In this document: positions 1-64,000 of the stretch, piece after piece
Numbering within the stretch: position 1 is the stretch's first letter
Layout of the letters: each line of letters begins with the position of its first letter
The notes under the pieces: generated by a model
What the model was told of the DNA's origin: nothing
The model's database searches: none
The model's input: only the letters and a program-made list of their open reading frames with translations
NCBI GenBank assembly: GCA_040390725.1
Contig: JAZJXT010000005.1
Location: 13,301 to 77,300 of the forward strand
Origin: Patescibacteria group bacterium
GTDB taxonomy: Bacteria > Patescibacteriota > Minisyncoccia > Phycocordibacterales > UBA9973
Direction: 5' to 3'
Length of the DNA stretch: 64,000 nt
Made by a program: the position numbers and the translations under genes

Positions 1-111
1 ATGGTCTCGACTGAGGTCTACATTATTTTCATTTTTGTCATTATTATTCATATAAATTTAATAATATCACATAATCATTGCATTTCAAATATAATATGCT
101 ATATTGGATAT

Positions 112-342
112 ATGGTAGTACGAATGAGACATACAAAATCGCATACAAAGAACAGGCGCTCACATCATGCGTTGGTTAAAACCAGTTTCGCAAAGTGCGA
201 GAATTGCTCTGCTTTGAAAAAGCGACATACAGTTTGCAAATCTTGCGGTACTTATCGCGGGATGAAAGTTGTGGATTTGGTCAAAAAAGCTGAAAAGAAA
301 GCTACGAAAGCAAAGGCTAAAAAGGTAGAAGCAGGCAAATAA
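112..342 (+). CDS. rpmF: 50S ribosomal protein L32
   Basis: C-terminal part of ORF 1..342 reads MVVRMRHTKSHTKNRRSHHALVKTSFAKCENCSALKKRHTVCKSCGTYRG, a typical L32 zinc-ribbon. The upstream ORF extension is AT-rich hydrophobic noise. TGcTATATT extended -10 (97-105) sits 6 nt before ATG 112. Confidence 0.8.
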   Translation: MVVRMRHTKSHTKNRRSHHALVKTSFAKCENCSALKKRHTVCKSCGTYRGMKVVDLVKKAEKKATKAKAKKVEAGK

Positions 343-404
343 TTTAATTAGTTTCTAGGGGCTAGTGACTAGAAGCTAGAACCTAAAAACTAGAACCTAA
401 TTTA

Positions 405-1304
405 ATGGCAAACAGGCACCTTTCCAGATCAATAGTGCTCCAGACGCTTTTCGAGTGGGATTTTAACGGCGCAAAAGAAGTCGACTTTAAGGAAATTGTA
501 AATCGTGACTTGAAAGAATATGCCCCTGGACTCGAGGATGATGTTTTCGTGTCCGCGCTTTTGGATTCTGTGGTAAAAAAGAGAACTATTATTGATGAAA
601 TTATTGAGAAAGCTGCGCCTGACTGGCCTTTAGAAAAAATCTCCGTTGTTGATAGAAATATCTTGAGAATAGGTTTGGCTGAGCTACTTTTTGGCGACAG
701 GAAACAAGTGCCTCCAAAAGTCGCTATCAATGAAGCCATTGAGCTGGCGAAAACTTTCGGCGGAGAAAATTCTAGTAAATTTATAAATGGAGTTCTCGGT
801 GCTGTTTACAAAGAAATAGGTGAGCCAGGCAAGGACGAAACGAGCAAGAGCAAAAAGCCCGATGAGCCGGTAGATGTTTTGACGTTGCCGGTAGAAAAAT
901 TTGGCGGGGCGCTTATTTTTTCAAAAAAAGGATCTGACTTATATTTGGCATTAGTTCACGATGTCTTTGGATATTGGACTCTTTCAAAAGGGCACATAGA
1001 GCCTGGTGAGAGTGAAGAAGATGGCACGATGAGAGAAATAAAAGAAGAAACAGGGCTTGATATAAAAATTATAGAAAAGTTGGGTGAGAACGAATATATT
1101 GCAAAGCACCCGGAAAAAGGAAAAATTTTAAAAAAAGTCACTTATTTTTTAGCAGAAAGCGAATATAAAGAATTAGTATTAGAGCAGTCAGGCGGGCTCG
1201 ACGGAGCTAGATGGTTTCAGCTTTCTGAAATTCCTGAGCTTCGCATTTATAACGATATTATACCGTTGATTTCAAAAGCGATTGAGATTATTAGTAAGGG
1301 GTAA
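405..1304 (+). CDS. nusB: NusB antitermination factor fused to a C-terminal NUDIX hydrolase domain
   Basis: N-terminal ~150 aa match NusB (RNILRIGLAELLF, PPKVAINEAIELAKTFGGENSSKFINGVLG). The C-terminal ~140 aa carry a perfect Nudix box GHIEPGESEEDGTMREIKEETGL (GX5EX7REUXEEXGU). Confidence 0.8.
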   Translation: MANRHLSRSIVLQTLFEWDFNGAKEVDFKEIVNRDLKEYAPGLEDDVFVSALLDSVVKKRTIIDEIIEKAAPDWPLEKISVVDRNILRIGLAELLFGDRKQVPPKVAINEAIELAKTFGGENSSKFINGVLGAVYKEIGEPGKDETSKSKKPDEPVDVLTLPVEKFGGALIFSKKGSDLYLALVHDVFGYWTLSKGHIEPGESEEDGTMREIKEETGLDIKIIEKLGENEYIAKHPEKGKILKKVTYFLAESEYKELVLEQSGGLDGARWFQLSEIPELRIYNDIIPLISKAIEIISKG

Positions 1305-1324
1305 GACCTCACCCTAAAAAATTT

Positions 1325-2020
1325 ATGATAAATTTTTCTGAATTCGAGAAAAAAACAAAAATAATTTTTAAAAATAAAGACTTGTTGAAGCAAGCATTCA
1401 TCCACCGTTCATATATAAATGAAAATCCAAATGTTGGGCTATCGCACAATGAACGCTTGGAATTTTTAGGTGATGCAGTGCTCGAGCTCATCGTGACGGA
1501 TTTTCTTTATAAAAAATATCCAAATTATGCGGAAGGGGAATTGACGGCATTACGTTCAGCCCTCGTGAATGCAATTATTATTTCCGAAATTGCTTCAAAG
1601 ACAGGCATGAATGATTTTCTGCTTTTGTCCAAAGGGGAATCCAAAGATATGGGTAAAGCAAGACAATATATTTTGGCGAATACTTATGAGGCATATGTAG
1701 GAGCATTATATATGGATCAGGGATATGATATGGCGGATAAATTTGTTAATGAAACTATTTTGCCTCATACTGATGAAATTATTGCCAAGAAACTTTGGCG
1801 CGATGCGAAAAGCTTGGTACAAGAAAAGTCCCAAGAATTTGTGGGCTTTACTCCAGCGTATAAAGTCTTGCACGAGACAGGTCCGGATCACGACAAGCAT
1901 TTTACCGTCGGCATATATTTCGGACCGGAGTTAATAGCCGAAGGCAAAGGCAAATCAAAACAAGAGGCCGAACAAAAAGCTGCTGAAAATGCATTAAAAT
2001 TAAAACGTTGGTTGGATTAA
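1325..2020 (+). CDS. rnc: ribonuclease III
   Basis: RNase III signature ERLEFLGDAVLEL; C-terminal dsRBD (KHFTVGIYFGPELIAEGKGKSKQEAEQKAAENALK). Confidence 0.9.
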   Translation: MINFSEFEKKTKIIFKNKDLLKQAFIHRSYINENPNVGLSHNERLEFLGDAVLELIVTDFLYKKYPNYAEGELTALRSALVNAIIISEIASKTGMNDFLLLSKGESKDMGKARQYILANTYEAYVGALYMDQGYDMADKFVNETILPHTDEIIAKKLWRDAKSLVQEKSQEFVGFTPAYKVLHETGPDHDKHFTVGIYFGPELIAEGKGKSKQEAEQKAAENALKLKRWLD

Positions 2021-2024
2021 AAAT

Positions 2025-4316
2025 ATGCGATTGAATTCCATAGAAATAAACGGCTTCAAATCTTTTTCCAAAAAAACACCTTTGGAATTTTTGAGTCCTG
2101 TTGTGGCTGTGGTGGGGCCCAATGGCTCCGGCAAGTCTAACGTCGTCGAGGCATTTCGCTTTGTGCTCGGTGAACAATCAATGAAATCAATGCGAGGTAA
2201 AGCCGGCTCGGATTTGGTTTTTAAAGGTTCAAAAAATCTACCGAAAGGCACTCGCGCATCTGTGACGATTTATTTTAATAATGCGGATAAGATTTTTAAA
2301 CTTTCAAATGAAAGCGGCGAGAATGTAAATTTAAATTTTGATACTATTTCTATTTCTCGTGAAGTGCATATTGATGGATTAAATAAATATATTTTAAACG
2401 GCACCGAGGTACGCTTGAAAGATATACAAAATCTTTTGGCCTCGGTGAATATCGGTTCTTCCGGGCACCATATTATTTCTCAAGGCGAGGCGGACAGGAT
2501 TTTAAATGCATCACCACGGGACAGGCGGGAAATGGTAGAGGATGCACTAGGATTGAAAATATACCAATATAAAATAAAAGAAGCAGATAGAAAATTAGAG
2601 AGAACTTTAAATAATATTAAAGAAGTTTCTTTGTTGCGTAGAGAAAACGCTCCGCACTTGAATTTCTTAAAAAAACAAGTGGAGAAATTTGAAAAAGCTA
2701 AAGAAATGAAAGTGGAACTGCTCGACCTTTATCGAGATTATTTAAAAAAAGAGAGCATATATTTAGACCAAGAAAAAAATAATTTAAATAATGAGAAAAA
2801 TAAAATCTCAAATGAACTGGCAAATATCGGTGGGCAACTTTCCTCCATGGAAAGTAATGCTCCGTTTGAGGAAAATAAAAAATCAATAGAAATTAGAAAC
2901 CTTGAACAAAAAATCAGGGAAATAAGAAATGTAAAAAGTGAACTTGAAAGAAAGCTCGGACGCATTGAAGGAATGATAGAAATGGAAGAACGTCGAACAC
3001 AGAAAGCTCCGGTTGAAATACAAAATCAAAATCATACAGAAAAAGTAAATATTCCTCAAGAAGAGCTAGAGAATTTTTTACGCGAAGCGCACGAGTATTT
3101 GGAAGAGGCTATGTATATGGATGTTTTGGAAAATATTCAACCTATTTTGCGTAAAATAAAGGATATTTTGGATAGGTTTGCGAATTCTACTTCTTCGTCA
3201 AAAGTTCCTTCTGATTCTCACCAACCAGCAGGCAGAGCAGTAACTGATAATTCTGAAATGCTAAATAATGTGCAGGCTCTCAAAGATTCTCAGCAAGCAA
3301 TTCTTGCAGAAATGCAAAAGATAGAACAAGAAGAAAAAAATATTTCTGAGAATGTAGAAATTTTGAAAAGTGAAATTAGTAGAGAAGTAGAGGCAGGCAG
3401 AGAGCAAGAGCGTGCAAGGTTTGATTTGAAAATGAAACATAGTGAGCTTTCTTCGGTGTTGAATGTTTTGAAAGTCAGAGAAGAAAATTTATCACGTGAA
3501 GTGGAAAGTTTCGAAAATGAAATTAGGGAAGGTTCGGCTCTTGTCGGCGGGGAAATTTTTTCATATAAAAATGCGGAAGTTTCCGGTGATATTGAAAAGC
3601 ATACTCAAGAAGAAGAGAAAAGAAAAATAGAAAGAATTAAAATAAAATTGGAAGACGCAGGCCTCGGCGGGGGATCAGAAATAATAAAAGAATATGAAGA
3701 GGTTTCCACCCGTGATCAATTCTTGGCGAAAGAATTGGAAGATTTAGGCAAGAGTATTGATTCATTACGCATATTGATGGCGGACTTGAAAGAGAAGATT
3801 GATTTTGAATTTAAAGAAGGTGTGAAAAAAATAAATAAAGAATTCCAAGAATTTTTCGCTCTTATGTTCGGCGGGGGGTCTGGTTTTCTTTCTGTCGTTG
3901 CCGAGCAGAAAAAGGCAAAAGCAGGGGAGGAAGAAGAAACAGAAGATGGAATTATTTTTGAACATGGCATAGAAATAAATGTTTCTCTTCCGCACAAAAA
4001 AGTAAAAGAACTGCATGCGCTTTCCGGAGGCGAGCGCTCGCTCACATCCATCGCGCTTCTTTTCGCAATGTCGCAAGTCAACCCTCCGCCATTTCTTATC
4101 TTAGATGAAACTGACGCAGCCCTCGACGAAGCCAATTCGCGTAAATATGGCGATATGGTGGAAAGACTTTCCAAGCATTCACAGCTCATAGTCGTCACTC
4201 ACAACCGTGAGACGATGTCCCGCGCAGGAGTCCTCTACGGCGTTACCATAGGTGCCGACGGCGCATCCAAACTCCTCTCCGTCAAATTCGACGAAGCTCA
4301 AGCTATTGCGAAATAA
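2025..4316 (+). CDS. smc: SMC-family chromosome segregation ATPase (short 763-aa form)
   Basis: N-terminal SMC head MRLNSIEINGFKSF...VVGPNGSGKSNVVEAFRFVLGEQS; long coiled coil; C-terminal signature LSGGERSLTSIALLFA and Walker B FLILDETDAALD. About 400 aa shorter than canonical SMC. Confidence 0.8.
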   Translation: MRLNSIEINGFKSFSKKTPLEFLSPVVAVVGPNGSGKSNVVEAFRFVLGEQSMKSMRGKAGSDLVFKGSKNLPKGTRASVTIYFNNADKIFKLSNESGENVNLNFDTISISREVHIDGLNKYILNGTEVRLKDIQNLLASVNIGSSGHHIISQGEADRILNASPRDRREMVEDALGLKIYQYKIKEADRKLERTLNNIKEVSLLRRENAPHLNFLKKQVEKFEKAKEMKVELLDLYRDYLKKESIYLDQEKNNLNNEKNKISNELANIGGQLSSMESNAPFEENKKSIEIRNLEQKIREIRNVKSELERKLGRIEGMIEMEERRTQKAPVEIQNQNHTEKVNIPQEELENFLREAHEYLEEAMYMDVLENIQPILRKIKDILDRFANSTSSSKVPSDSHQPAGRAVTDNSEMLNNVQALKDSQQAILAEMQKIEQEEKNISENVEILKSEISREVEAGREQERARFDLKMKHSELSSVLNVLKVREENLSREVESFENEIREGSALVGGEIFSYKNAEVSGDIEKHTQEEEKRKIERIKIKLEDAGLGGGSEIIKEYEEVSTRDQFLAKELEDLGKSIDSLRILMADLKEKIDFEFKEGVKKINKEFQEFFALMFGGGSGFLSVVAEQKKAKAGEEEETEDGIIFEHGIEINVSLPHKKVKELHALSGGERSLTSIALLFAMSQVNPPPFLILDETDAALDEANSRKYGDMVERLSKHSQLIVVTHNRETMSRAGVLYGVTIGADGASKLLSVKFDEAQAIAK

Positions 4317-4328
4317 AGAAGAGAAAAG

Positions 4329-4712
4329 AACCTCACCCCAGATTCAAAGTATCTCACCCTAAGATTCAAGGAACCTCACCCCATCCGCCAGCTGGCGGAC
4401 TCTCCTTATTAAGGAGAGGGGGAAAATACAAAATTCAAATCGGCATGACTATTTTTTATAACAAATCTAAAAATTTAACTAAAAGAATTTTATTGAGACA
4501 ATCTCAAACTTCTCAAGAAGTAATGCTTTGGGGAAAATTAAGAAATATAAAGAATATGACAAGCAAAGGTCTGATTATTTATCGGTATTTAATATCAAAG
4601 TAATTCGTTTTTGGAATAATGAAATAAATACCAATATAGAAGGTGTCATATTAAAAATTATTGATGAGTTGAATTCCCCCTCTCCTTAATAAGGAGAGGG
4701 TAGGGTGAGGTT
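4329..4712. mobile_element. MITE-like non-autonomous element: imperfect terminal inverted repeats flanking a decayed DUF559 endonuclease gene
   Basis: Left end: 2.5 tandem copies of cctcaccc(c)agattcaa(a)g (4331-4382), palindrome ccgccagctggcgg (4386-4399), palindrome tctccttattaaggagaggggg (4401-4422). Right end 4676-4712 ccccctctccttaataaggagagggtagggtgaggttc is the reverse complement of the left end minus the ccgccagctggcgg piece. Confidence 0.55.
4445..4700 (+). pseudogene. DUF559 (Vsr-like endonuclease domain) gene remnant, internally deleted and frameshifted
   Basis: Frame 1 from ATG 4445: MTIFYNKSKNLTKRILLRQSQTSQEVMLWGKLRNIKNMTSKGLIIYRYLISK* (DUF559 N-terminal pattern LRxxxTxxExxLWxxLRN). 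A second frame from ~4603 gives VIRFWNNEINTNIEGVILKIIDELNSPSP* (DUF559 C-terminal RFWNNEV..LEGVL). The ~60-aa core between them is missing. Confidence 0.55.
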
Positions 4713-4772
4713 CTGCTGGATTTATAGTAGTCGCAAAATAAGCCTTATTTATAAGGACTTTCTATATTTTAG

Positions 4773-4801
4773 TTGACATTTGGGTTAGCATATGATATAC
4801 T
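4773..4801 (+). promoter_or_regulatory. canonical sigma70 promoter TTGACA-17-TATACT
   Basis: ttgaca (4773-4778), 17-nt spacer, tatact (4796-4801). Drives a ~150-nt leader with a nested hairpin (4861-4904: tcccgaaatta...taatttcggga, inner cacaac/gttgtg) before ORF 4955. Confidence 0.5.
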
Positions 4802-4954
4802 TGCTGTAGACTATTTCTTTGAAAAAACATTGATTTTTGATTACTTAGGTTATTTGGATTTCCCGAAATTAGATCACAACATTTGTTGTGTTTTAATTTC
4901 GGGAAAAGCTGAACACCCGAGTAAGAAGTAGGCGAAAAAATAAACTTAGAAATA

Positions 4955-5440
4955 ATGAAAGAATTATTGTTAGAAAAAGCACGTGAATCTGGTATCTTAA
5001 TTGATGTGATTGAGAGAAATATTAATATCAATTATGATCAGGATATGTATGAACTTGGGGGATTAATCCGCTCTAATCAAGAGCAAAACATTTTTCGGAA
5101 CATAGATAAAAAATATGATCCCCCTAAGGGACAAAAAAATGAGGACGTAGTTCTCATCAAATTTCCAAAGATGTTTTCCTGGGACCAGGGTGTATCCTGG
5201 GGCCGACAAGCTGGTCTTAGTCATTCAACACCTTGGGTTGTGTTTAGCTTGAAGGATACCCCGTATCCAATTTTGGAAACAAGGGGCTATTCAGTTTGCA
5301 AGTGGGACTATGGACTAAATGGTCAGGTAATTGACGACTGGAGGGAAGAATATGTTTGCGGGATTAACGAAAAAGGTGAAGCAAAAGTCTTTTCTCAGCC
5401 TCGTAGAGAGAATCCTTTCTGGCTCGCATTTCTTCGTTAG
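4955..5440 (+). CDS. hypothetical protein (161 aa) in GC-enriched islet
   Basis: Intact ORF with no recognisable family; local GC visibly higher than neighbouring genes. Confidence 0.5.
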   Translation: MKELLLEKARESGILIDVIERNININYDQDMYELGGLIRSNQEQNIFRNIDKKYDPPKGQKNEDVVLIKFPKMFSWDQGVSWGRQAGLSHSTPWVVFSLKDTPYPILETRGYSVCKWDYGLNGQVIDDWREEYVCGINEKGEAKVFSQPRRENPFWLAFLR

Positions 5441-5514
5441 TGGAAAAAGGTGAAACTGCTTACCTTTAAGTAGCAGAATTTTTTTTGTTTAACTTCTAAT
5501 TTAAAAATCAAATC

Positions 5515-5808
5515 ATGAATTTACATCAGATTACCGTAGAGCAGGCGGCGACTATCGCCACCCAGTTCTTGAAGCAAGAAATTGCAGAAATTCTTTGTTT
5601 GGGTCGCGATGATGGAGAACCTAAATATATTTGTATCAGGATGAAAAATCTTGAGGAGGACGTAAGTCCATGCCTCTATATCTACCCCAGTGGTAGTGTT
5701 CACCTTATTCACATTAAGGATGGAGGAGCAAATAGGCCATTCCAGCCTGTTAATGCTCTGCCTATAACGGATTATCTCCGTAGTGAGGGATTTGAGTTTA
5801 AATACTAA
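5515..5808 (+). CDS. hypothetical protein (97 aa)
   Basis: Intact ORF following a hairpin/T-run after the 161-aa gene; no recognisable family. Confidence 0.45.
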   Translation: MNLHQITVEQAATIATQFLKQEIAEILCLGRDDGEPKYICIRMKNLEEDVSPCLYIYPSGSVHLIHIKDGGANRPFQPVNALPITDYLRSEGFEFKY

Positions 5809-5852
5809 TTTTCCTCAGTAAAGCCACTTACTAAAATAGTGGCACGTAATAA

Positions 5853-5888
5853 AAAACGCGTACGATTCAATCTACGCGTTTTCTTTTT
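5853..5888 (+). terminator. rho-independent terminator
   Basis: aacgcgtacgattcaatctacgcgtt stem followed by ttcttttt. A smaller hairpin gccactta...tagtggc precedes it at 5823-5843. Confidence 0.6.
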
Positions 5889-5904
5889 GCTAATTTTTAA
5901 ATTT

Positions 5905-5936
5905 CTACGATAGTCGACATATGTTTGCTATCGTAG
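5905..5936 (+). repeat. 32-bp nested palindrome, copy 1 of 3: CTACGATAGTCGACATATGTTTGCTATCGTAG
   Basis: Perfect 9-bp outer arms ctacgatag/ctatcgtag with inner palindromes gtcgac and acatatgt. Near-identical copies at 50855-50886 (opposite orientation) and 51497-51526. Confidence 0.8.
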
Positions 5937-5948
5937 ATTATGGATAGT

Positions 5949-7841
5949 TTACTTTGCAAACTTAATTTTCTCTTCTTTTCCTAAAATAGGTTTTTGGGGT
6001 TGGAAGACAGAATTTAATTTTATTATATTTTTCTTTACGGACATTGTGCCAGCTTTGTAAAGTTTTATTTCTAGCAACATTCCTTGCATCGTGTTTTCCG
6101 AGAATTTTTGGTCAAAGATAAAGTTGCCTAATGAGTAGGCTATATAACTATTTTTATAAACTTCAAAATCTTCCACGACATGCGGATGCGCGCCGATGAC
6201 GAGTTTGGCACCGTCGTCTACGGCTTTATGCGCTAGGTATTCTTGGCGAGTATTATGTTTTGTTTGATATTCCTCACCGAAATGAAATGACACCACTAAA
6301 CTATCCACTTGTTTCGAAGCATTTTGAATTATTTTATCAAAATTCGGATTAGTGGTGAGTAGTAGTCCAGATTCTGTATCAGTAGGAGTCAACCATTCTG
6401 GGCCTTTATCAGAGAATGCCAGATAGCCTATTTTCATACCATTTTTTTCAATTATTTTAGGAATTTCTGCGTTATTTTCATTTGCTCCGCCTCCCGAATA
6501 AAGAATTTCGTTTTCTGTTAAGTGCGAAAGTGTGTCTTCGAAAGCTTCACGACCCCAGTCGCCGATATGATTGTTTGAAATAGAAAGTACATCTATGCCA
6601 GCACCCTTGAGTGCGGGTATAGTTTCCGGATCCATTCTGAAAGAATATAAATTGTGTTTATCTTCTCCTTGGTCTGACGCTGGGCCTTCTAAATTTGCAA
6701 AGACGATATCATTTTTATTAAGTTCACCCATGTTTTGGAAAAGAGCGGAATAGTCGCCGTTGAAATTCTTGCGAACGGAACTTTTTACTCCGCGGTCGAG
6801 CATGATGTCGCCCAAGAATGCTAAATTCACATAGTCAGGTTCTGCAAATTCAGGCATGCCTTCTTTGGTTTTTACCCAATTACTTTTTGCGTCTATTTCA
6901 CCACCGTAATAAATATTTTTCTTCACAAATTTTAAAATACTTTCCACGTCTTTTTTGCGGTCTGGTGTACGGAGGAGGACAATAGCTACATTTCTTTTCC
7001 CGGACTCAGAAAGAGGCAGGGAAAAATTTGAAATCACCGTTTGCTTAGCTTCGTCGGTGTATCCGCTCTTACCGCCCAGGTATCCATCATCACTTAGGAA
7101 TTGATTGGTGCTGTACCAGAAATGTTTTTTATTGCTGTAACTTTTATTTTGAGTTATTTTTAAAACATTAGGCGCGTTATTTTTTAAATATCCGGCGAGA
7201 GAAAATAGGTCGCGTGCGGTGGATTGATTGTTCGGCGAGAGTCCGCTCGGGTCTTCAAAGGACGTCGAAGGCATTGATAATCTTTGCGCTTCTTGATTCA
7301 TTTTTTGCAGGAAAGTTTCTCTATTAAAGTGTTCGGCTATTATTTCAGCGGCATCATTTGAAGATTCCAGTAGAAGAGGGTAGAGGATATCGCTTATCTT
7401 TATTTTTTCATTTAAATGAAAAGCGCCGTTTTGTCCGTATGTGGCAAGGGCTTTTTTGGAAACAACAGCCACATCATTGTCATCAGGCAGTTCTGTGGCG
7501 GTGAGAGCCGTCATAAGTTTTGAAACAGATGCGATAGGGTATTTTTGTTCTTCTTTTTTCTTTAAAATTATTTCACCGGTGTCCAAGTCACCCACTATGT
7601 ATGCATCAGCAGAAATCTTCGGCGCTATTTTTGGATCTTTTAGAAAATAAAAACTTGTCTGCTCAGGAGTTTTTGTTTCAGATATTGGTGCCGGTTGTGT
7701 TTTCGGGACTTCATTTTGGGTATTTCCTTCTTTTGATATTTTATAATATCCGATGGCTTGCGTTATGAAAAAAGCGGAGGCTAGTCCTACGGTTAAGGAT
7801 ATAATTACAAATAGAAATTTTTTTGCTGCTCGTTTAACCAT
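5949..7841 (-). CDS. membrane-anchored fusion of a serine-type D-Ala-D-Ala carboxypeptidase domain and a CapA/PgsA-like metallophosphatase domain
   Basis: N-terminal TM helix; PBP5-type motifs SVSKLMT (SxxK), ESSND (SxN), KSGYT (KTG). C-terminal half has CapA motifs (LAFLGDIMLDR, FANLEGP, SISNNHIGDWG, VIGAHPHVV). Confidence 0.75.
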   Translation of the reverse strand: MVKRAAKKFLFVIISLTVGLASAFFITQAIGYYKISKEGNTQNEVPKTQPAPISETKTPEQTSFYFLKDPKIAPKISADAYIVGDLDTGEIILKKKEEQKYPIASVSKLMTALTATELPDDNDVAVVSKKALATYGQNGAFHLNEKIKISDILYPLLLESSNDAAEIIAEHFNRETFLQKMNQEAQRLSMPSTSFEDPSGLSPNNQSTARDLFSLAGYLKNNAPNVLKITQNKSYSNKKHFWYSTNQFLSDDGYLGGKSGYTDEAKQTVISNFSLPLSESGKRNVAIVLLRTPDRKKDVESILKFVKKNIYYGGEIDAKSNWVKTKEGMPEFAEPDYVNLAFLGDIMLDRGVKSSVRKNFNGDYSALFQNMGELNKNDIVFANLEGPASDQGEDKHNLYSFRMDPETIPALKGAGIDVLSISNNHIGDWGREAFEDTLSHLTENEILYSGGGANENNAEIPKIIEKNGMKIGYLAFSDKGPEWLTPTDTESGLLLTTNPNFDKIIQNASKQVDSLVVSFHFGEEYQTKHNTRQEYLAHKAVDDGAKLVIGAHPHVVEDFEVYKNSYIAYSLGNFIFDQKFSENTMQGMLLEIKLYKAGTMSVKKNIIKLNSVFQPQKPILGKEEKIKFAK

Positions 7842-7852
7842 TTTTGAAATGA

Positions 7853-9811
7853 CTATATTAATACATAATCTATTGTTTTCTTTTCCAGGTCGGCGCTCTT
7901 TACTTTTATTTTGACCTTGCCTCCGAGTTTATATATTTTTTTCTTTTTTTCTCCGATGAGTTCCATTTTTTTCTCATTGAAAACATAAAAATCATCCGAG
8001 AGGTCTCGCACGCGGACGAGCCCTTCGCATTTTGTTTCCAATTCTTCCACATATACGCCCCATTCTGTTATGCCACTGATTACACCTTCGAAAGTTTTGC
8101 CGATGCGTGAAGACATATATTCCACCTGTTTGTATTTGATGGATGCGCGTTCGGCATCTGATGCGCGTTTTTCTTGGTCAGAAGATTTACGGGAAAGTTT
8201 TTCATATTCTTCAAATTTATTCGGACTTATTTTTTTACCGGACAAATAATCCGCGAGTAAGCGATGCACCATGACATCCGGATAACGCCTGATAGGGGAG
8301 GTGAAGTGTGTGTAGTATTCGAATGCGAGTCCATAGTGTCCGATATTTTTTGTAGAGTAAATCGCTTTTGCCATAGAGCGTATCATGGCTCTGCTCACGG
8401 CATCCTTTTCGGCTTTACCTGTGAGATTTTTTAAAATGTTATTCATTTCATATGAAGGAATAATTCCATTTTTCAATGATACTTTTTGCCCTAAACTTCG
8501 CAGGAAAAAAGCCAAGTCCTCCATTTTTTCTTTCGATGGCTCATCATGTATTCTATACACAAATACGCCTTCTTTTTTTGTAGCTTTTGCTAGTTTTTCC
8601 GCGACTTTTCTGTTTGCTAAAAGCATAAATTCTTCGATCAATTTATTTGAATCTCCGCGTTCTTTTTTGATAACTTTTATCGGTACGCCTTTTTCATCGA
8701 GGACGAATTTTACTTCTTCTTGTTCGAGAGACATTGCGCCCTTGGCGAATCTTTCTTTTGTTAAAAGTTTCGCTAGGTTATTTAAAATTAAAAGTTCTTT
8801 ATGCAGAGGCGCCGTGGATTTTTTTATTGATTCTTCTGCGTCTTCATAGCTGAATCTTTTTTTAGAATGTATCACAGTGCGTCCAAACCACTCATTTTTT
8901 ACTTGAGCGTTTTTATCTAGTGTGAATACAGCGCTCATAGTGAGGCGGTCTTTGTTTGGCACTAAGGAACATAAATCATTTGAAAGAATTTCCGGAAGCA
9001 TCGGTATCGTGCGGTCTACGAGGTAAACAGAAGTTCCACGTTCACGTGCTTCTTCATCGAGCTCACTGCCTATTTTTACATAATGCGAGACATCGGCTAT
9101 GTGTACGCCGACTTCAACATCTCCACCAGCTAATTCTAAAAAAGAAATAGCATCATCGAAATCTTTTGCATCGCTCGGGTCAATAGTGAAAGTTAAAATT
9201 TTTCGAAAATCACGTCTGCCGACAAAATCTTTTTCTGAAATTCCTTGTTGTTTTATTTTTTCCGCTTCAGTATTTACTTTATTTGGTAGTTCCGCTGCGA
9301 AACCTTTTTCCAAAGCTATCGCATGCATTTCCACATTATTATCGCCAGGACGTCCTAAAATTTTTACGACTTTTCCTTCGGGTGCTTTGCGTGGATCTTG
9401 CCAAGAAGTTATTTCAACAAAAACTTTTTGTCCTATTTTTGCTCCATTTAGATTTTTATCATGAATTAAAATATCCGTGTACATTTTTGTGTCGTCCGGT
9501 TTCAAGAAAAACATCGAATTTTCTTTTTCTAAAACTCCCGCGAAGCCAATCTTTGCGCGAGAGATTATTTTTACAACTTCGGCTGATTGTCTGCCTTTAC
9601 CCTTTGGATGCAAAATTATCTGCACAGTGTCGCCATGCAGGGCAGTCTTTAGATGCTTATAGTCTATTTCCGGATCTTCACCATTTTTGGTCTTTGTGCC
9701 GTCAATTTTGACATACCCTGTGCCTTTTGAGGTAATAGATATAATGCCTTCCAGTGTATTATGCTTATGTTTATTTTCCTTTTTCATATTCTTAATATAG
9801 CATATTTTCAT
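7853..9811 (-). CDS. rnr: ribonuclease R
   Basis: Cold-shock/OB N-terminus, RNB catalytic domain (TIDPSDAKDFDDAISF), C-terminal S1 domain (GKTFEGVISGITEWGVYVEL). On the minus strand, TGcTATATT extended -10 lies 6 nt before ATG 9811. Confidence 0.9.
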   Translation of the reverse strand: MKICYIKNMKKENKHKHNTLEGIISITSKGTGYVKIDGTKTKNGEDPEIDYKHLKTALHGDTVQIILHPKGKGRQSAEVVKIISRAKIGFAGVLEKENSMFFLKPDDTKMYTDILIHDKNLNGAKIGQKVFVEITSWQDPRKAPEGKVVKILGRPGDNNVEMHAIALEKGFAAELPNKVNTEAEKIKQQGISEKDFVGRRDFRKILTFTIDPSDAKDFDDAISFLELAGGDVEVGVHIADVSHYVKIGSELDEEARERGTSVYLVDRTIPMLPEILSNDLCSLVPNKDRLTMSAVFTLDKNAQVKNEWFGRTVIHSKKRFSYEDAEESIKKSTAPLHKELLILNNLAKLLTKERFAKGAMSLEQEEVKFVLDEKGVPIKVIKKERGDSNKLIEEFMLLANRKVAEKLAKATKKEGVFVYRIHDEPSKEKMEDLAFFLRSLGQKVSLKNGIIPSYEMNNILKNLTGKAEKDAVSRAMIRSMAKAIYSTKNIGHYGLAFEYYTHFTSPIRRYPDVMVHRLLADYLSGKKISPNKFEEYEKLSRKSSDQEKRASDAERASIKYKQVEYMSSRIGKTFEGVISGITEWGVYVEELETKCEGLVRVRDLSDDFYVFNEKKMELIGEKKKKIYKLGGKVKIKVKSADLEKKTIDYVLI

Positions 9812-9852
9812 TATTTTGTTGCATTTTATAAATAATATGCTAAACTCATTCT

Positions 9853-10161
9853 ATGTTAAAAATAAGGTTACAGAGAATAGGCAGAAAGAACGATCCGGCT
9901 TTTCGGGCGGTTTTGACTGATTCCAAGAACAGTACAAAGAGCGGAAGATTTTTGGAGATAGTCGGTACCTACAATCCAAAGGCAGGGGAGACTAATTTTA
10001 AAGCTGAAAGAATACAATACTGGATGTCAAAAGGCGCAAAGCTTTCTGACACAATGCATAATTTCCTAGTTCACCAAAAAGTTATCGAAGGCAAGAAAGT
10101 AAATGTTTTGCCAAAAAGAAAACCTACTCTAAAAAGAAAAGAATTAAAGGCTAAGAAATAG
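9853..10161 (+). CDS. rpsP: 30S ribosomal protein S16
   Basis: MLKIRLQRIGRKNDPAFRAVLTDSKNSTKSGRFLEIVGTYNP matches the S16 N-terminus. Confidence 0.9.
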   Translation: MLKIRLQRIGRKNDPAFRAVLTDSKNSTKSGRFLEIVGTYNPKAGETNFKAERIQYWMSKGAKLSDTMHNFLVHQKVIEGKKVNVLPKRKPTLKRKELKAKK

Positions 10162-10251
10162 TTTGCAAAAAATACTTTACTCGGATATAATTCTATGAGC
10201 AGTTATTTAGTCGTACGCTGCAAACATTAAAAATAGATACGCTGAAACACT

Positions 10252-10584
10252 ATGCAAGACGCTGATAAGGTATTTCTTGAATATGTAGTAAAAGCTCTTG
10301 TTGATAATCCGAACGATGTGAAAATCGATCGTGCTGTCGATGAAATGGGCGTGCTCATTTCTCTTACTGTGAATCCTGCCGATATGGGCAAGATCATCGG
10401 AAGAATGGGTAACACTGCAAAGGCCATCCGCACTCTTCTCCGAGTTATCGGAATGAAGAATAACGCTCGCGTGAATTTAAAGATCAACGAGCCGGAAGGG
10501 TCTACAAGACCAGAGAGGCCTGCGAGCTCTATGAGTTCAACAAGAACAGTAGACCAAGCAATGGAAGATTTGAAAGGAATATAA
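10252..10584 (+). CDS. KH-domain RNA-binding protein (YlqC/UPF0109-like)
   Basis: KH GXXG loop (IIGRMGNTAKAIRTLLRV); conserved position after rpsP. Confidence 0.75.
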   Translation: MQDADKVFLEYVVKALVDNPNDVKIDRAVDEMGVLISLTVNPADMGKIIGRMGNTAKAIRTLLRVIGMKNNARVNLKINEPEGSTRPERPASSMSSTRTVDQAMEDLKGI

Positions 10585-10621
10585 AAATTAGTTGCTAGTG
10601 CCTAGGTACTAGTTTCTGGCG

Positions 10622-10650
10622 AAAAACTCGAGATGTCTCGGGTTTTTTGT
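10622..10650 (+). terminator. rho-independent terminator
   Basis: aaaaactcgagatgtctcgggtttttt. Confidence 0.6.
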
Positions 10651-10696
10651 TTGCTTTTTTTACTAGAACCTATAAACTAGAACCTATAACCTAATT

Positions 10697-11356
10697 ATGC
10701 GTTTTCATATAATCACAATTTTCCCCGAGGCATTTGATTCTTATTTAAAAGAGTCTATTGTCGGGCGGGCGATAGAGAATAAAAATATTTCTGTGAAGTT
10801 TTATAACCCGCGAGATTTTATAAAAGCTCCAAAGAATAATTATAAACCTGTTGATGATAAGCCTTACGGCGGAGGTCCGGGTATGGTGATGAGGGCAGAG
10901 CCTATCTTGCTTGCTGTCACCAAAGCACTTTCAAAAATAAAAAATAAAAAAAGTAAAATTTTAACTGTTAATTTTATTCCATCTGCAGAAAAATTTACTA
11001 CAAGTGTGGCAAAAAATATTTCAAAAAAATATACGGACGTTATTTTAATTTGTGGTAGGTATGAAGGTATAGATGCGCGAGTGGATAAAATTTTGAAGAC
11101 TAAGAAGTTTTCAATCGGGGATTATGTTTTGACCGGCGGGGAATTGCCAGCAATGGTTTTAGTAGATTGCATTTCCCGACAAATTCCCGGAGTTTTAGGT
11201 AAATATGAATCACTTGAAGAAGAAAGAATTTCGAGCAGTGAAGTTTATACGAGACCGGAAATTTTAAAATACAAAAACAAAAATTACAAAGTGCCGAAAG
11301 TTTTACTTTCTGGTAATCACAAACTCATAGATGAGTGGAAGAAAAATAATTCCTAA
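10697..11356 (+). CDS. trmD: tRNA (guanine37-N1)-methyltransferase
   Basis: MRFHIITIFPEAF, YGGGPGMVM, and the SPOUT knot region GRYEGIDARV and GDYVLTGGELPAMVLVD. Confidence 0.9.
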   Translation: MRFHIITIFPEAFDSYLKESIVGRAIENKNISVKFYNPRDFIKAPKNNYKPVDDKPYGGGPGMVMRAEPILLAVTKALSKIKNKKSKILTVNFIPSAEKFTTSVAKNISKKYTDVILICGRYEGIDARVDKILKTKKFSIGDYVLTGGELPAMVLVDCISRQIPGVLGKYESLEEERISSSEVYTRPEILKYKNKNYKVPKVLLSGNHKLIDEWKKNNS

Positions 11357-12138
11357 ACTTTTATTCCGTATTTTTTTATAACTTCTAAAATTTCATCGTG
11401 CACGAGTCCGTTTGAGGCGAGCTGTCCGGCGACTTTTTGGTCATAACGAGTATTTTGTCCAAAAAGGTCGGTGGCTTTTCCGCCGGCTTCTTCGACTATT
11501 ATTTGAATAGCTGCCGTATCGTGCGGGTCTTTGCCTCCGAATAGAATTGCCGAGAATTCTCCCGCGCCTACCAATGCGCCCATGTAATCTATCGAAAGTC
11601 CGGTCACTAAACGCACACCGCGTTCACGCAATGCTTCACCGACGGGGAAAAGATTGATAACCCCTGCAGACCATTTGCCTATGCCGATGACTGTTTTTTG
11701 AACGCTAGGGGAAGCAGAAACTTTTATTGTTTCGCCGTTTAGTGTCGCGCCTTTGCCTTTTTCTGCGAAATAAATTCTATTTAAAAATGGGTCACAAATA
11801 ACGCCGAGTATCGGAATGCCATCTTGCACTAATGCTAAAGCAAAAGCCGATGTAGGTATGCCGTGTGCGAAATTATGCGTGCCGTCCACAGGGTCGCAAA
11901 TCCAAGCGTATTCACTTTTTTGTAAGATATCTTCCGCCTCTTCGGAAAGGATGCTGTGGGTAGGGAAATGCTCGGTGATTTTTTTTACCACGATTTCGTT
12001 GATAGCTGTATCAGTCTCTGTTACCGGCGAATGGTCTTCTTTCCATTCCTTTTTCATACCCATCATAAAATTCTTGCGCATAATTTCACCCGCTTCTTTT
12101 GCCAATTCCAAAGCCACTTTTTTATATTCTGAATCCAT
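11353..12138 (-). CDS. suhB: inositol monophosphatase family protein (SuhB-like)
   Basis: IMPase motifs ETDTAINE and WICDPVDGTHNFAHGIP. Confidence 0.85.
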   Translation of the reverse strand: MDSEYKKVALELAKEAGEIMRKNFMMGMKKEWKEDHSPVTETDTAINEIVVKKITEHFPTHSILSEEAEDILQKSEYAWICDPVDGTHNFAHGIPTSAFALALVQDGIPILGVICDPFLNRIYFAEKGKGATLNGETIKVSASPSVQKTVIGIGKWSAGVINLFPVGEALRERGVRLVTGLSIDYMGALVGAGEFSAILFGGKDPHDTAAIQIIVEEAGGKATDLFGQNTRYDQKVAGQLASNGLVHDEILEVIKKYGIKV

Positions 12139-12199
12139 CTTTTTATTATAGCATTTATTTCAGTTTTTTTAAATTTTTGTTATACTTAACAGATTAAAA

Positions 12200-12964
12200 A
12201 TGAAAACAGCACTTATTTTATCGGGCGGGGGATGCGATTGCGCTTTTGGCGGAGGTTTTGCTGTTGCCCTTGGGCGTGAGCTTGGGCTAGCACCGGATGT
12301 TGTTATTGCTGGATCTGGTAGTGCAGGCACAGCAGCGTATTTTTGTGCAAGACAATTCGATGAAACTGAAAGAATATGGACAAATCATGTCGCGTCTAAG
12401 TTGTTAATTAATAAGCTGAGGTTTAATCGAATAATGAATATCGATTATTTAATTGATGTTATTTTTAAAAAATTAGAACCGCTTGATGTAGAAAAATTAA
12501 AAAAATCTAAAACGAAATGCATCATAGCTGCGACAAAGAAAAAAGACGGTTTGGTAACTTTTTTTGATGATTGGAATAAGTTTGATATTTTTGAAGTTTT
12601 GCGAGCGACAAAATCAATTCCGTATATTTGTAATCGGGGAGTAAAAGTTGGGAATGAAATTTATGAAGACTCTATACATTCTTCAGGAGTGCGTTTTTTG
12701 GAAAATGATATTGATTTGCATGTTTATGATTGTCTTATAATTATTGAGAATGGCAAAAATACTTGGGTGCAAAAATTACTAGGAGCTAAGAAGCCGTATT
12801 TTCCAAAACACCACAATATCTTATATATAAAAAATGACACAAAACTTAATTTTTCTATAATAAATAATTCTGAAAAATTCCTCAAAAAACAATTTACAAA
12901 AGGCTACAACGCGTGCATGGAAAATAAGGAAAAAATAAAAGGTTTGAATTTAAACATCATATAA
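12200..12964 (+). CDS. patatin-like phospholipase family protein (degenerate motifs)
   Basis: Glycine-rich oxyanion-hole-like N-terminus ILSGGGCDCAFGGG followed by AGSGSAGTAAY where a GxSxG nucleophile elbow is expected; the family call is tentative. Confidence 0.4.
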   Translation: MKTALILSGGGCDCAFGGGFAVALGRELGLAPDVVIAGSGSAGTAAYFCARQFDETERIWTNHVASKLLINKLRFNRIMNIDYLIDVIFKKLEPLDVEKLKKSKTKCIIAATKKKDGLVTFFDDWNKFDIFEVLRATKSIPYICNRGVKVGNEIYEDSIHSSGVRFLENDIDLHVYDCLIIIENGKNTWVQKLLGAKKPYFPKHHNILYIKNDTKLNFSIINNSEKFLKKQFTKGYNACMENKEKIKGLNLNII

Positions 12965-13067
12965 AAAAACTGCCTAAGCCTTGCTTCGGCAGAAAATGCT
13001 TGACGGTTTGGATATCCCATGATAAGTTATTTGTGGTTTTAGTTATTTGAAATAAGTATTTAATTGG

Positions 13068-13682
13068 TTGAATGAGTTTAGTTTGGTATTTCAGTACGTA
13101 TTGGAATTTCGAGCTAAATTCGTTCAATTTTTTTTACTTAAACATATTATGCAACCTATTAACTATTTTACCTCCTTTGAGGCAGCGAAAAAAGATTTTT
13201 TGGAATCTGAAAATGATTTCATAAAAAAAATATTAGCAATTCAAAAACTCACTAGGCTTGCCTGTGAAATCAACGAAAATGGCTATGACATTGCTCTTTG
13301 TAAGCTTTTTAAAAAAGAAGCGGAAAACGAAAATCAACCCGTTGTTTTCCAGGAATTGTTCAGCAGTCTGACTGGCTCAGTTGGCCGTAATATTCAAGGG
13401 TTACAGATTTTAGCCTTATGTTATAGGGAAATTGGGATCACGATTGATTCTTTCGCAGATTTGTTACTTATTCTCAGTGCTAAAAAGAGTTCTGGAGAGG
13501 ATATCCAGAGAGTATTAAGCCCCTTAGAGCAAGATCCTTTCTTTAGGGGTTTGATTGAAAATGTTAATCAAGCTCTGAGGGTAGTAAGCGCACCATTTTT
13601 ACCAATAGTGTGTGTTACTAAGTCTTTTGCATGGGATTCTTATTTGGCAAAAGAGGAAAGAACTGTAGTTGGCATGAACTAA
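13068..13682 (+). CDS. hypothetical protein (probable true start at Met 13149)
   Basis: No recognisable family; moderately GC-enriched; followed by a palindromic hairpin terminator (cggaatattccg plus T-run, 13703-13732). Confidence 0.5.
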   Translation: MNEFSLVFQYVLEFRAKFVQFFLLKHIMQPINYFTSFEAAKKDFLESENDFIKKILAIQKLTRLACEINENGYDIALCKLFKKEAENENQPVVFQELFSSLTGSVGRNIQGLQILALCYREIGITIDSFADLLLILSAKKSSGEDIQRVLSPLEQDPFFRGLIENVNQALRVVSAPFLPIVCVTKSFAWDSYLAKEERTVVGMN

Positions 13683-13750
13683 TAAAAAATGTATTTTAAA
13701 AACACCTCGGAATATTCCGGGGTTATTTTTTTATTTCCTTTTCAAGATTT

Positions 13751-13771
13751 GCGTTAGGCAAGACCTAACGC
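13751..13771 (+). promoter_or_regulatory. perfect palindrome gcgttaggcaagacctaacgc upstream of the toxin-antitoxin promoter (putative operator)
   Basis: 8-bp arms gcgttagg/cctaacgc with a 5-nt centre, ~30 nt upstream of a TATACT -10 (13801-13806) that ends 6 nt before ATG 13813. Confidence 0.5.
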
Positions 13772-13812
13772 AGAAAATTTGCTCACTTTCTTAAACGTGA
13801 TATACTTTCATT

Positions 13813-14001
13813 ATGAATACTTTAGTAATGAAAAAAGTCAATAATCAAATCAAAGCTCTTGTTTCAAGCGCAGTTTTTGATGTTTTCAATGATCCCGATT
13901 TTGGTCTTGCATTGAGCACTAAAGCAAAAAATAGATTATCTAATTCTTCTAAAAATAATAAAACTCTCTCACTTAGTCAGCTTAAGAAAAAATACTTATA
14001 A
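13813..14001 (+). CDS. putative antitoxin (62 aa) of a RelE/ParE-type TA pair
   Basis: Small ORF; its stop is 1 nt from the toxin start, the typical TA operon layout. No confident fold assignment. Confidence 0.55.
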   Translation: MNTLVMKKVNNQIKALVSSAVFDVFNDPDFGLALSTKAKNRLSNSSKNNKTLSLSQLKKKYL

Positions 14002-14002
14002 A

Positions 14003-14272
14003 ATGTCCGAATGGACTGTTGAATTTACAGAGGAAGCAGACAAGGATATTTCTATGTTGGATAAATCTATTCGCAGGCGTATTTTAGAAAAGCTTGATTG
14101 GCTTGAGAAAAATTTCAGCGGAGTTTTACCTACGGTTCTCACTGCTGACTTTCGTGATTATTTTAAGTTGCGAGTAGGGGATTGGCGTGTTTTCTATCAA
14201 GTGGATTGGTATAGAAATATAATTACTGTTAAATATATAGATCACAGAAGTAAGGCTTATAAGAAAAAATAA
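14003..14272 (+). CDS. type II toxin-antitoxin system RelE/ParE family toxin
   Basis: KLRVGDWRVFYQVDWYRNIITVKYIDHRSKAY matches the RelE/ParE core (LRVGDYRIIY...IxHRKDxY). Confidence 0.85.
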   Translation: MSEWTVEFTEEADKDISMLDKSIRRRILEKLDWLEKNFSGVLPTVLTADFRDYFKLRVGDWRVFYQVDWYRNIITVKYIDHRSKAYKKK

Positions 14273-14328
14273 AAATTTCCTTACGTTGTTAATTTGTTTA
14301 AATTTCTATTTTTTAGTATATTTACTAT

Positions 14329-15036
14329 ATGACATTCCCAAATCCAAATTTAAACCCTGCTTCTTCGGGAGACAATAAAAATTTTGAGAATATTAAGCTC
14401 ACGCCGGAGTATTTTGCCGAACTTTTATATTGGTCGTTTCATCTTTCACAGAACAATGTTCCCTTACAACATAATTATTTTAAGTATCTTCATATTGTTC
14501 ATCCTGACTGGAGAGCTTCAGATGAATTAGCGAATGTTGGTAAAGAAAAATTAAAAGAGAAATTGGGGGATTTTCCTCATTCTCATAAAAATCACACTAA
14601 AGATTCAGGAGATGCTTTTAAAAGAGCAGTTGATTTAGAAATTCATAGACAGCCCTTACATTTAAGAGATAATTTAAATGGAGAAATTCTAAAGTTAGAA
14701 TTTTCTAAAAAACCGCGAGGTAATTCACTTGAAAGTTTATTAATAGAGTCTGCCGAAATGATTATTGACCAAGATTCCCTTTATATAATAAAAGGAAGGC
14801 CGAACAGAGAAGGCAAGCCGTATGAGAGTCAGTTTTGTAATTATGTTTTACTCGGTAAAAAAACGGCTATACCTGAATACGATGATATGTTTTTGAAAAT
14901 GAAAGATCCTTTTATATTAAAAATGTTGGTTGCAGAAAAGACTGCTTTGGTTCGCGATGTAATAATTGCTCACAATAAAGATCATCCAGATAAGCGTGTA
15001 AAGATAGAAGGTTTAAAGTTAGATATAGAAATTTGA
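14329..15036 (+). CDS. hypothetical protein (235 aa)
   Basis: Intact ORF with no recognisable family. Confidence 0.5.
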   Translation: MTFPNPNLNPASSGDNKNFENIKLTPEYFAELLYWSFHLSQNNVPLQHNYFKYLHIVHPDWRASDELANVGKEKLKEKLGDFPHSHKNHTKDSGDAFKRAVDLEIHRQPLHLRDNLNGEILKLEFSKKPRGNSLESLLIESAEMIIDQDSLYIIKGRPNREGKPYESQFCNYVLLGKKTAIPEYDDMFLKMKDPFILKMLVAEKTALVRDVIIAHNKDHPDKRVKIEGLKLDIEI

Positions 15037-15237
15037 CTTTTTTCCAGAAAGGAGTATACTTGATTTATTGGTAGATTGAGTTTCGGATGTACTCCAATAT
15101 TGTATTTATTATTAGGTTTTTAATAGTATTAATATCGTCCGAATTACATATAGTTTAAAAGATTAAAAAAAGCTTTTTAGCTTTTCTTTTGCTTTTTTTG
15201 CTCTAATTTCACTATTGTTTTTTGGCATTTTATAAAA

Positions 15238-18200
15238 ATGCACACAACAACGAAGCGTCCGAAGAAAGTTTTCTCTAGGTACAAGAAGCCTTTGATACCG
15301 TTCCCGAATTTAATAGAACCTCAAGTCAGGTCTTTTAAATGGTTGGTGGAAAAAGGCATAGGAGAAGTTTTTAAAGAATTTTCTCCGATAATGGATTATT
15401 CCGGAAAAAAGTTTCAACTCGAGTTCACATCTTTCTCTCTAGGTGAAGCGAAGTGCGACGAGAATCATGCAAAGGTAAACAAGCTTTCTTATGAAGGACT
15501 TTTGAAAGCGCGTGTGAAGCTCACAAATAAAGCATTGGGAACTGTAAAAGAACAAGAAATTTTCATGTCCGAAATGCCTTTGATGACGGCGCATGGAACT
15601 TTCATCATCAATGGAGTCGAGCGTGTCATCGTGCCACAGCTCGCACGAAGTTTCGGAGTATTCTTTACAGAATCCGAAAGTAAAGGAAAAAGATATTTCG
15701 GCGCAAAGATGATACCGGCTCGTGGAGTTTGGATAGAAATAGAATCCGAATCTGACGGAGCTATTTATGTGCGTATAGACAAAAAAAGAAAATTCCCGGC
15801 AACAGCATTGCTACGAGTTATGGGCTTCTCCACTAATGAAGAAATAATGAAAGCTTTTAGCGGTACACCGGCATTGGAAGAAGCCATAAAGGCATCCCTT
15901 GCAAAAGATACGGCAAAGACTTTGAGTGATTCATACATTGATATCTATAAACGTCTTCGAGATGGCGACATGGCTACTCCGGATAATGCGAAAGAATTTA
16001 TAAATTCTCTTTTTACTCCTGAGAGGTATGACCTTTCTCCTGTCGGACGTTTTCGTTTTAATAATCGTTTTGAAAAATCCACAGAAGAAGCAGAACTTGC
16101 TCGCAGGACTATTTCCAAAGAAGACTTGGTAACTGTATTGAAAAATATTATTGATTTAAATAATACTCCAGGTGCAAAGGCAGACGACATAGATCATTTG
16201 GGTCAGAGACGTGTGCGTTTTGTCGGTGAAATGCTCCAGCAAAAAGTCCGCACAGGTATGATGCAAATCAAGAGAAATATTCAAGACAGAATGTCCACTA
16301 TCGATACTGATACTGCTATGCCGATACAAATAATAAATCAACGCCCGCTCCAAGCTCGCATAAAAGAATTCTTCACTACAAACCAACTCTCACAATTCAT
16401 GGCGCAGGAAAATGTCCTTTATGAAATGGAGCACTTAAGAACTCTTTCAGCTCTTGGGCCCGGCGGTCTCACTCGTGAACGCGCAGGACTCGAAGTCCGT
16501 GACGTGCACCCTTCGCACTATGGTAGAGTTTGTCCTATTCATACACCGGAAGGTCCGAACATCGGTCTTATTTTACACATGGCGACTTATGCTAAAATAA
16601 ACGATTTTGGAATAATTGAAACTCCTTATATAAAAGTTAAAAATGGAAAGATCACTGCTGAAATACAATACTTGAACGCTCTCGAAGAAGAAAAATATAA
16701 CATAGCGCATGCCGGAGTTGCCTATGATGAAGATGGAAAAATAACAGAAGCAAAAGTAGCGGCTCGCGTGAAAACTCAGCCGGGTATGATAGCGCGTGAA
16801 GAAGTTGATTTTATAGACGTTGCTACAAACCAAGCTTTCTCTATCGCCACATCGATGGTGCCTTTCTTGGAACACAATGATGCAAACAGAGCACTCATGG
16901 GAAGTAATATGCAGAAGCAAGCAGTTCCTTGCGTATTGCCTGAGGCGGCATTGGTCGCGACAGGTATTGAGGAATTAGCATCTCGAGATTCAGGACGTTT
17001 AGTGATATCAGAAGAAGAAGGTACTGTGTCATATGTTGATGCGAAAAAAATAACAGTAAAAGGGAAATCAGAAAAAGATAAAACATACAACCTCGTAAGC
17101 TTTTTGAGAAATAATAATTTCTCTGCTTTTCACCAGCGCCCAGCGGTAAATGTCGGTGATAAAGTTAAAAAGGGCGAAGTATTGGCTGATACTTCCAGTA
17201 CAGTAGATGGACAGATTGCACTCGGACAAAATATTTTTGTTGCGTTTTTGTCTTGGTCCGGATCAAACTATGAAGATGCTATAATTGTTTCTGAAAGATT
17301 GGTAAAGAAAAGTAAATTCACTTCTATTTATGTCGAAGAATTTATTTGTGTTGTTCGTGACACAAAGCTCGGGCCCGAAATAACTACTCGTGATATTCCG
17401 AATGTCGGAGAATTGAAATTAAAAGATTTGGATGAAGACGGCATCGTGCGTGTCGGAGCGGAAGTCCGTGAGAATGATATTTTGGTTGGAAAAATTACTC
17501 CAAAAGGGGAGACAGAACTAACTCCGGAAGAAAGATTGCTCCGTTCTATCTTTGCTGAAAAAGCTCGTGATGTAAAAGACGCATCACTCCGAATGGAATA
17601 CGGAAAAAGAGGACGCATCATAGGCGTAAAGATTTTCTCCAGAGACCTCGGTCATTCATTGGAAGCGGGAATAATTAAAAAAATAGTTATAGAAGTAGCT
17701 CAGATTAGAAATATTTCTGTCGGAGACAAGCTCGCAGGAAGACACGGAAACAAAGGTGTTATCTCTACTATTTTACCGGAAGAAGATATGCCTTACATGG
17801 CAGATGGTACACCGATAGATATTATTCTTTCACCGCTCGGTGTTCCTTCTCGTATGAACTTGGGGCAGATTTTGGAAATGCATTTGGGTATGGCTGCAAA
17901 CACTTTGGGTTATCAAGCAATAGTTCCACCATTTTTGAGTGCTACAAATGAAGAAATAAAAGAAGAATTAGTCAAAGCCGGATTGCCGGAAAATGGCAAG
18001 GTAAAACTTTTTGATGGACGCACCGGAGATTCTTTTGAACAAGATATTGCTGTCGGATATATGTATATGTTGAAACTGCACCACATGGTGGAAGACAAGA
18101 TACACATGCGTTCGATTGGTCCCTACTCGCTCATCACTCAACAACCGCTCGGAGGTAAAGCTCAAGGCGGAGGACAGAGATTCGGAGAAATGGAAGTCTG

Positions 18201-18414
18201 GGCGCTCGAAGGTTATGGTGCTGCTTATGCATTACGAGAAATGCTTACAATAAAGTCTGACGACATAGCAGGTCGTTCGTCGACTTTCGATTCTATTATC
18301 AAAAACGAAACCATCAAGCAACCAAATTCTCCTGCGTCATTTAATGTGATGCTAAATTATTTGCGAGGTCTTGCTATGGACGTAAGTTTGGACAAATCTA
18401 ATAAATCTAATTAA
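15238..18414 (+). CDS. rpoB: DNA-directed RNA polymerase subunit beta
   Basis: 1058 aa with conserved RpoB blocks (GRHGNKGVIS, LGGKAQGGGQRFGEMEVWALEGYGAA). Confidence 0.97.
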   Translation: MHTTTKRPKKVFSRYKKPLIPFPNLIEPQVRSFKWLVEKGIGEVFKEFSPIMDYSGKKFQLEFTSFSLGEAKCDENHAKVNKLSYEGLLKARVKLTNKALGTVKEQEIFMSEMPLMTAHGTFIINGVERVIVPQLARSFGVFFTESESKGKRYFGAKMIPARGVWIEIESESDGAIYVRIDKKRKFPATALLRVMGFSTNEEIMKAFSGTPALEEAIKASLAKDTAKTLSDSYIDIYKRLRDGDMATPDNAKEFINSLFTPERYDLSPVGRFRFNNRFEKSTEEAELARRTISKEDLVTVLKNIIDLNNTPGAKADDIDHLGQRRVRFVGEMLQQKVRTGMMQIKRNIQDRMSTIDTDTAMPIQIINQRPLQARIKEFFTTNQLSQFMAQENVLYEMEHLRTLSALGPGGLTRERAGLEVRDVHPSHYGRVCPIHTPEGPNIGLILHMATYAKINDFGIIETPYIKVKNGKITAEIQYLNALEEEKYNIAHAGVAYDEDGKITEAKVAARVKTQPGMIAREEVDFIDVATNQAFSIATSMVPFLEHNDANRALMGSNMQKQAVPCVLPEAALVATGIEELASRDSGRLVISEEEGTVSYVDAKKITVKGKSEKDKTYNLVSFLRNNNFSAFHQRPAVNVGDKVKKGEVLADTSSTVDGQIALGQNIFVAFLSWSGSNYEDAIIVSERLVKKSKFTSIYVEEFICVVRDTKLGPEITTRDIPNVGELKLKDLDEDGIVRVGAEVRENDILVGKITPKGETELTPEERLLRSIFAEKARDVKDASLRMEYGKRGRIIGVKIFSRDLGHSLEAGIIKKIVIEVAQIRNISVGDKLAGRHGNKGVISTILPEEDMPYMADGTPIDIILSPLGVPSRMNLGQILEMHLGMAANTLGYQAIVPPFLSATNEEIKEELVKAGLPENGKVKLFDGRTGDSFEQDIAVGYMYMLKLHHMVEDKIHMRSIGPYSLITQQPLGGKAQGGGQRFGEMEVWALEGYGAAYALREMLTIKSDDIAGRSSTFDSIIKNETIKQPNSPASFNVMLNYLRGLAMDVSLDKSNKSN

Positions 18415-18433
18415 TAAATAATATAAAAAAATT

Positions 18434-21400
18434 ATGAAAACATTAAACACAACTGATTTTGATCAAATTACGCTCAAGCTCGCATCACCTGAGCAAATAA
18501 AAGAATGGTCTTATGGAGAAATCACCAAGCCTGAAACGATAAACTATCGTACGGGTCGCAGTGAACGCGGAGGTCTTTTCGACGAGAAAATATTCGGTCC
18601 GGAAAAAGATTATGAATGTTATTGTGGAAAATATCGCCGAATTCGTTATAAAGATATCATCTGTGAGAAATGCGGAGTCGAAGTGACACGCAGTATTGTT
18701 CGCCGTGAGAGAATGGGGCATATAGAACTCGCTACACCAGTAGCGCATATTTGGTTCTTGCGTGGAGTACCTTCACGAATGAGCATTTTGTTGAATATTT
18801 CTGTTTCTGATTTGGAAAAGGTAATTTACTTTGCCGGATATATCGTGACAAAAGTGCACGAAGAAGAAAAAGAAGATATTTTGCAAAATTTGGACAAAGA
18901 ATACAAAGCCAAAGTAAAAAATGCCGCTGACGAAGACACTCGAGAGAAATTAAAAAATCTTTTGACAACTACCAAAAAAGAAATCGGTGAAATATACGAA
19001 GGAAAAGTTTTGAATGAAATTTCTTTTCATCATTATTCTTTGAAGTATGGAACTTGTTTTGAAGCAAATATCGGAGCAGAAGCTATTTATTCGATTTTCA
19101 AAAATTTGGATTTGAATAAATTAAAAATGCATACCGAAGCGATGCTCGAAAAAGCAAGCACTGCGGAAAAAGAAAAAATGCAAAAAAGACTTTCTCTTAT
19201 TCGCGCTATGATGTATTCGAAAGTCCGCCCAGAATGGATGTTTTTGACTGTTATCCCTGTTATACCACCAGTTCTGCGCCCGATGGTTGCCCTTGATGGA
19301 GGACGTCATGCGACATCTGATTTGAATGATCTTTATCGCCGAGTTATAAACAGAAATAATCGTTTGAGAAAATTGAAAGAAATAAATGCTCCGGATGTTA
19401 TTCTAAGAAACGAAAAAAGAATAATTCAAGAAGCAGTGGATGCTTTGATAGATAACTCTATCGCAAAACAAAATGATACAGTCGCGATGAGTCAATCACA
19501 AAAAAGAGCATTGAAATCTTTGTCTGATAACTTGAAATCAAAACAAGGTTTATTCCGTCAGAACTTGCTCGGTAAGCGTGTGGACTATTCCGGACGTTCT
19601 GTTATCGTCGTCGGTCCTCAGCTCAAGCTTAATCAATGTGGATTGCCTAAACACATGGCATTGGAGCTTTTCAAACCTTTCGTAATTTCTAAAATTTTAT
19701 TGGCAGAACTTGCATTCAATATTCGCGGAGCAAACAAGCTCATCGAAGAAAGAACTCCAGAAGTCTGGGCCATGCTCGAAGAAGTTATTTTAGGAAAATA
19801 CGTTCTTCTGAACCGTGCGCCGACTTTGCACCGTTTAGGTATCCAAGCTTTTAATCCTATCCTAATCGAAGGAAATGCTATCCAAGTGCACCCTCTTGTT
19901 TGTCAGGCTTTCAACGCTGACTTCGACGGTGACCAGATGGCAGTATATGTTCCTCTTTCCGAAGAAGCGCAATGGGAAGCAAAAGAATTGATGGCTGCGA
20001 ATAAAAACTTGTTGAAACCTCAAAATGGTGAACCTATCGCAAACCCTCGTATGGATATGGTGCTTGGAGCTTATTGGATGACGAAAGATGTTGATGGTGA
20101 AATGGGCGAGGGGAAATATTTCTCAAGTCCAAATGCCGCTGTGACCGCATACGAATATGGAGTGGTATCCTTAAGAGCAAAAATAAAAGTTATGGCTACA
20201 GACACTGTTAAGTACAAGAAATTTAATCAACAACTTTTTGATACTTCTGTCGGACGCCTTCTCTTTAATAGCATTTTGCCGAATGATTTTATTTACATCA
20301 ATGACGAGATAACTCAAAAGAGAGTCTCTTCTTTGGTTGATGAACTTATCATGCAATACGGCATAGATCAGACTCCACGCATTCTCGATAAAATAAAAGA
20401 ATTCGGATTCAAATATTCTACAATTTCAGGAACAACTTGGGGATTAGACAATGTGAAGGTTCCCGTAGAAAAACCTAAAATTATTGCAGAGGGTAAAAAA
20501 TTAGAAGAAGAAGTAATTTCTCAATGGCAGGACGGTCTTCTTTCTGATGAAGAAAAATATCAAAAGATTATTGAAATATGGACGCATGCAAAAAAGGAAT
20601 TAGAAAAAGTTTTGCCTCAAACTCTCGACAAAAATGGTTCTACTTATGACTTGTTCACTTCTGGTGCCAGAGGAAACATGACATCTTTGTCTCAGATGAC
20701 AGGAATGAAGGGTCTTATTCAAAACAACCAAGGACGCACTGTGGAATTCCCGATTATTCCTTCTTATCAAGAAGGGCTTTCTCCTATCGAATATTTCGTG
20801 ACGACTCACGGTGCCCGAAAAGGTGCATCGGATACTGCTCTTAACACTGCAAAGGCTGGATATTTGACTCGTAGATTGGTGGACGTTGCTCAGGATGTGG
20901 TGATCACCGAAGAAGATTGCGGAACAAAAGAAGGTAAAATTGTTATGAAGGAAAATATTTCCGGTATTGAAATTGCTTTCTCAAAAAATCTTCGAGGGCG
21001 CGTACTAGCAGGTGACTTGAAAGACAAAGATGGCAAGACGGCTTATCATAAAGGATTTTTGATTACCAAAGAAGAAGCGCAAGTTATTGAAAAGGCAGGA
21101 TACACAGAAGCATTCGTGCGTTCTCCACTTACTTGTAAAACAGTTCACGGTCTTTGTCAGATGTGTTACGGTCTCGACCTTGGAAGAAATCACTTGGTGA
21201 ATTTGGGTGAAGCAGTCGGTATCATCGCTGCGCAAGCTATCGGTGAGCCTGGTACACAGCTGACACTTCGAACATTCCACGCCGGAGGTGTCGCGGGTGT
21301 GGACATCACGACAGGTTTACCTCGTATTGAAGAAATTTTTGAAAGAAGAATTCCAAAAAATCCTGCAGTAGTTTCAGAGACTGATGGTGAAGTTATCGAA

Positions 21401-22036
21401 GTAAAAGATAAAGATGGAAAAGAAAAAATAATTAAAGTTCTTTCTGATTCGAAACTTGATGGAAAAGACAATGAAATAGAATACATCGCTCCATATCGCA
21501 GAATGCCATTGGTAAAAGCAGGGGATACTGTAAAGAAAGGTGAACTTCTTACTGACGGTTCCGCAGATATTGCAGAAATATTTAAATTCGGAAGCAAAGA
21601 ACAAGCTGAAGAATATATTATCCGAGAAATAAATAAAGTTTACGAACTTCAGAGTGCTTCTATTTCCAGAAAGCACACGGAAATAATCATTCGTCAGATG
21701 TTCTCACGAAGAAAAATAAAAGACGCGGGTGAGACTAATTTCTCAGCGGGAGACATCGTTGAAAATACAGCTTTAATCGAAGAAAATATTAGAGTTAGTA
21801 AAATAGAGGGCAAGGAAGCAAAAGCGGAAATTATCGCGCTCGGTATTACTGAAGTTTCCCTACGTACAAAGAGCTGGTTGTCTGCGGCTTCATTCCAAAA
21901 CACTAACCGCGTCCTTATTGAAAATGCTATCAAGGGCGGAGTTGATTCGCTTCGAGGACTAAAAGAAAATGTAATTATCGGAAGATTGATTCCAGTAGGA
22001 ACAGGCTTTAATAAAAATAAAGCAGTAGTAGAATAA
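18434..22036 (+). CDS. rpoC: DNA-directed RNA polymerase subunit beta'
   Basis: 1200 aa; zinc finger CYCGKY..C..CGVEV; catalytic NADFDGDQMAV. Confidence 0.97.
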   Translation: MKTLNTTDFDQITLKLASPEQIKEWSYGEITKPETINYRTGRSERGGLFDEKIFGPEKDYECYCGKYRRIRYKDIICEKCGVEVTRSIVRRERMGHIELATPVAHIWFLRGVPSRMSILLNISVSDLEKVIYFAGYIVTKVHEEEKEDILQNLDKEYKAKVKNAADEDTREKLKNLLTTTKKEIGEIYEGKVLNEISFHHYSLKYGTCFEANIGAEAIYSIFKNLDLNKLKMHTEAMLEKASTAEKEKMQKRLSLIRAMMYSKVRPEWMFLTVIPVIPPVLRPMVALDGGRHATSDLNDLYRRVINRNNRLRKLKEINAPDVILRNEKRIIQEAVDALIDNSIAKQNDTVAMSQSQKRALKSLSDNLKSKQGLFRQNLLGKRVDYSGRSVIVVGPQLKLNQCGLPKHMALELFKPFVISKILLAELAFNIRGANKLIEERTPEVWAMLEEVILGKYVLLNRAPTLHRLGIQAFNPILIEGNAIQVHPLVCQAFNADFDGDQMAVYVPLSEEAQWEAKELMAANKNLLKPQNGEPIANPRMDMVLGAYWMTKDVDGEMGEGKYFSSPNAAVTAYEYGVVSLRAKIKVMATDTVKYKKFNQQLFDTSVGRLLFNSILPNDFIYINDEITQKRVSSLVDELIMQYGIDQTPRILDKIKEFGFKYSTISGTTWGLDNVKVPVEKPKIIAEGKKLEEEVISQWQDGLLSDEEKYQKIIEIWTHAKKELEKVLPQTLDKNGSTYDLFTSGARGNMTSLSQMTGMKGLIQNNQGRTVEFPIIPSYQEGLSPIEYFVTTHGARKGASDTALNTAKAGYLTRRLVDVAQDVVITEEDCGTKEGKIVMKENISGIEIAFSKNLRGRVLAGDLKDKDGKTAYHKGFLITKEEAQVIEKAGYTEAFVRSPLTCKTVHGLCQMCYGLDLGRNHLVNLGEAVGIIAAQAIGEPGTQLTLRTFHAGGVAGVDITTGLPRIEEIFERRIPKNPAVVSETDGEVIEVKDKDGKEKIIKVLSDSKLDGKDNEIEYIAPYRRMPLVKAGDTVKKGELLTDGSADIAEIFKFGSKEQAEEYIIREINKVYELQSASISRKHTEIIIRQMFSRRKIKDAGETNFSAGDIVENTALIEENIRVSKIEGKEAKAEIIALGITEVSLRTKSWLSAASFQNTNRVLIENAIKGGVDSLRGLKENVIIGRLIPVGTGFNKNKAVVE

Positions 22037-22041
22037 AAAAT

Positions 22042-23778
22042 ATGATGAACTCTCCTGTTCAAAAAATAAAGGAGAGACTTTCAATCGAAGACATAGTCTC
22101 TTCTTACATAAAATTGGAGAAGTCGGGCGCAAATTTTAAAGCCCGATGTCCTTTTCACAATGAAAAGACGGCTTCATTTTATGTTTCGCCTGATCGGGGG
22201 AGTTACTATTGTTTTGGCTGTTCTGCCAAGGGAGATATTTTTACCTTCATTGAAGAATTCGAAGGGCTTGATTTTAAGGGCGCGCTGAAGCTTCTCGCAG
22301 AGCGTGCCGGCGTGCCTTTGGAGTCATACAACAAAGAAGAAGAAAGTGAGAAAGAAAAATTGTATCGCGTGATGGAAGAGTCCACAAAGTATTTTTCAAA
22401 AAATCTTTTAGAAAATAAAGATAATAAAAATATTTTGGAGTACTTGAAAAACAGGGGATTGAAAGATGAAAGTATAAAAGATTTCAGAATTGGTTTTGCG
22501 AAAAATGATTGGCGTGAGCTTTATAATTATTTGAAAAATAAAAATTTTTCTGATAAAGATATTGAGCTTGCTGGTCTTGCAAAACATCCTGATGATAAAA
22601 CAAAAGCAATGTATGATAGATTTCGTGGAAGAATTATGTTTCCGATTTCTGATTCCAGCGGGAGGGTGATAGCTTTTTCCGGAAGAATTTTTGAGTATGA
22701 TGGTAAGTCAGCAAAATATTTAAACAGTCCTGACACACCGATATTCAGCAAGTCTTATGTTCTTTACGGGCTCGACAAAGCTAAAGATTCTATTCGCAAG
22801 AATAATTTTTCCATTTTAGTTGAAGGACAGATGGATTTGGTTCTTTCGCATCAAGCAGGATTTCGAAATACCGTAGCGTCTTCGGGGACAGCTCTTTCGG
22901 ATTCGGAAGTTTCCAAAGAAAATGCAGTTTCAAATTTGGGATTGGTTCGCAGACTTTCGGACAATATTGTACTGGCATTTGATGCCGACAAAGCAGGGCT
23001 TTCGGCCGCAGGTAGGGCCGGTAAAATAGCATTATCGCTCGGTATGGATGTGAAGTCCGCTTCGATGCCTGAAGGCGTAGATCCGGCAGATTTGATAGTA
23101 AAAGAAGGTCCGGAAGCATGGAGGGTAGCCATTAGAAATTCAAAACATATTATAGAGTTTTTACTGGATAAAGTATTAAAAAGTTCCGGAGAAGATATGC
23201 GTAAAGCGGGTAGAGAAATAAAAGATAAAATTTTGCCTTATGTGGCTTCATTGGAAAGTTCAATAGAGCAAATGCATTTTATAAAAAAAATAAGTGATAG
23301 TTCTCAAATTCCCGAGCAAGCACTGAGAGATGATTTGAAAAAAGTTGAACAAGAGTTAAAATTTGATAAAAAAGTAATAGAAGAAATGAAAGAATCCGAG
23401 AGTAAGATTTTCAGAAAAGATTACATAGAACGCAGACTTTTAGGAATAGCATTTTGGCAAAAGTCATTGACGGATCCTGTGGTAGATTATGAAAATATTT
23501 TTAAAAAGTTGGAAAAAAGTTTGGTAAAATATGAAAATACAAAAGAAGATTTAGTTTATGAAGCAGAAGTTTTTTATACAAATAATCAGAATTTATTGAA
23601 AGATACCGAAGAAATGCTAATTGGTTTTGAAGAAGAAAACTTAAACGAAGAATTGGCGAAAAAAATGAGAGAATTAGGTCAGGTTAAAGATAAAGAAAAA
23701 GAAATACAGATTTTAAATGAAATAAATGAAATAAATAAGAAAAAAGAAAGTATTAAAAACAGTCGCATTAAAAAATAA
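22042..23778 (+). CDS. dnaG: DNA primase
   Basis: CHC2 zinc finger ([25 protein letters not shown]); TOPRIM ([18 protein letters not shown]). Confidence 0.9.
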
Positions 23779-23788
23779 AAATAAATTT

Positions 23789-25039
23789 ATGAAAAAAACA
23801 AAAGTAAAAACAAAAATAAAGAAAATTATAAAGAAAGTAAAAAAATCTCAACCAAAGAAAGTAGCTAAAAAGAAAGTTATAACAAAAATAAAGAAAGTTA
23901 CAAAGAAAGTAGTTAAGCCAAAAAAGGTAGTTGTCAAAAAGGAAGTTGCGAAGAAAATGACAGTAGCGGAGAAAAAGGCTGATGATTTAAAGAAGCTTTC
24001 CAATGCTTTGATAGAAAAAGGGCGCAAGAGAGGGTTTATTACTTATGATGAGATTTTAAAAACTTTCCCGGATATTGAAAATAATATTTTATTTTTAGAT
24101 GAGCTATATGAGCAGTTTTCTGTAGCGGGTATTGATGTGCTTGAAGGTGGGAATTTGCTCAATTTGGACGCAGACCTTACTGATGCGAATTTGAATAAAT
24201 CAACCATGCATGATTCTATTCAAATGTATCTAAAAGAGATCGGTCAGTATTCCTTGATCCATGCCAGTGATGAAAAAGATTTAGCGAAAAGAATCGAGCA
24301 GGGTGATGAAGAGGCGAAGAACTTGCTCGCTCGTGCGAACTTGCGTTTAGTTGTTTCTATTGCTAAAAAATATGTGGGACGAAGTGCTGACCTGACATTG
24401 CTTGATTTGATTCAAGAAGGGAATCTTGGCTTGTTTAAAGCTGTGGAAAAATTTGACTGGACAAAAGGTTATAAATTCTCAACTTATGCTACTTGGTGGA
24501 TTCGTCAGTCCATCACTCGTGCACTCGCCGATCAAAGCCGAACTATTCGTATTCCGGTGCACATGGTAGAAACTATTTCCAAATACAAACAAACTCACCG
24601 CCGACTTTCACAAGACTTGGGCCGTGAGCCTTTGGCGGAAGAGATAGCTACTGAGATGGGTTTGCCTGTAGAAAAAATTCACGTAATAGAAAATATTTCT
24701 CAAGAAACTATTTCTTTGGAACAACCAGTAGGAGATGACGACGATAAATCAACTTTGGAAAACTTTATTCCCGATGACAAAATTTTACGCCCTGATCAAG
24801 AATCTTCTCGCAGAATTCTTTCCGATCAAATTCGCGAAGTTCTCGATGAGTTGAATCCAAAAGAGAAAAAAATTCTTGAAATGCGTTATGGCTTGATGGA
24901 TGGAATTCAACACACACTCGAGCGAGTGGGGGAAGAGTTCGGTGTTACTCGTGAACGTATTCGTCAAATTGAAGCAAAAGTCCACGACAAACTCCGCCAG
25001 CATGATAAAATTTCGCGCCTAAAACACTACTTTGACTAA
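23789..25039 (+). CDS. rpoD: RNA polymerase sigma factor RpoD (sigma70) with lysine-rich N-terminal tail
   Basis: Region 2 ([40 protein letters not shown]) and region 4 ([23 protein letters not shown]). Confidence 0.95.
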
Positions 25040-25043
25040 AATT

Positions 25044-25071
25044 AAAAACCCCACACAGTGTGGGGTTTTTA
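25044..25071. terminator. bidirectional rho-independent terminator
   Basis: aaaaaccccacacagtgtggggttttt lies between convergent rpoD and the dsbA-like gene. Confidence 0.8.
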
Positions 25072-25075
25072 ATTT

Positions 25076-25792
25076 TTATTTCAAAGCCTTCTCGATTTTA
25101 TCCATTACCATTGCGGATGGTTCGGCGCCATCTATAGTGTCTACTAGTTTTCCATCTTTTAAGATAAATGCTTTTGGTGTGCCTCGTACTCCTGCGTTTC
25201 CTCCTTCTTCTGTAGAGTCTGCTATTGTCTTGGCATATTTTTCAGAATCGAGACATTTATCGAAATCATTTTGATTCAATCCGAGTTCTTTTGCAAAAGA
25301 TTTTAAATATGGATTCGCAAAGCTACCTTTGTTTTCGCCATTTTGGTGAGTGAAAAGATAATCATGATATTCCCAGAATTTTCCTTGATCATTTGCGCAC
25401 AATGCAGCTTCTCCGGCCTTGGTCGATTCTTCACCAAGGAAGGCAAAATCTCGGTAGATAAAATTTACACTACCATTTTTTACATACTTATTTCTCAAAT
25501 CAGTTTCTGCTTCTCGGAAAAATTTTCCACAGAAGGGACATTGAAAATCTTCATAAGCGATCATGGTAATTTTTGCATTTTTATTTCCAAGCATTCTGTC
25601 CTCTGTTGAAACTGGTTTGAGTTCTTCGTGATTAACTTGAATCTTGTTATTTGAAATATCTTCCATTGGTGTTTTTATGGAACCTTTTATTAGTATTGCT
25701 CCGGCGATCAAAGCCCCGGCAATAACTATAGCCCAAGCCATATTTAAAGGCTTTTTGTGGTGGTGTTCGTGCTCAATTTTATTTTCTTCCAT
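25076..25792 (-). CDS. DsbA-family thiol:disulfide oxidoreductase, membrane-anchored
   Basis: N-terminal TM anchor; thioredoxin-fold CPFC active site (AYEDFQCPFCGKF). Confidence 0.8.
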   Translation of the reverse strand: MEENKIEHEHHHKKPLNMAWAIVIAGALIAGAILIKGSIKTPMEDISNNKIQVNHEELKPVSTEDRMLGNKNAKITMIAYEDFQCPFCGKFFREAETDLRNKYVKNGSVNFIYRDFAFLGEESTKAGEAALCANDQGKFWEYHDYLFTHQNGENKGSFANPYLKSFAKELGLNQNDFDKCLDSEKYAKTIADSTEEGGNAGVRGTPKAFILKDGKLVDTIDGAEPSAMVMDKIEKALK

Positions 25793-25942
25793 TTAATTTT
25801 TTACGTTAATTTTTAATATGTTAATAACTATTATTGTATCATAATTTATTAGTATGATACAATATAAGAAGGAAGTTGCCTGCCTAAGTCGTTCAGGTGG
25901 GAATATTATTAACAATTATTAATTAATTTTTTATAAAATATT

Positions 25943-26245
25943 ATGTGTGATTCAAAATGTGGAGGAAAGGGTTGTACAATGTCTATGATTGCTAAAGTAT
26001 TAGTAGTCGTCGGAGGTATCAACTGGGGTTTGGTTGGTTTGGGAATGCTTATGGGCAAGATGGAAGCTTGGAACGTAGTTCACATGCTTTTGGGTTCTTG
26101 GCCAATGGTTGAAGGAGTTGTCTATGTTCTTGTTGGTGTCGCAGCTGTGATGAAAATCTTCGGTTGTCACTGTCACAAGTGTATGGGTGGTACTTGCGCT
26201 CCAGATGAAAAGATGGGAGGCATGGGAATGGAAGGAAAGATGTAA
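25943..26245 (+). CDS. DUF378-family small membrane protein with Cys/His/Met-rich termini
   Basis: DUF378 core GGINWGLVGL; N-terminal CDSKCGGKGC; C-terminal CHCHKCMGGTCAPDEKMGGMGMEGKM. The gene is visibly GC-enriched. Confidence 0.6.
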   Translation: MCDSKCGGKGCTMSMIAKVLVVVGGINWGLVGLGMLMGKMEAWNVVHMLLGSWPMVEGVVYVLVGVAAVMKIFGCHCHKCMGGTCAPDEKMGGMGMEGKM

Positions 26246-26256
26246 TTTAAGGTTTA

Positions 26257-26290
26257 AAAGAGCCCCCGGCATACGCCGGGGGCTCTTTGC
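26257..26290 (+). terminator. rho-independent terminator
   Basis: aaagagcccccggcatacgccgggggctcttt, a 12-bp GC stem. Confidence 0.85.
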
Positions 26291-26321
26291 CTTTTAGCCC
26301 TATTTTTGCTATAATGTGGGG

Positions 26322-27560
26322 ATGCATCAAGTTTTTGAGGTAGCTATATATGTGTTCTCTTTTATTGCTGTTTTTGTGCAGATTTTTTTCTTGATCACGT
26401 TTTTTGAGGGCAGGAAAAGCATTCGTCGTATTTTTGCTGAAATTTTAGAATATCCTTCTATTACTGTTATGGTTCCTTGTTATAACGAAGAGTCTACGAT
26501 TGCAGGTACAGTAGAGTCTATATTGGCGCTTGATTATCCTAAAGATAAAATTTTTATAAAGTTAATAGATGACGGTTCTAGTGACGGTACTTTTTCTGCA
26601 ATGCATAAATTTTCTTCTGTTCCAAATTTGGAAATTATAAAAAAAGAAAATGGCGGAAAACATACTGCTCTTAATCTCGGTATAGAAAATTCTTCGAGTG
26701 ATTTCGTGGCTTGTCTCGATGCTGATTCTTCTGTGCATCCGCAAGCTTTAAAAAGAATGATTCCATATTTTTCTGATCCAAAAGTAATGGCCGTTTCACC
26801 GTCGATCATCGTGCGTGAGCCGGATAATATTATCCGCAAGGCTCAAAAAGCTGAATATGATTTATCTGTTTATGTTAAAAAAATGCTTGGACTCATCGGA
26901 GGAATTCATGTTACCCCTGGACCATTTTCAGTATATAGAAGGGAAGTATTTGAGAAAATAGGAATGTATCGAAAGGCTCACAATACAGAGGATATGGAGA
27001 TAGCTTATCGAATGCAAACAAATGGATTAAAAATAGAACAGTGTCACGATGCATTTGCTTATACTTCAGCGCCTAGTTCCGTCTGGAAGCTTTACAAACA
27101 GCGCCTGCGTTGGATTTACGGTTTTATAAACAATACTATAGATTATCGCGATGTTCTTTTTCGTAAAAAATACGGTCACTTTGCTCTGTTTACGTTGCCG
27201 GCGGGAGTCCTCGATATTTTCGCGGTACTGGTTCTTTTTGGTAATTTTTTCTATGTAATAGGTAATTTTATTTATCAGAAAGCTGAGGCTGCCAGTGTCG
27301 TCGGTGTGAATAATTTAGTCTCCGTGCCTTCTCATTTTAGTTTATTTTACATAGGGTCCAAGGCACTGCTTTTCATAATGTGTATTATTTATGCATTGGT
27401 TATTTTTTCAATCTTAATGGGAAGAAAAATGTCTGAAGGCAAGGCTCGCTTTTCTCCATCCATTATTTATTATATTTTTATATACAGTTTAATAGCGCCA
27501 TTTTGGCTTGTAAAAGCTGTAGTTAATACGGCTATATCTAAACAGCCAGCCTGGAAATAA
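26322..27560 (+). CDS. family-2 glycosyltransferase, processive membrane synthase type (DxD and QxxRW motifs)
   Basis: VMVPCYNEE, IDDGSSDGT, CLDADS, QRLRW, and multiple TM helices on both sides (NodC/PgaC/HasA-like). TGcTATAAT -10 (26307-26315) ends 6 nt before ATG 26322; the track GTG at 26316 is too close to the -10. Confidence 0.75.
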   Translation: MHQVFEVAIYVFSFIAVFVQIFFLITFFEGRKSIRRIFAEILEYPSITVMVPCYNEESTIAGTVESILALDYPKDKIFIKLIDDGSSDGTFSAMHKFSSVPNLEIIKKENGGKHTALNLGIENSSSDFVACLDADSSVHPQALKRMIPYFSDPKVMAVSPSIIVREPDNIIRKAQKAEYDLSVYVKKMLGLIGGIHVTPGPFSVYRREVFEKIGMYRKAHNTEDMEIAYRMQTNGLKIEQCHDAFAYTSAPSSVWKLYKQRLRWIYGFINNTIDYRDVLFRKKYGHFALFTLPAGVLDIFAVLVLFGNFFYVIGNFIYQKAEAASVVGVNNLVSVPSHFSLFYIGSKALLFIMCIIYALVIFSILMGRKMSEGKARFSPSIIYYIFIYSLIAPFWLVKAVVNTAISKQPAWK

Positions 27561-27564
27561 TTAT

Positions 27565-28248
27565 ATGCAAAAACCCGATTGGAAAAAATATCTTTTAACA
27601 TTTCTTATAACCGCGATTCTTTTCGTGTCTGCTTTTGTTCTTTCCGGATATATTAATTCAAAAAAAATAAATCAGCTAAAAAGTATTCAAGATAAAATTT
27701 CTGTTGATATACTTTCTTCTGAAACTCAATTTTCGCTTCTCTCTGAGCTTTCTTGCAAGAATGTCTCGGATGAAGTTCTTTCCAGCGAATTGGAAGATTT
27801 GGGGCACAAACTAGAATGGGGACAGGATAACTTGGGTAATTCTGATGAGGTCACTTATCTAAAAAAATATTATTCTTTGCTCGAGATAAAAGATTATCTT
27901 TTGATGAAAAAAATATCTTCTCGTTGCGGAGTAAAATCAGCATTTATACTTTATTTTTATACTACCGCTGAAAATTGCAGTGAATGTCAAAAGCAGGGTA
28001 TAGTGCTCTCGACTCTTCGTGAGAAATACCCGGAGCTTCGCGTTTACTCTTTTGATTTTAGTACTGATTTGTCGGCCGTGAAAGCAATGTTGAACATTTA
28101 TAAAATACAAGATACCAAGCTCCCTGCGTTGGTTATAGATGATGATGTATTTACTGGTTTCCAGACCATGGACAGCGTAGAGGCGCGCATAAAAGAATCT
28201 TTCAAGCTTCAAGAGCCGTCCAAAAAAGTTTCTAATGCAAAAAAATAA
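27565..28248 (+). CDS. membrane-anchored thioredoxin-like protein (CSEC motif)
   Basis: N-terminal TM helix. ILYFYTTAENCSECQKQGIVLSTL...KLPALVIDDDVFTGF resembles a thioredoxin fold with a CxxC centre. Confidence 0.5.
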   Translation: MQKPDWKKYLLTFLITAILFVSAFVLSGYINSKKINQLKSIQDKISVDILSSETQFSLLSELSCKNVSDEVLSSELEDLGHKLEWGQDNLGNSDEVTYLKKYYSLLEIKDYLLMKKISSRCGVKSAFILYFYTTAENCSECQKQGIVLSTLREKYPELRVYSFDFSTDLSAVKAMLNIYKIQDTKLPALVIDDDVFTGFQTMDSVEARIKESFKLQEPSKKVSNAKK

Positions 28249-28300
28249 AATAACAAAAGACATCCAGAAATGGGTGTCTTTTGTTTGTGGAAAATTGCCC

Positions 28301-28328
28301 TTGACTTTTACTGGGGGGGGGCTATACT
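28301..28328 (+). promoter_or_regulatory. sigma70-like promoter TTGACT-16-TATACT
   Basis: ttgact (28301-28306), 16-nt G-rich spacer, tatact (28323-28328), upstream of ORF 28365. Confidence 0.45.
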
Positions 28329-28364
28329 TTATGTATTAATAATTAACTTTTTGAATATAATAAT

Positions 28365-28733
28365 ATGCCTGAAGGAATAAATAGAGAAGGAGATAATAAA
28401 ATGACTCCACAGAAGATGTTGGAGGAAATTAAAAAAACTTACCCAACTTCACGTCTTTTCTTGCAGGAGATAATAGATGCAGGAGATAGAAATTGGGGAA
28501 CAAGTAAAGATCCAAACGATGTACGTAGTATCGTCGTTGAACTAGCTCAACATCATAGATCAATTAAAAGTGGTCAATATACATTTGATATAAAGGATCA
28601 AGAAGAAAAAGAAAAAAAGATGTACGAAAGAGGATTATGGTTAGCTAGCTTGGTAGGAGCCGTATATCACGGTGAATTAACTATGATTAGTAAAGATGGA
28701 AAATTGCTCTCAACACCGGAATCTTTTAAATAA
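28365..28733 (+). CDS. hypothetical protein (122 aa)
   Basis: Intact ORF with no recognisable family. Confidence 0.45.
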   Translation: MPEGINREGDNKMTPQKMLEEIKKTYPTSRLFLQEIIDAGDRNWGTSKDPNDVRSIVVELAQHHRSIKSGQYTFDIKDQEEKEKKMYERGLWLASLVGAVYHGELTMISKDGKLLSTPESFK

Positions 28734-28887
28734 AGTTTAAAAAAATATTTTGTTTAATATCTTTTTTTATTTCCCAAAATCAAATTTGTGTGCTATTGTG
28801 TATTTACAACTTCATATATACCCCTAAGCGTAAAGCAAGGGGAATTTTAGGTTTTTAATGGAGGTGGTTTGTGTGTTGAGGCATTAA

Positions 28888-28980
28888 TTCTCCTCTTGAG
28901 GAGTACCCCGACAGCAGTCGGGGGGAGGTGGAGAATTTATCCACCCCGTCTCGCAAGCGAGCCACCCCTCAAGAGGGGAA
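28888..28980 (+). other. GC-rich four-helix structured element immediately upstream of uvrA (unknown RNA or repeat)
   Basis: Outer inverted repeat cctcttgagg (28891-28900) / cctcaagagg (28967-28976) encloses hairpins ccccgac-agca-gtcgggg, ggtgga-gaattta-tccacc and ctcg-caag-cgag. It is about 60% GC in a genome of roughly 33% GC. Confidence 0.4.
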
Positions 28981-28989
28981 TAAAATTTT

Positions 28990-31602
28990 ATGCAAAAAAA
29001 TAAACCAACAACTGAAGGTAGCATTATAGTCAAAGGCGCGCGGACGCATAATTTGAAAAATGTGACGGTGGAAATGCCTCGCGGGAAAATGATAGTTTTT
29101 ACCGGTCTTTCGGGGTCGGGGAAAAGCTCGCTGGCTTTTGATACTATTTTCGCCGAAGGGCAGAGGAGATATGTTGAATCTCTTTCTTCTTATGCGCGCC
29201 AATTTTTAAAACAAATGGCAAAGCCGGATGTGGATGAGATAGAAGGTTTGAGTCCCGCGATTTCTATCGACCAAAAATCCCGCTCGAATAATCCGCGTTC
29301 GACAGTGGCGACTATCACGGAAATTTATGATTATCTGCGTGTCCTTTATGCGCGCGTGGGGCGTCCGCATTGTTTAGTGTGCGGAGATGAAATAAAAAAA
29401 CTTTCCAATGAAGAAATTATAAAATTCGTGATGGACAAGGTGCAAGAGGTCGCACCTCCAAGAGGAGGAACGACCTCTAAAAATACAAGAAAAGTAATGG
29501 GCGTAGAATGGAACGAAACCCCGATACAAATTTTTGCGCCGGTAGTGCGAGGCAGAAAAGGGGAATATTATCAATTGCTTTATGACTTGCTTGGTAAAGG
29601 TTATGCCAAAGTCCGCGTGGATGGCGTGATGAAAATTTTGCGCGAACGCATTGATTTATCAAAAACAAAAAAGCATGACATTGATGTTTTGGTGGATGAA
29701 TTTTCCGCGCACGAATTCGCCGGTAAAGATATAAAAGATGTGGAATTACGATTAGCAGAATCAGTTGAGCGAGCATTATTAGAATCAGATGGTTTGGTAA
29801 AAATAATAATAAATAAAGAAGAAACTTTATTATCTGCAAAATTTTCTTGCCCGAAAGACGGTTTTTCTTTTCCGGAAATAGAACCACGACTTTTTTCTTT
29901 TAATTCTCCGCATGGAGCTTGTCCTGTTTGTCACGGCCTCGGCACCAAGCATATGTTTGGCGATGATGCTTGCGATGAATGCCAAGGAAAAAGATTGCGC
30001 CCGGAAGCATTGAAAGTATTTTTGTCAGATAAAGAAACCAGCATTGTGGATTTCACCGCAATGTCTATCGAAGACGCAGTAGCATTTTTTAATAAATTAA
30101 AATTAACGGCGCAAGAAAAAGAAATTTCCGCGGTATTATTACGCGAGATTTCTTCGCGTTTGGAATTTCTTTTAAATGTCGGTTTGGAATATTTATCGCT
30201 CGACAGGCGCGCGAATACTTTGTCCGGTGGGGAAGCACAAAGAATTCGCCTCGCTTCACAGCTCGGCTCCCGGCTCGTCGGTGCATTATATGTTTTGGAC
30301 GAGCCGACGATAGGCTTGCACCAAAGAGACAATGAAAAACTTATTAAAACGCTTACAGATTTGCGTGATTTAGGGAATACGATAATAGTCGTCGAGCATG
30401 ATGAAGACACTATTTATTCTTCGGATTATATTGTGGATATCGGTCCGAAAGCCGGCGTGCATGGCGGAGAAATTATAGTTGCGGATTATTTAGATAAACT
30501 TTTAACCGCGCCAAAAAATACTTCAAAGTCTCGCACCTTGGCATACTTGAGAGAAGAAACGAGAATTGAAATTCCAGAAAAAAGACGCGAGGCAGAAAAA
30601 GGCAGTATAAAAATAGTTGGTGGGAAAATTTTCAGTATTAAAAATTTGAATGCGGAAATTCCACTTGGCAGATTAGTTTCCATTACCGGTGTTTCTGGTT
30701 CAGGTAAGAGCTCTTTTATGTATGAGATTTTGCACAAGAATTTGCAAGCAAGATTCGAAAGGAAATATCGGAGCGCTCAAGTTTTTAATTGCTCATCTTT
30801 TTCAGGGAGCGAATATTTACAAAGAGCGGTGCTAATAGACCAAAGTCCGATAGGCCGGACACCTCGTTCGAATATAGCTACATATACCGGATCATTTACT
30901 TTCATTCGTGATTTATTCGCTGAGACGGAGGAAGCGCGTTTCCGTGGGTGGAAGTCCAATAGATTTTCTTTCAATGTCAAAGGCGGACGATGCGAAGCTT
31001 GTGAAGGCAATGGTGAGATAGCTGTGGAAATGCATTTCTTACCTACCGTGTATGTCACTTGCGATGTGTGCAATGGCAAGCGTTTCGATAAAGAAACTTT
31101 GAAAGTAAAATATAAAAAGAAAAATATTTATGAAGTTTTGCAAATGACTGTGGAGGAAGGTTTGAAATTTTTCGATGAAATTCCTGCTATTTCTGATAGA
31201 TTAAAAAGTTTAGCTGATGTTGGTTTAACTTATGTAAAATTGGGGCAAAGTGCTACTACACTTTCCGGCGGGGAAGCTCAACGTGTGAAAATATCCAGCG
31301 AGCTTTTCAGGCCGTATTTGGAAAAGACAATTTATTTACTCGACGAGCCGACTGTCGGGCTTCATTATGATGATGTGCAGAATTTGATAAATGTTTTGGA
31401 AAAATTGGTGCACAAAGGGCACAGTGTCGTAGTCATCGAACACAATATGGACCTCATAAAATGTTCTGACTACATCTTAGACTTTGGTCCCGAAGGAGGC
31501 GACAAGGGTGGAATGTTGATAGCCAAAGGCACACCGGAAGAAATAGCGAATCATCCGAAATCTCATACTGGAAAATATTTAAAGAAAGTGTTGAGGAAAT
31601 AA
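28990..31602 (+). CDS. uvrA: excinuclease ABC subunit A
   Basis: Two ABC cassettes (GLSGSGKSSLAFDTIFAEGQRRYVESLS; GVSGSGKSS), zinc-finger cysteines, and LSGGE signatures. Confidence 0.95.
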   Translation: MQKNKPTTEGSIIVKGARTHNLKNVTVEMPRGKMIVFTGLSGSGKSSLAFDTIFAEGQRRYVESLSSYARQFLKQMAKPDVDEIEGLSPAISIDQKSRSNNPRSTVATITEIYDYLRVLYARVGRPHCLVCGDEIKKLSNEEIIKFVMDKVQEVAPPRGGTTSKNTRKVMGVEWNETPIQIFAPVVRGRKGEYYQLLYDLLGKGYAKVRVDGVMKILRERIDLSKTKKHDIDVLVDEFSAHEFAGKDIKDVELRLAESVERALLESDGLVKIIINKEETLLSAKFSCPKDGFSFPEIEPRLFSFNSPHGACPVCHGLGTKHMFGDDACDECQGKRLRPEALKVFLSDKETSIVDFTAMSIEDAVAFFNKLKLTAQEKEISAVLLREISSRLEFLLNVGLEYLSLDRRANTLSGGEAQRIRLASQLGSRLVGALYVLDEPTIGLHQRDNEKLIKTLTDLRDLGNTIIVVEHDEDTIYSSDYIVDIGPKAGVHGGEIIVADYLDKLLTAPKNTSKSRTLAYLREETRIEIPEKRREAEKGSIKIVGGKIFSIKNLNAEIPLGRLVSITGVSGSGKSSFMYEILHKNLQARFERKYRSAQVFNCSSFSGSEYLQRAVLIDQSPIGRTPRSNIATYTGSFTFIRDLFAETEEARFRGWKSNRFSFNVKGGRCEACEGNGEIAVEMHFLPTVYVTCDVCNGKRFDKETLKVKYKKKNIYEVLQMTVEEGLKFFDEIPAISDRLKSLADVGLTYVKLGQSATTLSGGEAQRVKISSELFRPYLEKTIYLLDEPTVGLHYDDVQNLINVLEKLVHKGHSVVVIEHNMDLIKCSDYILDFGPEGGDKGGMLIAKGTPEEIANHPKSHTGKYLKKVLRK

Positions 31603-31628
31603 AAAAGCAGGTGGTGTTCCTGCTTTTG
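31603..31628. terminator. bidirectional rho-independent terminator
   Basis: aaaaagcaggtggtgttcctgctttt. Confidence 0.7.
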
Positions 31629-31638
31629 TAAATAAAGT

Positions 31639-32022
31639 TTAATGCCAAGTTTGAATGAAGAATTTATAACTTAAATTTTTTTCTAAAATTTCTTTTGTAA
31701 ATTCTCTGTTTCCTTCTTCACCATAGTCAATACTATCTTCAGAGATAAACACGGAATCTTTTTGTTTCTTTAGTCTACCACCACCATATTTTCTGATTAA
31801 GCTAATAGCTGCTGCCTGGTCTATTGAAAATTTTTCTTTCAACTCTTTAAGAAAGTTATAAAAAATTTCAGCATGACTATCATCATCAGCGTATGTTTTG
31901 CCAATTCTAATAACTGAATGTTTTTGTTTTTTAAACTTCAAATCGAATCTTAAGAATTTACTTCCCCTGTCATTTATATTTGATGGCAGGAAATTAGTCT
32001 GAGGAACAATTGTTAAATCCAT
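31639..32022 (-). CDS. hypothetical protein (127 aa)
   Basis: Intact ORF between uvrA and uvrC with no recognisable family. Confidence 0.4.
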   Translation of the reverse strand: MDLTIVPQTNFLPSNINDRGSKFLRFDLKFKKQKHSVIRIGKTYADDDSHAEIFYNFLKELKEKFSIDQAAAISLIRKYGGGRLKKQKDSVFISEDSIDYGEEGNREFTKEILEKNLSYKFFIQTWH

Positions 32023-32075
32023 AGTAGTTTCTTTTTTAATTGTGGAACATTTAGATATATGATACTATATAGCCT

Positions 32076-33347
32076 ATGCAAAGTCAAGCGTTAAAAAATT
32101 ATAAGTTGCCGGACAAACCGGGAGTTTATTTTTTTATGGGTTCAAAGCCACGAACAAAAACCTCACCCCCGACCCCTCTCCATTTTAAAGAAATGGAGAG
32201 GGGAGGAATGCCGAAGGCAGGAGGGGTGAGGGAAGAAATTCTCTATATCGGCAAAGCGACAAGTTTGAAAGACAGGGTAAAGAGTTACTTTGGTAAAGAT
32301 TTATTTAATACTCGTGGGCCGTTGATTGTGGATATGGTAACGAAAACCACAAGTTTAAAATGGCAGGAAACTGACTCAGTTTTGGAAGCGCTTATTTTGG
32401 AAGCGAATTTAATTAAAAAACATCAGCCATATTACAATACAAAAGAAAAAGATGATAAAAGTTTTAATTATGTTTGCATAACACGTGATAAAAAAATTAT
32501 GTTTGTGCGCGGAAAAGTACTAGATATAAAAAAATATAATTCTGTTTTCGGACCTTTTCCATCTGGTAGTCAACTTAAAGATGCTATGAAAATTGTGCGT
32601 CGAATTTTCCCATATATTGAAGAGAGAAGGGGTGCAAAAGGCAAAGAAGAATTTTATAAACAAATAAAGCTTTTCCCATTAGATTCAAAAGAAAATACAA
32701 ATAACATTAAAAACATAAAACTATTTTTTGAGGGCAAGAAACAAAAAGTAGTAAAGAACTTAGAAAAAGAAATGAAGATGCTTGCGCATGAGCATGAATT
32801 TGAACAGGCAAATGAAATAAAGAAACAGCTATTTGCATTAAAGCACATCAATGATGTTGCATTAATAAAAGGAGATTCTTTTGGAGGCTCAACCTCCAAA
32901 AATTTCAGAATTGAAGCTTATGATATAGCTCATATGTCAGGACAAAATATGGTGGGTGTGATGACGGTTTTGGAAGATGGCGAAGTAAATAAAAATGAAT
33001 ATAGAAAATTCAAGATAAAAAATTATGATAGTGCGAATGACACCGGAGCATTGTTGGAAGTTTTAGAAAGACGTTTTAATCATTCCGAGTGGCAATATCC
33101 GAAATTAATTGTGATAGACGGAGGCAAGGCACAGCTGAATGTAATTAAAAAATTCCAAGCTCGCGTCGGGTTCGCTATTCCGTCAGTGGCGGTAGTGAAA
33201 GATGAAAGGCATAAAGCTAAAGGCATTTTGGGTGACAAAGAAACTATAAAAAAGTTCGAAAAAAGCATTTTACTAGCAAATGCCGAAGCGCATAGGTTTG
33301 CTATCAAATATCACATAAAAACACGCAAAAATAGCTTTTTGGGGTAG
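32076..33347 (+). CDS. uvrC: excinuclease ABC subunit C, short form lacking the C-terminal (HhH)2 domain, with an in-frame palindromic-element insertion in the GIY-YIG domain
   Basis: GIY-YIG (PGVYFF...ILYIGKATSLKDRVKSYF), UVR motif (EFEQANEIKKQLFALKHI), endonuclease domain (RIEAYDIAHMSGQNMVGVM). Ends at 423 aa. Confidence 0.85.
   Translation: MQSQALKNYKLPDKPGVYFFMGSKPRTKTSPPTPLHFKEMERGGMPKAGGVREEILYIGKATSLKDRVKSYFGKDLFNTRGPLIVDMVTKTTSLKWQETDSVLEALILEANLIKKHQPYYNTKEKDDKSFNYVCITRDKKIMFVRGKVLDIKKYNSVFGPFPSGSQLKDAMKIVRRIFPYIEERRGAKGKEEFYKQIKLFPLDSKENTNNIKNIKLFFEGKKQKVVKNLEKEMKMLAHEHEFEQANEIKKQLFALKHINDVALIKGDSFGGSTSKNFRIEAYDIAHMSGQNMVGVMTVLEDGEVNKNEYRKFKIKNYDSANDTGALLEVLERRFNHSEWQYPKLIVIDGGKAQLNVIKKFQARVGFAIPSVAVVKDERHKAKGILGDKETIKKFEKSILLANAEAHRFAIKYHIKTRKNSFLG
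32161..32232 (+). repeat. 72-bp imperfect palindromic element (CCTCACCC...GGGTGAGG termini) inserted in frame inside uvrC
   Basis: cctcacccccgacccctctccattt | taaagaa | atggagaggggaggaatgccgaaggcaggaggggtgaggg. It encodes the extra peptide ~KPRTKTSPPTPLHFKEMERGGMPKAGGVRE between conserved GIY-YIG blocks and shares termini and the CTCTCC core with the element at 4329-4712. Confidence 0.7.
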
Positions 33348-33382
33348 GTGTGCATAAGTTATTTGCAGTATCTTTAGTTCAA

Positions 33383-33501
33383 ATGCTATAATATAAGGGT
33401 CGATTTATTAATGTTATTTAATTAAATAAATCATATGCTTGGAGCACACTAATTTCGATAAAACTAAAAAGACAGTTTGGAGCGATCTCGACTGTCTTTT
33501 T
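33383..33501 (+). ncRNA. putative small RNA or short transcription unit: extended -10 promoter plus intrinsic terminator with no long ORF
   Basis: aaatgctataatataagggt (33381-33400) is nearly identical to the scpA promoter region at 61181-61200. Terminator aaaaagacagt...actgtcttttt lies at 33466-33501. The ~85-nt interval has only 4-5-codon ORFs. Confidence 0.35.
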
Positions 33502-33521
33502 AGTTTCTTATCGCTTTATTT

Positions 33522-34718
33522 ATGACTAAAAAAGATAAAAAAATATGCAGTGCTTGTGGGGCTGCTCCGGTAAATCATAATGTTCTCTTTGCATCACAGC
33601 TTATTAATGAAACAATAGGTAAAACTTTTGACATTATATTTTCTTTTTTTTCAGCTGGGAAATATCCACCACTCGCGAATTTTGTGGAAAAAATTTTACT
33701 TACATCTTCTCATTTTTTAGGAATTGTAAAATATGACGATGATATAGAGAAATCTTTAAATGGACGTTCGAAACTTATTTGGGAAGAAGCCAGACGCCGA
33801 GGCATAGATATGAAGCAAATTATTGTTTTTGGAAAACCCGTTGATCAATACAAAGCGATAATCAACGGACAAACTATTTTTTTTCAAAGCATACCTGTTC
33901 CTCTTTGGATATCTCAAGAGGGGTATGATTGGATTGATGATAAATTTATTTTTGCAAAAAAATTTAGAGATGCAGGCATTCCAACTCCGGCAACAAAAAA
34001 AGTTACTTCACTTAAAAATGCTATTTCTGCATTTGAAAGTTTACATAAGCCGATAATTATAAAACCAAAATCAGGCTCGCGAGCCAGACATACTACTACA
34101 AATATAAATACTAAAGAAGAAATGAAAAAAGCTTTTCTCCTCGCCAATGAGATAACTCCTTCAATGGTCGCTCAGGAGCATCTTTTTGGTTCCGTTTATC
34201 GGGCTACTGTTGTAGATAATGTTTTGGTTGGATTTTTTAGAGGTGATCTGCCGGAAGTTATTGGTGACGGTAAAAAAAGTATTCAAGAATTAATTTTAGA
34301 AAAAAATAAAAATCGCCACGAAAGAGTATCTCTAATTTTAATAAACAATGAGCTTTTGTCTTTTATTCAAAGACAAGGATATGCTCTTGAGAGTATCATA
34401 CCCATGGGCGTGAAAGTAAATATTTCAGCAAAGACCGGAAGGCTTTATGGTAGCTATACTAAGGAAATGCTTCCGGAGGTTCATCCAAAAATGTATAAAA
34501 TTTTCGAGAAGGCCGGCCGGCTCGCTTCTATTCCTGTCGCGGGTTTTGATTTGATAATAGAAGATCCGACAAAAGACCCTGATACTCAACACTGGGGAAT
34601 TATTGAATGTAATTCTTTGCCTTTTATTGATTTGCATTATTTTGCATTGGAAGGCGAGCCGATAAATGTCGCCAAGCATGTTTGGGATTTGTGGGATAAA
34701 AAGTTGTATAATAAGTAG
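33522..34718 (+). CDS. ATP-grasp enzyme resembling the N-terminal and ATP-grasp half of cyanophycin synthetase (CphA-like); no Mur-ligase-like C-terminal half
   Basis: KPIIIKPKSGSRARHTTTNINTKEEM (CphA has KPLDGNHGRGVT); VIGDGKKSIQELILEKNKN (CphA has VIGDGxHTIxELIExxN); N-terminal CSAC pair. Confidence 0.55.
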   Translation: MTKKDKKICSACGAAPVNHNVLFASQLINETIGKTFDIIFSFFSAGKYPPLANFVEKILLTSSHFLGIVKYDDDIEKSLNGRSKLIWEEARRRGIDMKQIIVFGKPVDQYKAIINGQTIFFQSIPVPLWISQEGYDWIDDKFIFAKKFRDAGIPTPATKKVTSLKNAISAFESLHKPIIIKPKSGSRARHTTTNINTKEEMKKAFLLANEITPSMVAQEHLFGSVYRATVVDNVLVGFFRGDLPEVIGDGKKSIQELILEKNKNRHERVSLILINNELLSFIQRQGYALESIIPMGVKVNISAKTGRLYGSYTKEMLPEVHPKMYKIFEKAGRLASIPVAGFDLIIEDPTKDPDTQHWGIIECNSLPFIDLHYFALEGEPINVAKHVWDLWDKKLYNK

Positions 34719-35612
34719 ATGTTAAAAGTAGGTGTATTAAGGGGTGGAAATATTGATGATTATTCATCCTCTTTAGAAAGAGGCAGTTTGTTCATGTCCC
34801 TTATTTTAGATAGTCTTTCTAGCAAATTTAAACCAATTGATATATTGGTGGACAGAGAAGGTGTATGGCATTTAGGTGGGGTGCCGATAATACCGGCTGA
34901 TTTGATAAATAAAGTTGATGTTGTTTGGAATACTTCGCATCCAAGTTTTTCACAAGTATTAGAAAATTTATCTATTCCAAATATAGGGATGAATTCTTTT
35001 TCAAGTGGAATATCAGAGAGCAAGGAGATGCTCTCACGGCATGTGAAGATTATCGGCGTACAAATGCCTAGACGTATTATTTTACCGTCATATCAAGAAG
35101 ACATGGATGGGTCGCGAGAAAAATATGCGGAAAGAAAAGCCAGAGATGTTTTTGAAAAATTTTCTTCACCATGGATAGTACGCACTCTAACCAAAGATTT
35201 AAATGCCGGTATACACAATGCCAATACTTTTCCAGAACTCATCCGTGCAATTTATGATTTATCCAATCACGATAAAGGCATTTTGGTTGAAGAATTAATT
35301 CCTGGTAAAATCATATCGACTCATTCTGTTGCTGGATTTAGGGGGGAGGATATTTATACTTTTCCTGTTAATGGTATTTCTGCGAATGAAAAAGAAAAGT
35401 TAATTAGTATCACAAAAAATTTATATGATACCATGGGCGTGACAAATTATATAAAGGTTGATTTTGTCGTTAATCCGGGCAAGGGAATTTATTTTATGGA
35501 CGTTTCTTTTTTGCCTGAGTTAAATAAAGATTCAAATTTTTGTGAATCTTGCATGTCTGTCGGTGCAGGAGTGCACCATATTATTGATCATATGCTAACT
35601 TCAGCTTTATGA
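34719..35612 (+). CDS. ddl: D-alanine--D-alanine ligase (short form)
   Basis: MLKVGVLRGGNIDDYSSSLERGS N-terminus (Ddl has KIGVLFGGRSAEHEVSL); ATP-grasp C-terminus VEELIPGKIIS...YIKVDFVVNPGKGIYFMDVSFLPEL. Confidence 0.75.
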   Translation: MLKVGVLRGGNIDDYSSSLERGSLFMSLILDSLSSKFKPIDILVDREGVWHLGGVPIIPADLINKVDVVWNTSHPSFSQVLENLSIPNIGMNSFSSGISESKEMLSRHVKIIGVQMPRRIILPSYQEDMDGSREKYAERKARDVFEKFSSPWIVRTLTKDLNAGIHNANTFPELIRAIYDLSNHDKGILVEELIPGKIISTHSVAGFRGEDIYTFPVNGISANEKEKLISITKNLYDTMGVTNYIKVDFVVNPGKGIYFMDVSFLPELNKDSNFCESCMSVGAGVHHIIDHMLTSAL

Positions 35613-35662
35613 TATAATTAAATTTACAACTTAATAAATATATTTAAATTGTTTTTATCTGT

Positions 35663-35765
35663 AGCGGGTGATCGCACTCACATAGGCACATATGTTGGAG
35701 GTTAGCCATCACCCGCTTCAAATGAAAGCAATTAACCCCGCCATTATTTTGGCGGGGTTTTGTTT
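35663..35765 (+). other. 10-bp perfect-stem hairpin with 35-nt loop followed by an intrinsic terminator (ddl 3' structure or small RNA)
   Basis: agcgggtgat (35663-35672) ... atcacccgct (35708-35717); then ccccgcc-attatttt-ggcgggg plus T-run (35735-35765). Confidence 0.45.
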
Positions 35766-36083
35766 TATCCCGGTACTAAAATTTTAAAATATATTTTTAT
35801 GATTTACTAATTTTATTTTTTTAATTATTTATTTAGTAAATAAAAATTTTTTAGAAAAATTTAGTACGGGATCCTCAATTTTCTAATTTACTTCGTAAAA
35901 AGAAAATTGGGAGTTATCCACAGTTTTGCGAAAAAACTCTTGCGTTAAGTTTTATTATGCGGGATAATTAAGTTGTTCCTCGCAATAATTTTTTTAAAAT
36001 ATTTTTCTTAAATTAATTTTTAAAAAAATATTTTAGGTCGTCTTATTGCAAACTAAATTAAAAATTAATTTTAAAAAAATTTT

Positions 36084-36158
36084 ATGGCAGCAAAAAAGAA
36101 AGCAGCAAAAAAGACAACTAAGAAAGCAGCAAAAAAGACTACAAAGAAAAGAGCTTAG
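36084..36158 (+). CDS. possible 24-codon Lys/Ala-rich small ORF with its own terminator
   Basis: ATG 36084 gives MAAKKKAAKKTTKKAAKKTTKKRA*, followed at once by a perfect hairpin terminator atccctgac-gcga-gtcagggat-tttttt (36165-36200). It may be a non-coding A-rich leader. Confidence 0.25.
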   Translation: MAAKKKAAKKTTKKAAKKTTKKRA

Positions 36159-36234
36159 TCTTCTCAAAAAATCCCTGACGCGAGTCAGGGATTTTTTGTT
36201 TCATATTTTTATAAAAAATGCTAATATATTACTT

Positions 36235-38691
36235 ATGGCTTTATTTAGTAAAATATTCGGAGACGTGAGTTCAAAGTTCATAAATAGCACCAAGGAAACA
36301 GTGACCAAGATCAATGCTTTAGAAGCTGATATTTTAAAGCTTTCGGACGATAATTTTCCAAAGAAAACTCAAGAATTAAAGGATAGATTAGCTAAGGGGG
36401 AAACATTAGATGGCATATTGCCTGAGGCTTTTGCTTTGGTTCGTGAGGCCGCTAGGCGGAATTTGGGCGAGAGGCATTATGATGTTCAGCTTATCGGAGG
36501 TTTGGCATTACATAAAGGTAAAATTTCTGAAATGAAAACAGGAGAAGGCAAGACTTTGGTGGCTACCTTGCCGGCGTATTTAAATGCTTTGTCTGGAAAT
36601 GGTGTACACATAATTACTGTGAATGATTATTTGGCGCGTCGTGATGCTGTGCTCATGGGACAGGTTTATAATTTCTTAGGTCTTTCTGTTGGAATTATAA
36701 ATTCACAAAATGTTTCTTATTTATATGATGCGACTCATAAAGAAGAAGATGAAGAACGTGACACTGTCGGCGAATTTAAAATAGTTTATGATTTTTTGAA
36801 ACCTTGCTCCCGCAGGGATGCGTATGCCGCGGATATTACTTATGGCACGAACCACGAATATGGTTTTGATTATTTGCGTGATAATCTAGCTACATCTCTG
36901 GGTGGCTTAGTGCAAAGGGGGCACAATTTCGCAATCGTTGATGAAGTGGATTCTATTTTAATAGATGAGGCGCGTACGCCTTTGATTATTTCTTCTGCTT
37001 CCGGAGATTCTGAAGATTTTTATATAAAATTTTATCAAATTGCAAAACAAATGAAGCGTGATGTTGACTTTAAAGTTGATGAAAAATTAAAAGCTATAAC
37101 TTTGACCGATGAAGGCATCACCAAAGCTGAAAATCTTCTCGGTGTAGGAAATATTTATACAGAGAAGGGAATAAAATATGTTCACCATTTGGAAACTGCC
37201 GTAAAAGCGCAAGCCATTTTCGAGCGTGATAAAGATTATGTCGTTAAAGAAGGTGAAGTAATAATAGTTGATCCGTTTACCGGACGCTTGCAACCCGGCA
37301 GACGTTGGTCAGAAGGCATACACCAAGCCATCGAAGCCAAAGAAGGAGTGAAAATAGAAAAAGAAACGAGGTCATCCGGCTCGATTACTTTTCAAAATTA
37401 CTTTAGATTTTATAAAAAGCTTTCTGGCATGACGGGAACAGCTGATACTTCTTCGGAAGAATTTTTCAAAGTTTATGGTTTGGAAGTTATCATTGTACCG
37501 ACTAATCGCCCTGTGGCGCGTTTGGATCATTCTGATTTAATTTTCCAAACAGAAAAAGGCAAACTGCAGGCTATCGCTAAAAAAGTAAAAGAAATAAATA
37601 AAAAAGGTCAGCCTGTTTTGATAGGTACTATATCTATCGAGAAAAATGAAATGCTTTCCGTTTATTTGAGGCAAGAAGGAGTGCCCCATACTATTTTAAA
37701 CGCAAAGAATCATGAAAAAGAAGGGGAGATAATAGCTCAAGCCGGAAAAAAGGGCGCAGTGACTATCGCCACAAACATGGCTGGCCGTGGAATAGATATC
37801 AAGCTTGGTGGCAATCCATACTCAGCTGAAGAACATGAAATTGTAAAAAATGCTGGTGGACTTTTTGTCATGGGTACTGAAAGGCACGAAGCAAGAAGAA
37901 TCGACAATCAGCTCCGCGGACGCTCCGGAAGACAAGGCGACCCGGGTGAGACGCAGTTTTTTGTTTCCTTGGAAGATGATTTGCTCCGAGTTTTCGGAGC
38001 GGAGAGAATAAAAGGAATGATGGGGCGTTTTGGAATTCCTGAAGATCAGCCTATTGAAAACAGATTTATCGGCAGTGCTTTGGAAAGCGCTCAGACGAAA
38101 ATAGAAGGTTTTCATTTTGATTCGCGTAAACATACTTTGGAATACGATGATGTGATGAATCATCAAAGGCAAGCTATTTATGAACGCCGTCAGAAAATGT
38201 TGCAGAGTAAAAAAGAAGAAATCGAAAGCCTATTGAAAGAAATCACCGAAAATACTGAAAACGAGGAAAAATTAAAAAAAGTTATAGAAGATAAAAAGGC
38301 GAAACTTGGTGATGAAAATTTTTACGAAACAGTCCGACGTATTGCGCTTTATACTACTGATGCATTATGGATGGAGCACTTGGAGGCGATGGATTATTTG
38401 CGTTCATCGGTAAACCTGCGCGCCTATGGTCAACGCGAGCCTATAGTAGAGTACAAAAAAGAAGGGTTAATAATGTTTAAAGAAATGGAGCAAAATTTCA
38501 AGCAACAAGTTCTTTCATTGATTGAAACTATAAATGAACCTGCATCTCCGCAAACACCAGAACCACAAGAAATTTTAATAGAAAATCACAATGAACCATC
38601 CGAATTTTCCGACACTCAAAAAGAAGTCGGCCGAAATGACCTTTGCCCATGTGGCTCTGGCAAAAAATTTAAAAAGTGTCATGGGGTGTAG
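36235..38691 (+). CDS. secA: preprotein translocase subunit SecA
   Basis: MALFSKIFGD start; DEAD motor (MKTGEGKTLVATLPAYLNAL, DEVDSILIDEARTPLIIS); C-terminal zinc finger CPCGSGKKFKKCHG. The in-frame upstream extension to 36046 is spurious A-rich sequence. TGcTAATAT -10 (36219-36227) ends 7 nt before ATG 36235. Confidence 0.93.
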   Translation: MALFSKIFGDVSSKFINSTKETVTKINALEADILKLSDDNFPKKTQELKDRLAKGETLDGILPEAFALVREAARRNLGERHYDVQLIGGLALHKGKISEMKTGEGKTLVATLPAYLNALSGNGVHIITVNDYLARRDAVLMGQVYNFLGLSVGIINSQNVSYLYDATHKEEDEERDTVGEFKIVYDFLKPCSRRDAYAADITYGTNHEYGFDYLRDNLATSLGGLVQRGHNFAIVDEVDSILIDEARTPLIISSASGDSEDFYIKFYQIAKQMKRDVDFKVDEKLKAITLTDEGITKAENLLGVGNIYTEKGIKYVHHLETAVKAQAIFERDKDYVVKEGEVIIVDPFTGRLQPGRRWSEGIHQAIEAKEGVKIEKETRSSGSITFQNYFRFYKKLSGMTGTADTSSEEFFKVYGLEVIIVPTNRPVARLDHSDLIFQTEKGKLQAIAKKVKEINKKGQPVLIGTISIEKNEMLSVYLRQEGVPHTILNAKNHEKEGEIIAQAGKKGAVTIATNMAGRGIDIKLGGNPYSAEEHEIVKNAGGLFVMGTERHEARRIDNQLRGRSGRQGDPGETQFFVSLEDDLLRVFGAERIKGMMGRFGIPEDQPIENRFIGSALESAQTKIEGFHFDSRKHTLEYDDVMNHQRQAIYERRQKMLQSKKEEIESLLKEITENTENEEKLKKVIEDKKAKLGDENFYETVRRIALYTTDALWMEHLEAMDYLRSSVNLRAYGQREPIVEYKKEGLIMFKEMEQNFKQQVLSLIETINEPASPQTPEPQEILIENHNEPSEFSDTQKEVGRNDLCPCGSGKKFKKCHGV

Positions 38692-38693
38692 TA

Positions 38694-39871
38694 TGAAAAC
38701 TTTCTTAAAAACTTTAAAATTAAAAAGGCGAGGGATTGCATTATTGGCGGGGATGCATTTTTTTGGCAATCCTTCAGCTAAAATGAAGATTGTGGGGGTG
38801 ACGGGCACAAATGGCAAGACGAGCACGGCGACGATGCTTTATAAAGTGGCGACGGAATTGGGTTATAAAGCTGGACTTATCGGCACGGTGGAAAATATAA
38901 TTATTAAAGAAAGAAGACCGGCGGTGATGACAACTCCGGGGCCGATACCTTTACATGAGCTTTTAAATGAAATGAAAAAAAAGGGTTGCGAATATGTTTT
39001 TATGGAAGTTAGCTCACATGCTATAGACCAAGACCGCATAGCGGGGATAAATTTCATCGGCGGGATTTTTACAAATTTAACGCATGACCATTTGGACTAT
39101 CACAAAAGCATGGAGAATTATTTCGGCGCCAAGAAAAAGTTTTTCAAACTTTTATCACCCAGTGCTTTCGCTCTTTCAAATATTGATGATGAATATGGAG
39201 CAAGGATGCTCGAAGGTATAAGAGCGAAAAAGTATACTTTTGGATTTAAAAATAATGCGAACTTTAACGAAAAACTAGAAACAAAATTATTGGGGAATTT
39301 TAACATGTATAATGTATTGGGAGTTTATTCTACGGCAATTTTATTAGGATATGACAAAGGAAAAGTAAAAGAAATTTTAAAAACTATTGATCCGCCGGCC
39401 GGCAGATTTGAATATTTCAAATCTGCCGGCGGAGTTCTCGGAGTCGTAGATTTTGCGCACACCCCCGATGCAGTGGAGAAAATAATTTTGACGGCAAGGG
39501 ATATTGCAAAAAATGGAGAGAAAATAATTTCTGTGCTAGGTTGCGGGGGTGACAGGGATCCGATGAAAAGAAAAGTCATGGGTAAGCTTGGCGCATCTCT
39601 TTCCGATGTAGTAATTTTTACATCTGACAATCCGCGCAGTGAGGAGCCTGAAAAAATAATAGAAGCCATGTGTAGTGATTTATCACAAGACGAAATAAAA
39701 AAAGTTAAAAAAATAATTGACCGAGAAGAAGCAATAAAAGAAGCAGGTAAAATCTCAAAAAGTGGTGATATTATATTATTGCTCGGCAAAGGTCACGAGC
39801 CGTATTTGGAAATAAAAGGCATAAAACATCCTTGGAATGATATGGAGAAATTAAAACAGGTTTTAAGTTAG
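38694..39871 (+). CDS. murE: UDP-N-acetylmuramoyl-L-alanyl-D-glutamate--2,6-diaminopimelate ligase, N-terminally short
   Basis: Mur ligase P-loop GVTGTNGKTS; VLGCGGDRD; MurE-specific SDNPRSEEP (DNPR indicates meso-DAP specificity). The P-loop sits only ~40 aa from the N-terminus, so the usual UDP-binding domain 1 is missing or strongly reduced. Confidence 0.8.
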
Positions 39872-39906
39872 CTTTATTCTATTGTTTTTTATGTTAGTAT
39901 AAAAAT

Positions 39907-41232
39907 ATGAGAGATTTTAGGGAGTTTTTTAAGGATAAAAAAGTAACAGTGGTGGGGCTGGGTTTGTTAGGCAAGCGCTTGGGCGATATTGCTTTTTTGG
40001 CTGAATGCGGAGCGAAAGTTTTAGTGACTGACATAAAGCCTTCGACTGCGCTCAGGCCGTCGCTTAAAAAGCTCCGAAAGTATAAAAATATAAAATATGT
40101 TTTAGGTGAGCATCGAATGCAAGATTTTGAAAACTGTGATTTTGTTTTAAAAGGGCAAGGAGTAGCACTTGATTCATCTTATATTTTACATGCTCAAAGA
40201 AAAGGAATTCCCGTAGAAATGGACGAATCATTATTTGCTAAACTAGCGCCGGGCGTAAAAATAATCGGTATTACTGGTACGCGCGGGAAAAGTACCACTA
40301 CTATTTTAATTTATGAAATATTGAAAGCTTCCAGTATACGAGTATTTTTAGGGGGAAACATAAAAGGTACAGCCGCGTTGCCTCTTTTAAAGAAAGTAAA
40401 AATGGGGGACGCTGTTGTATTTGAGCTTTCTTCTTGGCAACTACAGGGCTTTGGTGAGGCAAAAATTTCTCCGGATATTTCTGTGTTTACGAATTTTATG
40501 CCTGACCATATGAATTATTATAAAAATGATTTAAAACAGTATTTTAAAGATAAAGCTTATATTTATAAATTTCAAAAATCTGATGATGTGCTTGTTTTAG
40601 GTAAGGGCATAAAGAATATGGTTAAAGATGTCAAAAGCAAAAAGGTGTATGCAAGCATAAAAGATATTCCTAAAAATTGGAAAATAAAATTACTTGGTAA
40701 GCATAATTTGGAAAATATTGCTTGTGCTGTGGCCGTCGCTCGTTCACTTAAAATTCCTGAAAAAATAATTAAAAAAACAGTGGAGAATTTTAAAGGAGTA
40801 GAGGGCAGAATGGAATTAGTTACAACAGTTAAGGGTGTAAAAATATACAATGATACAAATTCATGCACACCCGAAGCCACTTCTGTGGCACTGCAGGCCC
40901 TGGGTAGTAAAAAGAAAAATATCGTACTTCTTATGGGGGGTTCTGATAAGAATCTTGATTTTAAGGATTTGTTGAAAGATATAAAAAAATATGTAAAAGC
41001 TGTTGTACTCATACCTGGAAATGGAACAAATAGAATTATGAGTGATTTGAAAAAGACCGGAGTACGGATTTACCAGAAAAATGATTTAAAGGAAGTCGTG
41101 TCTCATCATCAAGAAATAACTAAAAAAGGGGATATTGTGTTGTTTAGTCCGGCATTTACCTCTTTTGGTTTATTTCAGAATGAATATGACAGAGGAGAGA
41201 AGTTTATGAAAATAATAAAAAGGCTAAAGTAG
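39907..41232 (+). CDS. murD: UDP-N-acetylmuramoylalanine--D-glutamate ligase
   Basis: N-terminal Rossmann KKVTVVGLGLLGK; P-loop GITGTRGKSTTT. Confidence 0.85.
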   Translation: MRDFREFFKDKKVTVVGLGLLGKRLGDIAFLAECGAKVLVTDIKPSTALRPSLKKLRKYKNIKYVLGEHRMQDFENCDFVLKGQGVALDSSYILHAQRKGIPVEMDESLFAKLAPGVKIIGITGTRGKSTTTILIYEILKASSIRVFLGGNIKGTAALPLLKKVKMGDAVVFELSSWQLQGFGEAKISPDISVFTNFMPDHMNYYKNDLKQYFKDKAYIYKFQKSDDVLVLGKGIKNMVKDVKSKKVYASIKDIPKNWKIKLLGKHNLENIACAVAVARSLKIPEKIIKKTVENFKGVEGRMELVTTVKGVKIYNDTNSCTPEATSVALQALGSKKKNIVLLMGGSDKNLDFKDLLKDIKKYVKAVVLIPGNGTNRIMSDLKKTGVRIYQKNDLKEVVSHHQEITKKGDIVLFSPAFTSFGLFQNEYDRGEKFMKIIKRLK

Positions 41233-41246
41233 TTATAGGAAATAAT

Positions 41247-42497
41247 ATGGAAACAGATTTAACAAAAATTAAAAAAGTATTTTTTATCGGCATAGGCGGT
41301 ATTGGTATTTCAGCATTAGCAAAGATGCTTATGTCTCGCGGTATTGAAGTGCTCGGCATGAATGATGAAGAAAGTCTGAAAACTATTGAGCCATTGCGCG
41401 ATGCCGGAGCAATTATTTTTTATAGTGGCGAGCTGAAAGAATTACCGGATGCGGATATGTATATTTACAGCGATGCTTGGATACATCGCGGTCCGGAAAT
41501 TATCGAAGATGCAAAGACTAGGGGCAAGCCAGTATTGAGTTACTTCGAAGCTCTTGGATTGTTTGCAAAAGAATACAAAGTGATAGCAATATCTGGGACT
41601 CACGGTAAGACTACAACGACGGCAATGGTGGCGGAGATTTTAATTGATGCCGGGCTTGATCCGACTGTTATAGTTGGTTCTTTTGTAAAAAAGTTTGGTT
41701 CTAACTTTAGAAATGGCAAAAGCAAATATTTAGTGGTAGAGGCTGATGAGTACAATAGGCACTTTTTGCAGTTTAATCCGTATATAGGTGTTGTTACAAA
41801 TATCGAGGCAGATCATTTGGATTGTTATAAAGATTTGGCGGATATACAGAATGCTTTTGATCAATTTTTGTCGCAAAGTGAGAATAAAGTTTTAGATTAT
41901 CAGAAATATTTGAATAAAGTGCCAGAGCTTTCGGTTCCGGGCTTGCACAATAGACAAAATGCCGCGGCAGCCTTGGCTGTGGCGGATATTTTGGGGATAG
42001 AGGAGGAAGTAACCCGAAAATCCTTGGCAGGATTTTCGGGCACCTGGCGCCGACTCGAGAAAAAAGGGGAAACAGCTGGAGGAACTATTATTTACGACGA
42101 TTATGCCCATCACCCGACGGAAATCATAGCCAGTATCGAGGCTTTGCGTGAACTTTACCCAAAAGATACAAAAAAGCTAACAATACTTTTCCAACCTCAC
42201 CTTTACAGCCGGACTAAAGCTTTTTTTAATGATTTTGCTAAAAGTTTTGCTGGAGCTGACCAAGTTTTACTTTTACCTATTTATTTTGCCAGAGAAAATC
42301 CTGATCCAAGTGTCTCAAGTGATCTATTGGCGGAGGCAGTTTTTAAAAATGGGGTGTCGTCCGCTATGTCTTTTCCTAATTTTGATTCAGCCGAAGGCTA
42401 TGTAGGGGGGTTAAGTCTGGGAGCAAATGACATTTTTGTGACGATGGGAGCGGGGGAAGCCTACAAAGTGGCTGATAAAATTTTTAAAACTGTCTAA
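41247..42497 (+). CDS. murC: UDP-N-acetylmuramate--L-alanine ligase
   Basis: KKVFFIGIGGIGISALA; P-loop ISGTHGKTTTT; DDYAHHP. Confidence 0.85.
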   Translation: METDLTKIKKVFFIGIGGIGISALAKMLMSRGIEVLGMNDEESLKTIEPLRDAGAIIFYSGELKELPDADMYIYSDAWIHRGPEIIEDAKTRGKPVLSYFEALGLFAKEYKVIAISGTHGKTTTTAMVAEILIDAGLDPTVIVGSFVKKFGSNFRNGKSKYLVVEADEYNRHFLQFNPYIGVVTNIEADHLDCYKDLADIQNAFDQFLSQSENKVLDYQKYLNKVPELSVPGLHNRQNAAAALAVADILGIEEEVTRKSLAGFSGTWRRLEKKGETAGGTIIYDDYAHHPTEIIASIEALRELYPKDTKKLTILFQPHLYSRTKAFFNDFAKSFAGADQVLLLPIYFARENPDPSVSSDLLAEAVFKNGVSSAMSFPNFDSAEGYVGGLSLGANDIFVTMGAGEAYKVADKIFKTV

Positions 42498-42758
42498 ATT
42501 TTGTCCACAACTCAATTATTACACTAATTTTACAGATTTTTGTCAAACAGGTATGTCAAAAATATCCTTATTTAACAACATATTTTACGTTTGACATATC
42601 AAAAAATTGTTGTTTAGCTATTGACTTTTATATTGGAAAATGATAGGATATACGTACATCCTTGATATAGGCTGCAAAGCTTATTGATAAGGATTTTTTA
42701 CTTTAAGTCAGCTTAGTTGCCATGGCTTACGGAGTTAGCGGAGCAAAACCGCCAGATT

Positions 42759-43382
42759 ATGCAAAAGAATAAATTAATACTATCCCTGGAGGCATTTGCT
42801 ATGTTCCCAATGCTGGTATCCATGCCATTCGGTAGCTTACCGAAAACTGACATGTATATCACTCCACAGGTTGTATTATCACAACAACAGAATATAGAGG
42901 CCAATGGTCTTTTCGCTTTTAACCAAGTAGAAGATCAAAAAGCCCAAAATCTTAAACTTCAAGCTGATGCCATTGATGCGTATTTTGCGGGTAGAAATTC
43001 TCCACTCGAAGGCTTAGGTATGAAAATGGCCCAAGAGGCAGATGAAAATGGTATAGACTGGCGTCTTTTGCCGGCGATAGCTACTCGTGAGTCTAATGCT
43101 GGACTAATGGTATGTAAAAAATTTAAATTTAATTTTTTTGGTTGGGCATCTTGTCATGTGGGTTTTGATTCAAATGAAGAAGCCATAGAAGTGGTGGCTC
43201 GTAATTTGGGCGGTAATAACCCAAAAACAGCTCATCATTATGACGGCAAGACAACTTTTCAAATATTGCAAAAATATAATCCTCCTTCAATTGTTCCACA
43301 TTATGCACAGCAAGTTATGAAAATAATGGATCAAATAGGGGATATTGACTTAGGCTCAGCAGATAAAAGTGCTAATGCGTAA
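42759..43382 (+). CDS. lytic transglycosylase-like (SLT domain) protein
   Basis: LLPAIATRESNAG matches the SLT catalytic Glu-Ser block. Hydrophobic N-terminus. The track ORF starts at TTG 42717; the first ATG is 42759. Confidence 0.45.
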   Translation: MQKNKLILSLEAFAMFPMLVSMPFGSLPKTDMYITPQVVLSQQQNIEANGLFAFNQVEDQKAQNLKLQADAIDAYFAGRNSPLEGLGMKMAQEADENGIDWRLLPAIATRESNAGLMVCKKFKFNFFGWASCHVGFDSNEEAIEVVARNLGGNNPKTAHHYDGKTTFQILQKYNPPSIVPHYAQQVMKIMDQIGDIDLGSADKSANA

Positions 43383-43401
43383 ATAATATAATTTGCTTTT
43401 T

Positions 43402-46400
43402 TTAAATCTCTTTCACCGCATCTATTGCAATACTTTTTTCGCCATTGCGGACGGAGACTTTGCCGGAGAGGGCGATGCATTTTTCGGCGACGAGGATGTC
43501 TATGGAACTGCTGAAAGTGGAAGGGAATACTACAGCTTCAATGGTGCCGGTTAGGTCAGAAATTTTTAAGAATGCCATGCGTTCATTTTTTTTCGTTATG
43601 ACTTGGCGGACTGTTTCTATAATGCCTCCTATTTTTACAGGTGTGCCATTTTTTCCTTCCTCAATTATTTTTTTAATATTCATTTCTTTTTTCTCTAGTT
43701 TTTCGCGCAGTCTATCGAGTGGATGTCCGGAAATATAAAGTCCTAATAGTTCTTTTTCCCAAAGCAGTTTTTCTGTCTGCGTCGCCGGAGTTCCATCCCG
43801 TAATTTGAAAGATGGCGCAGAAGTAGTCGGCAGTGCTCCGAAAAGTGAAATCTGATTTGCATTTTGTTTGGAGCTTTCTTTATTGTATTCGAGCATGTTT
43901 TCCAAATTAAAAAGAAGAGTTCCGCGGTCGCTGAATTCATCCATCGAGCCGGACTTTATCAAAGCTTCCATTGATTTTTTATTTAAATTTTTATGTTTTA
44001 TTCTATCCAAGAAATCGCTGATATTTTTAAATTCACCATTAGCTTTGCGTTCAGAAATTATTGCATCTGAGATATCCGTGCCGAGGTTTTTAATTGTATA
44101 AAATCCAAATCTGATATCTCTAGACACCATAGAGGCCGAACCTCCAAGGGGAGGTTCGGCCTCGGAAGGAACTCGAATAACAGTAAATCCGCCATAACTT
44201 TCATTTATATTCGGCGGAAGCACGGGGATTTTCATATTCTTACATTCATTGATTATTTCAGAAATTTTTTCCACATCGCCGGATTCTGCCGTCAAAATAG
44301 CGGTCATGTATTCCACCGGATAATTCGCTTTCATATACGCCGTCTGATATGCGACTTTTCCATAACTCGCCGCGTGTGCTTTGTTGAATCCATAAGCCTG
44401 AAAAGGTTCGAAAAGTTTCCACAATTCTTCAGCGAATTTTTTTGTCTGTCCATTTGCTACTATTCCATCAGTGAATTTTTTATGCTGTGCGGCCATTTCC
44501 GCAGGAATTTTTTTACCCACAGCCTTGCGGAATTTATCGGCTTCCTCCCAGTTATACCCGGCCATTTCGAGCGCACAGAAGAGCAGGTCGTCTTGGTAAA
44601 CGATGAGTCCATATGATTCCGTCAAGAATTTTTTCATTCGCGGGTCCAAATATTTTACCAGCTTTGGGTTATGTTTTCTTTTTATATATTCGGGAATTGA
44701 TTCCATCGGACCGGGGCGGTAAAGAGCTACCATTGCATTAATATCATGAATAGATGTGGGTTTTAGTTCTTTTAAATATCTCGTCATTCCTGAGCCGTTT
44801 AGTTGGAAAAGTCCTTCTGTTTGTCCGCTCGCCAAAAGTGCAAAAGTTTTTTTGTCATCAAGGGGAATTTTTTCTATATCAATATTTATATTGTAGAATT
44901 TTTTTACCAAACTTATTGCATCTCCTAAAATTGCCAAGTTCCTTATTCCCAAAAAGTCGAATTTCAAAAGCCCGGCTTCTTCGATACTGTACATGTCGTA
45001 TTGAGTGATTACTTTTCCTCCTTTCGGGTCGAGCTGAACAGGAGTATATTCATATATTGGTTTTGGTGCGATGACGACGCCCGCTGCGTGCACCGAGATG
45101 TGCCGTACGCATCCTTCTATTTTTTTTGCTAAATCAATTATCTCTTTGGTGTCTTTTTCTTTTTCATAAGCTTCTTTGAGTTCTGGTACTATTTTCATAG
45201 CATGGTCTATGGTCATCGGCATTCCTTGTGAGCCGAGTGGAATCATCTTTGAAATTCTATCACCAATACTATATTCATGGCCGAGAGCTCGCGCTACGTC
45301 GCGCACAGAACCTTTTGCCATCATCGTACCAAATGTTCCTATTTGCGCGACCTTGTCTTCGCCATATTTTTTCTTTGCGTACTCGATCATTTCATCGCGT
45401 CTGTTGTCGGCATAGTCCATATCGATGTCCGGCGGGGAAGGACGGAATGGATTTAAGAATCTTTCAAAGGGTAATTTATATTCTATCGGGTTCACATTTG
45501 TAATGCCTATCAAATATGTCACCATCGATCCAGCAACGGAGCCTCGGATAGTCGTCAAAATTCCATTTTCTTTTGCATGTCGTAACAAATCTCCCACCAC
45601 CAAAAAGTACGGCGAATATCCTTTGTCGCAAATAATTTTCAATTCATATTCTACGCGTTCTTTTATTTCCGGAGTTTCTTTTAAGTCAAGCCGAGCAAAT
45701 CCGGCATAAGTTAATTCGCGTAGTTTTTCATTATAAGTTTTCCCCTCCTCGATTTTAAAATCAGGAAATACCCAAGCCCCTAGTGGGATTTCAACATCGC
45801 ACATATCGGCAACTTTTTTTGTATTTGCGACAGCTTCGGGAATATCTTTGAAAATTTCCAATGCTTGTTCTTCGTTGATAAAAGAAAAATCATCTCCGCC
45901 GAAAGTAAATCTGTTTTCATCTTTTAGGTCGGAGTTTGTTTGAATTGCGAGCAATGTCTCGTGCGCTTTATGGTCTTCTCCGCAAGGGTAATGCGAGTCA
46001 AAAGTCGCTACCATAGGGATATCAAATTTCCTGCTCATTTTTATCAATGCTTCACGTACTTCTTTGTCACCTTCTACTGAGGGGTGCTTCATCACTTCCA
46101 AAAAATAATTTTCTTTACCGAAAATATCTTGATGCTCTTTTATTATCATTTCCGCTTTTTCTTCGTTCTTTGCGTAAAGTGCTTGTGAGAGTTCTCCACC
46201 CAGGCAACCGGAGAGCGCGATGACTCCTTCTGAGTACTTTCGCAAAATTTCTTTGTCCATTCTCGGCTTGTAGTAATATCCTTCGAGGTTTGAAAGTGTC
46301 ACCAAGTGAATTAGATTTTTATAACCCTGCAAATTTTTTGCGAGCAATGTCAGGTGGTAGCGTTTATTGTCTATGCCGGGTTCTTTGTCGAGGCGTGAAC

Positions 46401-46620
46401 GTTCGGCGATATATGCCTCGACACCGATGATGGCTTTGATGCCTTCTTTTTTTGCGAGTTTATAAAATTCAATAGCGCCATACATATTACCGTGGTCGGT
46501 GATAGCCATCGCCGGCATTTTGAATTTCTTTGCCAGAGCCACCAAATCCTCGGTCTTTGAAAGCCCATCCAAGAGGGAGTAATGACTATGCGTATGCAAA
46601 TGCACAAAACCTTGTTTCAT
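43402..46620 (-). CDS. dnaE: DNA polymerase III subunit alpha
   Basis: PHP domain FVHLHTHSHYSLLDG; 1072 aa with polymerase core and OB domain. Confidence 0.95.
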   Translation of the reverse strand: MKQGFVHLHTHSHYSLLDGLSKTEDLVALAKKFKMPAMAITDHGNMYGAIEFYKLAKKEGIKAIIGVEAYIAERSRLDKEPGIDNKRYHLTLLAKNLQGYKNLIHLVTLSNLEGYYYKPRMDKEILRKYSEGVIALSGCLGGELSQALYAKNEEKAEMIIKEHQDIFGKENYFLEVMKHPSVEGDKEVREALIKMSRKFDIPMVATFDSHYPCGEDHKAHETLLAIQTNSDLKDENRFTFGGDDFSFINEEQALEIFKDIPEAVANTKKVADMCDVEIPLGAWVFPDFKIEEGKTYNEKLRELTYAGFARLDLKETPEIKERVEYELKIICDKGYSPYFLVVGDLLRHAKENGILTTIRGSVAGSMVTYLIGITNVNPIEYKLPFERFLNPFRPSPPDIDMDYADNRRDEMIEYAKKKYGEDKVAQIGTFGTMMAKGSVRDVARALGHEYSIGDRISKMIPLGSQGMPMTIDHAMKIVPELKEAYEKEKDTKEIIDLAKKIEGCVRHISVHAAGVVIAPKPIYEYTPVQLDPKGGKVITQYDMYSIEEAGLLKFDFLGIRNLAILGDAISLVKKFYNINIDIEKIPLDDKKTFALLASGQTEGLFQLNGSGMTRYLKELKPTSIHDINAMVALYRPGPMESIPEYIKRKHNPKLVKYLDPRMKKFLTESYGLIVYQDDLLFCALEMAGYNWEEADKFRKAVGKKIPAEMAAQHKKFTDGIVANGQTKKFAEELWKLFEPFQAYGFNKAHAASYGKVAYQTAYMKANYPVEYMTAILTAESGDVEKISEIINECKNMKIPVLPPNINESYGGFTVIRVPSEAEPPLGGSASMVSRDIRFGFYTIKNLGTDISDAIISERKANGEFKNISDFLDRIKHKNLNKKSMEALIKSGSMDEFSDRGTLLFNLENMLEYNKESSKQNANQISLFGALPTTSAPSFKLRDGTPATQTEKLLWEKELLGLYISGHPLDRLREKLEKKEMNIKKIIEEGKNGTPVKIGGIIETVRQVITKKNERMAFLKISDLTGTIEAVVFPSTFSSSIDILVAEKCIALSGKVSVRNGEKSIAIDAVKEI

Positions 46621-46709
46621 AACATTATAATAGCATAATTTTAGTAATCTCGAAAAATACTCTCTTGACTTTATGGTACTTTGCTATACCATTAAGATTA
46701 TAAATATCT

Positions 46710-47006
46710 TTGACATTTTTAACTCCCAATAGTATGAAAACAAATGTTTTAAAATTCCCTTGGTATCATCGTTTTACCATACCAGCCGCTCCTTTCTTCT
46801 ACTGGAGGTATGCTCTTATTTTATGGCTATTGCCGATAGTAATAGGTATTGCTGGAGGAGCTTATTTTTCCAGTTCAATGATTGAATTTTTCAAATACTC
46901 TACCTGTTTTTTAGTAGCCACCGCATTATTGGAATATTTGATTGTATTAGGTTTTATAGCATATCTTTCACTAAGAGATATGCTAAGAAGTAAATATGAA
47001 AAATAA
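46710..47006 (+). CDS. small hypothetical membrane protein
   Basis: Two predicted TM helices; followed by terminator tccggacg-tccaa-cgtccgga-tttttttt (47029-47058). Confidence 0.4.
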   Translation: MTFLTPNSMKTNVLKFPWYHRFTIPAAPFFYWRYALILWLLPIVIGIAGGAYFSSSMIEFFKYSTCFLVATALLEYLIVLGFIAYLSLRDMLRSKYEK

Positions 47007-47066
47007 AAAAAGAATTTAAAATGAATCTTTCCGGACGTCCAACGTCCGGATTTTTTTTATAGAGTT

Positions 47067-47792
47067 TTATTTATTCAAAAAATGTTCCAATGTGTAAATC
47101 CAATCTTCTTCCATCCCTTCGCTTTGTTTTTTTTGCGCGAGGAGCCATTCGAGGTATCCGCGGTCGGTTTTTAAAACTTCTTCTACCTTTTTGCCGACAT
47201 ATTTACCAAAAGGAAAAGTGCGCAATATGCTAGGGTGCGAGGAGATTTCTATCATTTCATATATTGCTTCATCTTCACTAATTTTATTTTGTTCAATTAT
47301 TTTATGTTTTAATCTCTCGAAAAGTTTTTCTAATACCAATACATCACCCAATGCATCGTGCGCCTGCGCTTCTATTTCTATTTCGAGCAAATAACGCAAA
47401 TACTGAAGATTATATTTTTCTATCTTACCCTCAGGGTCTAGGGCTCTCGCTACGCGCAAAGTACAAATAAATTTATCAGGATTTATATTTTCTTTGGCGA
47501 GCATCGTCAGGTCAAAGACTGCATTGTGCGCTACGGGCACGGAATTTTTATCTTCAAAAAGATTTTTAATTTTAGAATATTCAGGGCTCGCACTAAACGC
47601 CACTTTGTCAGCTATCATTTTATTTGAAATATGATGGACAGCGGATGCTTCGGGGGGAATACGCACGGGAGGTTTATACATAGCCGAAAATTGTTCATCA
47701 TTATGCTTGTATGCAATTTGGCAAATATAATCATTTTCAGTATTGCCTGTGGTTTCCGTATCAAAAAATATTATTTTCTTCTTATTATCCAT
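47067..47792 (-). CDS. DnaQ-like 3'-5' exonuclease (DEDDh) with C-terminal extension
   Basis: Exo I IIFFDTETTG, Exo II HNAVFDL, Exo III HDALGDV. The true start is the internal Met (MDNKKK). On the minus strand, TGaTACAAT extended -10 lies 7 nt upstream of that ATG. The track's 5' extension to 48068 overlaps yqeY and is spurious. Confidence 0.8.
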   Translation of the reverse strand: MDNKKKIIFFDTETTGNTENDYICQIAYKHNDEQFSAMYKPPVRIPPEASAVHHISNKMIADKVAFSASPEYSKIKNLFEDKNSVPVAHNAVFDLTMLAKENINPDKFICTLRVARALDPEGKIEKYNLQYLRYLLEIEIEAQAHDALGDVLVLEKLFERLKHKIIEQNKISEDEAIYEMIEISSHPSILRTFPFGKYVGKKVEEVLKTDRGYLEWLLAQKKQSEGMEEDWIYTLEHFLNK

Positions 47793-47829
47793 ACTGGCTA
47801 TTGTATCATGTTTTTGATAGAATAAATAA

Positions 47830-48279
47830 ATGTTACAACAACAAATCAAAAATAATATAAAAGAAGCAATGATGGCAAAGGATTCCGTGCGCTTGGAAAC
47901 AATGCGCGGAGTGTCTTCAGCTTTTACAAATGAATTAGTTGCCAAAGGCAGGAAACCGCAAGATGAATTGACTGATGAAGAAGCACTCGCGGTTATTACT
48001 CGTTTGGCAAAACAAAGAAAAGATTCCATAGAGCAATTTTCAAAAGGAGGTAGGGAAGACTTGGTCAAAGAAGAAGAAGCTCAGCTAGCAATCCTGGAAA
48101 CTTACTTGCCTAAAATGATGGATAAAAATGAAGTCGAAAAAATAGCTCGCGCTAAAAAAGAAGAGCTAGGCATAACTGACGCCACAAAAAAAGGCATGTT
48201 AATGTCTGCGCTCATGAAAGATTTGAAAGGCAAGGCCGACGGCATGGTGGTAAAAGAAGCGGTAGACGCATTATTCTAA
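47830..48279 (+). CDS. yqeY: GatB/YqeY domain protein
   Basis: MLQQQIKNNIKEAMMAKDSVRLETMRGV is a typical YqeY N-terminus. TAGAAT -10 (47818-47823) ends 6 nt before the ATG. Confidence 0.8.
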   Translation: MLQQQIKNNIKEAMMAKDSVRLETMRGVSSAFTNELVAKGRKPQDELTDEEALAVITRLAKQRKDSIEQFSKGGREDLVKEEEAQLAILETYLPKMMDKNEVEKIARAKKEELGITDATKKGMLMSALMKDLKGKADGMVVKEAVDALF

Positions 48280-48283
48280 TACC

Positions 48284-48901
48284 ATGCATACAGTCAGAAT
48301 TTTAACTATTTTAGTGGAGCATCACCAGATGTTGGCATATGTTTTGATTTTTCTCGGACTTATTTTTGAAGGGGAGGTCACACTTATTGCTGCCGGTATT
48401 TTAATTTATTTAAAGGCGGTAAACTTGCCTTTTGCTTTAATTTTTATTTGCCTTGGTTCTTTGGTAAAAACATTTTATGCATATTATTTGGGTGTGTTTA
48501 TTTATAAAAAATGGAACCACACGAGATTTATGAAATATATTGAGAGGCGTGTTTCTTATTTATTACCGCGTTTTCAGCAAAAGCCTTTCTTTTCGATTTT
48601 TATTTCTAAATTTATAACTTATCTTAATTTTTCTGTTATAGTTTTTTCCGGGTATTCTAAGATTGATTTTAAAACTTATTTAAAAGCGGAATTGTCCGCT
48701 TCAGCTATTTGGATACCGGGGCTTCTGGCGCTCGGGTATTTTTTCGGCTATACTGCCCTTAGCGTGAGTCACGAGGTATGGAGGTTTTCCTTGATAACGG
48801 CTCTTTTAATCATTGGATTTATTCTTTTTATAAAGCTAATAACCTGGATATATGAGCTTTTTGAGGAATTTCAAGAATATGACAACAATAAAAACAACTA
48901 A
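48284..48901 (+). CDS. DedA/VTT-family membrane protein
   Basis: VTLIAAG...GYFFG motifs with multiple TM helices. Confidence 0.7.
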   Translation: MHTVRILTILVEHHQMLAYVLIFLGLIFEGEVTLIAAGILIYLKAVNLPFALIFICLGSLVKTFYAYYLGVFIYKKWNHTRFMKYIERRVSYLLPRFQQKPFFSIFISKFITYLNFSVIVFSGYSKIDFKTYLKAELSASAIWIPGLLALGYFFGYTALSVSHEVWRFSLITALLIIGFILFIKLITWIYELFEEFQEYDNNKNN

Positions 48902-49787
48902 AAAATTAGTGACACACAATGGATCATTTCACGCAGATGATATTTTTGCCTGCGCGACACTCTCTATTTTACTGGAAAAAAAGGGAGAATCTTTGGAAAT
49001 TATTCGCACTCGCGATGAGGAAATAATCAAATCAGGTGATTATGTTTTTGATATTGGCAATGTATATGATGCGGAAAAAAATAAATTTGATCATCATCAA
49101 ATAGGTGGGGCGGGGAAAAGAGATAATGGTATAGAGTATGCGTCTTTTGGTTTAGTTTGGAAAAAATTCGGAGAAGAAATTTGCGAGTCAAAAGATGTTG
49201 CGGACTTTATTGATAAAAAATTAGCTCAACCTGTAGATGCAGGAGACAATGGAATGGATTTAATTAAATCAATAAGCGAAGCGAAGCCATATTTTTTACA
49301 AACTTTATTCAAATCTTTTCTTCCGAGTTGGAAAAATGCAAATGAAGAAACTTTACTTTTAGGTTTTTTAGAGTCGGTAAATATTGCAAAAGGACTCCTC
49401 TCTCGTGAGATTGCTTTAGCTCAAGATGCGAGTGAGGCAGGCAGAAAAGTTCTTGAATGTTATGAGCAGTCAAAAGATAAAAGAATTATAATTTTAGATC
49501 AAAAATATCCTTGGGAGGAAAATATTAGTAAATACTCAGAGCCTATTTTTGTTATTTTCCCTAGGTTAAATGGTGTTCTTTGGGGTGTGGAAGGAGTTCC
49601 TGCAAGTTCTACTTCATTTGAAAGAAGAAAGAAATTTCCAGAAATTTGGGCAGGTTTGCGTGATGAAGAATTGCAAAAAGTTACAGGTGTTGCTGACGCA
49701 GTGTTTTGTCACCGTGGACTTTTTATGTGTGTGGCGAAAACAAAAGAAGGCGCGACAAAATTAGCAGAATTAGCATTATTAAAATAA
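48879..49787 (+). CDS. MYG1/UPF0160 family metal-dependent hydrolase
   Basis: THNGSFHADD...DHHQ motifs (the track ORF begins at 48852). Confidence 0.75.
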   Translation: MTTIKTTKKLVTHNGSFHADDIFACATLSILLEKKGESLEIIRTRDEEIIKSGDYVFDIGNVYDAEKNKFDHHQIGGAGKRDNGIEYASFGLVWKKFGEEICESKDVADFIDKKLAQPVDAGDNGMDLIKSISEAKPYFLQTLFKSFLPSWKNANEETLLLGFLESVNIAKGLLSREIALAQDASEAGRKVLECYEQSKDKRIIILDQKYPWEENISKYSEPIFVIFPRLNGVLWGVEGVPASSTSFERRKKFPEIWAGLRDEELQKVTGVADAVFCHRGLFMCVAKTKEGATKLAELALLK

Positions 49788-49802
49788 TAAAAGAATTAAT
49801 TT

Positions 49803-50828
49803 ATGGCATTCATTGATGAAATAAAAATACATGCAGACGCAGGACGAGGTGGAGACGGCGTGGTGCGCTGGAGGCAAGAAAAATTTGTGCCAAAAGGTGG
49901 ACCTGCCGGAGGTGATGGCGGACGTGGCGGGAATTTCTATGTTGAAGCTGTGCGCGATGTGCACATACTTTCAAAGTACAAAGCAAAGAAAGATTTTGAA
50001 GCAGGGCGTGGTGAAGACGGAGGCAAGAAAAGTTTGACTGGAAAAAACGGTGAAGATTTTGTTTTGGAATTACCGCTCGGCTCTATCATTACGAATTTAA
50101 AAACGGATGAAAAATGGAGCCTGCTTGAAGAGGGAGAAAAAATAATGTTGCTCAAAGGTGGATACGGTGGGTATGGTAATGAGCATTTTAAAAGTTCTAG
50201 AAATACTACACCGGAAGAGAGGAATTTGGGTCAAGAAGGCGAAGAGGGGGATTTCCACGTTGAGCTCGAGCTTTTCGCGGATATGGGCCTCGTGGGGCTT
50301 CCAAATGCTGGTAAATCATCGCTTTTAAATGCTTTGACGAATGCAAATGCTAAAGTCGGGGACTATGCTTTTACAACCTTAGACCCGAATCTCGGGGATT
50401 TTTATGGCTATATCATTGCGGACATTCCGGGTATCATAGAAGGCGCATCTGAAGGCAAAGGCCTCGGTGTGAAATTCTTGCGCCACATCAAACGCACGAA
50501 AATGCTCGCACATTTAGTGTCGCTAGAAAATGAAAATCCATTAAAAACTTATAAGGAAGTCCGCAAGGAATTGGAAAAATACGACAAGAATTTAAAACTC
50601 GGCGCTGACGGATTAGCTTCAAAAGAAGAAATAATTATTCTGACGAAGACAGATGTAATAGACGACACAAGTAAAAATAAAACAAATAAAACAAAAATAA
50701 TAGATAAAATAAAAAAAGAATTTATAACAAAACTAAAAAACAAAAATGTGTACACATTATCCCTCTACGACGATAAGTCCGTAAAAGATTTCACAAAAGA
50801 GCTCACAAAGATTTTAAAGAAAAAATAA
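49803..50828 (+). CDS. obg: GTPase Obg/CgtA (no C-terminal TGS/OCT domain)
   Basis: Glycine-rich Obg fold (GGDGGRGGN); G domain DMGLVGLPNAGKSSLLNALT, DIPGIIEGA. Confidence 0.9.
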   Translation: MAFIDEIKIHADAGRGGDGVVRWRQEKFVPKGGPAGGDGGRGGNFYVEAVRDVHILSKYKAKKDFEAGRGEDGGKKSLTGKNGEDFVLELPLGSIITNLKTDEKWSLLEEGEKIMLLKGGYGGYGNEHFKSSRNTTPEERNLGQEGEEGDFHVELELFADMGLVGLPNAGKSSLLNALTNANAKVGDYAFTTLDPNLGDFYGYIIADIPGIIEGASEGKGLGVKFLRHIKRTKMLAHLVSLENENPLKTYKEVRKELEKYDKNLKLGADGLASKEEIIILTKTDVIDDTSKNKTNKTKIIDKIKKEFITKLKNKNVYTLSLYDDKSVKDFTKELTKILKKK

Positions 50829-50854
50829 GATTTAATAAAAAAATAAAAACTTGT

Positions 50855-50886
50855 CTACGACAATAAACATATGTCGACTATCGTAG
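50855..50886 (-). repeat. 32-bp nested palindrome, copy 2 (inverted orientation), overlapping the promoter of the PaaX-like gene
   Basis: ctacgacaataaacatatgtcgactatcgtag; reverse complement ctacgatagtcgacatatgtttattgtcgtag. TAGAAT -10 (50907-50912) ends 6 nt before ATG 50919. Confidence 0.8.
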
Positions 50887-50918
50887 ACATTGTAAATTTT
50901 TTAGGATAGAATAAAAAG

Positions 50919-51488
50919 ATGAAAAGAAAAATTGTTTATAAAATTTTGGAATCATTGGAAAATTCAGCGCTTGGTTTGCTTGATTTGGCTATTACAATTT
51001 CTGAATCTGGGTATGGCGCAAGTCTAGGTAAGCTTGATCGAGCAGTAGAAGAAAAGTTTAGTAAGCGAACCGCCTTACGTTTAGAAAAGGAGAAAATGGT
51101 GAGAATAAAAAAATACTTATCAAAGTTAAAGAGTGACGGATTAATAAATGAAAATTCGTCGGGGAAAATATTTTTAACCACAAAAGGAAATCAAAAACTC
51201 GGTGCGTATAAAAAATCCGATTTGTCTATTAGGGATGGATACATAAAAGAAGTTGGTGATAAGGTAATAATCATAAGTTATGATATTCCTGTTGCTTTTA
51301 ATAGAGAAAGAAATATTTTGAGAGATATTTTACGAATGCTTGGCTTGGAGCCTGTTCACAAAAGCGTTTGGGTTGGCAAAGTGAAATTGCCAAAAAAGTT
51401 TATAGAGGATATGGGGCATCTTGGTATTTTAGATTACCTTGAAATTTTGGAAGTTACAAAGAGCGGTAGTCTAAAAACTGTGGAATAA
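50919..51488 (+). CDS. PaaX-family-like transcriptional regulator (N-terminal winged helix plus C-terminal PaaX_C/Cas2-like domain)
   Basis: wHTH-like N-terminus (KKYLSKLKSDGLINENSSGKIFLTTKGNQKL). C-terminus VIIISYDIPVAFNRERNILRDILRMLGLEPVHKSVWVGK matches PaaX W-G-W-LVSFDIPE..R..RD.LR..L...GFG.L..SVW. Confidence 0.6.
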   Translation: MKRKIVYKILESLENSALGLLDLAITISESGYGASLGKLDRAVEEKFSKRTALRLEKEKMVRIKKYLSKLKSDGLINENSSGKIFLTTKGNQKLGAYKKSDLSIRDGYIKEVGDKVIIISYDIPVAFNRERNILRDILRMLGLEPVHKSVWVGKVKLPKKFIEDMGHLGILDYLEILEVTKSGSLKTVE

Positions 51489-51496
51489 TAAAGTTT

Positions 51497-51526
51497 ACGA
51501 TAGTCGACATATGTTTGTTATCGTAG
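51497..51526 (+). repeat. 32-bp nested palindrome, copy 3, upstream of the BNR-propeller gene
   Basis: (t)tacgatagtcgacatatgtttgttatcgtag, same orientation as copy 1. Confidence 0.8.
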
Positions 51527-51585
51527 AAAAGTGAGAAATACGATTTTAGCTATCTTTTTGTCCATTTTTGTGGTATGTTTGGTGT

Positions 51586-52743
51586 ATGAAAAATATTAAA
51601 TATGCAAAATTTGGCGCAATTATAATAATGCTTGTTTTTATTTTGCCTTCCATTACGATGGCATCTAACAAAGTACCATTTTTAACTTACAAAGGAGGAG
51701 GACCTTTGTTGGATATTAAATGTACTGACTCTTATTGTGTAGCTGTTGGAAATACTACGCAGGGTAAATTTCAAATATCATTATCAACTGATAAAGGAAA
51801 AACATGGTCAGTTGTGCTTAAAAAAGAAGAAGTAATTAAGGGTGCCCCCGGACTTGTCGGGGTAGATTGTGCTGATAGTACTTGTATAACAGTCGGTGTT
51901 GGAGGAGTAATTTTTAGAAGTGTAGATAGTGGGAAGACATGGACAAATCAGTTAAATATTTTAGGTGATGCAAATAGTGAATTTTCCCAAAGTATTATTT
52001 CTAGTGTTGATTGTGTAAACAGTAAATTATGTTATGTAGTTGGTCAAAATTCTAGTGGCGGATCATCTAAAGCACTAGGTCCCATGATTTTAAAAACAAC
52101 TGATGGTGGAATAAATTGGGTAAGAGTTGAAAGTTCTTTAAGTGGAGCAATGGCTATTGATTTAGTAAAAATGGGAAAAATATTATGTAAAAATGAGATG
52201 GAGTGTTTTGGAATAGGACAACAAAGATCTATTTTTCATACGAGTGATGGTTGGAAAAATATAACATTTCAAAATTTTAAAATCGATGATCCTGTACCAG
52301 CATATAATCCTGATGGTAGTATTGTGTATTTTATAGACGGAAAGCCAAATAGTGTTCCTGAAAAAATTGCTAGAGGAGATTTTTCCGGAATTAGTTTTAC
52401 AAATGATGGAGGAGTGATAGTAGACGATATGGGAGATAGGTTACAGATAATTCTAAAGTCTATGGATAATGGAGTGACATGGAATACTATTCCTTTTCCA
52501 TCATTGCCAAAGCTAAATGCTGGAGGTAGTATTTCTTGCACTGGATCAGTATGTGTAATTGCAAGTTCAAATGGAGTAAGGGGAAAAGTTAATATTTTTA
52601 CTAGTTTAGACAATGGCAATACTTGGACGTATAGTTCTTTAAATAAAAGAATTATGGTTTCGGGTGCTTCTTGCATAGATAAAAATAATTGTTTTGCTAT
52701 TGGTATGTTAATTCCCGTAGGAGTCGTTATTAAAGTTAAATAA
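51586..52743 (+). CDS. secreted BNR/Asp-box repeat beta-propeller protein (Ycf48-like or sialidase-like fold)
   Basis: Signal peptide MKNIKYAKFGAIIIMLVFILPSITMASN; repeated S-x-D-x-G-x-T-W boxes (STDKGKTW, SVDSGKTW, TTDGGINW, SMDNGVTW, SLDNGNTW) with paired Cys. The track ORF starts at TTG 51568. Confidence 0.7.
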   Translation: MKNIKYAKFGAIIIMLVFILPSITMASNKVPFLTYKGGGPLLDIKCTDSYCVAVGNTTQGKFQISLSTDKGKTWSVVLKKEEVIKGAPGLVGVDCADSTCITVGVGGVIFRSVDSGKTWTNQLNILGDANSEFSQSIISSVDCVNSKLCYVVGQNSSGGSSKALGPMILKTTDGGINWVRVESSLSGAMAIDLVKMGKILCKNEMECFGIGQQRSIFHTSDGWKNITFQNFKIDDPVPAYNPDGSIVYFIDGKPNSVPEKIARGDFSGISFTNDGGVIVDDMGDRLQIILKSMDNGVTWNTIPFPSLPKLNAGGSISCTGSVCVIASSNGVRGKVNIFTSLDNGNTWTYSSLNKRIMVSGASCIDKNNCFAIGMLIPVGVVIKVK

Positions 52744-52762
52744 AATATGTTATTCTAACTTT

Positions 52763-54226
52763 ATGTCAAAAAAGTATTACACGACAATAGGGCTGGAGAT
52801 TCATGCGGAGTTGAAGACAAAGACAAAGATGTTTTGCTCTTGCAAGAATGATCCGGATGAAGAGAAGCCGAATGTGAATATTTGTCCGGTTTGCATGGCG
52901 CATCCGGGGACTTTGCCTGTGGCAAATAAAAAGGCTATTGAGAATGTTATCAAAGTCGGGCTGGCGCTTGATGCAAATATTGCGGACTTTTCGGAATTTG
53001 ACAGGAAGAACTATTTTTATCCGGACATACCGAAAGGGTATCAGATTTCACAATTTAAATATCCGATAGTTTCCGGCGGGAAATTGGCAGGGATGGAACT
53101 CACTCGTATACATTTGGAAGAAGACACAGGAACTTCAAAACACGACAAAGGCGATTTTTCTTTGGTTGATTTTAATCGCGCGGGTGTGCCATTAATGGAG
53201 CTAGTGACGGAAGCGCATACATTTGATAATCCGGAAGATGCGGCAAAAACTGCAAGTAATTTTGCAAAAGAATATCAGCTTTTGCTTTGGTATTTGGGAG
53301 CTTCAGAAGCGAATATGGAAAAAGGCGAGATGCGCGTCGAGGCGAATGTTTCCGTTAGTCCCGATAAAGATAAAAAATGGACTGCTTATGTGGAAGTGAA
53401 AAATTTGAACTCTTTTAAGAGCGTAGAAAAAGCTATCAAGTATGAAGTGGACAGGATGATAGAACTTTTTGAAGAAAGTAGGGAAAGTGAAATCGTCAAA
53501 GAAACTCGCGGTTGGGATGAAAATAAACAGAAAACTATTTCGCAGAGAAAAAAAGAAAATAGTCAGGATTATAGATATTTCCCCGATCCGGATCTTCCAA
53601 AAATGAAACTTCACGAAGCATTTGATTTGGAACAAATGAAAAAAGATTTGCCGGAAACTCCAGTGCAAAAACGTGCTCGATATAAAAATGATTATGGAAT
53701 TAAAGATGAAGATATCGAAGTTTATATAAATGATTTGGAATTAGGAAAATGGTTTGAAGGTGTGGCAAAAATTTTAGGCAAGGACCCCGAAGGAAAGAAT
53801 ACTTCCGACGGGGCAGGAAAAATAAAAACTGTATCGAATTATATTACATCGGATTATTTAGGTATAAAGAAATCTAACTTGGGAGCTAAGCTCCCAAGTG
53901 CGGAGAATTTTGCGGAATTGATAAACTTGGTCAGTGAAAATAAAATTTCTTCTCGCGCGGCGAAAGATATTTTAGCAATGATTGTAATAAATGACGAAAG
54001 CCCATTAAAAATAGCCACTGAAAAAGATTTATTACAGAAAAATGACGAGGGGGCTTTGAAAGAAATTGCACAGAAGATAATCGATGCGAATGTGAAAGTC
54101 GTCGCTGATTATAAAGGCGGAAAAGAAGTCGCTCTTATGTCGCTCGTTGGGCAAATGATGAAAGAGACAAAAGGGTCTGCGAATCCACAGGTCGCTAAAC
54201 AAATACTTATAAATTTGCTACAATAA
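52763..54226 (+). CDS. gatB: Asp-tRNA(Asn)/Glu-tRNA(Gln) amidotransferase subunit B
   Basis: TIGLEIHAEL, CSCKNDPDEEKPNVNICPVCMAHPGTLP and C-terminal YqeY-like domain. Confidence 0.93.
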   Translation: MSKKYYTTIGLEIHAELKTKTKMFCSCKNDPDEEKPNVNICPVCMAHPGTLPVANKKAIENVIKVGLALDANIADFSEFDRKNYFYPDIPKGYQISQFKYPIVSGGKLAGMELTRIHLEEDTGTSKHDKGDFSLVDFNRAGVPLMELVTEAHTFDNPEDAAKTASNFAKEYQLLLWYLGASEANMEKGEMRVEANVSVSPDKDKKWTAYVEVKNLNSFKSVEKAIKYEVDRMIELFEESRESEIVKETRGWDENKQKTISQRKKENSQDYRYFPDPDLPKMKLHEAFDLEQMKKDLPETPVQKRARYKNDYGIKDEDIEVYINDLELGKWFEGVAKILGKDPEGKNTSDGAGKIKTVSNYITSDYLGIKKSNLGAKLPSAENFAELINLVSENKISSRAAKDILAMIVINDESPLKIATEKDLLQKNDEGALKEIAQKIIDANVKVVADYKGGKEVALMSLVGQMMKETKGSANPQVAKQILINLLQ

Positions 54227-54227
54227 T

Positions 54228-55232
54228 TTGATGAATAAAGATGAATTAATTAAAACAGTTGCTCGATTGATGGCCGTGCCAAAAGGTATTTTGGCTATTG
54301 ATGAAAGTATCGAAACTTGCAATGGTCGTTTCGAGAAGCTTGGAATTCCTACGACTTTGGAAAAACGCCAAGAATGGCGTGAGCTTTTGGTAACAGCTCC
54401 AGATATTGAAAAATATGTTTCCGGATTTATTACTTTTGATGAAACTATTCGCCAGTCTACAGCTGATGGAAAAACTTTTGTTTCAGTTTTGCAGAGTAAA
54501 GGTATCGACGTCGGAATAAAGGTAGATAAAGGTTTGAAGGATTTGTCTTTGCATTCAGGTGATAAAATAACTGAAGGCCTCGACGGACTTCAAGACCGAA
54601 TGAAAGAATATAAAAATATGGGCGCAACTTTTGCAAAATGGCGTGCTGTTTTTGCTGTGGGTGATAATTTGCCGAGTGATGCTTGTATCAAGGCGAATGC
54701 AAATGCTCATGCGCGGTATGCATTGATTTGTCAGGAATACGATATAGTGCCTATAGTGGAGCCGGAGATTTTAATTACTGGCAGTCATTCTGTCGAGCAG
54801 TGTTATGAAGTTTCCGCGCGAGTATTAAAAATATTATTTGCAGAATTAAAAGCGTTGGATGTTTTCATGCCGGGGATTATTTTAAAAACAAGTATGATTA
54901 TCTCAGGACAAGACGCTTTGAATCGCGCGCCGAAAGAAAAAGTAGCCGATATGACGTTAAAATGTTTCAAAGAAAATGTACCTAATGATGTGGGTGGTAT
55001 AGCATTTCTTTCAGGCGGGCAGACCAATGAAGAATCTACAGAAAATTTGAATGAAATGCATAAAATGGGAAGTTTGCCTTGGGCTCTGACATTTTCTTAT
55101 GGACGAGGAATACAAAGTTCTGCTTTGAAGTATTGGGCAAGTAATCAAAATGACGTTGCCGGCGCGCAGGCGTTACTAGTGGCTTCTGCACGAGATAATA
55201 GCTTGGCAAGTATCGGAGAGTATAAAAAATAA
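54228..55232 (+). CDS. fbaB: class I fructose-bisphosphate aldolase
   Basis: GILAIDESIETCNGRF and the Schiff-base lysine context of eukaryotic-type class I FBA. Confidence 0.8.
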   Translation: MMNKDELIKTVARLMAVPKGILAIDESIETCNGRFEKLGIPTTLEKRQEWRELLVTAPDIEKYVSGFITFDETIRQSTADGKTFVSVLQSKGIDVGIKVDKGLKDLSLHSGDKITEGLDGLQDRMKEYKNMGATFAKWRAVFAVGDNLPSDACIKANANAHARYALICQEYDIVPIVEPEILITGSHSVEQCYEVSARVLKILFAELKALDVFMPGIILKTSMIISGQDALNRAPKEKVADMTLKCFKENVPNDVGGIAFLSGGQTNEESTENLNEMHKMGSLPWALTFSYGRGIQSSALKYWASNQNDVAGAQALLVASARDNSLASIGEYKK

Positions 55233-55238
55233 AAATTT

Positions 55239-56954
55239 GTGAAAGAAGAAATTTTGAAATTTTTTAAAGGGGAAGTGGAAAATGATGATGAGACCCTTTC
55301 GAAGTATTCGCATGATGCGAGTATTTTTACCGTTCGACCGCAAGTAGTTTGTTTCCCGAAAGATTCAGAAGATGTGCAGAATTTAGTGAAATGGGTGGAT
55401 GAAAATACTGAAAAGTATAAGGGGCTTTCCATTACTGCACGATGCGCCGGTACGGACATGTCTGGGGGCTCTATAAATGAATCAATTATTTTGGATTTTA
55501 CAAGGCATATGAATCAATTAATTGCATGGGGCGAAAGTGCTATTACTGTGCAACCCGGTATGTTTTACAGAGATTTTGAAAAAATAACTTTGGAGAAAAA
55601 TTTAATTTTGCCATGCTATACTGCTTCGAAAAATATCAATGCAATGGGTGGTATGTATGGCAATAATTCCGCAGGTGAGAGGACTTTGAGTTATGGCAAG
55701 ACTGAGGATTATGTGATGGAAGCAAAAGTTGTATTTGCGGATGGAGTGGAAAGAATAGTAAAGCCCGTGCCTCTCGAAGATATTTCAAAACAAGAATATA
55801 TTTACAGAAAAGTTTATGATTTAATAAAAGAAAATGAAGAAGAAATAAAAAATGCAAAGCCGAATGTCCACAAAAATTCCGCGGGGTATTATTTGTGGAA
55901 TGTTATAAAAAGTCGTCCTGTAGAAAATTCCTCCGGCTTGACCCTTCCCGGATTATCGGGTGGGACCCACACCGTTCAGAATTCTCCACAGGGCGACTTT
56001 TTTGACTTGAATAGACTTCTCGTCGGTTCGCAAGGCACACTCGGTATAGCTACGGAAATAACTTTTAAATTAGTAAAACCGAAACCTTATACGAATTTGG
56101 TAGTGGTATTTTTGCGAGATATGAGTATCTTGCCGGATTTGGTAAACAAAATTTTGAAATTTAATCCTCAGACTATCGAGACCTATGATGACAAGACTTT
56201 TTTACTTGTCTTGAAATACATTTATAGTTTTATAAAATTATTAGGATTTAAAAATTTCTTCAAACTTATTTTTTCTTTCGGACCGGAAACGATGATGACT
56301 TTGCGACACGGTTTCCCTAGATTGATAATGCTTGTAGAATTTACCGGAGATACTGAAAATGAAACAAATAAAAAAACACAAGATGCTTTGGTTGAATTAA
56401 AAAAGATAAAAAAAATAGGTGTGCATTTAGCAAAAAATGAATTTGAGGCAAAGAAATATTGGACTATTCGCCGCGAAGCTTTTAATCTGATTCGTTATCA
56501 TTTGAAGAAACAAAAATCAGAACCTTTTGTGGATGATGTGATAGTGCGTCCGGAAAAACTACCGGAATTTTTCCCAGCAGTTTATAAAATTTTAAATGAA
56601 TATAAAGATAAAATGACTTTTGCTGTGGGCGGACACGCCGGCGATGGCAATATGCATATTTACACATTGCTCGATCCAAAAGAGCCCGCACTCAAAGACA
56701 TAGTGATGGATGTGTCTGAAAAAGTTTATGACCTCGTCGCGCGCCTTGGCGGATCAATCACAGCTGAACACAATGACGGCATTATTCGCACGCCATTTTT
56801 GGAAAAAATGTATAGTCCAAAAATTTTAGAATTATTTAAGGAAGTGAAAGAAATATTTGACCCGAAATATATTTTTAATCCTGGTAAAAAAGTCCCCATG
56901 CCCGGTGCTCAGATAGGCGGTAAAGAATACATCGCGGCTCACATTACCAAGTAA
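55239..56954 (+). CDS. FAD-binding oxidoreductase (FAD-linked oxidase, GlcD / D-lactate dehydrogenase family)
   Basis: PCMH-type FAD-binding N-terminal domain plus FAD-oxidase C-terminal domain (ITAEHNDGIIRTPF). Confidence 0.7.
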   Translation: MKEEILKFFKGEVENDDETLSKYSHDASIFTVRPQVVCFPKDSEDVQNLVKWVDENTEKYKGLSITARCAGTDMSGGSINESIILDFTRHMNQLIAWGESAITVQPGMFYRDFEKITLEKNLILPCYTASKNINAMGGMYGNNSAGERTLSYGKTEDYVMEAKVVFADGVERIVKPVPLEDISKQEYIYRKVYDLIKENEEEIKNAKPNVHKNSAGYYLWNVIKSRPVENSSGLTLPGLSGGTHTVQNSPQGDFFDLNRLLVGSQGTLGIATEITFKLVKPKPYTNLVVVFLRDMSILPDLVNKILKFNPQTIETYDDKTFLLVLKYIYSFIKLLGFKNFFKLIFSFGPETMMTLRHGFPRLIMLVEFTGDTENETNKKTQDALVELKKIKKIGVHLAKNEFEAKKYWTIRREAFNLIRYHLKKQKSEPFVDDVIVRPEKLPEFFPAVYKILNEYKDKMTFAVGGHAGDGNMHIYTLLDPKEPALKDIVMDVSEKVYDLVARLGGSITAEHNDGIIRTPFLEKMYSPKILELFKEVKEIFDPKYIFNPGKKVPMPGAQIGGKEYIAAHITK

Positions 56955-56991
56955 AATTTGCATTTTTTAAAAATTTGTATATAATAGCTGA

Positions 56992-57630
56992 ATGTTTAAA
57001 TTAACGGCAAAAAATAGAGATGGTAAAGAGAATTTGACTAAAATGCGACTAGCGGGGGAATTGCCTGCAGTATTTTACGGAATGGGTAAAAAGACCACTT
57101 CTATTTCTGTTTCTAAAATTGAGTTTAAAAAAGTTTGGCACAAGGCTGGGGAGTCTTCGACTGTGACTCTCACTACTCCGGATGGAGTTGTGGATGTTCT
57201 TATTCACGAAGTCCAGGTAGACCCTATTACTGACGAGCCTACACACATTGATTTCCTAGTAGTTGATATGAACAAGAAATTAAAGGTTAATGTACCGTTA
57301 GTTTTCGAAGGTATTTCTGCTGCTGTAAAGAGTGGTGTAGGTACTCTCGTAAAAGTTCTCCACGAAGTCGAAGTCGAAGGTCTACCAAAAGATTTACCTC
57401 ACGATATTATCGTTGATATTTCCAAATTAGCAGAATTGCACAGCCAGATTTTGGTTTCTGATCTTAGCCTTGGAAAAGGTGTAGAAATGATCACTAAAGG
57501 TACTGAAGTTGTAGCATCTATCGCAGAACAAAAAGAAGAAAAAGAAGAAACCAACGAACCAGTTGATTTATCTAAAATAGAAGTTGAAAAGAAAGGCAAG
57601 AAAGAAGAGGAGGTTCCAGCTGCTGAATAA
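56992..57630 (+). CDS. rplY: 50S ribosomal protein L25/general stress protein Ctc
   Basis: LTAKNRDGKENLTKMRLAGELPAVFYG and beta-barrel C-terminus with acidic tail. Confidence 0.85.
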   Translation: MFKLTAKNRDGKENLTKMRLAGELPAVFYGMGKKTTSISVSKIEFKKVWHKAGESSTVTLTTPDGVVDVLIHEVQVDPITDEPTHIDFLVVDMNKKLKVNVPLVFEGISAAVKSGVGTLVKVLHEVEVEGLPKDLPHDIIVDISKLAELHSQILVSDLSLGKGVEMITKGTEVVASIAEQKEEKEETNEPVDLSKIEVEKKGKKEEEVPAAE

Positions 57631-57660
57631 AATATTTAAATTTTATGCTATACTAAAGCT

Positions 57661-59016
57661 ATGACAAAACAGACAGTCATAGCTTTTTTTGTTGCGATAT
57701 TTTTACTGTCGGGTATTTCGGCGCGGATGGTACGAGCGGATGCTGATTGCTCTGATAAAACTTATGCGCAAAATAATGAATCGGCTTGCAGGGGCGAGCT
57801 CGACCAGCTCTTGAAAGACGAGGCTGATCTCGAGGCAAAATTAAAAGAGCAAAATAAACAAACAGGAACATTGAAAGGGGATGTGACGGCTTTGACGACG
57901 CAGATAAATGCTTTAAAAACAAAAATAAAAGCGCGAGGCCTGGTGATAGCACAGCTCAAAGTTTCCATCACAGAAAAAGTGGCTAGGATAGATGCATTGA
58001 CTACTAAAATAGACCGCGAGCATGCATCACTTGCACAGCTCTTGCGTAATACAAATGAATTCGACAATGATAATCTCGTACATGTAGTTTTGTCGGATAA
58101 AAGTATTTCGAATTTTTATCAAGATCTGGATTCTTATGCTTCTATAAAAGATGCTATTAAATTTTCTGTTCAACAAGTGACAGGAGTAAAAGTAGAAACA
58201 GAGGCGCAGAAAAAAGATTTGGAAACTAAAAAAAATGCAGAGACCGACGCGCAGGCGCAACTACAAGATGCACAAAAACAAGTAGCACAAACAGAAGCAG
58301 AAAAAAAACAACTCCTAGCTATTTCAAAAAGTAAAGAAACAGAATACACAAAACTCGCCGCTGAGAAAAAAATAAGAGCAGGGAAAATAAAAGCTGCGCT
58401 TTTCAGATTGCGTGATACAAATGCAATACCTTTCAGTGTGGCATTGGAATATGCAAATATTGCTTCGCAAAAAACAGGTGTACGCCCAGCATTTATTTTG
58501 GGAATTTTAACACAAGAGAGTAATCTAGGTACCGACCAAGGTTCTTGTTATTTGACTGATAAATATAGCGGGGCGGGGATATCTTCAAAGAGTGGCAGGT
58601 CCTTTGGTAAAGTTATGAGTCCTACTCGTGATGTGCCTCCATTTTTTGATATTACAAGTTCCCTTGGTTTGGATCCTTTTAAGACTCTCGTGTCTTGTCC
58701 TATTGGCGGGTATGGTTGGGGCGGGGCAATGGGTCCGGCACAATTTATTCCTTCTACTTGGATAGGTATTGCAAATAAAGTTGCCGGAGCATTAGGCATA
58801 TCCAGTGCTGACCCATGGGAACCTCGAGATGCATTTATGGCGTCAGGAATTTTCTTGGCTGATTTGGGTGCGACATCCGGCAGTTTTTCTTCTGAGATGC
58901 GAGCAGCTTGTAAATATTATGGTACGGGAGGGTCGAGTTGTGCTTATGGCAGGAGTGTAATGAAAAAAACCGCTGACATCCAAGACAATATAAACTTTAT
59001 TGAAAAAAATAAATAA
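57661..59016 (+). CDS. secreted coiled-coil protein with C-terminal lytic transglycosylase domain (PcsB-like architecture)
   Basis: Signal peptide, ~230-aa coiled coil, then LGILTQESNLG (catalytic ES) and GPAQFIPSTW (the GPMQFMPSTW hallmark). Confidence 0.7.
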   Translation: MTKQTVIAFFVAIFLLSGISARMVRADADCSDKTYAQNNESACRGELDQLLKDEADLEAKLKEQNKQTGTLKGDVTALTTQINALKTKIKARGLVIAQLKVSITEKVARIDALTTKIDREHASLAQLLRNTNEFDNDNLVHVVLSDKSISNFYQDLDSYASIKDAIKFSVQQVTGVKVETEAQKKDLETKKNAETDAQAQLQDAQKQVAQTEAEKKQLLAISKSKETEYTKLAAEKKIRAGKIKAALFRLRDTNAIPFSVALEYANIASQKTGVRPAFILGILTQESNLGTDQGSCYLTDKYSGAGISSKSGRSFGKVMSPTRDVPPFFDITSSLGLDPFKTLVSCPIGGYGWGGAMGPAQFIPSTWIGIANKVAGALGISSADPWEPRDAFMASGIFLADLGATSGSFSSEMRAACKYYGTGGSSCAYGRSVMKKTADIQDNINFIEKNK

Positions 59017-59028
59017 CCAATTTATTCT

Positions 59029-59808
59029 GTGAAAAATTATAATTATAAAATTAATCTGGGTCTAATTATTTTCTTCTTTTTTTTTATATGCGCGACGAAT
59101 GTTTTTGCTGTTACAGAAATTACTAAAAAAAGCACAGCATACCAAGTACCTATTTTAGTTTATCATTCTTTCGGTCCAATGCATTTTAAAACGGAAAGCA
59201 ATATGCAAAAACATTATCGAGTGACTGCGAGTGCTTTTGAAAATCAGATGAAATATTTATCAGAAAATAATTATCATCCCATAAGTTTTGCTGATTATGT
59301 TAAAAGTTTAAAAAATAATACGGTGTTACCGGAGAAGGCAGTTATTCTAACTTTTGATGACGGATGGAAAACTCAATATACTTACGCCGTGCCTGTTTTA
59401 GAAAAATACCACTTTACGGCAACTTTTTTTATTGTCACTAAAACAATTGGCGGAGCTTTTATGAACTGGGATAATTTGAAAGATTTGGTGGCGAAAGGTT
59501 TTGATATTGAATCGCATACTCAAACGCACCCCTTTCTTACAAAAGTCAGTTCGGATAAATTAAAAGATGAAGTAACTTTGAGTAAAAAAACTCTCGAAGA
59601 AAAACTCGGTATAAAAGTGACTACTATTGCATATCCGAATTATCTGCAAAATCAAACAGTGCGTGATGCCGTAAAAACTGCCGGTTATGATGGCGCTCGT
59701 GGTGGCTGGGCTAAATTCAAGAATTCTACGGAACATATTTATGAATTAACTTCGCAAGAAGCGGTAAATAACCCAAATCCTTTTTTGAGTAAACGCCTAC
59801 CGGATTAG
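59029..59808 (+). CDS. polysaccharide deacetylase family protein (NodB homology domain)
   Basis: Signal peptide; TFDDGW motif; HTQTHP His motif. Confidence 0.8.
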   Translation: MKNYNYKINLGLIIFFFFFICATNVFAVTEITKKSTAYQVPILVYHSFGPMHFKTESNMQKHYRVTASAFENQMKYLSENNYHPISFADYVKSLKNNTVLPEKAVILTFDDGWKTQYTYAVPVLEKYHFTATFFIVTKTIGGAFMNWDNLKDLVAKGFDIESHTQTHPFLTKVSSDKLKDEVTLSKKTLEEKLGIKVTTIAYPNYLQNQTVRDAVKTAGYDGARGGWAKFKNSTEHIYELTSQEAVNNPNPFLSKRLPD

Positions 59809-59858
59809 TTAAATTTACTCGATTTGCAAAAGATTTTAATGTGTGATAAGCTCTTCAT

Positions 59859-60080
59859 ATGCAAAAAGCAATACATCCAAAATACAGCGATAAAACAAAG
59901 GCGACCTGCGCTTGCGGGGCGGTCTTTGAAGTCGGCTCAACTATGCCTGAAGTAACAGTGGAAATCTGCAGTCAATGCCACCCTTTTTATACTGGTAATG
60001 AAAAAGTTCTAGATACTGCCGGACGAGTAAATCGCTTCAACAAGCGCCGAGCCGCAGCTCCTGTAAAAGCTAAGAAGTAA
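59859..60080 (+). CDS. rpmE: 50S ribosomal protein L31
   Basis: MQKAIHPKY...CACGAVF...[27 protein letters not shown]. Confidence 0.92.
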
Positions 60081-60085
60081 ACGAT

Positions 60086-60169
60086 TACCCTGTTGAAGAA
60101 TTTTTGCGCCTTCGCCCTCGGAGACATAGGACAGGGAACCCACGACGCTTTAAATTCTTCAACAGGGTA
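60086..60169 (+). other. 18-bp perfect inverted repeat with GC-rich 48-nt loop followed by a T-run (unusually large terminator or REP/MITE-like element)
   Basis: taccctgttgaagaattt (60086-60103) / aaattcttcaacagggta (60152-60169); loop ttgcgccttcgccctcggagacataggacagggaacccacgacgcttt; then ttttcgtg. Confidence 0.6.
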
Positions 60170-60190
60170 TTTTCGTGATTAAAAATATTT

Positions 60191-61162
60191 ATGAACTTAG
60201 ATCTCGAAGAATTAAAAAAAAATCACAAGACTAATTATTTGGCGGGTGTTTTAGAGCGGTTGAATAGAGAAGAATCAGAAGTACGGGATATGCTGGATAG
60301 TGATGCATCTTTACATGAAATGGCGTCCGCAGAATTGAAAACTATTCAAGAACAAAAAGATACGACAGAAAAACAAATTCAAGATATTTTAGATAAAGAA
60401 AAAGAGGAAGAAGAAATAACAAATGAAATAGTTTTGGAAGTGCGAGCAGGTGCCGGTGGAGATGAAGCGTCTCTTTTTGCGTGGAGGCTCGCGCATATGT
60501 ATGAGAAATTTGCCGAGGCAAAAGGCTGGCAATGGCATACGAATTATGAATCCAAAAGTGATGTAGATGGTTACAAAGAAGCGAGCTTTGAAATAAAAGG
60601 AAAAGGCGTGTACGATATGTTGCGTTATGAGACTGGCGTGCACAGAGTGCAGAGAATTCCTTCTACGGAAAAAAACGGACGAGTGCATACATCTACGGCG
60701 TCAGTAGCAGTTTTACCGATTCGCAAAAAAGTTAATTTTGAAATCAATCCAGCTGACCTCGAAATGGAATATTCTCGTTCCGGTGGAAAAGGCGGGCAGA
60801 ATGTGAATAAAGTTGAAACTGCTGTGCGTTTGATTCACAAGCCTACAGGCCTCGATGTGCGTTCTACAAATGAACGTAGTCAGCAAGCGAATCGTGAGAG
60901 AGCATTATCTATTTTGACCGCAAAAATTCAGCAATTAAAAGAAGAAGAAGAAGCGAAAAAATATTCTGGTGAGCGCAAAGCGCAAATAGGCACAGGGGAC
61001 AGAAGTGAGAAAATCCGCACTTATAATTTTCCTCAAGACCGCATCACCGACCATCGTATCAAAAAATCTTGGCATAACTTGCCGAAAATAATGGAAGGTG
61101 AAATAGCAGAAATAATCGAAGCCATAAACTCCGGCGAGACAGGGGACGAAGAAGAGGAATAA
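60191..61162 (+). CDS. prfA: peptide chain release factor 1
   Basis: GGQ motif ([11 protein letters not shown]); RF1-type tripeptide PST ([14 protein letters not shown]). Confidence 0.92.
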
Positions 61163-61198
61163 TTTTTATTTTTTCTATAAAAATGCTAATATATAAGG

Positions 61199-61969
61199 GT
61201 GGAAAATGAAGTTTTAGAAAATGCTTATGTCATAAAAACTGCCGGATTTGAAGGCCCTTTTGGGCTTCTTTTGAATTTGATTGAGGCTCGGAAACTTTTT
61301 GTGAATGATATTTCGTTGGCGCAAGTTACTGAGGATTATTTGAAATATGTGAATAATTTAGGTGGTTTGAGTCCTGCTGAAGTTTCAAGTTTTGTGGTAG
61401 TAGCGGCGACTTTAATTTTAATAAAATCAAAATCACTTTTGCCGAATTTAGCTCTGACTGATGAAGAAGAAAGTGACATTAAAAATCTGGAAGACAGATT
61501 AAAACTTTATGAAATTTATTCAAAACTATCTTTGAATATTAAAGAAAATTTTGGGAAGAAAATAATTTTTGCTCCATTAGAAAGAAAAAACGATATTCTA
61601 GTATTTTTACCGGATGATCAAATAACAAAAGAAAGTATGATGATGTTTGTAGAAGGCGCATTGGGTAGAATGCCAAAGAAAACTTTCTTGCCGGAAGTAG
61701 AAGTAAAAAAAGTTATCAGTATTGAGGAAATGATAGATAAATTGACAGCGAGGATTCAGGACAGCTTGCGGATGAATTTCAAAGATTTTGCAGGTGGTGC
61801 ACAAACAAAAGAAGAAAGAGTGGTTGTGATTGTTGGGTTTCTTGCTATGCTAGAATTAGTGCGTGGAGGAATATTGAATGCCATGCAGGATAATAATTTT
61901 GAAGATATTATAATTGAGAAATCTGCTCCAGTAGAATTGGAGCAAGTGGAAATAATAGTAGAAAATTAA
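61199..61969 (+). CDS. scpA: segregation and condensation protein A
   Basis: FEGPFGLLLNLIEARKLFVNDISLAQVTEDYLKY matches the ScpA N-terminus. GTG start 61199 lies 6 nt after TGcTAATAT -10 (61184-61192). Confidence 0.8.
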   Translation: MENEVLENAYVIKTAGFEGPFGLLLNLIEARKLFVNDISLAQVTEDYLKYVNNLGGLSPAEVSSFVVVAATLILIKSKSLLPNLALTDEEESDIKNLEDRLKLYEIYSKLSLNIKENFGKKIIFAPLERKNDILVFLPDDQITKESMMMFVEGALGRMPKKTFLPEVEVKKVISIEEMIDKLTARIQDSLRMNFKDFAGGAQTKEERVVVIVGFLAMLELVRGGILNAMQDNNFEDIIIEKSAPVELEQVEIIVEN

Positions 61970-61973
61970 TTTT

Positions 61974-62546
61974 ATGAATATTGAACAAAAAATAGAAGCA
62001 TTACTTTTCTGGAAAGGCGAGCCATTGTCACGAAAAAAACTTTCAGAAATTTTGGAAGTCGGTCAAAACGAAATCAACGAAGGAATAGAAAAATTAAAAG
62101 AGAGTTTGTCAGGTCGGGGGATTGTTTTACAAGAAAAAGAAAATGAGATAACGCTAGGTACAATGCCTGAGCTATCGGAACTTTTTGAAAAATTACAGAA
62201 AGAGGAATTGAATAGAGAATTATCAAAAGCAAGCCTCGAGACTTTGTCTATTCTTTTATATAAAAATGGTGCGAGTCGGGCAGAGATTGATTATATTCGA
62301 GGGGTGAATTCTAGCTTTATTTTGCGAGCTTTGGCCATACGTGGGCTTGTGGAAAAAGTTATTGATACAGCAGATAATCGTAGATATATTTACAAGCCGA
62401 CTTTTGATTTGTTGTCATTTATGGGAGTAAAATCAGTAGAGGAATTGCCGGGGTATGCTGAATTAAATGGAGCGATTGAAAATACGTCAGAGGAATTAGC
62501 AAAAGAGGAAATACTGAGAGAAGAAAATGGAGCAGATCCAGAATAA
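61974..62546 (+). CDS. scpB: segregation and condensation protein B
   Basis: Tandem winged-helix ScpB (IEALLFWKGEPLSRKKLSEIL, ASRAEIDYIRGVNSSFILRAL). Confidence 0.85.
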   Translation: MNIEQKIEALLFWKGEPLSRKKLSEILEVGQNEINEGIEKLKESLSGRGIVLQEKENEITLGTMPELSELFEKLQKEELNRELSKASLETLSILLYKNGASRAEIDYIRGVNSSFILRALAIRGLVEKVIDTADNRRYIYKPTFDLLSFMGVKSVEELPGYAELNGAIENTSEELAKEEILREENGADPE

Positions 62547-63423
62547 AAAATATCTTTATATATTTATAATTGTTTGCGTACTTTTGCAGGCAGTTTTATT
62601 TTCCTTTGGTAATTTTAAAGTTACTCACGAATTTAATCGTGAAGAAAAAAAGTTTACACAAATGCAAAATGCCCTGGTGGGTGTAAACGTCGAAGCAAAA
62701 GCATTTTCTGTTTATGATATTACTACAAATAAAGAAATTTATGGCAAAAATCAAAATATGCCATTTCCTTTGGCTTCGCTGGTAAAGACGATGACTGTAC
62801 TGGCAGTACTTGATAAGAAAAATTTAGATGAAGTTGTTTCTATTTCTCATGATGCAATTTCTCAAAAAGAAGATAGTGGACTTTTTAGAGGCGAGAAATG
62901 GAAAATGGGGGATTTGGCGCGCTTAACCTTGATTTCTTCTGCGAATGATGGCGCCTATGCTCTTTCTGAAACTGATGAAAATATTTTAGAAAAAATGAAT
63001 GCAAAAGCGAAAAGACTAGGCATGCATAATACTAATTTTTTAAATGCTACGGGATTAGATATTGATAAAAATACTGTGGGCGCGTATGGGTCAGCGTTCG
63101 ATATGAATATCATGGCCAGTTTTGCATTAAAGGCCTTGCCGGAGATTTTTCATGTTACAACTTTATCGGAAATAACTTTGACTTCTGATTCCGGTTTTGT
63201 TCATAATGTAAAAAATACTGACACAATAACTGAGAAAATTCCAAATATACTTTTTTCTAAAACAGGCTATACGGACATAACAGGAGGGAATTTATCTATA
63301 ATTTTTAAAAATAAAAATGGCCATGATATTGCTATCACCGTGCTCGGCTCTACTTTTTTGGGTCGTTTTTCTGATATGGAAAATTTAGTCAATGCGTTAT
63401 ATAATTTAAATTTTGAAAATTAA
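62527..63423 (+). CDS. serine-type D-Ala-D-Ala carboxypeptidase (PBP5/DacA-like), membrane-anchored
   Basis: SLVKTMT (SxxK), SSAND (SxN), KTGYT (KTG). Confidence 0.85.
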   Translation: MEQIQNKKYLYIFIIVCVLLQAVLFSFGNFKVTHEFNREEKKFTQMQNALVGVNVEAKAFSVYDITTNKEIYGKNQNMPFPLASLVKTMTVLAVLDKKNLDEVVSISHDAISQKEDSGLFRGEKWKMGDLARLTLISSANDGAYALSETDENILEKMNAKAKRLGMHNTNFLNATGLDIDKNTVGAYGSAFDMNIMASFALKALPEIFHVTTLSEITLTSDSGFVHNVKNTDTITEKIPNILFSKTGYTDITGGNLSIIFKNKNGHDIAITVLGSTFLGRFSDMENLVNALYNLNFEN

Positions 63424-63452
63424 AAACACCCTTTAAGGTCGGGGTGTTTTTA
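63424..63452. terminator. bidirectional rho-independent terminator
   Basis: aaaacaccctttaaggtcggggtgttttt lies between convergent genes. Confidence 0.65.
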
Positions 63453-63463
63453 ATCTGTGTTTT

Positions 63464-64000
63464 TTAGTAAACTGATCCGGAAGACACGCTTTTTACTTTT
63501 ATTATATTGTCGATAACATCAAATTTTGCGTTAGTGTTTAACTCAAAATTTAATTTAACAGTGCCATCGATATCCATGCCGTTTGTGTCATCGCTGTCAG
63601 TATGACCTCCTCCTATTTTTACGACATTATTAGTATCTATGTCTACACTTGCACTGCTTTTGGTTTCAGTTTTGACAACTGGAGCGAAAATGTACCCACC
63701 ATTTCCTGTCACATGAAGTGACTTGCTAGCCATAAAGTCAAAATTAACGCTGGAAGTCTCTCCGTTGCTTACCACTAGAACAGTGTTGATTTTGAGCTCT
63801 CCAGAAGGGAGTTTCGCTTCTTTCACAGTTCCATTTTTCATTTTTATCATCACGCTGCTTACCATCAAGCGAACTTGATCATAAGTTCCAGTTGGTGCTG
63901 AAATGCTCGCCAGAAATGAATTTTCATTATTCGCTTTTAATGCAAGTAAGTTGTAAGTGTAAGGGGTAGTTGTAACGGTAGTCCAACCATTCGCCTCACT
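63464..64000 (-). CDS. DUF4382-like domain protein, partial (N-terminus beyond window end)
   Basis: The reading frame is open to the window edge. NLLALKANNENSFLASISAPTGTYDQVRL...KLPSGELKI...NFDFMASKSLHVTGNGGYIFAPVVK fits the DUF4382 pattern DLLAL...GTYTQLRL...KVPSGAQTGLKL...DFDA.KSV...G.Y.L.PV. Confidence 0.55.
   Translation of the reverse strand, partial: SEANGWTTVTTTPYTYNLLALKANNENSFLASISAPTGTYDQVRLMVSSVMIKMKNGTVKEAKLPSGELKINTVLVVSNGETSSVNFDFMASKSLHVTGNGGYIFAPVVKTETKSSASVDIDTNNVVKIGGGHTDSDDTNGMDIDGTVKLNFELNTNAKFDVIDNIIKVKSVSSGSVY

Follow-up and report, generated by a model that had tools for sequence, protein, structure and literature searches.

To our knowledge, the target proteins of diversity-generating retroelements (DGRs) in Patescibacteria are almost entirely uncharacterised, and all solved DGR variable proteins that we know of are defined by a C-type-lectin fold. 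DGR targets of CPR bacteria are typically without recognisable domains or transmembrane segments (PMC8144416; PMC5758913). The domain-poor targets of CPR/Patescibacteria correspond to clade 2 of Roux et al. 2021 (PMC8144416), and to the 'UVR' or ungrouped VR (variable region) classes of Wu et al. 2018 (PMC5758913). Here, we have analysed a stretch of 64 kb from a Patescibacteria genome (the window), in which an insert of ~1.2 kb with two genes, ORF1 and ORF2, occupies a variable gap between conserved genes. Taken as a whole, the reading towards which we lean, with moderate confidence, is that the insert is lineage-specific hotspot cargo forming one transcription unit, and that ORF1 is a static, stand-alone homologue of a DGR target.

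The protein of 161 aa encoded by ORF1 (4955-5440, forward strand; NCBI locus tag V4439_03380) is cytosolic and, for a member of its rare family, short. An earlier note on this DNA had described it as having no recognisable family, which holds for the curated libraries but not for homologues in general. Searches of Pfam, PADLOC, PHROG and NCBIfam with ORF1 and ORF2 gave no match at E ≤ 1 except a single PHROG of unknown function (E 0.087), the sole curated-library match for the two proteins. In a phmmer search of 1.84 billion representatives, only P0003 was found (E 4.7e-5); a profile search then added P0004 (E 1.3e-24), and a local HMM the L018 and L030 proteins. The family of these five members is very rare and uncurated. 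A word-indexed homology search with ORF1 returned the self match only, no further member was confirmed in two scans of JGI metagenome contigs and two of IMG/VR, and tblastn of phage GenBank sequences with ORF1, ORF2 and the L018 protein returned nothing. When ORF1 was compared by hhalign with the other four members, columns 43-104 were matched with 89% probability (E 2.3e-6). Statistically backed homology of ORF1 is limited to these residues, a conserved central block (5081-5266, forward strand) with the pattern G.K.E.[VI][VI]L..F......W[DK]....W..Q.GL....P..VF. ORF1 and P0003 are 35% identical over 54 aa (BLASTP), and ORF1 is without ~70 N-proximal residues that are present in both P0003 and P0004. 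The family profile matched nothing in Pfam. Its PDB match to IgG CH1 (E 0.018) was rejected as spurious, and a helix resembling an N-terminal HTH by eye was set aside, as Pfam gives it no support. The AlphaFold2 single-sequence model of ORF1 is unusable (pLDDT 38).

What makes the family informative is P0004, which is encoded in L003 and serves a bona fide DGR as its variable protein. The final 116 nt of its gene are repeated 482 nt downstream with 84% identity, the VR/TR mismatches are all at adenines of the downstream copy, the template repeat (TR) carries AAC/AAT codons, and genes for bAvd and an RVT_1 reverse transcriptase adjoin that of P0004. The VR of P0004 consists of its C-terminal 39 codons. 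In MAFFT alignments, residues ~112-161 of ORF1 (5288-5437, forward strand) align collinearly with this VR and end, as P0004 does, in an identical WLAFLR, the codons of which agree at 15 of 18 nt with the 3' end of the P0004 VR/TR repeat. The residues common to the two sequences are those of the scaffold only (G, C, E, W..F.R), and, compared with P0004, 7 aa are inserted and 5 aa deleted in the C-terminal stretch of ORF1. Judged by the global alignment and the six-residue terminal motif, the C-terminus of ORF1 would correspond to the VR of P0004. By homology, ORF1 may combine the conserved central block with a divergent surface at the C-terminus that matches the DGR-diversified region. Since this layout is the same as that of a DGR target, the most likely role predicted for ORF1 is that of a ligand-binding protein of the DGR-target type.

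A DGR target has a cognate template repeat and, in the same genome and usually nearby, an RT and mostly also Avd; we looked for these in the window. A blastn search with 5230-5470 against the window for a template repeat returned chance matches only, and the window-wide repeat scan revealed no repeat pair of the VR/TR type. With the RT and Avd proteins of L003, L031 and L059 as queries, tblastn found nothing better than E 0.03 in the window. The smc/PBP junction, where the insert lies, holds no fragment of RT, Avd or TR in the window, and the L018 junction has no RT, Avd or TR either. Neither a template repeat nor an RT was found within 7-12 kb of the P0003, L018 and L030 members; a DGR is demonstrable for one of the five members, P0004. 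Where the GC-rich, IMH-like end of a VR would be followed by an inverted repeat, ORF1 has a weak stem downstream (5456-5480; z -1.6); an inverted repeat after the IMH is present in only 34% of DGRs (PMC5758913). As RT, Avd and TR are all missing from the window, ORF1 is best read as stand-alone and currently static.

ORF1 could instead be an active, non-adjacent target, with the RT, Avd and template repeat elsewhere in the genome, beyond the window. The relatives L031 and L059 carry DGRs that look active, with A-specific mismatches in L031, and these lie between thrS and rpmF-nusB, i.e. directly upstream of where the window starts. The window holds only 111 nt upstream of rpmF, while the contig, at 82.7 kb, has 18.7 kb beyond the window, and ORF1 has kept the WLAFLR codons of the 3' end of the P0004 repeat. 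We regard an active ORF1 as improbable nonetheless, given that the searches above were negative for template repeat, RT and Avd throughout the 64 kb, that DGRs occur in only 2-3 of the 80 relatives in the loci examined around smc, that the VR-equivalent codons of ORF1 show no enrichment of NNC/NNT, and that ORF1 is identical in an independent Logan assembly of the same sample. According to hhalign, the ORF1 family is unrelated to the variable proteins of the L031 and L059 DGRs.

That the insert is not part of the core genome came from a synteny comparison with 80 related Nomurabacteria/Paceibacterota genomes. In all 80 loci the order nusB-rnc-smc is kept, followed by PBP/CapA and RNase R on the opposite strand and by S16 in the orientation of smc. 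The gap between smc and PBP spans ~0 to 4.9 kb (about 5 kb); among the 70 relatives with both flanking genes, 24 have a gap of ≤100 bp and 37 one of >500 bp. Within these gaps are 95 small ORFs that fall into 72 clusters, and the cargo includes PaaX/Cas2-like regulators, NUDIX proteins, a DUF559 endonuclease and DGR remnants. In the closest relative (L004, 77% SMC identity), the smc and PBP/CapA genes are 13 bp apart. None of the 80 relatives has the ORF1/ORF2 DNA, the ORF2 protein or a close homologue of ORF1. Since the flanks are conserved and the two genes are absent from the relatives, the smc/PBP gap is a hypervariable hotspot with the segment as its lineage-specific cargo here, and the synteny check that the earlier note had proposed places both genes among non-core cargo.

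The same note had suggested that the segment is a horizontally acquired cassette. Its presence here and its absence from relatives with the same flanks agree with this suggestion, but no deviant composition does. The segment had been called a GC-enriched islet, yet it has 36.7% GC vs 37.0% for the window, and it exceeds only the directly adjoining AT-rich non-coding DNA. ORF1 (39.5% GC) and ORF2 (41.8%) lie at the 63rd and 79th percentiles of size-matched pieces of host genes, and their synonymous codon usage at the 32nd and 9th percentiles of the host. Both ORFs are inside the host distribution, so that composition offers no argument for acquisition, and a GC island is ruled out by a segment GC close to that of the window and by ordinary codon usage. 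We found no tRNA in the window, no direct repeats flanking the segment in the window repeat scan, and neither an integrase nor a target-site duplication beside it.

These observations bear on a further possibility, namely that ORF1 is ancestral at the smc/PBP junction, perhaps from a former DGR cassette, and has been inherited vertically while evolving fast and being lost or replaced in most lineages. L018 (67% SMC identity) has a distant member of the ORF1 family at the same junction. Exactly at this junction, L026 carries a decayed DGR that consists of a variable-protein gene, fragments of Avd and RT, and a TR in which the adenine specificity of the mismatches has been lost. The host-like GC and codon usage of ORF1 and the flanks without integrase or target-site duplication would also suit vertical descent. 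However, ORF1 and the L018 protein are only ~22% identical, vs 60-80% for core proteins, the ORF1 family shows no relation to the variable protein of L026, the junction is essentially empty in 24 of the 70 relatives, the closest one included, and the promoter and leader described below are atypical in a way that suggests a foreign transcription unit. We consider vertical descent an unlikely history for ORF1 and prefer to read the insert as lineage-specific cargo.

The segment is bounded, as had been proposed, by two different repeat elements, one on either side, but the left one, then called MITE-like, is a decayed gene. It is a gene for a DUF559 (Vsr-like) endonuclease, split over two frames (4445-4603 and 4528-4689), within 4400-4712 of the forward strand; the frame at 4528-4686 matches DUF559 in Pfam with E 6.5e-9. 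A perfect 25-nt inverted repeat (4400-4424 / 4674-4698) brackets the gene, and the motif ACCTCACCC lies outside it at 4373-4381 and 4703-4711 (5 occurrences vs 0.11 expected). In place of a MITE-like element there is thus an endonuclease gene in decay between terminal inverted repeats, the sole neighbour of the insert with a mobility signature. L041 has, at the corresponding position after smc, an intact DUF559 gene of 118 aa with ~80% DNA identity to the element. The right boundary is copy 1 (5904-5937) of a 34-nt palindromic repeat, TCTACGATAG-N14-CTATCGTAGA, which is present in three copies (the others at 50854 and 51494) vs 0 expected by chance. Its hairpin has z values of -4.7 and -5.2 on the two strands, and the 80 relatives do not have the repeat. 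A PaaX/Cas2-like gene (50919-51488) lies between copies 2 and 3.

How the insert may be expressed is suggested by the DNA upstream of ORF1. A sigma-70-type promoter-like site, TTGACA-17-(TG)aTATACT (4773-4801, forward strand), matches the consensus at 11 of 12 positions and has a TG extension; transcription would start near 4808. The site called a textbook promoter in the earlier note thus exists, but as a match it is statistically no more than chance: the window has 2 sites of 11/12 vs 2.0 ± 1.5 in Markov-1 simulations, and a local promoter scan gave 6 sites vs 6.9 expected. It is the position of the site that points to a promoter function. Most other genes of the window are leaderless, with a -10 box 4-8 nt upstream of the start codon, so that a promoter followed by a leader of ~150 nt is atypical here, in line with what had been noted before; neither ORF is preceded by an evident Shine-Dalgarno sequence or a leaderless-type -10 box. 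The nested hairpin reported for the putative 5' leader at 4861-4904 was confirmed and extends over 4859-4906 (forward strand). It is a near-perfect 21-bp stem (dG -27.9 kcal/mol, z -8.1; 0 of 200 shuffles were equally stable), with an inner stem at 4875-4890, then a T-run whose pairing partner is an upstream A-run, and with looser outer pairing that reaches 4841-4924. The fold of the entire 153-nt leader has a z of -5.3. The gene for RNase III in the window is at 1325-2020. Rfam covariance models gave no match above the gathering threshold in the window and only chance hairpin matches (E 0.3-0.9) in 4300-6000, so that the leader matches no known riboswitch or attenuator family. The hairpin is not repeated in the relatives, whose DNA was matched by the islet at 4317-5948 only at the DUF559-element end.

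Each ORF had been credited with its own terminator, of which the second is strong and the first is not. After ORF1 there is a doubtful terminator (5456-5487, forward strand) consisting of a weak 5-bp stem, the one at the place of the IMH-type repeat (z -1.6), and a T8 run; the terminator scan did not call it. After ORF2, a bidirectional intrinsic terminator (5851-5888, both strands) has an A6 run, an ACGCGTA stem, its partner TACGCGT and a T-rich run, and the region 5809-5895 folds with a dG of -23.9 kcal/mol (z -4.8). On the opposite strand, it probably serves the convergent PBP/CapA gene. As the ORF1 terminator is weak, transcription probably runs from ORF1 into ORF2 across the 74 nt that separate them. 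The insert would then be a single small unit of a sigma-70-type promoter, a ~150-nt leader with a stable hairpin, ORF1, ORF2 and the bidirectional terminator.

ORF2 (5515-5808, forward strand; 97 aa, V4439_03385) has, as the earlier note stated, no recognisable family: no curated match and no homologue were found, and a search of 5.8 billion clusters returned the self match only. Its AlphaFold2 single-sequence model (pLDDT 70.5, pTM 0.60) has a helix, a five-stranded sheet and a short helix. Foldseek of this model against PDB and BFVD returned nothing at E ≤ 0.001, and a PDB sequence search returned nothing. None of the other four members of the ORF1 family has an ORF2-like neighbour, and their neighbours are unrelated. 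ORF2 is, as modelled, a small alpha/beta protein, and it is no conserved partner of the ORF1 family.

Could ORF2, or less likely ORF1, be non-coding, and the segment decaying, non-functional DNA? An ORF2 without a homologue among 15 billion proteins, with codon usage at the 9th percentile of host genes, would be compatible with this, as would the start codons, which follow neither type of signal mentioned above. We consider it very unlikely, because the homologues of ORF1 are conserved with collinear motifs, both ORFs were annotated by NCBI and are intact, with the same orientation and a strong terminator after them, and ORF2 is modelled with a single-sequence confidence that is unusual for random ORFs. 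The earlier note had suggested that the genes form a horizontally acquired toxin/immunity or anti-phage defence pair. Two small adjoining genes in a variable hotspot, beside a decayed endonuclease element, would fit such a pair, and so would the helix-plus-sheet model of ORF2, since small folds of this kind are common among immunity proteins and the TriTu immunity protein is among its non-significant Foldseek matches (E 2.0). On the other hand, PADLOC, Pfam, NCBIfam and PHROG give neither protein a toxin, antitoxin, immunity or defence match, no structural match is significant, the pairing is not conserved in any of the other four family members, and the only informative relative of ORF1 is a DGR target and no toxin. 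We judge such a pair to be the least probable of the alternatives and no longer maintain the suggestion.

Taken together, we favour the reading that ORF1 and ORF2 would be cargo at the convergent junction of smc and PBP5/CapA in a Nomurabacteria-like Patescibacteria genome, with ORF1 being either what is left of a former DGR cassette or a family member that has never been linked to a DGR. A bolder idea, which we put forward as distinctly unlikely, is that ORF1 and its relatives could be an undescribed scaffold for retroelement-driven hypervariation that moves into or persists at the smc/PBP hotspot (the window and L018) while being uncoupled from a DGR, or perhaps re-coupled in trans to one elsewhere, e.g. 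at thrS/rpmF; ORF2 could then be a lineage-specific partner or ligand. The locus itself is unsurprising, a modest curiosity that raises no long-standing question. What our analysis offers is a concrete lead for two hypothetical proteins: the tiny, uncurated family of ORF1 contains a proven DGR target. Stand-alone homologues like ORF1 could serve as static references for working out scaffold and ligand. Moreover, our survey shows that cargo recurs at the smc/PBP-CapA junction of Nomurabacteria-like genomes, which helps to interpret other islets in these reduced genomes.

Compared with known systems, the insert resembles type II toxin-antitoxin and polymorphic toxin-immunity pairs in having two small, adjoining, co-oriented genes in variable DNA, and differs from them in having no family match, conserved pairing or significant structural match. 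It shares with integration hotspots the conserved flanks around highly variable, mostly co-oriented small cargo genes (70 genomes), but here there is no integrase, tRNA, direct repeat or compositional deviation, and the inserts are only 0.4-5 kb. The junction of the window is without the TR, Avd or RT fragments of the decayed DGR cassette of L026, and the variable proteins are unrelated; nevertheless, the insert lies at the same junction as that cassette, and decay of this kind could have ended in ORF1. The closest comparison is with the DGR targets of CPR bacteria. ORF1 differs from these in the absence of TR, RT and Avd from the whole 64 kb, in the indels of a VR-equivalent that has only scaffold residues in common with P0004, and in being without the ~70 N-proximal residues; with regard to their C-type-lectin fold, the model of ORF1 has a pLDDT of 38 and the family profile no significant PDB or Pfam match. 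What ORF1 has in common with them is homology to P0004, with its VR, TR, Avd and RT, and the properties of a small, cytosolic protein without a Pfam domain, whose putative variable part lies at the extreme C-terminus and ends in a conserved motif.

The segment at 4713-5945 is real: a two-gene unit, specific to its lineage, that sits in a genomic hotspot, is ordinary in composition and has an atypical promoter and leader. It carries ORF1 (161 aa, 4955-5440) and ORF2 (97 aa, 5515-5808), both annotated as hypothetical proteins at NCBI (V4439_03380 and V4439_03385). A Pfam check identified the flanking genes as rpmF (L32, 112-342), a NusB-NUDIX fusion (405-1304), RNase III (1325-2020) and a short SMC (2025-4316) on the left, and as a Peptidase_S11 + PGA_cap fusion (PBP/CapA, 5949-7841, minus strand), RNase R (7853-9811, minus strand) and S16 (9853-10161) on the right. 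We ran the synteny comparison that the earlier note had proposed, using an SMC protein scan with one genome per GTDB species, which gave 80 Nomurabacteria/Paceibacterota loci (48-77% identity). The gene order nusB-rnc-smc> <PBP/CapA <RNase R, S16> is kept in all 80, while none contains ORF2 or DNA similar to 4713-5948. Among the 70 relatives with both flanking genes, the smc/PBP gap is at most 100 bp in 24, 100-500 bp in 9, 500-1500 bp in 28 and above 1500 bp in 9; in the closest relative (locus L004) it is 13 bp. These gaps hold 95 small ORFs, mostly co-oriented, which fall into 72 clusters and include PaaX/Cas2-like regulators (5 genomes), NUDIX and DUF559 genes. Since the flanks are conserved, the gap is variable and the segment is absent from relatives, the segment is non-core cargo of this hotspot. 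Nothing marks its route of arrival: neither an integrase nor a tRNA nor a flanking direct repeat was found. The neighbouring SMC is about 710-775 aa long in the window and all 80 relatives, roughly two-thirds of the typical bacterial length of about 1,100-1,200 aa, and Pfam SMC_N detects both halves of its ATPase head.

That the segment is a horizontally acquired cassette is partly supported, by its lineage-specific place in the hotspot and by its promoter and leader, but not by its composition. Its GC content is 36.7%, against 37.0% for the window. Compared with size-matched pieces of host genes, ORF1 and ORF2 lie at the 63rd and 79th percentiles for GC, and their synonymous codon usage falls at the 32nd and 9th percentiles of the host. 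The GC enrichment described earlier is thus absent, and the impression arose because the adjoining non-coding DNA is very AT-rich.

The segment is indeed bounded by two different repeat elements. The left one, previously taken as MITE-like, is instead a decayed gene for DUF559, a Vsr-like endonuclease (4400-4712, Pfam E 6.5e-9), which is frameshifted over two frames and has perfect 25-nt terminal inverted repeats on either side. An intact 118-aa DUF559 copy with ∼80% DNA identity occupies the same post-smc position in a relative (L041:12270-12691), and matching repeat arms are seen in L004, L021, L033 and L077. The right boundary is the first of three copies (0 expected) of a 34-nt palindrome, TCTACGATAG-N14-CTATCGTAGA, at 5904-5937, 50854-50887 and 51494-51527, found in none of the 80 relatives. 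Copies 2 and 3, in inverted orientation, flank a gene (50919-51488) for a PaaX_M/Cas2-like winged-helix protein; in five relatives (L019, L021, L023, L033, L081) the smc/PBP junction holds a homologue of it. Possible roles for the palindrome are an operator, a REP-like element and the termini of a small mobile unit. Another motif, ACCTCACCC, has five occurrences in the window where 0.11 would be expected; one of them directly precedes rnc (1306) and another is at 32160.

The promoter-like site, leader hairpin, two ORFs and final terminator are present where the earlier note had placed them. The near-perfect 21-bp hairpin (4859-4906) has a dG of -27.9 kcal/mol and a z-score of -8.1; the 153-nt leader folded whole has a z-score of -5.3 and matched no Rfam family. 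The A-tract/stem/T-tract terminator at 5851-5888 has a z-score of -4.8. The site TTGACA-17-TATACT with TG extension (4773-4801) had been called a textbook sigma70 promoter, but its 11/12 match is within chance (2 in the window, 2.0 ± 1.5 expected), and the site is plausible from position alone. Most genes in the window have an extended -10 box, (TG)nTAtAAT, ahead of the start codon and no Shine-Dalgarno sequence, as at 11353-12138 (minus strand), 26316, 28365, 39907, 43402-46620 (minus strand), 56992 and 61199. Since the box ends 4-8 nt before the start codon, these genes would be leaderless, and in this genome leaderless transcription seems to be the rule. Among mostly leaderless genes, the 150-nt structured leader stands out, as had been proposed. 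The terminator claimed for ORF1 itself is weak (z -1.6) and was missed by the terminator scan, so a single transcript for ORF1 and ORF2 is more likely. Elsewhere, a direct repeat CTAGAACCTA-N4-CTAGAACCTA at 362-399 and 10663-10686 directly precedes the start codons of two genes, NusB-NUDIX and an ORF at 10697, and may be an operator or promoter element common to both.

ORF1 matched nothing in curated family libraries, yet it has four homologues. When 1.84 billion representatives were searched exhaustively with phmmer, the one relative to emerge was P0003 (224 aa, E 4.7e-5, with 35% identity across residues 48-101); a profile of ORF1 and P0003 recovered P0004 (209 aa, E 1.3e-24); and a local HMM run over every ORF in the retrieved loci contributed two further, distant members, a 227-aa ORF in the same smc/PBP junction (L018) and a 168-aa ORF between pheT and gyrB (L030). 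By hhalign, ORF1 residues 43-104 match the other four members with 89% probability (E 2.3e-6). In global alignments the collinearity extends to the N-terminal helix and to the C-terminus, where ORF1 and P0004 both end in WLAFLR. The helix, ..A[RK]E.G[IV]......[IL].R (residues 3-21 of ORF1, window 4955-5020; residues 19-37 of P0003), resembles a psq-type helix-turn-helix, without support from a Pfam model. Canonical-looking promoters with leaders precede the genes for P0003 (TTGACA-17-TATAAC, L002:9865-10000) and the L018 member (TTGACT-17-TATACT with TG extension, L018:12317-12444), and P0004 has, 60-110 nt upstream, a perfect 19-bp hairpin (L003:2492-2545); none of these sequences resembles the window's leader.

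P0004 links this family to diversity-generating retroelements (DGRs). Its gene adjoins a bAvd gene and an RVT_1 reverse transcriptase (L003:2605-5069), and 116 nt at its 3' end are repeated 482 nt downstream with 84% identity. Where codons in the gene are varied, those of the downstream copy are AAC/AAT. Since all mismatches fall at adenines of the downstream copy, the defining DGR signature, P0004 is the variable protein of a DGR. Its variable region (residues 170-208) aligns with the C-terminal 50 residues of ORF1, but what the two have in common is confined to scaffold positions (G, C, E, W..F.R), and they differ by indels. Judged from this alignment, a template like that of P0004 could not diversify ORF1.

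ORF1 is not diversified from within the window: tblastn with the reverse transcriptases and Avd proteins of three DGRs found neither gene there, and blastn found no second copy of the ORF1 3' end. The loci of P0003 and the L018 and L030 members likewise have no template repeat or reverse transcriptase. Complete cassettes of variable region, template repeat, Avd and reverse transcriptase do occur between thrS and rpmF in two relatives (L031:2345-4919 and L059:5442-7973), and the alignment checked, that of L031, has adenine-specific mismatches. As this thrS/rpmF site falls just beyond the window, there is a small chance that a DGR outside the window acts on ORF1. In published surveys, the DGRs of CPR bacteria mostly have a single, adjacent target, while remote targets are reported from a different lineage (PMC5758913).

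ORF2, the second gene, has no detectable homologue. Searches of 5.8 billion clusters, the 80 related loci and phage GenBank found no homologue, and curated libraries no family match. It has no significant structural neighbour, although a usable model was obtained from the single sequence (pLDDT 70.5; helix, five strands, helix). Because, in addition, ORF2 was not found beside other members of the ORF1 family, the suggested toxin/immunity or defence-related pair has no positive evidence.

We read ORF1 as standing alone: a homologue of a DGR variable protein, most likely static and ligand-binding. It may be what is left of a DGR cassette like those that relatives carry, intact or in decay. One such decayed DGR (L026:12557-14289), with mismatches no longer adenine-specific and only fragments left of Avd and of the truncated reverse transcriptase, lies in the same smc/PBP junction as ORF1. 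Its variable protein, like those of L031 and L059, has no Pfam domain and is unrelated to the ORF1 family. The model of ORF1 itself has a pLDDT of 38, and the family profile found no relative in PDB or Pfam. Uncharacterised variable-region domains have been suggested to be new C-type-lectin variants, and CPR DGR targets have been described as having neither recognisable domains nor transmembrane segments (PMC8144416), a description that the ORF1 family fits.

Follow-up and report, generated by a model that had tools for sequence, protein, structure and literature searches.

The 32-bp palindrome present in three copies in the window (the whole stretch of 64,000 nt analysed here, from a contig of a low-GC Patescibacteria MAG) is in all probability the core of a ~36-bp operator for the regulator that is encoded between copies 2 and 3. 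The gene and the two sites that bracket it very likely form a unit that has been kept across a large group of uncultured ultra-small bacteria. A first-pass annotation of this DNA had proposed, as one of two readings, a set of operators with autoregulation. That prediction is strengthened by the sites found in related genomes, by the overlap of one site with the promoter of the gene and by the co-variation of protein residues with bases of the sites.

Scanning the window with up to three mismatches located the 32-mer CTACGATAGTCGACATATGTTTGCTATCGTAG at 5905-5936 (plus strand, no mismatches; copy 1), 50855-50886 (minus strand, three mismatches; copy 2) and 51495-51526 (plus strand, two mismatches; copy 3), and there were no matches in 100 dinucleotide shuffles of the window. 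The three copies described in the first pass are thus real, except that copy 3 had been given a start at 51497. No fourth copy of the palindrome was found in the window at 24/36 identity or better, no further copy in the ~2.9 kb past its right end (locus L044), and no further site in a 6.5-kb Logan contig (SRR26324628) of the source genome. Each copy is a ~36-bp imperfect palindrome whose dyad is wider than the 32-mer (for example GTCTACGACA...TATCGTAGAC). Two 10-bp arms enclose the core ACATATGT with 4 nt on either side of it; written as GTCTAC-N24-GTAGAC, the 36-bp site has arms 24 bp apart. An internal GTCGAC and the 8-bp core are common to all three copies, as originally described, and the perfect 9-bp outer arms then ascribed to the repeat belong to copy 1 only, copies 2 and 3 having two arm mismatches each. 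The inverted arrangement of copies 2 and 3 is confirmed (their central 16 nt match at 15/16 positions inverted versus 9/16 direct). Copies 1 and 3 are identical at 32/36 positions. The spacing between copies is 640 bp and 45 kb (Table 1).

Table 1. Coordinates of the regulator gene, the predicted operators and the associated promoter elements in the window
Feature	Position	Strand	Description
Copy 1, solo operator (predicted)	5903..5938	.	TTCTACGATAGTCGACATATGTTTGCTATCGTAGAT; perfect 9-bp arms
Copy 2, upstream operator (predicted)	50853..50888	.	GTCTACGACAATAAACATATGTCGACTATCGTAGAC; 10-bp outer arms, 4-nt non-symmetric spacers, 8-bp palindromic core ACATATGT
Regulator promoter, sigma-70-type TAGACA-17-TAGAAT	50884..50912	+	10/12 consensus matches
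Regulator gene, 189 aa	50919..51488	+	N-terminal helical region, winged helix, C-terminal Cas2-like PaaX_M domain
Copy 3, downstream operator (predicted)	51493..51528	.	GTTTACGATAGTCGACATATGTTTGTTATCGTAGAA; starts 4 nt past stop codon; inverted relative to copy 2
Putative extended -10 box (TGgTATGTT) and leaderless ATG (51586) of BNR-propeller gene	51571..51588	+	Inferred from sequence

Copy 1 does lie between convergent genes, as had been noted. On one side a PBP/PGA_cap gene of the minus strand, which closes an RNase R-PBP pair, ends with its stop codon at 5949-5951, and on the other is a hairpin at ~5853-5890 whose stem, read from the sequence, stands between an A-tract and a T-tract. We read this hairpin as a putative bidirectional terminator for the convergent genes; the terminator scan near copy 1 lists only another hairpin, on the minus strand at 5860-5843. 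A tblastn search for a regulator remnant or decayed paralogue beside copy 1 returned only noise (E=0.14). Elsewhere in the window, a GC-rich islet at 4316-4720 carries a 22-bp tandem repeat (2.8 copies, 4325-4383) and an inverted pair, ...CTCTCCTTATTAAGGAGAGGGGG / CCCCCTCTCCTTAATAAGGAGAGGG, at about 4400-4425 and 4676-4700. Between the members of this pair lies an AT-rich, stop-ridden fragment (nine stop codons in frame 1 of 4446-4604), and the islet looks like a decayed small insertion.

The promoter-proximal arm of copy 2 supplies the -35 box of the regulator promoter, and the mRNA is predicted to be leaderless because the -10 box ends 6 nt ahead of the ATG, in agreement with the first-pass annotation. 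Such an overlap of site and -35 box makes autorepression likely. The immediate neighbours of the regulator are Obg, a BNR protein and GatB, within the gene order YqeY-205aa-MYG1-Obg-X-BNR-GatB-aldolase-FAD oxidase, where X is the regulator. The BNR/Asp-box propeller gene (51568-52743), which encodes an N-terminal hydrophobic segment, lies between the regulator and gatB and abuts the latter; its putative start is 57 nt past copy 3. Among the 36 loci compared, no other has a BNR-like protein as the immediate neighbour of the regulator, and the window is collinear with locus L045 apart from this gene (L045 has a 79-aa ORF and then gatB). The BNR gene is a lineage-specific insert. Leaderless starts look common in these genomes, with a -10 box, often of the extended form TGnTAnnAT, 6-10 nt before the ATG and no Shine-Dalgarno sequence; genes with such starts include the regulator, gatB (L005-L033) and L25 (L016).

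The encoded protein had been described as a winged helix-turn-helix joined to a PaaX_C/Cas2-like domain. The Cas2-like character holds, the domain being PaaX_M (PF20803, 29.2 bits versus a cutoff of 24) and not PaaX_C. Residues ~60-72 form the predicted recognition helix, residues 76-86 a beta-hairpin wing and residues 112-187 the PaaX_M domain. HTH_45 is the only winged-helix Pfam match, at 21.4 bits and thus below its cutoff of 25.5. The structure model contains the helix plus the beta-hairpin wing, with low confidence for the N-terminal 30 residues, and the fold matches PaaX and Cas2. The Cas2-like ferredoxin fold is present together with a conserved acidic residue at the end of beta-1. Positions 3-42 of the PADLOC Cas2_II profile align to residues 117-158; in this register the invariant D122 falls at the position of the Cas2 catalytic Asp, and residues 128-132 map to the beta1-alpha1 region of Cas2. 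PADLOC gave Cas2 profiles only, PHROG gave no match, and solved structures searched by the regulator sequence gave no significant match. Mean column identity in the family is 80% for the C-terminal domain versus 66% for the N-terminal part. Because conservation is higher in the Cas2-like domain (D122 included) than in the N-terminal half that would read DNA, the former may have a further role.

Related loci were collected from GTDB representative genomes (35 loci) and through exact-protein look-ups (ten loci); the first survey comprised 37 loci, and up to 43 were used. More than 200 homologues of the regulator, nearly all 188-189 aa long, come from Nomurabacteria, Paceibacterota and Parcubacteria-type MAGs, and a profile search gave 249 clusters (50% identity) at E<=1e-30 and 982 at E<=1e-10. 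Although the proteins of the related loci are ~35-66% identical to the window regulator, nearly every homologue in the 37 loci first surveyed has one palindrome upstream and one downstream with the same architecture. The six loci added later have the downstream site in 6/6 cases and the upstream site in all but one, where the contig ends. The motif is therefore present in relatives, and a site stands upstream of nearly every homologue. Related sites are ~36 bp long, sometimes 34 bp; the upstream one usually ends 25-32 nt before the ATG, and the downstream one lies 6-60 nt past the stop codon. Half of the related loci (18/36) have a sigma-70-type promoter scoring at least 9/12, and the -35 box overlaps the site in 17 of these 18, with a gap from the -10 box to the ATG of mostly 6-7 nt.

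The core differs between clades (ACATATGT, GTATATGC, TCATATGA, CCATATGG, GCGATCGC, ACGATCGT and CCGATCGG), as do the arms, and the two sites of one gene are always of the same variant. Mean site identity is 29.3/36 within a locus versus 17.4/36 between loci. For five pairs of paralogues in one genome, the sites are alike at 3-13/36 positions in three pairs and at 25-27/36 in two. The spacers (positions 10-14) lack dyad symmetry, yet their sequence is shared by the copies at a locus and from species to species (GTCG / TTGY in the window, CTTTT / TCRAG in the main clade). Their orientation relative to the gene is flipped in a few lineages, the window included. Of the 37 loci, 22 have their two sites in direct orientation and 4 have them inverted (the window, L001, L008 and, marginally, L004 with 14 versus 12 of the central 16 nt); the rest are ambiguous.

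Obg is upstream of the regulator in 18/36 loci and GatB is downstream in 15/36; among the later loci, four more have the order obg-X-gatB and a fifth has GatB downstream, its upstream flank being missing. Wherever Obg or GatB adjoins the regulator, it is always on the same strand, so that no inversion variants were seen among these loci. Paralogues occur elsewhere, as Dus-X-DnaX (L001) and KBL-X-TypA (L022, L027), and several genomes have two copies; the source genome itself has a paralogue, P0004. The downstream site is kept even where the next gene is convergent, which indicates that it belongs to the regulator gene and not to the promoter of the neighbour. It lies 51-76 nt before the next leaderless start (gatB) in related loci; given this variation, a fixed activator geometry for the downstream site was dropped.

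Co-variation of residues with bases was assessed in 43 loci by counting half-sites; these are related sequences, so the statistics overstate independence. Three residues track three positions of the site. Residue 65, which adjoins the invariant Tyr66 in the predicted recognition helix, tracks the first base of the outer-arm tetranucleotide N(T/C)AC: the arm starts with C in 101/103 half-sites when the residue is K or R and with T in 33/36 when it is N, I or V. Residue 132 is part of helix alpha-1 of the Cas2-like domain (motif FN(R/K)ER-x-ILR) and tracks the outermost base of the core half-site, with N paired to A (81/84), D to G (39/50), A to T (10/12), R to C (12/16) and K to C (3/4), and with a mixed base when the residue is G. 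One helical turn earlier, residue 128 tracks the third core base (N with A in 139/142 half-sites; K, R or S with G in 28/28). At its position each of these residues is the top column of 189, with z of 13-14.5 versus 4-8 for the runner-up, values that overstate independence given the relatedness of the sequences. Nearest-neighbour comparison revealed several phylogenetically independent switches. These include R within the N-type main clade, A twice, and an alternation of D and N between close relatives; in the CGATCG-core group K, R, N and D all occur. Classical pairings join Asn with adenine, Asp with cytosine, Ala with thymine and Arg or Lys with guanine. The co-variation follows this textbook amino-acid/base pattern and is the strongest argument that the encoded protein binds the sites.

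Six proteins were looked up prospectively, and three of them met the stated prediction: P0006 (D, GTATATGC), P0085 (A, TCATATGA, with I65 and GTTTAC arms) and P0101 (K, CCGATCGG). P0007 has G and mixed bases, for which no prior prediction had been made; this fits a loss of contact. P0089 (R) has CCAT/GCAT and obeys the rule in half of its half-sites, and it comes from the same species as L021, so it is not independent. The prediction largely failed for P0100 (L047:938-973), whose D stands in an otherwise N-type setting: ACAT persists in three of the four half-sites, and the fourth is GCGT. The L047 regulator is 83% identical to that of L008, and the locus may represent a specificity switch caught midway or a simple exception to the code. 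L035 (D with ACGATCGT) is a second exception to the residue-132 rule.

These correlations suggest that the Cas2-like domain, besides the helix-turn-helix, reads DNA bases. In E. coli Cas1-Cas2, residues N10, R14 and R16 of Cas2 contact the prespacer duplex (PMC8390960). They lie in the same beta1-alpha1 region, so there is precedent for duplex contact by this surface; base-specific reading by it would be new. If the code is true, N132D should favour GCATATGC, N132R CCATATGG, N132A TCATATGA and K65N TTAC arms, and N128R should shift the third core base from A to G (ACAT to ACGT, core ACGTACGT).

The same palindromes might act as RNA, as 3'-UTR hairpins that serve as terminators, as stability elements or as targets of the Cas2-like (RNase-like) domain. 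The site sequences can fold as RNA, which is equally true of any palindrome, and copy 3 folds weakly (z -1.8). Across 74 sites, arm positions 1-9 and the four central pairs show strong dyad symmetry, which is weakly above random at positions 10-12 and near random at spacer positions 13-14 (paired in 26/74 sites). The central 8 bp are palindromic in every clade, which would be meaningless in a hairpin loop; a hairpin cannot account for symmetry that continues across the dyad axis, and such symmetry fits duplex DNA. Arm mismatches are unbiased (32 G.T versus 26 A.C), giving no sign of a G.U preference. No U-tract follows the stems, no terminator was called at the regulator locus and Rfam gave no match to the sites. 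The upstream site precedes the transcription start of its gene, and the co-variation involves the recognition helix of the winged helix. We therefore regard a role as RNA as very improbable.

The other reading of the first-pass annotation, in which copies 2 and 3 are the terminal inverted repeats of a ~670-bp non-autonomous mobile cassette and copy 1 is a solo remnant, draws on the fact that the gene and both sites always travel together, on the differing neighbourhoods of the paralogues and on the genomes with two copies. It does not survive the comparison, and we consider it extremely improbable: the obg-X-gatB slot is conserved, direct sites far outnumber inverted ones, no target-site duplication is visible in the window flanks of both sites, no relatives of the regulator were found in IMG/VR viral contigs, no gene remnant lies beside copy 1, and the protein co-varies with its sites like a DNA-binding regulator. 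Inverted arms around an asymmetric centre also resemble recombinase sites, and the invariant Asp122, aligned with the Cas2 catalytic Asp, and the stronger conservation of the C-terminal domain would suit another DNA transaction, either a lox/dif-like inversion or cleavage by a Cas2-like nuclease. Such a function is quite improbable in view of the immediate neighbours of the regulator, the lack of a recombinase among the Pfam-annotated genes of related loci, the constant strand of the regulator relative to Obg and GatB, the intact and conserved state of the sites, and the presence of the same motifs in PaaX_M of a bona fide repressor. Finally, since binding of the regulator is a prediction from sequence, the sites could belong to a different, unlinked protein and their association with the gene could be incidental. 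We give this almost no credence, because the association of gene and site is near universal despite the divergence of the proteins and because site variation tracks residues 65, 128 and 132 of the regulator specifically.

PaaX is a phenylacetyl-CoA-responsive repressor. The regulator resembles PaaX of E. coli and Pseudomonas (PDB 8a39, 3L09) in having a predicted N-terminal winged helix followed by a Cas2-like PaaX_M domain. The target of E. coli PaaX is the inverted repeat TGATTC-N27-GAATCA, and at its own promoter PaaX acts as a repressor by occluding RNA polymerase; its middle domain is a dimerisation motif between the winged helix and the effector domain, and the PaaX-operator complex was unsolved as of a 2022 review (PMC9493321). 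Widely spaced inverted arms, N27 in PaaX versus N24 in the sites described here (binding predicted), and an operator over the regulator's own promoter are further points of likeness. Unlike PaaX, the regulator lacks the PaaX_C effector domain and stops at residue 189, right after the Cas2-like domain (PaaX has ~305 aa), there are no paa genes near it, and the Pfam model of the PaaX-type N-terminal winged helix (PF07848) gives no match to it. Its operator also has a conserved palindromic core that co-varies with residues of the Cas2-like domain, a second operator past the stop codon is an obligatory part of the unit, and the regulator is restricted to Patescibacteria (Paceibacteria-type) genomes, between obg and gatB. 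Because it lacks the effector domain and the paa context and has the added core and a second, gene-distal operator, we named it mini-PaaX, and we rate it as an uncharacterised variant of PaaX-type regulation. A search of the literature found no characterised transcription factor of the mini-PaaX family, nor any study of its sites, for Patescibacteria (CPR).

Cas2 of CRISPR adaptation differs in that the Cas2-like domain of mini-PaaX is fused to a winged helix and its role would be regulatory instead of spacer integration. The predicted DNA contact is base-specific, whereas the Cas2 contacts are described as hydrogen-bond and electrostatic, base specificity not being described (PMC8390960). The window contains no CRISPR array (spaced repeats), and neither cas1 nor another cas gene is among its annotated genes, which are a minority of its ORFs. 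Looping between operators by lambda CI, GalR, LacI and DeoR is established knowledge. Like lambda CI (OL-OR), GalR, LacI and DeoR, whose operators flank their own gene or promoter, mini-PaaX would have a pair of cognate operators around its gene, the first at the promoter and the other several hundred bp away; its looping would be by analogy, and the protein family is unrelated. It is also distinct from winged-helix dimers of the MarR/Sso10a type: its matches are below the family thresholds and its half-sites are much further apart, and those proteins dimerise by a helical bundle or coiled coil, whereas mini-PaaX is predicted to do so via the Cas2-like domain.

The mechanism that we propose starts from a two-fold symmetric oligomer, at least a dimer formed via the Cas2-like domains, that would bind duplex DNA. 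Its two winged helices would read the outer arms (N-T/C-A-C...), and helix alpha-1 of the Cas2-like domains would read the palindromic core (ACAT|ATGT). Cognate binding of the regulator to its sites is highly probable. Protein bound at the upstream operator would occlude the -35 box and so repress its own leaderless promoter, a sign of regulation that we infer from the promoter overlap and find reasonably likely. The operator past the stop codon is inherited with the unit and most likely would cooperate with the upstream one, as a loop, a roadblock or an insulator. Looping over ~640 bp is a tentative suggestion, and we hold just as loosely the idea that a roadblock or insulator separates the regulator from the transcription unit that follows. 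With the downstream operator ~50-75 nt before the next leaderless gene, it may influence that gene, which is gatB in most genomes and here the BNR gene and then gatB. Copy 1 would offer this protein one more site, at the 3' end of the RNase R-PBP operon. Against this, both copy 1 and the downstream site are found where genes end, positions with nothing obvious for a classical repressor to act on, and a purely symmetric dimer model does not explain the conserved non-symmetric spacers. In its fullest form, the proposal is that the Cas2-like domain is a sequence-specific module, with alpha-1 (F-N128-R-E-R-N132-I-L-R) in the major groove contacting two bases per half-site (Asn-A, Asp-C, Ala-T, Arg/Lys-G) and the winged helices on the arms. 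Arms and core would then make up a bipartite operator, the DNA-facing surface of Cas2 having been turned to transcription control, and the operators on either side would make the gene a self-contained autoregulatory unit, looped or insulated, copies of which have several times arisen and acquired new specificity within single small genomes. We consider this plausible, though short of probable.

Solo sites are rare, numbering five in the 36 loci scanned. They come from 4 of these loci and none is more than about 10 kb from the gene, so that the small regulon suggested in the first pass is weakly documented: they are copy 1 of the window, one site in L004, a pair in L016 and one in L023. The L004 site follows a Mur ligase gene at a distance of 5 nt and immediately precedes a promoter. 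The L016 pair (14963-14998 and 18875-18910, ACATATGT-type) brackets an L25-SLT-release factor-RRM operon, and its second member is ~50 nt upstream of the promoter of a tRNA gene. The resident obg-gatB regulator of L016 has TCATATGA-type sites; as the solo core differs from these, another paralogue probably controls the translation-related genes. The solo cores of both L016 and L023 differ from the resident regulator and may belong to other paralogues. The exact 21-mer of the site is absent from GTDB representative genomes, and a 19-mer matched metagenome contigs only five times, by chance and in no case with the right arm (four in a 22% GC organism, one in a 55% GC contig).

Other 36-bp palindromes, at window 15215, L006 3880, L011 2524 and L035 10052/14954, have different arms and were set aside as outside the mini-PaaX system. 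Those at L035:10052-10087 and 14954-14989 have arms TTGTAAATAAT...GCTATAGC..., the L011 palindrome spans 2524-2559, and the one at L006:3880-3915 (TGTTGGTAATTT-ACGCATATGC...) is ~85 nt upstream of a 115-aa ORF (4000-4347) that is Xre-type helix-turn-helix-like. Long palindromic operators may be a general habit of these genomes. The same genomes also encode a second, more PaaX-like winged-helix plus PaaX_M family (162-211 aa, PaaX_M E 1e-13 to 1e-20), with genes at L013:5219-5854, L009:102-692, L026:5774-6394 and L036:3088-3576, which points to several mini-PaaX regulators per genome. The second-family gene of L013 is overlapped at its 3' end by a 36-bp palindrome (5824-5859) whose core is CGATCG.

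Patescibacteria (CPR) have small genomes. Within them, mini-PaaX is a widespread regulator family (~250 clusters at 50% identity, E<=1e-30) paired with a predicted operator, usually between the translation-related genes obg and gatB. Because the proposed three-position recognition code predicts sites from the protein sequence, regulons could be reconstructed from metagenomes alone. Base-specific contacts by a Cas2 fold, if true, would bear on the evolution and function of the DNA surface of Cas2 and of the middle domain of PaaX. It is uncommon for a second operator to be placed so regularly just past a stop codon, irrespective of the gene that comes next; such placement may point to looping, or to insulation by a roadblock, in very compact genomes.

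Follow-up and report, generated by a model that had tools for sequence, protein, structure and literature searches.

A GC-rich four-helix element before uvrA in a Patescibacteria genome, read as one copy of a dispersed palindromic repeat family that appears to be partnered with a DUF559 nuclease

Fungal mitochondria contain GC-rich palindromic clusters and double-hairpin elements, and coding palindromes are found in the mitochondria of Nematomorpha. In bacteria, REPINs are doublets of REP sequences that form hairpins and that occur, together with RAYT genes, in Pseudomonas and Escherichia coli (PMC3337134, PMC3116915). The genome of Rickettsia, which is small and AT-rich, contains palindromic elements (Rickettsia palindromic elements, RPEs) inserted in frame in housekeeping genes that are unrelated to one another (Ogata et al., 2000, as reported in the available part of PMC10969869). 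Finally, the bacterial MITEs include the Correia elements, ERIC, RUP and BOX (available part of PMC10969869; PMC2229807).

The element described here is located in a 64-kb stretch of DNA, analysed as a whole and referred to below as the window, where it immediately precedes uvrA, which is followed in turn by uvrC. Judging from its UvrA relatives, this DNA belongs to the Patescibacteria, class Paceibacteria (Nomurabacteria-like); no record of the identical UvrA protein was found. With a probability of roughly 0.85, the element belongs to a dispersed family of non-autonomous palindromic repeats of Paceibacteria, and this copy landed between the leader motif of uvrA and its start codon. An earlier note on the same DNA, made from the sequence alone, had described an outer stem enclosing three hairpins directly upstream of uvrA, and folding bore this out: the RNA fold of 28885-28985 consists of a 15-bp outer stem with two extra pairs around three hairpins, and its MFE is -56.4 kcal/mol, compared with -29.8 +/- 3.5 in 200 dinucleotide shuffles, none of which equalled it (z -7.7). 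The opposite strand folds equally well (MFE -56.6, z -6.5). The note was right in describing a GC-rich segment in AT-rich DNA (GC is 0.58 for 28888-28983), but the background across the whole window is 37% rather than about 33%; similarly, the element does stand immediately upstream of uvrA, but its exact extent, from a terminal ATT to a terminal AAT, leaves a gap of 8 nt before the ATG, and not of 10 nt. The features of the region are collected in Table 1.

Table 1. Features of the uvrA leader region and parts of the four-helix element (positions in the window).
Feature	Position	Strand	Basis
Putative extended -10, TGcTATTGT	28791-28799	+	Position-homologous to TGnTATAAT in L001-L003; absent from the consensus scan list
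Conserved uvrA leader motif with small hairpin (28820-28843), outside the repeat	28808-28853	+	nhmmer profile
Four-helix repeat, complete (inverted doublet of a ~45-nt unit)	28887-28981	+	Fold, R1 score, alignment
Left half L: ATTCTCCTCTTGAGGAGTA / P2 hairpin / GGAGGTGGA	28887-28932	+	Sequence
P2 hairpin	28906-28923	+	Fold
P3 hairpin	28924-28947	+	Fold
P3 loop GAATTTA, variable spacer joining the half-units	28933-28939	+	Copy comparison
Right half R (basic repeat unit): TCCACCCC / G / P4 hairpin / CCACCCCTCAAGAGGGGAAT	28940-28981	+	
P4 hairpin	28950-28961	+	Fold
uvrA	28990-31602	+	Pfam UvrA_inter (PF17760) and ABC_tran; 89% identity to L001, L002

The two halves of the element are versions of the same unit, the L half being a reverse complement of the R half that has diverged by a few fixed transitions, with the mismatches T.G and A.C fixed between one half and the other. 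The element ends in 15-bp terminal inverted repeats (ATTCTCCTCTTGAGG / CCTCAAGAGGGGAAT). This composition shows that P1 and P3 arise from the pairing of the two R units with each other, and that P2 and P4 are the small hairpins belonging to each unit. The segment abutting the element on its 5' side (28861-28886, GGAGGTGG....TTGAGGCATTA) resembles fragments of the element, namely the 5' strand of P3 and an arm of P1, and could be what is left of another copy that has decayed. The TAA of a short ORF of 9 codons (ATG at 28858) overlaps the 5' end of the element.

The statement that the element is neither a tRNA nor a tmRNA agrees with ARAGORN, which predicted no genes in the whole window, and the failure to match known RNA families was confirmed by a scan with Rfam 15, which gave no hit at gathering score in the 64 kb. 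When Rfam was scanned permissively, the best sub-threshold match was to a microRNA model, with 27 bits where 94 are required; we rejected it as a chance similarity to a long hairpin.

A covariance model of the element (R1) gave a score of 93 bits to the copy before uvrA, which was its sole strong match in the window. Elsewhere, the element could be aligned with 115 further distinct copies among the matches listed. Metagenome contigs from groundwater, aquifer and peat samples contain at least 120 further stretches carrying both element ends, at unrelated sites, and the metagenome matches listed, together with the genome loci, amount to at least 124 unique copies, a count which includes many orthologous sites and is therefore not one of independent events. 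The copies can be as dense as three per 2.5 kb, and at least four are present on one 191-kb contig. Because the metagenome copies were found by a pattern of both element ends, P1 is fixed in them by the search; however, P1 is identical also in the two copies found by BLAST (L042 and L054), in which the pattern was not involved. The flanks of the copies are unrelated to each other except for an AT-rich preference, TTWA-ATT...AAT-WW, and among the listed copies the terminal ATT is invariant in 114-116 of 116 and the AAT in 107-116 of 116. No copies were found in the viral contigs scanned. From the distribution of its copies we infer that the repeat family is mobile.

The earlier note had left the nature of the element between a cis-regulatory RNA, an sRNA and a GC-rich palindromic repeat. 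The presence of many near-identical copies at unrelated loci decides for the third option, and it speaks against the other two, as does the lack of the element before uvrA in the nearest relatives read.

The genes that recur next to the copies are housekeeping genes, with the addition of a small ORF which encodes a DUF559 protein (PF04480, E 1.8e-22 to 4e-32). The closest solved chain to the R-type DUF559 protein is 3HRL, annotated as an 'endonuclease-like protein'. The unit R was found both alone and in perfect rc(R)-spacer-R pairs (inverted pairs are present in L121 and L159), and in L192, as well as at three further independent places (L201, L202/203 and L204/205), the DUF559 ORF is preceded by R in the sense orientation and followed by rc(R). 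The units reach into the gene itself: in L192, the first codons of the DUF559 gene are the R unit and the stop codon lies within rc(R). In L192 and L201, moreover, a complete antisense four-helix copy adjoins the stop codon of the gene.

This arrangement recurs in nearly all the homologues considered. Among the best 120 of 617 homologues of the R-type DUF559 protein, all of which come from Paceibacteria-type sources, the N-terminal peptide encoded by R (mostly ..STPSR..HPSRGE) is present in 100, the C-terminus FPS followed by the stop codon, encoded by rc(R) (TTCCCCTCTTGA), in 101, and at least one R-encoded terminus in 119. In contrast, none of 120 members of a second DUF559 subfamily shows the R signatures. 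The closest members of this subfamily end in PNVGGGQVGV, a tail encoded by another GC-rich repeat, which is present also upstream of its DUF559 gene in inverted orientation; the same tail is found in 0 of 120 proteins of the R-type subfamily. Further DUF559 subfamilies are accompanied by repeats of other kinds. Only one R-type DUF559 gene was seen in the element-bearing loci, which amount to about 0.83 Mb.

On the basis of this association, the repeat family appears to be partnered with a DUF559 (Vsr-like) nuclease. A point against it is the geometry: the AAT/ATT ends of the units face the DUF559 gene on both sides, and the gene is not inside a doublet. In the four-helix doublet these ends lie outermost, so that the arrangement is not that of a simple transposon with its MITE. 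We know of no transposition activity for DUF559, and our literature search found no paper linking DUF559 to repeats.

The R-bracketed DUF559 genes of L201, L202/L203 and L204/L205 are located within type IV pilus clusters, at two different positions: in two lineages the gene lies between pilM-like and pilN/O-like genes, and in another it follows the gene for a pilB-like ATPase. The window contains a decayed DUF559 gene of its own (4445-4707), bracketed by an inverted repeat, CTCTCCTTATTAAGGAGAGGGGGAA, which is perfect over 25 nt (4400-4424 / 4674-4698). This remnant and its intact relatives of the P0243 type have the CTCTCCTTAATAAGGAGAG palindrome in common, and the C-terminal peptide of the P0243 type is encoded by it. 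The segment 4329-4385 is composed of AACCTCACCCC-type repeats preceding the decayed gene, and the region as a whole (4329-4707) corresponds to the 4329 element of the earlier note; its palindrome and its repeat also adjoin four-helix copies in three metagenome loci (L138, L167 and L102).

Four rival explanations have to be weighed against a dispersed repeat with a DUF559 partner. The one that survives best considers the element a classical MITE, that is an internally deleted IS with an ordinary DDE or HUH transposase, and DUF559 a mere frequent neighbour or target. A length of about 95 bp, 15-bp terminal inverted repeats, AT-rich flanks and a large number of copies would all be expected of a MITE. 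However, no clear target-site duplication could be detected, and none longer than about 3 nt: the longest flanking direct repeats are the same as in the shuffled control, and the identity of the 1-3 nt adjacent to the copies is slightly above expectation (36 vs 24 expected at 2 nt). Likewise, the 955 ORFs near the copies include no recurring transposase-like cluster, and the only gene with such ends is that for DUF559, whose almost universal and subfamily-specific flanking is unlike what would be seen in a chance neighbour. Taken together, we regard the classical MITE as unlikely.

A second possibility is a functional RNA present in many copies, either a family of sRNAs (tRNA-like or with a four-way junction) or a module for the stabilisation or processing of mRNA, which would be under selection at the RNA level. 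The conservation of the element seems at first sight to agree with it, because the sequence of P1 and P3 is strongly conserved, being nearly invariant across copies (with P1 fixed as explained above), and the variation of P2 and P4 preserves the structure. P2 occurs in 40 sequence or length variants and P4 in 45, nearly all of which pair as perfect hairpins, and the loop of P3 in 77 different sequences of 2-14 nt among 113 parsed copies. Covariation was evaluated on a structure set by hand, RNAalifold on the MAFFT alignment having mis-paired P3 with the second CCACC copy where the loops were misaligned. With this fixed-column structure, 97.2% of the cells are paired, and double-sided changes amount to 51, compared with 10.5 +/- 2.5 in shuffles (0/500); one pair of P4 alone is UA in 76 cases, GC in 22, CG in 10 and AU in 2, which is a compensatory change. 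Covariation had been proposed in the earlier note as a check on a structural RNA, and compensatory change is indeed present, but it is the hairpin-keeping variation to be seen within a family of repeats, and gives no indication of strand. When G-U and A-C counts were compared, no preference was seen (16 vs 11), so that the covariation indicates a conserved fold and is silent on whether the fold is kept at the level of RNA or of DNA, and both strands fold equally. For the same reasons, it provides no argument for a uvrA riboswitch.

The orientation of the copies is also in favour of a functional RNA. Among the listed copies, the ratio of sense to antisense with respect to transcription is 36:7 in genes and 22:5 between co-directional genes, a bias that could derive from a constraint at the RNA level; local GC skew around the copies, used to check for an orientation linked to replication, follows the coding strand. 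The listed copies are concentrated at stop codons and at a distance of 8-12 nt ahead of start codons, and 20 of them start 0-4 nt past the stop codon of the upstream gene or overlap it, which is where a 3' stabiliser would sit. Nevertheless, such positions are to be expected anyway, since the intergenic regions are very short and the promoters abut the ATG, and no consistent promoter or terminator was found around the copies. Moreover, copies within ORFs keep the reading frame, i.e. they are read as codons and are not removed, and the occurrence of half-units and of other arrangements of the unit is better accounted for by DNA repeats. A functional RNA is, in our opinion, quite improbable.

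Far more doubtful is the explanation suggested by the position of the element, namely a cis-regulatory RNA specific to uvrA (a riboswitch, an attenuator or a translational operator) which hides or exposes the ribosome-binding region. Its distance of 8 nt from the ATG, its sense orientation within the predicted 5' UTR, its extreme stability and the compensatory variation in its helices would all be consistent with such a role. However, a comparison with 80 related uvrA loci (648 kb; best UvrA identity 89%, in L001 and L002) gave a different picture. The leaders of L001-L004, read directly, lack the four-helix element and keep the extended -10 promoter and the small hairpin, and the covariance model detected no copy upstream of uvrA in any of the 80 loci. 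The only two full copies in these 648 kb (L042 and L054) are both within the frame of uvrB, between VRPV and PGQIQDF, where a third, decayed copy is present in L019; their ends and their P1 and P3 are 100% identical to those of the window copy, although protein identity is no more than about 72% for UvrA and UvrB. Besides uvrB, the same sequence occupies rsmA, infB and further genes in frame, and it is present at over 100 sites elsewhere; it matches no Rfam family.

The GAGGGG of the 3' arm was considered as a possible sequestered Shine-Dalgarno sequence and rejected, because Shine-Dalgarno sequences are scarcely used in this genome. An SD-like 4-mer is present in the start regions of only 4 of the 39 long ORFs of the window (33 of these 39 genes are on the + strand), and in many genes a TATAAT-like box ends just 6-8 nt ahead of the ATG, so that most messages of the window appear to be leaderless and devoid of a Shine-Dalgarno sequence.

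The distribution of the copies therefore refutes a conserved regulator of uvrA, although an accidental, lineage-specific effect on uvrA translation is possible. The element is inserted selfish DNA and not a uvrA switch; given its distribution, any influence that it may have on the expression of uvrA would be incidental, and due to the addition of a very stable structure to the leader.

At this locus a false lead is thus removed, and the conserved signal of the uvrA leader turns out to be a small motif upstream of the repeat. The smaller hairpin that had been noticed earlier at some distance upstream does exist, and is part of this motif, which is specific to uvrA. The motif (46 nt) was detected by nhmmer in 48 of the 80 uvrA loci, always on the coding strand and upstream of uvrA, at 1-195 nt from its start (mostly 1-90 nt, with one match at 195 nt); outside uvrA leaders, there was a single weak match (E 0.4) in 1.47 Mb. 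In the window, 137 nt separate the motif from the ATG, since the repeat lies between them together with some 30 nt next to it. Its consensus, obtained from an alignment of 41 loci, is TAAATATAGATACAC-ACCCCC-TAnGAACAnGGC-GGGGTGT-nnTTGYGTTRTAT, and it comes after a TGnTATAAT promoter; the core of the stem is invariant and the outer pairs covary weakly. The motif is a candidate uvrA-specific regulator, which might act either as an RNA hairpin or as a DNA operator. A conserved uvrA leader is all the more worthy of attention because most genes here appear to be leaderless.

Other palindromes are present in the window. At 60075-60180, a long intergenic palindrome (MFE -37.7, z -4.6) lies upstream of the ORF at 60191, and at 35640-35765 a long palindrome is directly followed by a terminator-like GC hairpin (MFE -57.2, z -7.9). 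An AT-richer palindromic repeat, TCTACGATAGTCGACATATGTTTGCTATCGTAGA, forms a separate family and occurs in three copies, in both orientations (5892-5974, 50817-50899 and 51490-51540).

About a third of the listed copies (43 of 124) are located within long ORFs that read through them. In 36 of these 43, the copy has one and the same orientation and frame, and is translated into a peptide of about 31 residues, NSPLEEYPLGGGG..STPSRKRATPQEGN, which is hydrophilic and probably disordered; the antisense in-frame copies give an unrelated peptide. The length of the core is 2 mod 3 in 30 of the 36 genic sense copies and in 28 of 81 non-genic ones (Fisher p = 9e-7), a bias towards preserving the frame which implies that the element is read as codons, and is neither spliced nor bypassed. 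The host proteins fall into 21 clusters, although some of the singletons look like spurious ORFs. According to Pfam, they include RsmA/KsgA, PheT, PurD, IF-2, Tgt, a SAM methyltransferase and RNase R (the last with an antisense copy); UvrB was recognized by its conserved motifs and by synteny beside uvrA, and a UvrD/PcrA-like helicase by its motifs. The host genes of in-frame copies thus include uvrB, rsmA, infB, pheT, purD and tgt. One orthologous protein site is occupied by a sense copy in four genomes and by an antisense copy in a fifth, and such an occupation in both orientations requires independent insertions. The uvrB site is empty (28-residue form) in 29 of 59 parsed loci. Searches with the element-encoded peptide, a very short query, returned one match, and 13 weak matches among 1.84 billion representatives.

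It is hardly credible that this peptide is itself a selected protein module, with the DNA palindrome as its by-product, because its common frame in 36 of 43 genic copies and its hydrophilic, probably disordered character have to be set against the two thirds of copies that are non-coding and unconstrained in length, the free variation of the middle of the peptide while base pairing is kept, the unrelated peptide encoded by antisense copies, the identity (100%) of P1/P3 nucleotides between genomes whose flanking proteins are about 72% identical, and the lack of any synonymous variation within P1/P3 of the coding copies (P1 being fixed by the pattern, but identical in L042/L054 too).

The surface loop of UvrB that hosts the element (VRPVS to YPGQIQDF) contains, judging from shared peptide motifs, at least four other families of in-frame palindromes. 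These other inserts, found in L007, L008, L010, L014, L015, L020, L025, L029, L043, L044 and L063, add 27-40 residues, with MFE down to -60 kcal/mol and z down to -9.8; within the ARSS..RPS family, the sequence of the long outer arms changes from genome to genome, yet the arms stay complementary. In the window, a palindrome of about 100 nt belonging to another family (55900-56010; MFE -45.1, z -6.1) is located in the ORF 55239-56954 (+; 571 aa), and looks like a further coding palindrome of this genome. Near the N-terminus of uvrC (32076-33347), a purine-rich GC segment at 32192-32237, GGAGAGGGGAGGAATGCCGAAGGCAGGAGGGGTGAGGG, includes the CCTCACCCC repeat in reverse complement (GGGGTGAGG), and may be another repeat-derived insert in frame.

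If the element is a copy of a dispersed repeat, the bracketed gene offers a conceivable means for its spread. The DUF559 nuclease (Vsr-like, PD-(D/E)XK) might mobilize the repeat family in trans, or else keep its copies homogeneous. The target of the enzyme could be folded DNA, or the 14-bp near-palindrome CCCCTC-WW-GAGGGG, the candidate duplex target of the R-type DUF559 protein being CCCCTCAAGAGGGG; the enzyme might recognize the CCCCTC-WW-GAGGGG site, or else the T.G mismatch that is conserved in P1. The logic would be that of REPIN doublets and their RAYT gene with a different enzyme, and the repeats would be spread in this way even into the surface loops of essential proteins.

More generally, these repeats and their relatives could be the dispersed half of a REPIN-RAYT-like partnership of Patescibacteria, in which DUF559 recognizes folded or palindromic DNA and copies or maintains it, each subfamily acting on its own repeat family. 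This proposal is tentative, and we would give it somewhat less than an even chance. If it holds true, it would provide a function for DUF559 and establish nuclease-driven miniature mobile DNA as a new class. In any case, the near-universal and subfamily-specific bracketing of DUF559 genes is a testable clue both to what moves the repeats and to what DUF559, a widespread domain, does.

The streamlined genomes of Patescibacteria carry families of GC-rich folding repeats which invade housekeeping proteins in frame, and our literature search found no description of such repeats in Patescibacteria. From a practical point of view, these repeats inflate or distort predicted proteins in the annotation of MAGs, and can be mistaken for riboswitch-like RNAs.

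Compared with the systems described at the beginning, the element resembles MITEs in being short, non-autonomous, bounded by terminal inverted repeats, present in many copies, and able to sit in leaders, where it may alter the expression of neighbouring genes. It differs from them in that no matching IS or transposase was found with it, nor any clear target-site duplication, and in that its internal structure is kept by compensatory change, a requirement that ordinary MITEs do not have.

With the mitochondrial palindromes it shares the character of a GC-rich folding element of compact, AT-rich genomes, some of which are in coding sequence (cf. PMC6649704). Those palindromes, however, are organellar and unrelated in sequence, and some of them are bypassed or edited, and not translated. 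We know of no nuclease partner of the DUF559 kind for them.

The likeness to RPEs is closer, since these too are palindromic repeats that are found in frame in unrelated housekeeping genes, where they encode a conserved peptide, and also in non-coding DNA (available part of PMC10969869). The element described here is GC-rich, measures 95 bp against about 150 bp, and belongs to a different host phylum, so that a relationship in sequence is not to be expected; in addition, it has a candidate partner gene, while that part of PMC10969869 names no such gene for the RPEs.

As to architecture, REPINs are likewise inverted doublets, about 90 nt long, of short units each containing a small imperfect palindrome; their spacer and inner hairpins vary with pairing kept, singlets and other arrangements occur, and the units also stand, inverted relative to each other, on either side of the small gene associated with them (PMC3337134). 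The correspondence of one gene subfamily to one repeat family is also common to the two systems, cross-signatures being 0/120 both ways here. In contrast, the partner here is a DUF559 PD-(D/E)XK nuclease, whereas RAYT is an HUH/Y1 (IS200-like) tyrosine transposase; REPINs are extragenic, whereas 43 of the 124 listed copies lie in ORFs; the host clade is Patescibacteria; and the terminal GTAG or CGTC tag of REP sequences, as given in the available part of PMC3733652, is absent. We therefore class the element as working like a REPIN and behaving like an RPE, and as belonging to neither family.

Follow-up and report, generated by a model that had tools for sequence, protein, structure and literature searches.

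The 71-bp palindromic segment that interrupts uvrC (32161..32231) is very probably a secondarily inserted copy, non-coding in origin, of the BoxC / PIT / TMECO family of intrastrand-triplex motifs, in its palindromic three-helix form. The first-pass annotation of this DNA had missed the membership of the palindrome in a described family. The window, by which we mean the whole 64-kb stretch of DNA analysed here, also ties these triplex repeats to the DUF559 gene family, a tie met again in distant phyla and in E. coli K-12. Hundreds of genomes contain BoxC/PIT/TMECO repeats, which have been on record since the 1990s with no function, mobility mechanism or partner protein assigned to them; the BoxC and PIT elements were reportedly treated by Bachellier in the 1990s and by Hoyne & Maher in 2000. 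DUF559 is a large family that includes E. coli YcjD and has no known substrate. In the small AT-rich genomes of Patescibacteria the repeats sit in frame within essential genes, and this bears on how "lineage-specific loops" are to be interpreted in candidate phyla radiation (CPR) proteins.

Sequence, fold and family of the uvrC element

On the forward strand, to which all coordinates given here refer, the element reads CCTCACCCC cga CCCCTCTCCATTT taaag AAATGGAGAGGGG aggaa TGCC gaa GGCA gga GGGGTGAGG. A palindrome of 72 bp had been reported at this place; it is indeed present, but spans 71 bp, with outer arms of 9 nt and inner arms of 13 nt that are both 100% complementary. Three helices make up the form. 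P1 pairs CCTCACCCC (32161..32169) with GGGGTGAGG (32223..32231), and its 5′ arm, read on the minus strand, is in turn a third-strand block GGGGTGAGG. P2 (32173..32203) pairs CCCCTCTCCATTT with AAATGGAGAGGGG over 13 nt and consists of the pyrimidine and purine blocks of the triplex motif, CCCCTCTCC and GGAGAGGGG, together with a 4-bp A-T extension. P3 (32209..32219) is the mini-hairpin TGCC gaa GGCA within the linker, whose pairing is kept and whose sequence varies among copies. Folded as single-stranded DNA, the element reaches -25.3 kcal/mol on the plus strand, with z = -7.8 on this strand and likewise on the minus strand; as RNA it reaches -45.9 kcal/mol (z = -6.1), and no shuffle matched its fold (n=200). 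The head CCTCACCC occurs 6 times in the 64-kb window against 0.5 expected; one solitary head at 1307..1314, directly downstream of the stop of ORF 405..1304, might be the remains of a unit or have arisen by chance. The data do not support a known structured RNA or ribozyme at the element: no Rfam family attained its gathering score in any part of the window, between 32100 and 32300 a permissive search gave chance microRNA-type matches only, and no tRNA or tmRNA was detected in the window.

The element matches the unit rule of the family, namely CCCTCTCC, a loop, GGAGAGGG, a linker and the mirror block GGGTGAGG (Holder et al. 2015, PMC4666352). Its hairpin CCCCTCTCC(ATTT) / (AAAT)GGAGAGGGG is 100% complementary over 13 nt, and the unit is detected by our triplex-rule scanner. 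On the minus strand, GGAGAGGGG-TCG-GGGGTGAGG supplies the mirror third block, in which G stands opposite G and A or T opposite A; on the plus strand the same triplex blocks recur with a 19-nt linker, the unit being readable on both strands. The 3′ arm of P1 is the third-strand block, a mirror of GGAGAGGGG with one A replaced by T (TMECO table in PMC4666352), and a comparison by eye with Table 1 of that paper shows agreement with the consensus CCCTCTCCC..GGGAGAGGG NNN GGGTGAGGG. Within the window, the scanner found units at two places only, the uvrC element, on both strands, and the right end of the DUF559 cassette described below; the rotated-rule control gave 0 matches at 8 nt and, at 7 nt, one shifted match in the G-rich tail. 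Copies of the family in E. coli were described as always intergenic, with no mobility genes nearby (Holder et al. 2015, PMC4666352). This location is a reported property of the E. coli copies and not part of the definition, and the uvrC element is intragenic. The triplex can form in single-stranded DNA and not in RNA, and Holder et al. found none in double-stranded DNA or in vivo (PMC4666352). Variants of the unit include CCCTCTCC/GGGTGAGG, CCTTCTCC/GGTTGAGG and CCTCCCCC/GGAGGGGG.

Insertion at the uvrC loop and spread of the repeat

The host gene uvrC (32076..33347) encodes 423 aa in an intact frame, with a GIY-YIG domain, a weak UVR motif and an RNase H-like endonuclease domain (Pfam UvrC_RNaseH_dom, E 1.4e-32). 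Comparison with homologues showed that all family-invariant residues are retained in the insert-bearing UvrC. Its Pfam GIY-YIG match starts only at residue 54, with UVR below its cut-off; annotation by Pfam misses the start of the GIY-YIG domain in this protein. The absence of (HhH)2 had been noticed before and is borne out by the lack of a Pfam match, but does not amount to a local truncation: none of the 120 closest UvrC homologues lists this domain, and they have the same short architecture throughout, with a base length of ~395 aa, so that its absence is a lineage trait.

The insert lies between GVYFF and ILYIGKA, in the DNA for the turn that joins the first two beta-strands of the GIY-YIG domain, where the first-pass annotation had put it (between PGVYFF and ILYIGKA). 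The open frame claimed there is real, but the gain amounts to 29 residues rather than ~25-28 when measured against insert-free orthologues, which read FFM(QGS/KNK)-(N/D)ILYIGKA at this loop. These 29 residues correspond to 87 nt, of which the palindrome makes up 71 nt and the other 16 nt are unaccounted for; no repeat indicative of a target-site duplication lies beside the uvrC copy. The element is open in only two of its six reading frames, one of which is used by the surviving uvrC copy. AlphaFold2 places the insert in a loop: residues 26-50, flanked by strand 16-22 and strand 54-61, are modelled with pLDDT <50; the neighbouring blocks are confident (mean pLDDT 85-93). The 29 extra residues are thus predicted to form a floppy surface loop, and we infer that the insertion was kept because this loop tolerates it, not for any usefulness of the peptide.

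It had been argued that orthologues sharing a conserved peptide, rather than a conserved DNA palindrome, would indicate an ancestral loop; the comparison of orthologues gave the opposite picture. The segment is absent from the two closest orthologues (P0002 and P0003), and a more distant one, L001, whose protein is 61% identical, carries the same element family in the same loop. There the element enters the frame in a different phase (at an offset of 75 nt from the ATG, against 85 nt here), the first half of the insert peptide differs (PHPRPLSKIVIL in L001 versus TSPPTPLHFKEM in the window), and both inner hairpins stay paired despite changes in both arms (ATTT/AAAT to AAAAT/ATTTT, and TGCC/GGCA to ATGC/GCAT). 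The two elements are 79% identical, the flanking coding sequences 65-69%. The phase shift, the differing peptide and the compensatory changes show that conservation lies in the DNA palindrome and not in the amino-acid sequence.

Inserts of at least 8 aa occur at this loop in 33 of the 120 homologues, and the inserted peptides fall into families unrelated in sequence, with differences even among members of a single family. All five inserts sampled contain a triplex-rule unit, in varied reading phases, and a G-rich block on the coding strand that adjoins the (E)(V/I)LYIGKA codons; no unit was found in the insert-free L004 and L005. The loop is also interrupted on contigs from other samples, namely L001-L003 (one protein, P0034) and L334, as well as L335 and L336 with variant units. 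The units of the five inserts, with their varied phases, point to repeated insertion at the uvrC loop. Tolerance alone suffices as an explanation for such a hot spot.

Beyond uvrC, a strict 36-base pattern of the three-helix element matched at least 120 metagenome contigs, whose flanking GC ranges between 0.33 and 0.73, and a pattern derived from the published consensus blocks gave at least 120 matches in genomes of many phyla; the chance estimates for both collection scans (~6 for the genome pattern) are rough and presuppose a uniform base composition. In 109 of 122 copies the linker folds into a hairpin, 77 different linker sequences being represented, and the P2 hairpin is extended by a mean of 2.54 additional pairs compared with 0.55 in shuffles, the extensions covarying among copies. 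Across copies, the constraint is shown to act on DNA structure: both hairpins covary, and the G-rich third-strand block always mirrors the purine arm, as in the purine-motif triplex rule. In-frame copies lie within MnmA, QueG, PrmC and a PBP transpeptidase, where Pfam matches span or flank the insert, and the repeats are not confined to intergenic DNA. New with respect to the source paper are the metagenome range, the in-frame copies in genes, the repeated insertion at the uvrC loop and the bracketing of DUF559.

Other readings of the uvrC segment fare poorly against these observations. An assembly or binning artefact, that is, a chimeric join in uvrC, might be suspected in a metagenome-assembled genome, but is scarcely credible: an 82.7-kb NCBI contig has a record of the identical protein, frame and downstream domains are intact, and the same element family interrupts the loop on the contigs from other samples named above. 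The open frame, and the related segment that L001-L003 and L334 carry at this position, would also suit an ancestral, lineage-specific UvrC loop under protein selection with an incidental palindrome. This account is nevertheless very improbable in view of the nearest relatives, which lack the segment, the different reading phase in L001, the compensatory changes that keep the pairing as the peptide changes, a fold z-score of about -8, and the presence of the same DNA in other genes, in intergenic DNA and around DUF559. Finally, the element could have been co-opted in uvrC, either as a regulatory structure of mRNA or DNA (a translation brake, an RNase III site, a replication or transcription pause) or through a Lys/Arg/Gly-rich peptide that adds to UvrC function; both variants would account for the frequent occupation of the loop. 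Its very stable RNA structure starting 85 nt past the start codon, the share of homologues with an insert and the constant position of the G-rich block would favour co-option, which we consider improbable since the closest orthologues lack the insert, the loop peptides come from unrelated families, the same element is found in unrelated genes and intergenic DNA, and earlier work cited by PMC4666352 found PIT/TMECO units inactive as promoters or terminators. An inserted copy of the triplex-motif family remains the reading that we prefer.

DUF559 genes between inverted units

The link to a DUF559-associated element at 4329-4712, drawn in the first-pass annotation, proved sound: there a DUF559 remnant lies between copies of the CCTCACCCC head and CTCTCC..GGAGAG hairpin seen in uvrC. 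The left end of this cassette (4374..4422) comprises the head CCTCACCCC (4374-4382), an extra hairpin CCGCCAGCTGGCGG (4385-4398) and the hairpin CTCTCCTTATTAAGGAGAG (4400-4418), and is preceded by approximately two tandem 22-bp copies of cassette head plus flank (AACCTCACCCCAGATTCAAAGT / ATCTCACCCTAAGATTCAAGG; 4329..4373). The right end (4676..4714), CCCCCTCTCCTTAATAAGGAGAGGG ta GGGTGAGG TTCT, is a canonical triplex-motif unit and an inverted copy of the left end. The flanked gene, assigned by Pfam to DUF559 and MTES_1575, is a pseudogene (4445..4689) with a 115-bp internal deletion, its D..ExD..H core lost and its frame shifted, and its stop TAATAA falls in the loop of the right-hand hairpin. 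This broken copy is the only DUF559 in the window.

The same inverted ends were found at all five CPR-type DUF559 loci fetched (four distinct contexts, the sequences of L010 and L011 being identical), as at the window cassette, and in cassettes the inverted arms are lengthened to (A)AGAACCTCACCC / GGGTGAGGTTCT(T). A 4-5-bp repeat (AATT/GATT) is compatible with the flanks of L007 and L012; the flanks of L010 show none. When genome loci were picked by the DNA unit alone, 7 of the 120 among the matches listed contained a DUF559 gene, each at most 176 bp from the unit, and the other 113 had no DUF559 gene within a stretch of up to 8 kb; two more DUF559 genes abut the three-helix form. On viral contigs, triplex-rule units lie within 250 bp of 9 of the 21 near-full-length DUF559 loci, with 16 units in 16.5 kb near the gene versus 3 in 44.3 kb elsewhere (control 0), and include variant motifs with a covarying third strand. 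This viral link is seen only with the generic triplex-rule scan allowing variant motifs, the canonical unit being found near 1 of 80 DUF559 relatives on viral contigs and the relaxed pattern near 3 of 80; it is restricted to small near-full-length DUF559 genes, and phage-borne partial relatives do not show it. A degenerate unit forms the end of E. coli ycjD, and ~170 bp downstream lies TMECO #9. DUF559 thus stands between inverted units across Patescibacteria, Proteobacteria and Planctomycetota and, in part, at E. coli ycjD; the inverted-unit-flanked loci are the window cassette, L006, L007, L010, L012, L013, L016, L042 and L094, together with L254, L263 and L264, which have variant units.

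In the DUF559 alignment, D53, E64, D66 and H70 are nearly invariant, and the sole solved relative by sequence is PDB 3HRL, a Neisseria DUF559 'endonuclease-like protein' (E 3.5e-18). DUF559/YcjD belongs to the same PD-(D/E)XK branch as Vsr (PMC1189080). Within the literature covered, an incomplete set, no paper was found that links DUF559 to triplex-motif repeats.

We tentatively propose a hypothetical scenario in which (i) a small DUF559 nuclease (YcjD-family, Vsr-like PD-(D/E)XK) would recognise the units as folded single-stranded or cruciform DNA; (ii) its nicks or breaks would promote the copying of units to new sites, as RAYT does for REP/REPIN; (iii) the insert in the uvrC loop would be one such copy; and (iv) with the DUF559 of the window dead, the uvrC copy would now be a fossil. 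Recognition of folded units by DUF559, and copying promoted by its nicks or breaks, is a conjecture that we infer from the arrangement of gene and units and hold with less than even confidence. PD-(D/E)XK nucleases hydrolyse DNA and are not known to carry out strand transfer; DUF559 alone therefore cannot be the transposase. By extension, and just as tentatively, DUF559/YcjD nucleases might be the cognate enzymes of BoxC/triplex repeats in a pan-bacterial REP/RAYT-like system, in which the folded hairpin-plus-third-strand would be recognised and non-autonomous units would settle in frame within the coding sequences of Patescibacteria and other phyla.

DUF559 could instead be a homing-endonuclease-like selfish gene that cuts palindromic unit pairs and is copied in via ~35-bp homology arms, the units spreading otherwise (by template switching or slippage at stalled forks, by gene conversion or by another enzyme), although we regard this as unlikely. 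A Vsr-like homing endonuclease, I-Bth0305I, exists; the gene is always central in an inverted unit pair, and gene-less pairs of both polarities occur (U-U' in L017, L046, L063, L120, L124 and L128; U'-U in L022, L051, L061 and L116). Gene decay in the window and in L102 suits a homing life cycle, and the presence of ycjD in only 3377 of 5426 complete E. coli genomes also speaks for it. However, both ends are complete units, whereas one site split by insertion would give two half-units. Moreover, no locus was found with both filled and empty alleles: E. coli genomes without ycjD have the 8-kb eef efflux operon between fabI and sapF, and with this operon as the alternative allele E. coli offers no empty ycjD site, and thus no empty palindrome, for a filled-versus-empty comparison. 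The cassette of L007 and L012 occupies the same syntenic place in two genomes, which vertical inheritance fits equally well. We thus retain, in the tentative terms given above, the proposal of a nuclease cognate to the repeats.

Comparison with known repeat systems

The units described here share with BoxC/PIT/TMECO elements the block order CCCTCTCC(C), loop, (G)GGAGAGGG, short linker and GGGTGAGGG, with a third block that mirrors the purine arm, and the occurrence as single units, inverted ('palindromic') pairs and arrays in many phyla. In contrast to the E. coli copies, which are intergenic and have no mobility gene, the uvrC unit lies in frame in coding sequence and its relatives bracket DUF559; it further differs by a hairpin with an A-T extension and a 13-nt loop region, and by a 19-nt linker on one strand that holds a third hairpin.

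The parallel with Rickettsia palindromic elements, drawn in the earlier reading, holds as an analogy only, that of in-frame insertion at a site tolerated by the fold. These elements, reportedly described by Ogata et al. in 2000 and 2002, are likewise palindromic repeats located in frame in unrelated housekeeping genes, at fold-compatible sites, and encode a peptide without known function. They measure ~100-150 bp, occur in Rickettsia only and have family-specific conserved peptides (reviewed in PMC10969869). Compared by description only, the uvrC element is different in being 71 bp long, GC-rich in an AT-rich genome, cross-phylum in distribution and subject to the triplex rule, with an unconserved peptide. 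The label MITE-like, used previously, fits the terminal inverted repeats (9-bp perfect arms), but neither a target-site duplication nor a transposase was found. As in MITEs, a small structured element with terminal inverted repeats and no coding of its own has a longer gene-carrying relative with matching ends; unlike in MITEs, this relative encodes DUF559, a predicted hydrolytic PD-(D/E)XK nuclease, and not a known transposase. In contrast to Vsr and I-Bth0305I, DUF559 occurs here without a link to a cytosine methyltransferase and outside an intron or intein context.

REP/BIME/REPIN sequences with their RAYT (TnpA-REP) genes are comparable in several respects, having a ~35-nt unit with a conserved head and an imperfect hairpin, an arrangement as singletons, inverted doublets and clusters, and a small nuclease gene between inverted units that far outnumber the genes. 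The flanked gene here is a PD-(D/E)XK Vsr-like DUF559, however, and not an HUH Y1 (IS200/IS605-like) transposase, and any activity of it on the units is putative. Whereas REP units are species-specific, the sequence of the triplex unit is conserved across phyla, and the unit is also found inside genes.

The uvrC element and its host protein

The uvrC gene of the window (ORF 32076..33347, 423 aa; Pfam UvrC_RNaseH_dom, E 1.4e-32) carries a GC-rich palindromic element at 32161-32231, in surroundings that are AT-rich throughout (GC 33-41% in 2-kb steps). The element reads CCTCACCCC cga CCCCTCTCCATTT taaag AAATGGAGAGGGG aggaa TGCC gaa GGCA gga GGGGTGAGG, and both its outer arms of 9 nt and its inner arms of 13 nt are perfectly complementary, so the palindrome described in the first-pass annotation is present, with a length of 71 bp rather than 72. 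On either strand, folding places a long inner hairpin (P2) and a mini-hairpin (P3) within an outer stem (P1), with ssDNA energies of -25.3 and -24.9 kcal/mol on the two strands (z about -7.8) and an RNA energy of -45.9 kcal/mol (z -6.1); no shuffled sequence folded as well. Against 0.5 expected copies of the 8-mer CCTCACCC, the window contains six.

The closest UvrC homologues, P0002 and P0003, read GVYFFM(QGS/KNK)-(N/D)ILYIGKA, whereas the window protein has additional residues at the same point. The in-frame insert proposed between PGVYFF and ILYIGKA is therefore confirmed with its frame open, at 29 residues instead of the suggested ~25-28. AlphaFold2 modelling with 60 homologues gives confident strands at 16-22 and 54-61 (10-residue block means 93 and 85). 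Since pLDDT is below 50 for residues 26-50, the insert, previously suggested for structure prediction as a possible surface loop, comes out of the modelling as an unstructured loop where the first beta-hairpin turns. The GIY-YIG Pfam match begins only at residue 54 (profile position 13) and the UVR motif is weak; the alignment shows all columns invariant among the homologues to be retained. As had been noticed, a Pfam search finds no (HhH)2 domain in the window UvrC; the best 120 homologues, all Patescibacteria-type short UvrCs of ~395 aa, likewise show no HhH domain, so the missing C-terminus is a lineage trait. The identical protein has been deposited from a Patescibacteria MAG. Directly upstream of uvrC, a 127-aa ORF on the minus strand (31639-32022) matches Pfam Janus/Ocnus (phosphohistidine-phosphatase-like; E 5.6e-5, barely over the curated cut-off), an unusual family for a bacterium.

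A triplex-motif repeat inserted into a tolerant loop

Full-text searching for the end motifs pointed to the repeats of Holder et al. 2015 (PMC4666352). These TMECO units of E. coli K-12, CCCTCTCCC-loop-GGGAGAGGG-CCG/TTA-GGGTGAGGG, are the same as the BoxC repeats known from the 1990s and as Hoyne and Maher's PIT elements. Their third block mirrors the purine arm, and the single strand on its own folds into a purine-motif triplex in vitro, a structure not seen in duplex DNA or in vivo; the units are "always located intergenically", and neither promoter or terminator activity nor a nearby transposase or integrase was found (PMC4666352). Read on the minus strand, the uvrC element gives a canonical unit of this kind, CCCCTCTCC..GGAGAGGGG-TCG-GGGGTGAGG; on the plus strand these blocks are found again, with P3 inside a 19-nt linker. 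A scanner for the triplex rule (8-nt pyrimidine block, 3-15 nt loop, exact complement, 1-32 nt linker, exact mirror with A->T allowed) matched at only two places in the whole window, the uvrC element (both strands) and a DUF559 cassette (right end), with no match for a rotated-rule control. By its sequence, the uvrC element is thus a member of the known BoxC/PIT/TMECO family.

An ancestral loop conserved as peptide would be the alternative to a secondary insertion, and the orthologue alignment proposed in the first-pass annotation decides between them. P0002 and P0003 lack the segment. The uvrC loci L001-L003, three contigs from three different samples, encode one UvrC that is 61% identical to the window protein and carries the same element family in the same loop. 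In L001 the element (72 bp) enters the gene at offset 75 from the ATG, in phase 0, and in the window at offset 85, in phase 1; the first-half peptides are unlike (PHPRPLSKIVIL against TSPPTPLHFKEM), and their later convergence is due only to the L001 loop being one base longer. The pairing of both inner hairpins is nevertheless kept through changes in both arms, and the elements are 79% identical compared with 65-69% for flanking coding DNA. These comparisons show that a triplex-motif repeat was secondarily inserted into a tolerant loop, and that constraint falls on DNA pairing and the mirror rule and not on the peptide. Because only two of six frames are open in the window element and four of six in that of L001, selection for an open frame sufficiently explains the in-frame state. 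The likeness drawn earlier to Rickettsia palindromic elements holds for this in-frame insertion behaviour, and the observation and most of its earlier interpretation stand.

Inserts of at least 8 aa occur at the GIY-YIG beta1-beta2 loop in 33 of the 120 best homologues, in several peptide families. DNA was obtained for three further such inserts (L334, L335 and L336), and all five sampled (with the window and L001) contain a coding-strand triplex-rule unit; a scan found none in the insert-free loci L004 and L005. Two more insertion hot spots lie after core column 126 (12/120) and in the UVR-RNase H linker (48/120), the latter aligning with low-confidence residues 260-275 of the AlphaFold2 model. 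L001 and L334 each hold a second triplex-rule unit deeper in uvrC. Recurrent insert peptides among the homologues (PARIATQNVAGG, IFRPAPFSDYRVGPSDRK, LTLPRVRGGTHTLQK) suggest several more repeat families. In L334:301-1776 (uvrC of a Tagabacteria-type contig; CDS nt about 80-160), GGGGGATGAGGTTCTC supplies the 3' arm of the outer stem, and GATGAGGTTCTC, the same string in L001, encodes the native D-E-V-L right after the element; the canonical cassette terminus for comparison is GGGTGAGGTTCT. A host site mimicking an element end may account for the uvrC hot spot.

Intragenic copies and other palindromes

The pattern CCTCACCCCNNNCCCCTCTCCN{8,20}GGAGAGGGGN{10,30}GGGGTGAGG, searched in a metagenome collection, recovered the three-helix form on at least 120 contigs, with flanking GC from 0.33 to 0.73 among the matches listed. 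Among these copies, a linker hairpin of at least 3 bp, which the pattern did not require, is present in 109 of 122 (77 distinct sequences; linker mean energy -3.86 against -1.43 in shuffles), and P2 gains a mean of 2.54 extra pairs (0.55 in shuffles), its arms showing 14 different sequences. Of the 120 copies listed, 34 sit in a reading frame that is free of stops for 40 codons or more to either side; the Pfam match continues across the insert in MnmA, QueG and a PBP transpeptidase, and lies upstream of it in PrmC. In-frame intragenic copies are therefore general and not confined to the source genome. Many peat and soil copies with flank GC 0.55-0.62 (a subset of L134-L253) are themselves enclosed by a longer conserved imperfect palindrome (..AAGCCGTGGGT.. 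on one side, ..ACCCAGGGCTTACGCCC on the other), giving a composite repeat of about 120 bp.

The window also holds a second GC-rich palindrome family, GAGG(T/C)CG(C/A)ACCTCC nnnn GGAGG..CG.CCTC, in frame in uvrA (29445-29478 in ORF 28990..31602, plus strand; peptide APPRGGTTS, DNA fold z -7.1) and dnaE (44132-44163 in ORF 43402..46620, minus strand; peptide SEAEPPLGGSAS, z -8.4); neither copy obeys the triplex rule. Just upstream of uvrA, a nested palindromic element of 95 nt (28888-28982, z -5.9) has a 14-bp outer stem (TTCTCCTCTTGAGG / CCTCAAGAGGGGAA) around three hairpins, similar to the uvrC element in layout and different in sequence.

DUF559 cassettes and a candidate partner

The suspected link to the DUF559-associated element (4329-4712) is upheld, as the DUF559 remnant cassette at 4374-4714 is bracketed by the same head and hairpin as the uvrC element. 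Relative to the about 96% identical L006, the window copy has lost 115 bp including the catalytic core and gained a 13-nt hairpin at its left end; at 4329-4373, the left head and about 13 nt of flank stand in ~2 tandem copies (22-bp period), single in the orthologous L006. Intact homologues have 119-125 aa with nearly invariant D53, E64, D66 and H70. All five CPR loci fetched, in three different genomic contexts (L010 and L011 being identical), share the left end (A)AGAACCTCACCCC, 2-6 nt, CCCTCTCCTTATTAAGGAGAGGGGG and the right end CCCTCTCCTTAATAAGGAGAGGG(T/C)AGGGTGAGGTTCT, with the DUF559 stop codon within the right-hairpin loop. A reverse search of species genomes with the DNA-only pattern CCTCACCCN{1,8}CCTCTCCN{5,15}GGAGAGG gave at least 120 loci in many phyla. 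Among those listed, a DUF559 gene is present in seven of 120, in each case no more than 176 bp from a unit, and none was found elsewhere in these loci; inverted unit pairs without a gene, in both polarities, and arrays are also present. These non-CPR loci with the gene are ordered hairpin-head, gene, head-hairpin, the mirror image of the CPR order, and two metagenome copies of the three-helix element adjoin a DUF559 gene. These loci show that inverted units flank a predicted nuclease gene in repeated cases.

On viral contigs, the canonical unit is rare near DUF559 relatives (1/80), and triplex-rule units lie within 250 bp of 9 of 21 near-full-length genes, at a density of 16 in 16.5 kb near DUF559 versus 3 in 44.3 kb away (control 0). 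All three blocks change together in the variants CCTTCTCC/GGAGAAGG/GGTTGAGG and CCTCCCCC/GGGGGAGG/GGAGGGGG, a covariation that provides evidence of selection on the mirror rule itself. In E. coli K-12, the DUF559 gene ycjD ends in a degenerate unit with the stop codon in its loop, followed 3' by a duplicated fragment of its own 3' end and TMECO #9 (L133, NC_000913.3 1349500-1352500). Across E. coli, where K-12 (L133) and ABU 83972 (L337) were the loci looked at, 3377 of 5426 complete genomes have the ycjD region; no empty site was found, and genomes without ycjD hold there, between fabI and sapF, the 8-kb eef RND-efflux operon.

We hypothesise that the units work in a folded state, as single-stranded or extruded DNA, are recognised by DUF559 and are copied through the cuts it would make; action as DNA rather than RNA structure is suggested because purine-motif triplexes do not form in RNA (PMC4666352). 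In the main rival reading, DUF559 would parasitise unit pairs in the manner of a homing gene, and the units would spread by another route. To our knowledge, a hydrolytic nuclease alone cannot transpose DNA. We found neither the in-frame intragenic habit of the family nor its recurrent DUF559 pairing in the literature searched, in which no paper links DUF559 to these repeats; "endonuclease" and "DUF" occur nowhere in the text of Holder et al. (PMC4666352). DUF559 is a concrete, testable candidate for the missing partner of BoxC/PIT/TMECO repeats. Although the enzyme class differs from that of REP/RAYT systems, the anatomy matches: the unit consists of a head and a hairpin, inverted copies enclose a nuclease gene, and many units are orphans.
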